In this document: one piece after another, positions 1-5,065 of the stretch | How positions within the stretch are numbered: the first letter of the stretch is position 1 | Layout of the letters: every line of letters starts with the position of its first letter | Sequence record: OP999024.1 | DNA length: 5,065 bases | Strand: one strand, 5' to 3' | Position numbers and translations under genes: made by a program | The notes under the pieces: model-generated | Database searches by the model: none | The model's input: only the letters and a program-made list of their open reading frames with translations | Told to the model about the DNA's origin: nothing

Positions 1-423
1 TTCCTTTTCAAGCTCAGAATCAAGTTCAGAGGCCAGTTTATCCACAACATCGTAATAAATTTCTAGGTATTTTTCATAATCAATCTCTGGGCCAGTAAGT
101 ATGTTATCATCAGTTCTCGCAATTATTTGTATTGTCGCATTTTTTTCGCCTTGTGTATAGATGAAATCAATATAGATCTCTTTTTCACCGTTTAGAGTAT
201 AATGCCTTACCGTGCTTATTATCTTAAATGTTCCATCATTGCCAAATGTGACTTGTTGATTGAAGTAATTATCATCAAAAATATACTCATCGCTAATTTG
301 AATTGGTGAGATATGTTCTTTGTAAAACTCATTTATTATTGATTGTATGCCAGCTGCTAAGGCTTCGTAGTATAGCTTTTTCTTTAGTTCATCTAGTTCA
401 AATATGTTGATTGACGTCATCAT
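1..423 (-). CDS. Hypothetical acidic protein, 3'-truncated by the window edge (at least 141 aa: MMTSINIFELDELKKKLYYEALAAGIQSIINEFYKEH...YDVVDKLASELDSELEKE)
   Basis: Manual translation: ATG at 423 (second ATG at 420), no stop down to base 1. A BRE/TATA box (CACGAAAGG-TTTTTAAG) lies at 460-444. Not in the supplied track. No family recognised. Confidence 0.85.
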   Translation of the reverse strand, partial: MMTSINIFELDELKKKLYYEALAAGIQSIINEFYKEHISPIQISDEYIFDDNYFNQQVTFGNDGTFKIISTVRHYTLNGEKEIYIDFIYTQGEKNATIQIIARTDDNILTGPEIDYEKYLEIYYDVVDKLASELDSELEKE

Positions 424-443
424 TCTTATTTTTCTATTTTTTG

Positions 444-460
444 CTTAAAAACCTTTCGTG
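444..460 (-). promoter_or_regulatory. Archaeal BRE + TATA promoter for the leaderless ORF starting at 423/420
   Basis: Minus strand reads CACGAAAGGTTTTTAAG. The TATA element is at -28..-21 from ATG 423, or -31..-24 from ATG 420. Confidence 0.7.
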
Positions 461-462
461 AC

Positions 463-477
463 CTAAAAGTTTAAAAA
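463..477 (+). promoter_or_regulatory. Candidate BRE + TATA of a divergent rightward promoter
   Basis: CTAAAAG-TTTAAAAA at 463-477, back to back with the leftward promoter. It predicts a transcription start near 500, about 14 nt before ATG 514. Confidence 0.45.
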
Positions 478-513
478 TGAGTATACATAAATTATTTATG
501 AGATGATGGTAAG

Positions 514-654
514 ATGAGTACATATAAGGAAGTACTTGAAAAGATGAAGAAGGAGCATAAGAGAGTACTTGATAACGAGGAAGAATCAGAGAAAGAAAAA
601 GAGGAAGAAGAGGAAGAAGATAAATTACTACAAAAGTTAGCAAATGGTCCATAA
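514..654 (+). CDS. Small highly charged protein, 46 aa (MSTYKEVLEKMKKEHKRVLDNEEESEKEKEEEEEEDKLLQKLANGP)
   Basis: Manual translation: ATG 514 to TAA 652-654. Purine-rich coding-like sense strand, upstream TATA and weak SD-like GATGGT (505-510), T-rich tract downstream. It explains the low-complexity sequence better than the antisense 78-aa ORF does. Confidence 0.6.
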   Translation: MSTYKEVLEKMKKEHKRVLDNEEESEKEKEEEEEEDKLLQKLANGP

Positions 655-655
655 A

Positions 656-682
656 TTGATTTGTTTTCAATTCTCCAATTTT
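656..682 (+). terminator. Possible archaeal T-rich terminator after the 46-aa ORF
   Basis: TTGATTTGTTTTCAATTCTCCAATTTT begins 2 nt after the stop. Oligo-T/pyrimidine tracts are typical of Sulfolobales terminators. Confidence 0.3.
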
Positions 683-693
683 ACAGAACGACC

Positions 694-754
694 TAGCTTA
701 CGACGTGAAAAAGCTAACTGTGGGGGGACAAGGAGGTAGGCCTCGCAGGCCCCT
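694..754. other. GC-rich non-coding patch with two stem-loops and a G6 run
   Basis: TAGCTT(694-699)/AAGCTA(711-716) forms a stem. AGG-TA-GGCCT-CGC-AGGCC-CCT (734-754) forms 8 bp with a 2-nt bulge. 27 of 40 bases in 721-760 are G/C, against AT-rich flanks. Confidence 0.45.
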
Positions 755-793
755 GGAGATGAAAGAATAAAAATGATTATTCAAGAATAGATA

Positions 794-799
794 GTGAGG
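794..799 (+). promoter_or_regulatory. Shine-Dalgarno motif for the ORF at 804
   Basis: GTGAGG ends 4 nt before ATG 804 and resembles the archaeal SD consensus GGAGGTGA. Confidence 0.55.
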
Positions 800-803
800 C
801 TAA

Positions 804-1142
804 ATGGGTTACGTAGTTCTTCCAACGCTTACACAATACATAATATTTACTGTTATAGTGAGTGTTTTAGTACTTCTTATTGGGATTGTACTTTATCGTT
901 TTGGTGGTAGTTTTCGCTATGATGTTTTGATAGTATTAGCCATGATTTATGCCACTGTTTTATACCTTTCTTCTGATGAATTTTTTATTTCAACGCCGGG
1001 CGTTAATGTGTCAACCTCAGCAACAAATTCAACAGTTTATGTAACAGTAGGATACGCAAATTCGCTTGATGCATTATATATCGTTTTTATGGGGATAAGC
1101 ACTATTATACTGCTTGTTAGATTGATACAAAAAATCCACTAA
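804..1142 (+). CDS. Small integral membrane protein (112 aa, three hydrophobic segments), possibly glycosylated or virion-associated
   Basis: Hydrophobic stretches at about aa 12-31, 40-56 and 89-108. The S/T-rich loop between TM2 and TM3 carries NVS and NST sequons. SD motif upstream. The stop overlaps the convergent gene's stop (1139-1142). Confidence 0.85.
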   Translation: MGYVVLPTLTQYIIFTVIVSVLVLLIGIVLYRFGGSFRYDVLIVLAMIYATVLYLSSDEFFISTPGVNVSTSATNSTVYVTVGYANSLDALYIVFMGISTIILLVRLIQKIH

Positions 1143-1567
1143 GAAGTTACATTATTTCCTTGTAATTGTATTTTTTCTAAAGCAGTTAATTTTTCCTCAA
1201 TTTCTGGAAGCCCCAAATCTCTTGCCACTTCTAATACAATATTTTTTATTGTTGTTTGGATTGCCTGCATTCTCGCCAGTGTAGTTTGATAGCCAAAGCC
1301 AGCAAATTGATAGCTTTTTGATAAGCCAACATCCAAAACTTGTACAAAGGCCATTAATAATGCTTTAGCGTTTTTTGCCTCATTAAGCTGCGTTAAGTCA
1401 ACGTAATTTATAATATCAGTCGTATTCAGATATTCTCTTATTGTTATTTTCAGTTCATTCAATACGAAAGTCCCAATGTGTGGTGCTATTTTACGTGCGC
1501 TTATATCATACATGTCAAGAGTATCGCCAAGATCCTCGACAAACCTAAGCAAAACTTCATTATACAT
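1139..1567 (-). CDS. Hypothetical soluble, probably all-alpha protein (142 aa)
   Basis: Intact ORF with amphipathic helical patterning and its own TATA box (TTTAAAT at -30..-24). No family recognised. Confidence 0.85.
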   Translation of the reverse strand: MYNEVLLRFVEDLGDTLDMYDISARKIAPHIGTFVLNELKITIREYLNTTDIINYVDLTQLNEAKNAKALLMAFVQVLDVGLSKSYQFAGFGYQTTLARMQAIQTTIKNIVLEVARDLGLPEIEEKLTALEKIQLQGNNVTS

Positions 1568-1590
1568 ATAGATAAATAAAAAGAAAGATA

Positions 1591-1598
1591 ATTTAAAG
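1591..1598 (-). promoter_or_regulatory. TATA box for the leaderless ORF at 1567, overlapping the stop codon of the upstream gene
   Basis: Minus strand reads CTTTAAAT-TATCTTTCTTTTTATTTATCTAT-ATG. The TAA of the 151-aa gene (1595-1593) lies inside the box, and the following T-tract could also terminate the upstream transcript. Confidence 0.55.
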
Positions 1599-2048
1599 AT
1601 GCTGTACCTCTATTTCCACTGGTTTCTCTACTTTTCCATCTTTGCCATCTCCTTCTATTATCTTGTCTATTATTTCTACTACCTTTTGTTCTTGCTGTTC
1701 TTGCTTACTATCTTGCTTTCCGTCTCCCTCTATTATCTTATCTATTCTGTCTCTTACCATCCTTAGATCGGCCTTCAGCTTCAAGTCTTTTGATCCCTTA
1801 TATCTCTCTTCAAGCACATCGAGTATCTCCATCATTATAGTAATTAGATCAACATCTCTCACATTTGTAAACTCATAGAGTTTGCCAAAAACTTTTAAAT
1901 AATTCATTACAACATGCACATATTTATCTACTGGCCCTAGGTAGCAATGTTTTTTATTATTATGATTTATATAGTAATATTTTCTTTTTCCTGATTTTTT
2001 GATGTATAATGTCCCATTTTCGCCACAAATCGGACATTTGGTTGTCAT
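1593..2048 (-). CDS. Putative zinc-finger DNA-binding protein (CPICG...H...CYLGP) with helical middle and duplicated charged C-terminal peptide (151 aa)
   Basis: N-terminal CxxC, a basic/aromatic strand (KKSGKRKYYYINH) and HCYLGP supply four possible Zn ligands. From memory this motif recurs in crenarchaeal virus and plasmid proteins; not verified by search. Strong promoter upstream. Confidence 0.85.
   Translation of the reverse strand: MTTKCPICGENGTLYIKKSGKRKYYYINHNNKKHCYLGPVDKYVHVVMNYLKVFGKLYEFTNVRDVDLITIMMEILDVLEERYKGSKDLKLKADLRMVRDRIDKIIEGDGKQDSKQEQQEQKVVEIIDKIIEGDGKDGKVEKPVEIEVQHL
1641..1745 (-). repeat. Two 30-bp direct repeats (1641-1670 and 1716-1745), each encoding IDKIIEGDGK
   Basis: ATA GAT AAG ATA ATA GAG GGA GAC GGA AAG versus ATA GAC AAG ATA ATA GAA GGA GAT GGC AAA: 25/30 identical, period 75 nt. 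Confidence 0.95.
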
Positions 2049-2064
2049 ATGTTAGGATCTGTTT

Positions 2065-2085
2065 TTCTAGTATTTAAAACTTTCT
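2065..2085 (-). promoter_or_regulatory. BRE/TATA promoter of the zinc-finger gene; left copy of a 21-bp inverted repeat
   Basis: Minus strand reads AGAAAGTTTTAAATACTAGAA. TATA ends at -23 from ATG 2048. 19/21 identical to 2761-2781. Confidence 0.8.
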
Positions 2086-2138
2086 ATAATCACTGACGTT
2101 GTTAACCCGTCATTTTTTACGTCTTTCACTGCCCTTTG

Positions 2139-2158
2139 TTTCTACAATTTTATAGAAA
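2139..2158. promoter_or_regulatory. Dyad TTTCTA-N8-TAGAAA directly upstream of the recombinase promoter (operator or recombinase core-site candidate)
   Basis: Perfect 6-bp arms around an 8-bp spacer (CAATTTTA). Extends to 8/9 paired positions over 2136-2161. Confidence 0.5.
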
Positions 2159-2170
2159 GAACATTTTTAA
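2155..2170 (+). promoter_or_regulatory. BRE/TATA promoter for the leaderless recombinase gene
   Basis: GAAAGAACA-TTTTTAA, with the TATA element at -30..-24 from ATG 2194. Confidence 0.6.
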
Positions 2171-2193
2171 CCGCCTGATCTAAAAATGATAGT

Positions 2194-2745
2194 ATGGCAA
2201 TGGAAGAAGGGAAGGCAATATTCAAGTGGGACAAGGGAGTTGACTTTGACAAGATGAGAAAAACATTAGAAAAAGATTATAAGCAATTTTCACAGAATTC
2301 TACTGAAGATTTTGATAAAGAGATTTACGTTGCAATTTTACTTACACAACTAGTTAATGGTACACGAATAGGTGAAGCAGTTAAGGCCTTCTACCAATTT
2401 GTAGAGGTTAGTGGCAAAGAAAGGACAATCATCTTAAAGGCTGAAAAAGGCGGGAATGAGCGCAAAATCATCATCCCCAAAGTAATCACTTATAAAAAGT
2501 ACTATTCCATCATACTTACAAAAAGTGAAAGGAAAATGGTTTCAGTTTTAAAGATGTTCTGCAAAAGACATTATGGTGTAAACACGCATTCTTTCCGTTA
2601 TGCTTTTATAACAAAAGCAATAAAAGATGGGTTACCAGCCGAAGTAGTTGCAAAAATCACTGGCCATAGAAGCTTGCGCCATATTCTAACTTATGTCCAA
2701 ACGAAAGAGGCAGAAGATTACTTGTCACGAATCGCCAATTCATAA
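2194..2745 (+). CDS. Tyrosine recombinase (phage integrase family), catalytic domain only, 183 aa
   Basis: Complete catalytic set in canonical order: R58 (NGTRIGEA), K85 (AEKGG), H132-x-x-R135 (HSFR), H158 (ITGH), Y167 (ILTY). Only about 40 aa precede the first catalytic box, too few for a core-binding domain. Confidence 0.95.
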   Translation: MAMEEGKAIFKWDKGVDFDKMRKTLEKDYKQFSQNSTEDFDKEIYVAILLTQLVNGTRIGEAVKAFYQFVEVSGKERTIILKAEKGGNERKIIIPKVITYKKYYSIILTKSERKMVSVLKMFCKRHYGVNTHSFRYAFITKAIKDGLPAEVVAKITGHRSLRHILTYVQTKEAEDYLSRIANS

Positions 2746-2760
2746 TATCTTCCCCATTTA

Positions 2761-2781
2761 AGAAAGCTTTAAATATTAGAA
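2761..2781 (+). promoter_or_regulatory. BRE/TATA promoter of the RHH gene; right copy of the 21-bp inverted repeat
   Basis: AGAAAGCTTTAAATATTAGAA. TATA at -30..-23 from ATG 2798. Confidence 0.8.
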
Positions 2782-2797
2782 TTCAAAGTGGAAACGT

Positions 2798-3148
2798 ATG
2801 GAAGAGCAGAGGATTAAAGTTAGATTCCCATTAGACAAATACTTATACGAAGGTCTTCAAAAAGTGTCAAGCTTTCTTAAGAAAGATCAAGCACAAATAA
2901 TAAATGAGGCATTAGTTGAGTATCTGCAAAATCCAGTTGATAAATACTATCTTGAGCCTGGCAAAAAACATACAAAGATCGTTAAACTAGATCACAATCT
3001 TGTTGCTGCTGTGGAAGAGTTAGCAAACAAAAGGAATGTTACACCTTCTGTTATTATGAGAACAGCTTTAGCACTTTATATAAACAAGTGGTTGGAGGTA
3101 TTTTACAAAGAAGTATTAGAAAAACCTTCTCAGACTTCTTCACAATAA
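2798..3148 (+). CDS. Tandem ribbon-helix-helix (CopG/MetJ/Arc-like) DNA-binding protein, 116 aa
   Basis: Two RHH patterns: RIKVRFPLDKYLYEGLQKVSSFLKKDQAQIINEALVEYL and KHTKIVKLDHNLVAAVEELANKRNVTPSVIMRTALALYI. Each has an alternating beta strand, helix A, a turn and helix B with the II.eAl..Y signature. Confidence 0.85.
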   Translation: MEEQRIKVRFPLDKYLYEGLQKVSSFLKKDQAQIINEALVEYLQNPVDKYYLEPGKKHTKIVKLDHNLVAAVEELANKRNVTPSVIMRTALALYINKWLEVFYKEVLEKPSQTSSQ

Positions 3149-3157
3149 ATAAAAAAC
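3146..3157 (-). terminator. Oligo-T terminator candidate for the large surface-protein gene
   Basis: Minus strand reads GTTTTTTATTTA immediately after the TAA at 3160-3158. Confidence 0.5.
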
Positions 3158-5065
3158 TTAACTTTTCGACATCCACAATGCAACAAAACCTACACCAATC
3201 GCTATTATTGCACTTGGAATAATAATATACGCTGGGAAGCCTAAGTCTAACAAACCAGGAACTATAAACACACCATACGCAATCCCACCCATTCCAACTA
3301 ATTTCAAATCATTCCTCAGCATCGCTGATAGGGCAAATATCAAGAAGATCACGTTAGCCAGAATAGGGCCAAAGAAAGCAAAAGGCCCAGGCAAACTATT
3401 TGAAATCGCATTGTACACCTGTTGAGCTAACTGCGCACTACCCAATTGAACCGGCGTTACATTAAAACTAGTAGACGCATTTGCCACAACTATGTTAACC
3501 TTAACTGGCGAAGTAACAACTGGCAAAGGAATTATTGAATTTACAGGAACATTCCTCGTCACCGCAGTACCATTACTAAATTCATAAGAAACACTGACAT
3601 TGAAATTAGCAGACTGATTATAGTTGTAGAGGTATAGAAAAGCGCCAGATGAATTAACAATAGGCATAGCTACAATTTGGCCAATCTTAGGCACTGACAC
3701 TGATGGGAAAGTAACAACGTTTATCCTTATTGTAGTTGTACCATTATACACTATCTGCATTTGGCCAGGGGAAATAGATTGTGTAGTAGTATTTGTAGAT
3801 GATGAAGGCGGTGGAGTAGTAGTAGTAGCACTGCTAGAACTAGCATTAGAACTTTGCAAACTAGCTAGTGTCGTAGTATTATACATTGTAACTGTAGTTG
3901 GAGAAATGTAGTATATGATAGGGTCTTGATAAAGGATAGAACCAGCTGGAATATAACTACTTAGTAGTTGAGGAGCTGGGATAGGGAAATTGGAAAACAT
4001 TGCAGCTGTTGCAGTAGAGAATGATAGAGTTAGCGAAGAGAACTTGTAAGAAATGTAGGGCGATAGTAGATTTGCTAGGACTGGGGTAGAGTTATAGTAT
4101 AATATAGCAGTAGCAACGTAACCCGGCGTAAACGGATAGGAAACGTAGTTCAAACCTTGTGAAAGAGTGTATTGGCCAACTTGAGCACTAGACTGTGATA
4201 CAGAGTAAGGCAAAGCATAGGGCGTGTTAAGATAGCTAGGTACAACGTAAGAAGATGCCCAGCTGTTTAAGAAGATGTAGGATGGAGAAACGAAAGTAAT
4301 AGATGTTGGGCCGCTGGATGCTGCGAAATAAGATACGTAGTATAAATTATATATATCTCCTCTTATTGCTACATATGCAATTTGTGACCAAGAAAATGGC
4401 GTGTTAATGTTTATTGCTGTATACGTACCGTTTATTCCAACTTCCGAAACTGTTACATTACCAGCACTATTTTCTGTAAGGATTACAGTGAAAGTAAATG
4501 GATAGTCTGGATTTGGCTGCGGTAGTGAAGAGTCTAATCCAGTGTAGCCAGTAGATGGACCATGATACAATATATAATTACCATAAAAATCAATAGCAAG
4601 TACATAAAAACCAGCAACATTACTATCAGCGGTTTGGTTTCCTACATTTGGACTAAGAAGATCAATGCCTGGATCATAATTATGGACTGGAAATGATACT
4701 ACATGTATCGTTACATTAAGCGTTGTAGTTGAAGGCGTAAAATACCACGCTACATATTGGCTATGTAGTGAAGAACCAGTCGAGTTTACTACTAATAAGT
4801 TCCCTTGGTAATACGGTTTAGGCGATGAACCCCAATCGGTTGATTCTACTTCTGGTAAAAACGCAAATAGTTTATTGCCCAGTATCATAGGCATCTGTTC
4901 TAATGATACACCAATCGTTCCAGTTCCTAGCGAAACATAATACCACACCGGCAAGACCAGTCCAAATGTTGGCAATCCAGACTGTACTATCTGCGTACTA
5001 AATGTGAAGGTTGACGTTGAAGATATAACTATTTTGTTAAAAGTAGCATTATATACACTTACTTG
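3158..5065 (-). CDS. Large membrane-anchored surface/virion glycoprotein (adhesin or tail-spike-like), 5'-truncated; at least 635 aa in the window
   Basis: The frame stays open for 30 codons upstream of the tracked TTG at 4975 (QVSVYNATFNKIVISSTSTFTFSTQIVQSG), so the true start is outside the window. The tracked 605 aa have 16 N-x-S/T sequons, no Cys, very few charged residues, beta-rich segments, an S/T/P linker (SSNASSSSATTTTPPPSSSTNTTT) and three C-terminal hydrophobic helices. Confidence 0.9.
   Translation of the reverse strand, partial: QVSVYNATFNKIVISSTSTFTFSTQIVQSGLPTFGLVLPVWYYVSLGTGTIGVSLEQMPMILGNKLFAFLPEVESTDWGSSPKPYYQGNLLVVNSTGSSLHSQYVAWYFTPSTTTLNVTIHVVSFPVHNYDPGIDLLSPNVGNQTADSNVAGFYVLAIDFYGNYILYHGPSTGYTGLDSSLPQPNPDYPFTFTVILTENSAGNVTVSEVGINGTYTAININTPFSWSQIAYVAIRGDIYNLYYVSYFAASSGPTSITFVSPSYIFLNSWASSYVVPSYLNTPYALPYSVSQSSAQVGQYTLSQGLNYVSYPFTPGYVATAILYYNSTPVLANLLSPYISYKFSSLTLSFSTATAAMFSNFPIPAPQLLSSYIPAGSILYQDPIIYYISPTTVTMYNTTTLASLQSSNASSSSATTTTPPPSSSTNTTTQSISPGQMQIVYNGTTTIRINVVTFPSVSVPKIGQIVAMPIVNSSGAFLYLYNYNQSANFNVSVSYEFSNGTAVTRNVPVNSIIPLPVVTSPVKVNIVVANASTSFNVTPVQLGSAQLAQQVYNAISNSLPGPFAFFGPILANVIFLIFALSAMLRNDLKLVGMGGIAYGVFIVPGLLDLGFPAYIIIPSAIIAIGVGFVALWMSKS

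Follow-up and report, generated by a model that had tools for sequence, protein, structure and literature searches.

A mini tyrosine recombinase of the STSV/SMV family and its zinc-ribbon and ribbon-helix-helix neighbours in STSV3

The 183-aa recombinase of the archaeal virus STSV3 is likely to be a functional enzyme made of a stand-alone catalytic domain, with the ribbon-helix-helix (RHH) protein encoded next to it as an independent regulator and without an obligatory three-part machine. We analysed a stretch of 5,065 nucleotides (the window), 100% identical to sequence record OP999024.1, in which the recombinase gene lies between a zinc-ribbon gene and a tandem RHH gene. The original prediction for this DNA had described the three genes as a functional module in which the neighbours may act as trans partners of the recombinase. 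The features of the window are as follows.

1593 to 2048, minus strand: zinc-ribbon and helical-hairpin protein STSV3_5_ORF4 (151 aa, phrog_33343)
2049 to 2193, no strand: divergent promoter region between the zinc-ribbon and recombinase genes
About 2068 to 2085, minus strand: BRE/TATA-like AGAAAGTTTTAAATA of the zinc-ribbon gene
About 2165 to 2171: TATA-like TTTTTAA for the recombinase
2194 to 2745, plus strand: mini tyrosine recombinase STSV3_5_ORF6 (183 aa, STSV/SMV family)
2756 to 2781, plus strand: near-consensus BRE/TATA-like promoter of the RHH gene, AGAAAGCTTTAAATA
2798 to 3148, plus strand: single-chain tandem ribbon-helix-helix protein STSV3_5_ORF7 (116 aa, two separate RHH matches)
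3158 to 5065, minus strand: C-terminal 635 aa of a giant S/T-rich, C-terminally membrane-anchored protein (phrog_8969)

Results

STSV3_5_ORF6 is already annotated as 'putative integrase' in OP999024.1, and from its sequence and its structural model the 183-aa ORF is predicted to belong to the tyrosine recombinase superfamily (PF00589 / cd00397). The PF00589 match covers residues 26-172 (E 4.8e-9, 36.7 bits, cut-off 27.1; Pfam) and is the sole Pfam match in the protein; PF07935, the Int(N) domain, was not found in the chain. The catalytic set is complete and consists of R58, K85, H132, R135, H158 and Y167. Across 59 homologues R58, H132, R135 and Y167 are invariant, while H158 and the hairpin lysine are nearly so, K85 being located in the turn that joins the predicted strands 78-81 and 90-93. 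In the AF2 model (pLDDT 88.8) just two helices precede the Box I arginine. For this model Foldseek ranked the catalytic domains of P2 Int, XerA and SSV1 Int at the top, and all of the top matches are tyrosine recombinase catalytic domains, with moderate TM values of 0.4-0.5 and E of about 1e-3. An N-terminal core-binding domain of the Cre/Xer/lambda Int type (about 90-110 aa) is absent, as the catalytic domain starts at residue 26 (Pfam). Moreover, an in-frame TGA at 2176-2178, 18 nt upstream, closes the recombinase frame, so that a longer N-terminus is impossible and a core-binding domain has no room. The complete catalytic set, the match from residue 26 and this stop codon bear out the initial description of a 183-aa recombinase with an intact R-K-HxxR-H-Y set and no space for a core-binding domain.

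The STSV/SMV family of archaeal tyrosine recombinases has been named, and listed as uncharacterised, by Badel, Da Cunha and Oberto in 2021, who defined membership as at least 30% identity over at least 60% of the protein (PMC8371274). The STSV3 recombinase lies above this identity threshold. It is 92-93% identical to STSV1 ORF56 and STSV2 ORF54, and its identity to the proteins of ATV, SMV1-4, ATSV and YNP1 amounts to 40-45% (44% over the full length for ATV gp72); all of these alignments cover 93-100% of the length. STSV1 ORF56, STSV2 ORF54 and ATV gp72 share their catalytic residues and the N-terminal WDxGxD motif with the STSV3 protein, where this family motif reads WDKGVDF (residues 12-18); most archaeal members carry (W/F)DxGxD(Y/F) within their first ~15 residues. 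Homologues are short throughout the family (159-252 aa). The ATV/SMV clade has as its sole addition a helical N-extension of ~65 aa, which STSV-type and most other members lack and for which no relatives were found in the zinc-ribbon family, the PDB sequences or Pfam. Members occur in Thermoproteota, Methanothermococcus, Thermoplasmata and some bacterial or viral contigs. The genes are carried by large tailed spindle viruses and other archaeal mobile elements, and full-length as well as fragmentary copies reside in archaeal chromosomes. Judged from these comparisons, the missing core-binding domain appears as a family-wide property and not as a truncation, so that DNA would probably be recognised by the catalytic domain itself.

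All three ORFs, zinc-ribbon, recombinase and RHH, are real and under purifying selection. Compared with STSV1 and STSV2, dN/dS was 0.05-0.09 for the recombinase, 0.08-0.12 for the RHH gene and 0.14-0.48 for the zinc-ribbon gene. Both neighbours were correctly recognised by the original prediction. The divergent upstream gene, described as zinc-finger-like, encodes a zinc-ribbon protein with the motif CPxCG...Y.Y..H....CYLGP, in which the conserved C5, C8, H29 and C35 are the probable CCHC ligands. C5, C8, Y24 and G38 do not vary among 109 family members, and H29, C35 and Y36 hardly do. The AF2 model (pLDDT 81.8) places beta-ribbon strands within residues 2-39, followed by helices 44-132, and IDKIIEGDGK occurs as a duplicated unit in the acidic C-terminal tail. 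By sequence similarity the protein is assigned to a large family, comprising at least 391 clusters (cluster representatives), of small proteins from mobile elements of Thermoproteota. Its best, though weak, structural and profile match is PSV ORF131 (PDB 2x5c; Foldseek prob 0.82, E 0.28). The STSV3 protein scores 18.4 bits against the corresponding PF22415, below the Pfam cut-off of 27; 30 of the 109 family members match this profile at E<=0.01. Six of the 109 match PF07935, the N-domain of the SSV1 integrase (best E 8.7e-6). In addition, hhalign aligned the family with the SSV Int N-domain at 82% probability (E 1.1e-5, residues 12-41 against 11-43), and the family HMM matched genomic Int(N) remnants at E 2e-7 to 4e-3. 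The zinc ribbon thus appears to bear a remote resemblance to the multimerisation domain at the N-terminus of SSV-type integrases.

The gene directly downstream encodes the expected tandem RHH protein, as seen from two separate RHH matches. Its N-terminal half matches the Arc-like phrog_3180 at residues 3-43 (E 1.6e-6) and RH3_dom at 9-49, and its C-terminal half matches RHH_1 at residues 62-96 (E 9.2e-7) and phrog_7325 at 63-98. BLASTP detected no similarity between the two halves. The N-terminal half showed a weak match to SSV-RH E73 (4aai, E 0.047), and among phage records no homologues of the protein were found outside the STSV lineage. We consider the protein to be probably a DNA-binding transcription regulator, and most likely an independently transcribed viral regulator similar to AvtR. 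AvtR, an autoregulator of Acidianus filamentous virus 6 (11.9 kDa), has been described as a monomeric viral regulator with tandem RHH motifs (PMC5569661). The two proteins are of similar size, have two RHH motifs in one chain and both come from crenarchaeal viruses; a PDB sequence search with the RHH protein gave no match to AvtR (4hv0) at E<=1.

The original prediction went on to propose a functional module of the three genes, which the neighbourhood survey did not confirm. The zinc-ribbon/recombinase/RHH trio is syntenic only in the closely related STSV1, STSV2, STSV3 and STSV4 and in one Metallosphaera MAG contig, where the whole region is collinear. Linkage to RHH genes is not conserved, since RHH_1 matches were found in only 3 of 103 immediate neighbours of the recombinase (56 non-redundant homologues). 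Linkage to the CYLGP zinc-ribbon gene is not conserved either: the zinc-ribbon family is absent from the complete ATV, SMV1, ATSV and SYV1 genomes and, among the 56 non-redundant recombinase loci, is present only in the STSV lineage and in two further loci (L014, Pyrobaculum; L026, Desulfurococcaceae). Nevertheless, zinc-ribbon genes are enriched near mini-recombinases in Thermoproteota genomes, although they are not universal there. Lack of conserved linkage was to refute the proposal of trans partners, and such linkage is indeed largely lacking; the zinc-ribbon protein is left as a rather doubtful lead. A conserved three-gene split recombinase is not supported by the comparisons of sequence and gene order. 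In the STSV lineage the three genes lie side by side, probably without forming an obligatory three-part machine.

The divergent promoter region is conserved in STSV1, STSV4 and the MAG. The RHH promoter is conserved in STSV1, STSV2 and STSV3, and a TATA box is annotated at the equivalent position of STSV1. Positions 2756-2781 pair with 2065-2090 and form a 26-nt, 85% inverted repeat that flanks the recombinase gene. This repeat exists because two near-consensus BRE/TATA promoters lie on opposite strands; its interpretation as a pair of recombination sites was rejected on this explanation. The giant S/T-rich protein is homologous to STSV1 ORF54, STSV2 ORF52 and ATV gp71, and its gene adjoins the recombinase gene in ATV too. 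Giant neighbour proteins were also considered as a family-wide link and rejected, as homology does not extend beyond the STSV/ATV comparison and a pair of paralogous loci.

No tRNA or tRNA-like sequence was detected in the 5,065 nt (ARAGORN 0; Rfam 0 at E<=1), in agreement with the earlier statement that the recombinase gene is not split by a tRNA-derived att site. A tRNA-derived attP inside the gene, a trait of the SSV type, is absent. A search of 301 sampled Sulfolobales genomes, perhaps not including the host, gave no attB-like match for STSV3 but just chance-level matches of 35-50 bp. Similarly, no tRNA-derived direct repeat was found near the Methanothermococcus copy of the recombinase. 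C-terminal gene fragments were considered as a sign of SSV-like partitioning; this was rejected, as no tRNA adjoins those fragments in the genomes.

Discussion

The catalytic fold and the R-K-H-R-H-Y chemistry would, by homology, be common to the STSV3 enzyme and to Cre, XerC/D, XerA and lambda Int. Protomers would then gather on paired core sites, Y167 would attack the DNA with the assistance of R58, H132, R135 and H158 and of K85 as the hairpin lysine, and strand exchange would proceed via a Holliday junction. In contrast to these two- or three-domain enzymes, the STSV3 protein has neither a core-binding nor an arm-binding domain, with just ~25 residues ahead of its Pfam catalytic domain. 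Site recognition is probably achieved by the catalytic domain alone, and the N-terminal WDxGxD motif is a candidate for an inter-subunit or DNA contact. SSV-type integrases (SSV1 D-335 and SSV2 Int) are likewise tyrosine recombinases of spindle-shaped archaeal viruses, and the closest structural matches of the STSV3 enzyme include the SSV1 catalytic domain. However, SSV Int is a chain of 335 aa that includes the multimerisation domain Int(N) (PF07935), and its gene contains the attP; the STSV3 enzyme lacks both, and an Int(N)-like module is present at the STSV3 locus only in the separate upstream gene and not in cis. The truncated Int(C) of SSV1 and SSV2 was reported to recombine in vitro with lower efficiency (PMC8371274). 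Int(C) is thus a precedent for a catalytic domain that acts alone.

Several other readings of the locus have to be weighed. One reading takes the 183-aa ORF for what is left, after truncation and decay, of a longer integrase; in its favour, the ORF aligns with positions 65-241 alone of a 241-position PHROG profile derived for the most part from ATV/SMV-type proteins. This reading is effectively refuted by the dN/dS of 0.05-0.09, by the retention of every catalytic residue and by the short form being the rule in Thermoproteota, Methanothermococcus and other lineages, with the long form confined to one clade. It is quite unlikely, yet of more weight, that the zinc-ribbon and helical-hairpin (coiled-coil) protein is the trans N-terminal module of a two-component recombinase. 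There is a similarly small chance that it supplies multimerisation or synapsis, and perhaps site choice, as Int(N) does in cis in SSV-type integrases. The remote Int(N) homology of the zinc-ribbon family (PF07935, hhalign and HMM matches) is in favour of this, as is the finding that the N-part of the SSV integrase mediates dimerisation or tetramerisation (PMC8371274). Moreover, the two genes are adjoining and divergent in the STSV lineage, a zinc-ribbon copy lies 37-38 bp downstream of the mini-recombinase on the same strand in the Desulfurococcaceae contig L026, and about five lineages have zinc-ribbon genes no further than 5 kb from a mini-recombinase. In 401 Thermoproteota genomes 5 of 13 mini-recombinase places had one within this distance, where ~0.3 would be expected from copy numbers. 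This co-localisation above chance argues for some functional tie and counts against our main reading. On the other hand, the family is absent from the four complete virus genomes mentioned above and from most of the 56 loci, the majority of zinc-ribbon genes lack a recombinase in the 5 kb around them and lie far from any, both families ride mobile elements so that co-occurrence is partly expected, and several co-located copies are paralogues or lie in syntenic regions. A fusion of the zinc ribbon to PF00589 was found neither among the longer family members (189-388 aa) nor in seven chromosomal proteins of 261-322 aa with an N-terminal ribbon. The likeness to Int(N) spans just ~33 columns, SSV Int(N) lacks the CxxC, and the two parts of the SSV2 integrase, Int(N) and Int(C), show no interaction in solution (PMC8371274). 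Prediction of a complex between the recombinase and residues 1-112 of the zinc-ribbon protein gave a score of 0.00, which counts neither for nor against. The general proposal that some archaeal viral mini tyrosine recombinases are two-polypeptide enzymes, in which the zinc-ribbon protein would assemble the synaptic complex and may select the site, is accordingly held at low probability; if true, such enzymes would be an evolutionary intermediate between split and fused archaeal integrases.

For the RHH protein, a role as recombination directionality or accessory factor (excisionase-like or similar to SNJ2 Orf2/Orf3) instead of a general regulator seems improbable. In all STSV-type genomes the gene follows the recombinase on the same strand at a distance of 52 nt from the recombinase stop, an RHH gene lies directly upstream of the recombinase in Thermofilum (L044), and a probable one, read by eye and without Pfam match, does so at the Pyrobaculum locus. 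Activity of the SNJ2 integrase is boosted by two small co-transcribed proteins (PMC8371274), and in SNJ2, too, the tyrosine recombinase of an archaeal virus has small neighbours on its flanks that are putative DNA-binding or coiled-coil proteins. Orf2 and Orf3 are, however, demonstrated stimulators co-transcribed with the integrase, whereas the STSV3 neighbours have their own promoters and are unrelated in sequence. The consensus promoter of the RHH gene and the 3 of 103 neighbours with RHH_1 speak against an accessory role, as do two general observations: no other kind of regulator is as common in archaeal viruses as RHH proteins (PMC5569661), and all characterised archaeal integrases function without directionality factors (PMC8371274). 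As to the enzyme itself, it may not be an integrase but an invertase, or an enzyme that resolves multimers of the viral genome in the manner of Xer, an alternative that we regard as unlikely but worth keeping in view. Neither an att site nor a tRNA-like sequence was found near the gene, most chromosomal family copies are not beside tRNA genes, and the recombinase is a core gene of circular-genome spindle viruses, all of which would suit such a function. Nevertheless, ATV is lysogenic and integrates (PMC12662068; PMC8371274), STSV1 and STSV2 are entered as integrating in Table 1 of PMC4390879, full-length and fragmentary copies are found inside archaeal chromosomes, and the Methanothermococcus copies lie ~1.4 kb from a tRNA-Ser gene.

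A stand-alone catalytic-domain recombinase beside an independent RHH regulator remains our preferred reading. Besides the co-localisation with zinc-ribbon genes, two results weigh against it: the searches revealed no recombination site, and the Foldseek similarity to solved catalytic domains is moderate at best. The gene itself is ordinary, being an annotated putative integrase of a named family. The STSV/SMV family stands out as a widespread and uniformly minimal group of tyrosine recombinases. A recombinase of 160-185 aa without a core-binding clamp would rank among the smallest site-specific recombinases, and its thermostability makes such a minimal enzyme attractive as a tool. Moreover, such enzymes are paired repeatedly, if not universally, with an Int(N)-like zinc-ribbon protein, which offers a concrete hypothesis on their assembly that is cheap to test.

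The recombinase and its family

Features of the window (from OP999024.1) discussed here, in window positions
1593-2048, minus strand: 151-aa zinc-ribbon protein (GenBank ORF4, hypothetical)
2194-2745, plus strand: 183-aa recombinase (GenBank ORF6, putative integrase) with Pfam PF00589 over residues 26-172 (E 4.8e-9, above cut-off)
2798-3148, plus strand: 116-aa ribbon-helix-helix (RHH) protein (GenBank ORF7, hypothetical)
2142-2252, minus strand: GenBank ORF5 (36 aa), opposite the recombinase start and promoter; probably a spurious call
3158-5065, minus strand: giant S/T-rich membrane-anchored protein (STSV ORF54/ATV gp71 family)
1642-1683 and 1717-1758: 42-nt direct repeat (81%) within the zinc-ribbon gene
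2065-2090 and 2756-2781: 26-nt inverted repeat (85%) bracketing the recombinase gene

In an alignment of 59 homologues R58, H132, R135 and Y167 of the recombinase were invariant, and H158 and the hairpin lysine nearly so. In the confident AlphaFold2 model (pLDDT 88.8), K85 occupies the turn joining strands 78-81 and 90-93, the position of the catalytic lysine in tyrosine recombinases. The top Foldseek matches were, with moderate scores, the catalytic domains of P2 integrase, XerA and SSV1 integrase. Since the frame is closed by an in-frame TGA (2176-2178) 18 nt upstream of the ATG, the gene cannot encode a core-binding domain. The start of the Pfam match, the conserved residues and this stop codon bear out the original prediction of a catalytic-only enzyme with an intact R-K-HxxR-H-Y set.

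The STSV/SMV family has already been named among newly identified, uncharacterised archaeal tyrosine recombinase families (PMC8371274) and, judged by its sequence, the STSV3 recombinase is a new member. About 56 non-redundant relatives (ORFs of 159-252 aa) were found among protein clusters, genomes and viral contigs: they stem from Sulfolobales viruses, Thermofilaceae, Pyrobaculum, Desulfurococcales, Methanothermococcus and Thermoplasmata, and also from a bacterial (Sericytochromatia) MAG and AT-rich IMG/VR contigs. Because the relatives are short throughout and most archaeal ones have a conserved (W/F)D(K/R)G(V/L)D(Y/F) motif no more than a few residues from their start, the missing core-binding domain is a family trait and not an oddity of STSV3. 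A truncated recombinase was rejected, as the short form is family-wide. A helical N-extension of about 65 aa is limited to the ATV/SMV/ATSV clade, and no relative of it was detected. The Sericytochromatia MAG (L027-L029) and IMG/VR contigs of 12-21 kb (L067-L088) carry a divergent AT-rich clade of 207-247 aa with the motif GFDRGIDY.

The annotation of STSV1 ORF56 (L003:5047-5598) begins at an internal ATG and gives 163 aa. Since the conserved WDKGVDF motif precedes this ATG, the 183-aa form starting at GTG, a start also in use in STSV2, is likely the true product. Many archaeal genomes hold C-terminal fragments only, of about residues 90-184 (loci L043, L045, L046, L047, L048 and L049; genome positions G389:C1:100536-100739 and G341:C12:40143-40421). 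No tRNA gene lies beside them, and they therefore resemble remnants of gene decay, not genes partitioned in the SSV manner.

Gene order and selection

The window shares 83-84% identity with the regions syntenic to it in STSV1 and STSV2 and 97% with an STSV4 contig; the recombinase is 92-93% identical to its STSV1 and STSV2 counterparts. The description of STSV3 does not treat the integrase (PMC10101205). The three-gene order is kept in STSV1 (ORF57/56/55), STSV2 (ORF55/54/53), STSV4 and a Metallosphaera MAG contig, and purifying selection acts on all three genes (dN/dS: recombinase 0.05-0.09, RHH gene about 0.1, zinc-ribbon gene 0.14-0.48). The giant-protein family adjoins the recombinase gene in STSV and in ATV (L005:1-3710), in differing orientations. 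At four further loci (L098, L099, L013 and L014) the gene after the recombinase likewise encodes a large secreted protein, but without detectable homology.

Integration as the likely role

ATV is lysogenic and integrates (PMC12662068, PMC8371274), STSV1 and STSV2 are entered as integrating in a review table (PMC4390879), and archaeal chromosomes contain copies and fragments of the STSV/SMV family. Therefore, integration is the most likely role of the recombinase. Resolution of multimers is less likely, and would agree with the search for an att site, which found none. As originally proposed, the gene is not split by a tRNA-derived att site, since the window lacks any tRNA or tRNA-like sequence. 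Truncated Int(C), the catalytic part of the SSV1 and SSV2 integrases, recombines in vitro with reduced efficiency (PMC8371274), which is a precedent for a catalytic domain acting without an N-terminal part.

In two Methanothermococcus genomes a tRNA-Ser(GCT) lies about 1.4 kb from a family member (L030:6472-6559 and L032:6409-6496), a hint of integration linked to tRNA genes; a search of 16.5 kb of L030 revealed no flanking direct repeat. Each arm of the 26-nt inverted repeat is a near-consensus BRE/TATA promoter (AGAAAGnTTTAAATA), one for the zinc-ribbon gene and one for the RHH gene; the arms are kept in STSV1, STSV2 and STSV3 and are probably not recombination sites. The RHH promoter is annotated in STSV1.

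The neighbouring genes as possible partners

The original prediction combined the three genes into a possible split recombinase whose neighbours could supply the missing specificity in trans; this three-gene reading is supported in part only. It correctly described the downstream gene as a tandem RHH gene, as each half of the protein has a separate match. The RHH arm of the model falls by the prediction's own test of conserved linkage: of the 103 genes immediately flanking the 56 non-redundant recombinase genes, only 3 matched RHH_1. Homologues of the RHH protein are confined to the STSV lineage. In function, AvtR of AFV6 comes nearest, a transcription regulator whose monomer has two tandem RHH motifs (PMC5569661); a PDB sequence search found no sequence similarity between the two. 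We read the RHH protein as a viral transcription regulator, placed beside the recombinase by happenstance.

The divergent upstream gene is zinc-finger-like, as predicted. Among 109 relatives C5, C8, Y24 and G38 are invariant and H29, C35 and Y36 nearly so, and the predicted structure has a beta-ribbon at residues 2-39 and then a helical hairpin. Searched with a profile, 1.84 billion representatives yielded 391 clusters, almost all of stand-alone proteins of 100-150 aa. The 42-nt repeat encodes a duplicated IDKIIEGDGK unit within the C-terminal tail, which is acidic, modelled with low confidence and of different length in STSV1, STSV2 and STSV3. An extra unannotated 50-aa ORF in STSV2 (L002:5100-5252, minus strand), between ORF55 and the integrase gene, duplicates the zinc-ribbon module alone (CPxCG...HCYIGP) and accounts for the longer intergenic gap there (480 bp).

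This protein could act in trans as an assembly subunit of the short STSV/SMV-family recombinases, resembling Int(N), the N-terminal part of SSV-type integrases, which mediates dimerisation or tetramerisation (PMC8371274). We consider this unlikely. One zinc-ribbon copy follows a 36%-identical short recombinase, 37-38 bp downstream, in a Desulfurococcaceae contig (L026), and another lies 4.4 kb from a recombinase in a Pyrobaculum contig. In 401 sampled Thermoproteota genomes the gene was found at most 5 kb away in 5 of 13 recombinase places, against about 0.3 expected from copy numbers and genome sizes under a generous null. However, paralogy or synteny links some of these places, the independent lineages number about five, and both families travel on mobile elements. 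Moreover, most zinc-ribbon copies have no recombinase close by, and the family was not found in the complete genomes of ATV, SMV1, ATSV and SYV1. In sequence, 6 of 109 members matched PF07935, the SSV1 integrase N-terminal domain, hhalign against SSV-type Int N-termini gave 82% probability (E 1.1e-5; residues 12-41 versus SSV1 Int 11-43), and the family HMM finds genomic Int(N) remnants overlapping tRNA genes. Yet the likeness covers about 33 columns, and the zinc ligands are missing from SSV Int(N). A search for fusions of the zinc ribbon to PF00589 found none among the longer family members, and Int(N) and Int(C) of SSV2 do not interact in solution (PMC8371274).

L026 is a 6-kb contig whose two large ORFs near the ends (100-2082 and 4288-6045) share 89% identity over 320 aa; it may be a tandem pair of related elements or consist of variants that were assembled together.

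The zinc-ribbon arm of the proposed split system survives, as a long-shot lead. The importance of the locus is modest and would rise if a minimal enzyme or a two-polypeptide variant were shown biochemically.

Follow-up and report, generated by a model that had tools for sequence, protein, structure and literature searches.

The inverted repeat around a small tyrosine recombinase gene of the Sulfolobus virus STSV3 very probably consists of two consensus core promoters facing apart

In the H segment of Salmonella, the recombinase gene hin lies between short (about 26 bp) inverted repeats, the hix sites, and promoters that read outward are found nearby. Hin belongs to the serine recombinases, and the hix sites to which it binds are dyad-symmetric; the promoter is placed inside the segment, inversion alters expression, and both orientations occur in nature. 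FimB and FimE of Escherichia coli are small tyrosine recombinases of about 200 aa, which act on the 9-bp inverted repeats of fimS. Here the recombinase genes are situated outside the invertible element, fimS contains a single internal promoter of which the direction flips, and the system has been shown to undergo phase variation.

The archaeal core promoter is composed of a 6-bp purine-rich TFB-recognition element (BRE), a TATA box of the form TTTAWATR and, at -12 to -1, a proximal element; Sulfolobus transcripts are mostly leaderless (bioRxiv 10.1101/2025.11.20.689296). Early genes of archaeal viruses, including STSV1 and STSV2, carry a near-identical strong core of BRE and TATA box, which recurs at host genes with high expression; an early-promoter-like class has very similar BRE/TATA elements and is set apart by, for example, a likely start near the start codon, and the supplementary list of genes with early-promoter-like BRE/TATA elements includes ORF55 and ORF57 of STSV1 and STSV2_53 and _55 (PMC11065993).

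The DNA under study is contig OP999024.1 of STSV3, a Sulfolobus spindle-shaped virus; the window denotes the whole analysed stretch of 5,065 nucleotides. Leftward from a start codon that reads CAT at 2046-2048 on the plus strand runs a gene for a zinc-finger protein of 151 aa (1593-2048, minus strand; taken from the open reading frame list; orthologue of STSV1 ORF57 and STSV2_55). The protein has an N-terminal C-x2-C...H-x5-C finger, with C4, C7, H28 and C34 invariant in the alignment, and a variable acidic repeat tail; its match to the Pfam PSV_ORF131-like domain is weak (E = 0.0021) and stays under the curated cut-off. Rightward from ATG 2798-2800 runs a gene for a ribbon-helix-helix (RHH) DNA-binding protein of 116 aa (2798-3148, plus strand; orthologue of STSV1 ORF55 and STSV2_53). 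The latter protein is matched by Pfam RHH_1 (E = 9.2e-07, residues 62-96) and, under the cut-off, by RH3 (E = 4.7e-04, residues 9-49), appears to contain two RHH-like modules, and shows a weak match to SSV-RH ORF E73 (4aai); its orthologue has been entered as "rhh, CopG family, putative transcriptional regulator" (PMC11065993 Supplementary Data). Assignment as a homologue of aCcr1, with its known box motif, was considered and dropped, the RHH proteins of STSV2 falling outside the aCcr1 clade (PMC9976892). Between the two lies the gene for a small tyrosine recombinase or "putative integrase" (2194-2745, plus strand, 183 aa). As a by-product of the comparison, zinc-finger protein, mini-recombinase and RHH protein emerge as a compact conserved gene trio.

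The first-pass annotation of this DNA had described the recombinase gene as enclosed by twin outward-facing promoters that form an inverted repeat with identical spacing to both neighbouring start codons, and the geometry was reproduced on recomputation. The left arm (2065-2085, minus strand; reverse complement AGAAAGTTTTAAATACTAGAA) and the right arm (2761-2781, plus strand; AGAAAGCTTTAAATATTAGAA) match at 19/21 positions, or 22/26 with flanks; the distance from 21-mer to ATG is exactly 16 nt on both sides, and the leaders end in AACAT-ATG and AACGT-ATG. With their flanks (2065-2090 and 2756-2781; 26 nt, 85%, 22/26), the arms ranked in a repeat search as the longest inverted repeat of the window. 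The motif was likewise correctly described as missing from the other promoters of the window, in which the best other site reaches at most 15/21 over the whole stretch of about 5 kb. An ungapped inverted repeat of at least 19/21 anywhere in the window was obtained in 5/60 first-order-Markov shuffles, and one of at least 22/26 also in 5/60; since that many shuffles reach it, the strength of the match is by itself unremarkable in an AT-rich window. What is not random is the equal distance of both arms from the start codons, and this is accounted for by promoter function. The two 16-nt leaders agree at 6/16 positions as counted from the sequence, which is about chance.

The arms are very probably two independent copies of the standard strong core promoter of STSV-type viruses and their Sulfolobales hosts. 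In both, AGAAAG (6/6 purines, common at other STSV promoters) stands one base 5' of the 8-bp sequence TTTAAATA, which fits TTTAWATR; the former would act as the purine-rich TFB-recognition element and the latter as the consensus TATA box. Read on the minus strand, the left arm is made up of BRE AGAAAG (plus-strand positions 2080-2085), spacer T (2079), TATA box TTTAAATA (2071-2078; centre 2074.5, 26.5 nt from the A of the ATG at 2048) and tail CTAGAA (2065-2070); the right arm is made up of BRE AGAAAG (2761-2766), spacer C (2767), TATA box TTTAAATA (2768-2775; centre 2771.5, 26.5 nt from the A of the ATG at 2798) and tail TTAGAA (2776-2781). The earlier statement that both arms are BRE/TATA promoters is borne out by the STSV1 record, which annotates a TATA box at each orthologous site (L001 3427-3432 for the zinc-finger gene; L001 4121-4126 for the RHH gene). 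The promoter type at both flanking genes is thus already known, from the STSV1 annotation and from a study of 2024 (PMC11065993).

Because about 26-27 nt separate the TATA centre from the first base of the start codon downstream, transcription would begin at or immediately before the ATG, and the mRNAs of both the leftward zinc-finger gene and the rightward RHH gene would be leaderless; for the zinc-finger gene the start would fall at or beside the A of the ATG. We infer both the strength of these promoters and the positions of their transcription starts. The 16-nt stretches between 21-mer and ATG (2049-2064, minus strand, zinc-finger gene; 2782-2797, plus strand, RHH gene) lack a Shine-Dalgarno sequence on both sides and would hold the proximal promoter element and a predicted initiator. 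That the arms make an inverted repeat would be due solely to the opposite directions of the two genes, and their equal 16-nt spacing would result from leaderless-gene geometry, i.e. the standard distance from TATA box to start. The enclosed recombinase gene would have its own weaker promoter and no functional tie to the repeat. This promoter is predicted at 2154-2193 (plus strand), with a BRE-like AGAAAG (2154-2159) and a degenerate TATA box TTTTTAA (2164-2170) centred 26.5-27 nt 5' of ATG 2194, and is overlapped by an 8-bp inverted repeat (CATTTTTA, 2162-2169; TAAAAATG, 2181-2188) with a predicted hairpin; the STSV1 record lists a TATA box 5' of the integrase gene (L001 3519-3525), the presumed counterpart of this element judging by position. 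A region of 108 bp 5' of the recombinase gene is conserved. A scan of the window for sigma-70 promoters and intrinsic terminators, which is of bacterial type and inapplicable to an archaeal virus, gave the same counts as shuffles.

The 15-nt core of the arms, AGAAAGNTTTAAATA, recurs without mismatch (15/15) at unrelated genes of STSV1, STSV2 and STSV3. In STSV1 the copies are found at ORF2 and ORF4, next to the orthologous pair ORF55 and ORF57; in STSV2 at STSV2_04 and _06, next to _53 and _55 and one unannotated copy; and in STSV3 at four further sites on contig OP999021 (L016 4234, 4994, 7566, 8276), as scanned over about 51 kb, without contig OP999022, of a genome with a published size of 72,061 bp or 77,497 bp. 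The spacing recurs as well: among promoter-like sites 5' of annotated genes, a gap of 16 nt is seen repeatedly (7 cases), also at unrelated leaderless genes such as ORF64 and ORF65 of STSV1 and STSV2_64. Compared with the unrelated promoter L016:4994, the zinc-finger promoter of STSV3 is identical at 18/21 and 25/31 positions, whereas its match to the RHH "twin" is 19/21 but 21/31; the RHH promoter matches six other promoter-like sites at 17/21. Over their first 15-16 nt, then, the supposedly special twins represent the general strong-promoter consensus of the virus group, recurrent at unrelated genes; presence in many unrelated promoters of the element applies to the 15-nt core and not to the full 21-mer.

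Promoters of Sulfolobales and their viruses described elsewhere agree with this. The strong core (PMC11065993), as also seen in the early promoters T5 and T6 of SSV (PMC6080066), has the same purine-rich BRE directly 5' of TTTAWATR; the T5 promoter of SSV10 reads ...AGAAAGATTTATATA..., a 15-mer nearly identical to that of the STSV3 arms. Near-identical copies of the viral core at many genes of one genome are found there as in the STSV viruses, and we see no essential difference between them. Within the STSV viruses, the leaderless STSV3 arms with their 16-nt gap differ from the multi-copy paralogue families at the other genome end, where the same core is followed by a 26-30-nt leader containing a Shine-Dalgarno sequence. 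In 15 STSV-clade sequences the promoter core is essentially invariant, the right arm of L023 differing at one TATA base and the left arm of L022 being cut off by the contig end; among relatives, the right arm is conserved in its core and variable in its tail. In itself the finding carries little weight, STSV3 having the strong BRE/TATA core and the leaderless gene architecture that were known before from Sulfolobales and their viruses. For genome scans the lesson is that any two outward-facing consensus promoters in AT-rich archaeal viruses mimic an inverted repeat of 15-20 bp with equal spacing to the start codons; the pair around the recombinase gene is therefore no evidence for an inversion switch.

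Such a switch had been put forward as one of two options in the first-pass annotation: the 21-bp arms would be recombination sites and the enclosed tyrosine recombinase would flip the segment of about 0.7 kb between them (2086-2760). Inverted repeats do surround a tyrosine recombinase gene here (19/21), the enzyme is catalytically complete as judged by sequence (R-H-R-H-Y invariant, Pfam score above threshold), and the layout superficially resembles Hin/hix in having a recombinase gene inside the presumed invertible segment, between short inverted repeats and with outward promoters nearby. The STSV3 locus resembles the fim system in that its tyrosine recombinase is small, has no large N-terminal domain for arm binding, and is encoded in the vicinity of short inverted repeats. 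We nevertheless hold the proposal to be most improbable. The inverted orientation is present in 0/16 related sequences (STSV1-4, L011 and L017-L027; consensus assemblies), all 16 having the cassette in one orientation; in contigs that reach the flanks, the left arm is always followed by the leader of the zinc-finger gene and the right arm by that of the RHH gene, L022, which starts just inside the left arm, falling outside the comparison for its left junction. All STSV-clade sequences that have the left arm carry T as its spacer base between BRE and TATA box; in the right arm this base is C, A or T. Neither arm shows a pair of inverted half-sites enclosing an asymmetric spacer: in the arm layout AGAAAGC / TTTAAA / TATTAGAA the outer halves are not mutually complementary, and the near-palindromic TATA box is both the sole symmetric element and the sole long shared block. 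L011, of which the recombinase is 85% identical, has no flanking repeat, nor do the distant members L012 and L014. Unlike Hin, the STSV3 enzyme is a tyrosine recombinase and its arms are asymmetric promoters; unlike in fim, the recombinase gene is inside the repeats and no variation in orientation is seen among the 16 sequences. A switch of this kind would have no obvious output, because exchange within near-identical promoters leaves both genes with essentially the same promoter; inversion would be silent at STSV3, where, in contrast to Hin, it is the promoters that make up the repeats. Several metagenomic contigs terminate close to the left arm, which could be taken as a trace of inversion; this was rejected, as these contigs keep 12-15 nt of the normal zinc-finger leader and traverse the right arm, and their break falls on the start codon of the zinc-finger gene, at which paralogous copies (STSV2, L018) diverge. 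The inverted left junction, TCTGTTTTTCT-N(24-28)-GAAGATAYTAYGAAT, had no match in IMG/VR or in JGI metagenome contigs, the search being uninformative for the metagenomes, in which the control with the normal junction was empty too. That the recombinase occasionally crosses over at the promoter cores, flipping the 0.7-kb cassette too rarely for consensus assemblies to record it, is in our judgement a very slim chance; if true, such rare flipping would mean that an archaeal virus carries a self-inverting module.

The preference given at the outset to co-regulation over inversion was right, and co-regulation of the two flanking genes stands in so far as they share a promoter class, not beyond. 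A stronger form would have both promoters carry a post-TATA element (approximately YTAG[A/T]A) bound by one regulator, the RHH or the zinc-finger protein, so that the flanking genes share their repression or timing and form a small regulon on either side of the recombinase gene; we consider this unlikely. It is true that the right-hand gene encodes an RHH regulator, that the tails of the two arms are identical at 5/6 positions in STSV3 and STSV4 and at 5-6/6 in STSV2, L018 and L025, and that in STSV3, STSV2, L018 and L025 this agreement is slightly above what the core consensus needs; most right-arm variants have a TAG-containing tail (GTAGTA, GTAGAA, CTAGAA, TTAGAA), and the tail of the STSV1 ORF62 promoter is CTAGTA. 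Against this, a tail identity of at least 5/6 is the background in 8-9% of promoter pairs, and the tails drift independently (CCAGAA and GTATTA in STSV1, 2/6; CCAGAA and GTAGTA in L017 and L019, 3/6; CCAGAA and CTATAA in L021, 4/6). The match was originally said to extend beyond BRE and TATA box through TAGAA; the 5-nt tail is indeed an extra here and is present in both arms of STSV2, STSV3, STSV4, L018 and L025, but only a degraded form is left in STSV1, L017, L019 and L021, and L011 has none. In the latter, a virus from a Metallosphaera MAG, the gene trio is kept with an unrelated RHH promoter (about 8/21, counted by hand). The tail also lacks the dyad or tandem symmetry typical of RHH operators, and the leaders of the two promoters are alike at just 6/16.

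Two independent consensus promoters thus remain the preferred reading of the arms, and the recombinase can be described apart from them. The protein is recognized by Pfam Phage_integrase (PF00589; E = 4.8e-09, 36.7 bits against a cut-off of 27.1) over residues 26-172, and its catalytic residues R58, H132, R135, H158 and Y167 are invariant across 14 homologues. This R-H-R-H-Y set and membership of PF00589 are shared with archaeal XerA-type and viral tyrosine recombinases, XerA (4a8e) being the closest solved structure by a weak match (E = 0.034); the STSV3 protein differs from them in being just 183 aa long and mostly catalytic domain. With the profile spanning residues 26-172 of 183, the protein appears to lack the separate core-binding domain that Cre, XerC/D and XerA have at the N-terminus; the catalytic domain is preceded by an N-terminus of about 45 residues with an invariant W-D-x-G motif. 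We know of no demonstration that STSV1 or STSV2 integrates. Searches of the window with Rfam at a permissive threshold and with ARAGORN gave no tRNA-like attachment sequence; relatives of the recombinase were not found in genome contigs, hence no provirus by which attachment sites could be defined, and a search of viral contigs returned only STSV1 and STSV2. Throughout the family the length of the recombinase is 165-183 aa, and this family of small tyrosine recombinases and the conserved gene trio, both by-products of the analysis, are possibly more useful than the repeat itself.

The twin outward-facing promoters that the first-pass annotation described around the recombinase gene, AGAAAGTTTTAAATACTAGAA (left arm, 2085-2065, minus strand) and AGAAAGCTTTAAATATTAGAA (right arm, 2761-2781, plus strand), are very probably two ordinary copies of a strong viral BRE/TATA core (BRE, TFB-recognition element), driving outward-facing leaderless genes for a zinc-finger protein (1593-2048, minus strand) and a ribbon-helix-helix (RHH) protein of 116 aa (2798-3148, plus strand). 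Recomputation gave the same figures as claimed: the arms agree at 19/21 positions (22/26 with flanks), both 21-mers lie 16 nt from their own ATG, and the leaders end in AACAT (zinc-finger side) and AACGT (RHH side). All remaining sites in the window reach at most 15/21 against the motif. The arms with flanks rank first among the inverted repeats of the window; when the window was shuffled 60 times (first-order Markov), an inverted pair of at least 19/21 turned up in five shuffles, and one of at least 22/26 likewise in five. The inverted-repeat match by itself is unexceptional for an AT-rich window, and the non-random aspect is the placement of both arms relative to the start codons.

Both arms are laid out as AGAAAG, one base, TTTAAATA and six further bases. 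The archaeal core promoter has a purine-rich BRE (6 bp), a TATA box (8 bp, TTTAWATR) and an A/T-rich proximal element from -12 to -1, and Sulfolobus transcripts are mostly leaderless, with transcription starting at the start codon (bioRxiv 10.1101/2025.11.20.689296). Both arms fit the BRE/TATA core promoter description exactly; no Shine-Dalgarno sequence lies between TATA box and ATG on either side, and the STSV1 record (L001) carries depositor-annotated TATA boxes at the orthologous sites of both arms (3427-3432, 4121-4126). The distance from the TATA centre to the A of the ATG is 26.5 nt in both (2074.5 to 2048; 2771.5 to 2798), the canonical TATA-to-start distance. The spacing to the start codons is probably equal because leaderless genes require such geometry, and the best-supported reading is that the inverted-repeat look and the equal spacing are by-products of ordinary promoters.

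A motif scan covered the complete STSV1 and STSV2 genomes and, from STSV3, two further large contigs. Perfect copies of the 15-nt core AGAAAGNTTTAAATA stand before ORF2, ORF4, ORF55 (RHH) and ORF57 (zinc finger) of STSV1, before STSV2_04, _06, _53 and _55 and once more, unannotated, in STSV2, and at four more sites in STSV3 contig OP999021 (L016); matches of 13-14/15 occur at many additional promoters. The motif is not private to the zinc-finger/RHH pair. Recurrence at unrelated promoters, which the first-pass annotation held would reduce the feature to a general consensus, was found for the 15-nt core and not for the full 21-mer. According to a 2024 study, the regulatory sequences of early genes in many archaeal viruses, STSV1 and STSV2 explicitly among them, centre on a strong BRE/TATA core that is nearly the same throughout and also occurs at host genes with high expression, cren7 and slaA among them; the study's supplementary table has entries for STSV1 ORF55 and ORF57 and for STSV2_53 and _55 (PMC11065993), which are orthologues of the two recombinase-flanking genes of the window. 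The SSV10 T5 promoter, which is like both STSV3 arms in BRE/TATA type, likewise has AGAAAGATTTATATA (PMC6080066). The promoter type is thus already on record even at these genes, and the twin-promoter feature is known in kind, its STSV1 and STSV2 orthologues being already annotated or listed.

Beyond the consensus the arms share only a 6-nt post-TATA tail (CTAGAA / TTAGAA), and 8-9% of the promoter pairs across the scanned genomes have tails identical at 5/6 or more; the two 16-nt leaders agree at 6/16 positions, about chance. Extended by ten bases, the 19/21 match between the two STSV3 promoters becomes 21/31, while the zinc-finger promoter matches an unrelated promoter (OP999021, 4994) at 18/21 and 25/31, and the RHH promoter scores 17/21 against each of six further promoter-like sites in STSV3. 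By leader, STSV promoters are either of a class with 26-30 nt and the Shine-Dalgarno sequence GGTGA or leaderless with a 15-16-nt gap; the gap is exactly 16 nt at seven promoter-like sites, including those of the unrelated STSV1 ORF64 and ORF65 and STSV2_64. Co-regulation of the zinc-finger and RHH genes through a shared post-TATA operator is possible but improbable. The other proposal, a cassette of ~0.7 kb (2086-2760) inverted by the recombinase that it encloses, is very unlikely. Sixteen related sequences were compared: STSV1-STSV4, a Metallosphaera-MAG viral contig (L011, recombinase 85% identical) and eleven metagenomic or MAG contigs with recombinases in the same 90% cluster (L017-L027). 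All have the gene order zinc finger (minus), recombinase (plus), RHH (plus), and the cassette is inverted in none.

The junctions and the arms themselves also speak against inversion. In contigs reaching the flanks, a zinc-finger-type leader (AAACAGANCCTAA...) follows the left arm and an RHH-type leader (...AAACGTATGGCA) the right arm; L022 starts just inside the left arm, and the left-junction evidence rests on the other contigs. With exchange inside the TATA box the BRE-TATA spacer base would move with the cassette. Throughout the STSV clade the left arm, wherever present, has T at this position; the right arm has C, A or T. The tails vary independently among relatives (left: CTAGAA, CCAGAA, TTAGAA, CAAGAA; right: TTAGAA, CTAGAA, GTAGAA, GTAGTA, GTATTA, CTATAA), and left-right identity runs from 16/21 (STSV1) to 20/21 (L018). 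In L011 the zinc-finger promoter is recognisable (AAAAAGATTAATATACTAGTA, 16-nt gap), the RHH promoter is unrelated and the inverted repeat is absent; flanking repeats are also absent around distant recombinase homologues in Thermofilaceae MAGs. The arms lack paired inverted half-sites around an asymmetric spacer, and the one long block that is invariant in them, TTTAAATA, comes close to a palindrome, which its TATA function accounts for. After a swap between near-identical promoters each flanking gene would keep essentially the same promoter, with no evident switch output.

Four contigs (L017, L023, L024 and L027) stop at the zinc-finger start codon, 12-15 nt beyond the left arm and 141-144 nt before the recombinase gene (L022 starts 107 nt before it); in these four the left-arm junction is normal despite the nearby contig end. 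The five left-side breaks are in independent contigs from differing samples and assemblers; none of the five breaks at the right promoter, all passing through the right arm. The breaks probably come from zinc-finger regions that differ between strains or paralogues, not from inversion. In STSV2 (L002 3421-3790) the 5' end of the zinc-finger gene, its promoter and ~95 nt upstream of the recombinase gene are duplicated in tandem, giving an unannotated 50-aa zinc-finger-only ORF (3600-3752, minus strand; MPFKCPVCGEFGTLY...) with its own perfect promoter copy; the MAG contig L018 (gap 1744-2222) has the same layout, and the duplication is absent from STSV1, STSV3 and STSV4. The zinc-finger gene of the window also holds a 42-nt direct repeat (1642-1683 / 1717-1758, 81% identical, 75 nt apart) through which the peptide ...IIEGDGK... 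recurs in the C-terminal tail of the protein; this tail differs in length among relatives and is mostly missing in STSV1 and L011.

The tyrosine recombinase (2194-2745, plus strand, 183 aa, annotated 'putative integrase') matches Pfam Phage_integrase above threshold (residues 26-172) and, with R58, H132, R135, H158 and Y167 invariant in 14 homologues, looks catalytically competent. It is barely more than a catalytic domain (family range 165-183 aa), and the closest solved structure, a weak match, is archaeal XerA. Members of this mini-recombinase family (including proteins P0003-P0013; L012, L014) retain every catalytic residue, carry a W-D-x-G motif that is invariant in their N-terminal part, and occur in STSV-like viruses and Thermofilaceae MAG contigs, where adjoining MoxR-ATPase and VWA genes recall bicaudaviruses. 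The start codon is ATG in STSV3 and STSV4 and GTG in most relatives; the STSV1 record has the gene from L001 3607 (163 aa), downstream of the equivalent start at 3547, probably an under-call. No tRNA-like sequence was found within the window, and no provirus in a search of genome contigs with the recombinase.

The predicted recombinase promoter (AGAAAG, 2154-2159; degenerate TATA, TTTTTAA, 2164-2170) lies ~27 nt before the ATG at 2194, within a conserved 108-bp non-coding region (2086-2193) with two small hairpins, whose DNA fold was beaten by only 1/200 shuffles (z = -3.2). One hairpin is TGACG / CGTCA (2094-2098 / 2108-2112); an 8-bp inverted repeat, CATTTTTA / TAAAAATG (2162-2169 / 2181-2188), brackets the recombinase TATA box and start region. 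Both an operator and a recombinase site are candidate roles for the region, which is more promising than the promoter arms in a search for the actual recombinase site.

Close relatives of the window (STSV3) are STSV4 (97%), STSV1 (84%) and STSV2 (83%), and a plasmid search gave no matches; a very large structural-protein gene is present by its 3' part only (minus strand). The RHH protein matches RHH_1 at residues 62-96 and, weakly, an RH3/E73-like module at residues 9-49, so it seems to carry two RHH-type modules per chain and could act as a pseudo-dimer DNA-binding unit. Annotated ORF5 (2142-2252, minus strand, 36 aa), antisense to the recombinase promoter and 5' end, is suspected to be spurious. 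ORF1 (434-670, minus strand, 78 aa) also looks spurious; GenBank annotates it in place of an overlapping plus-strand ORF (514-654, 46 aa) that is highly acidic (MSTYKEVLEKMKKEHKRVLDNEEESEKEKEEEEEEDK...) and has a conserved 47-aa counterpart in the divergent L011 (3528-3671).
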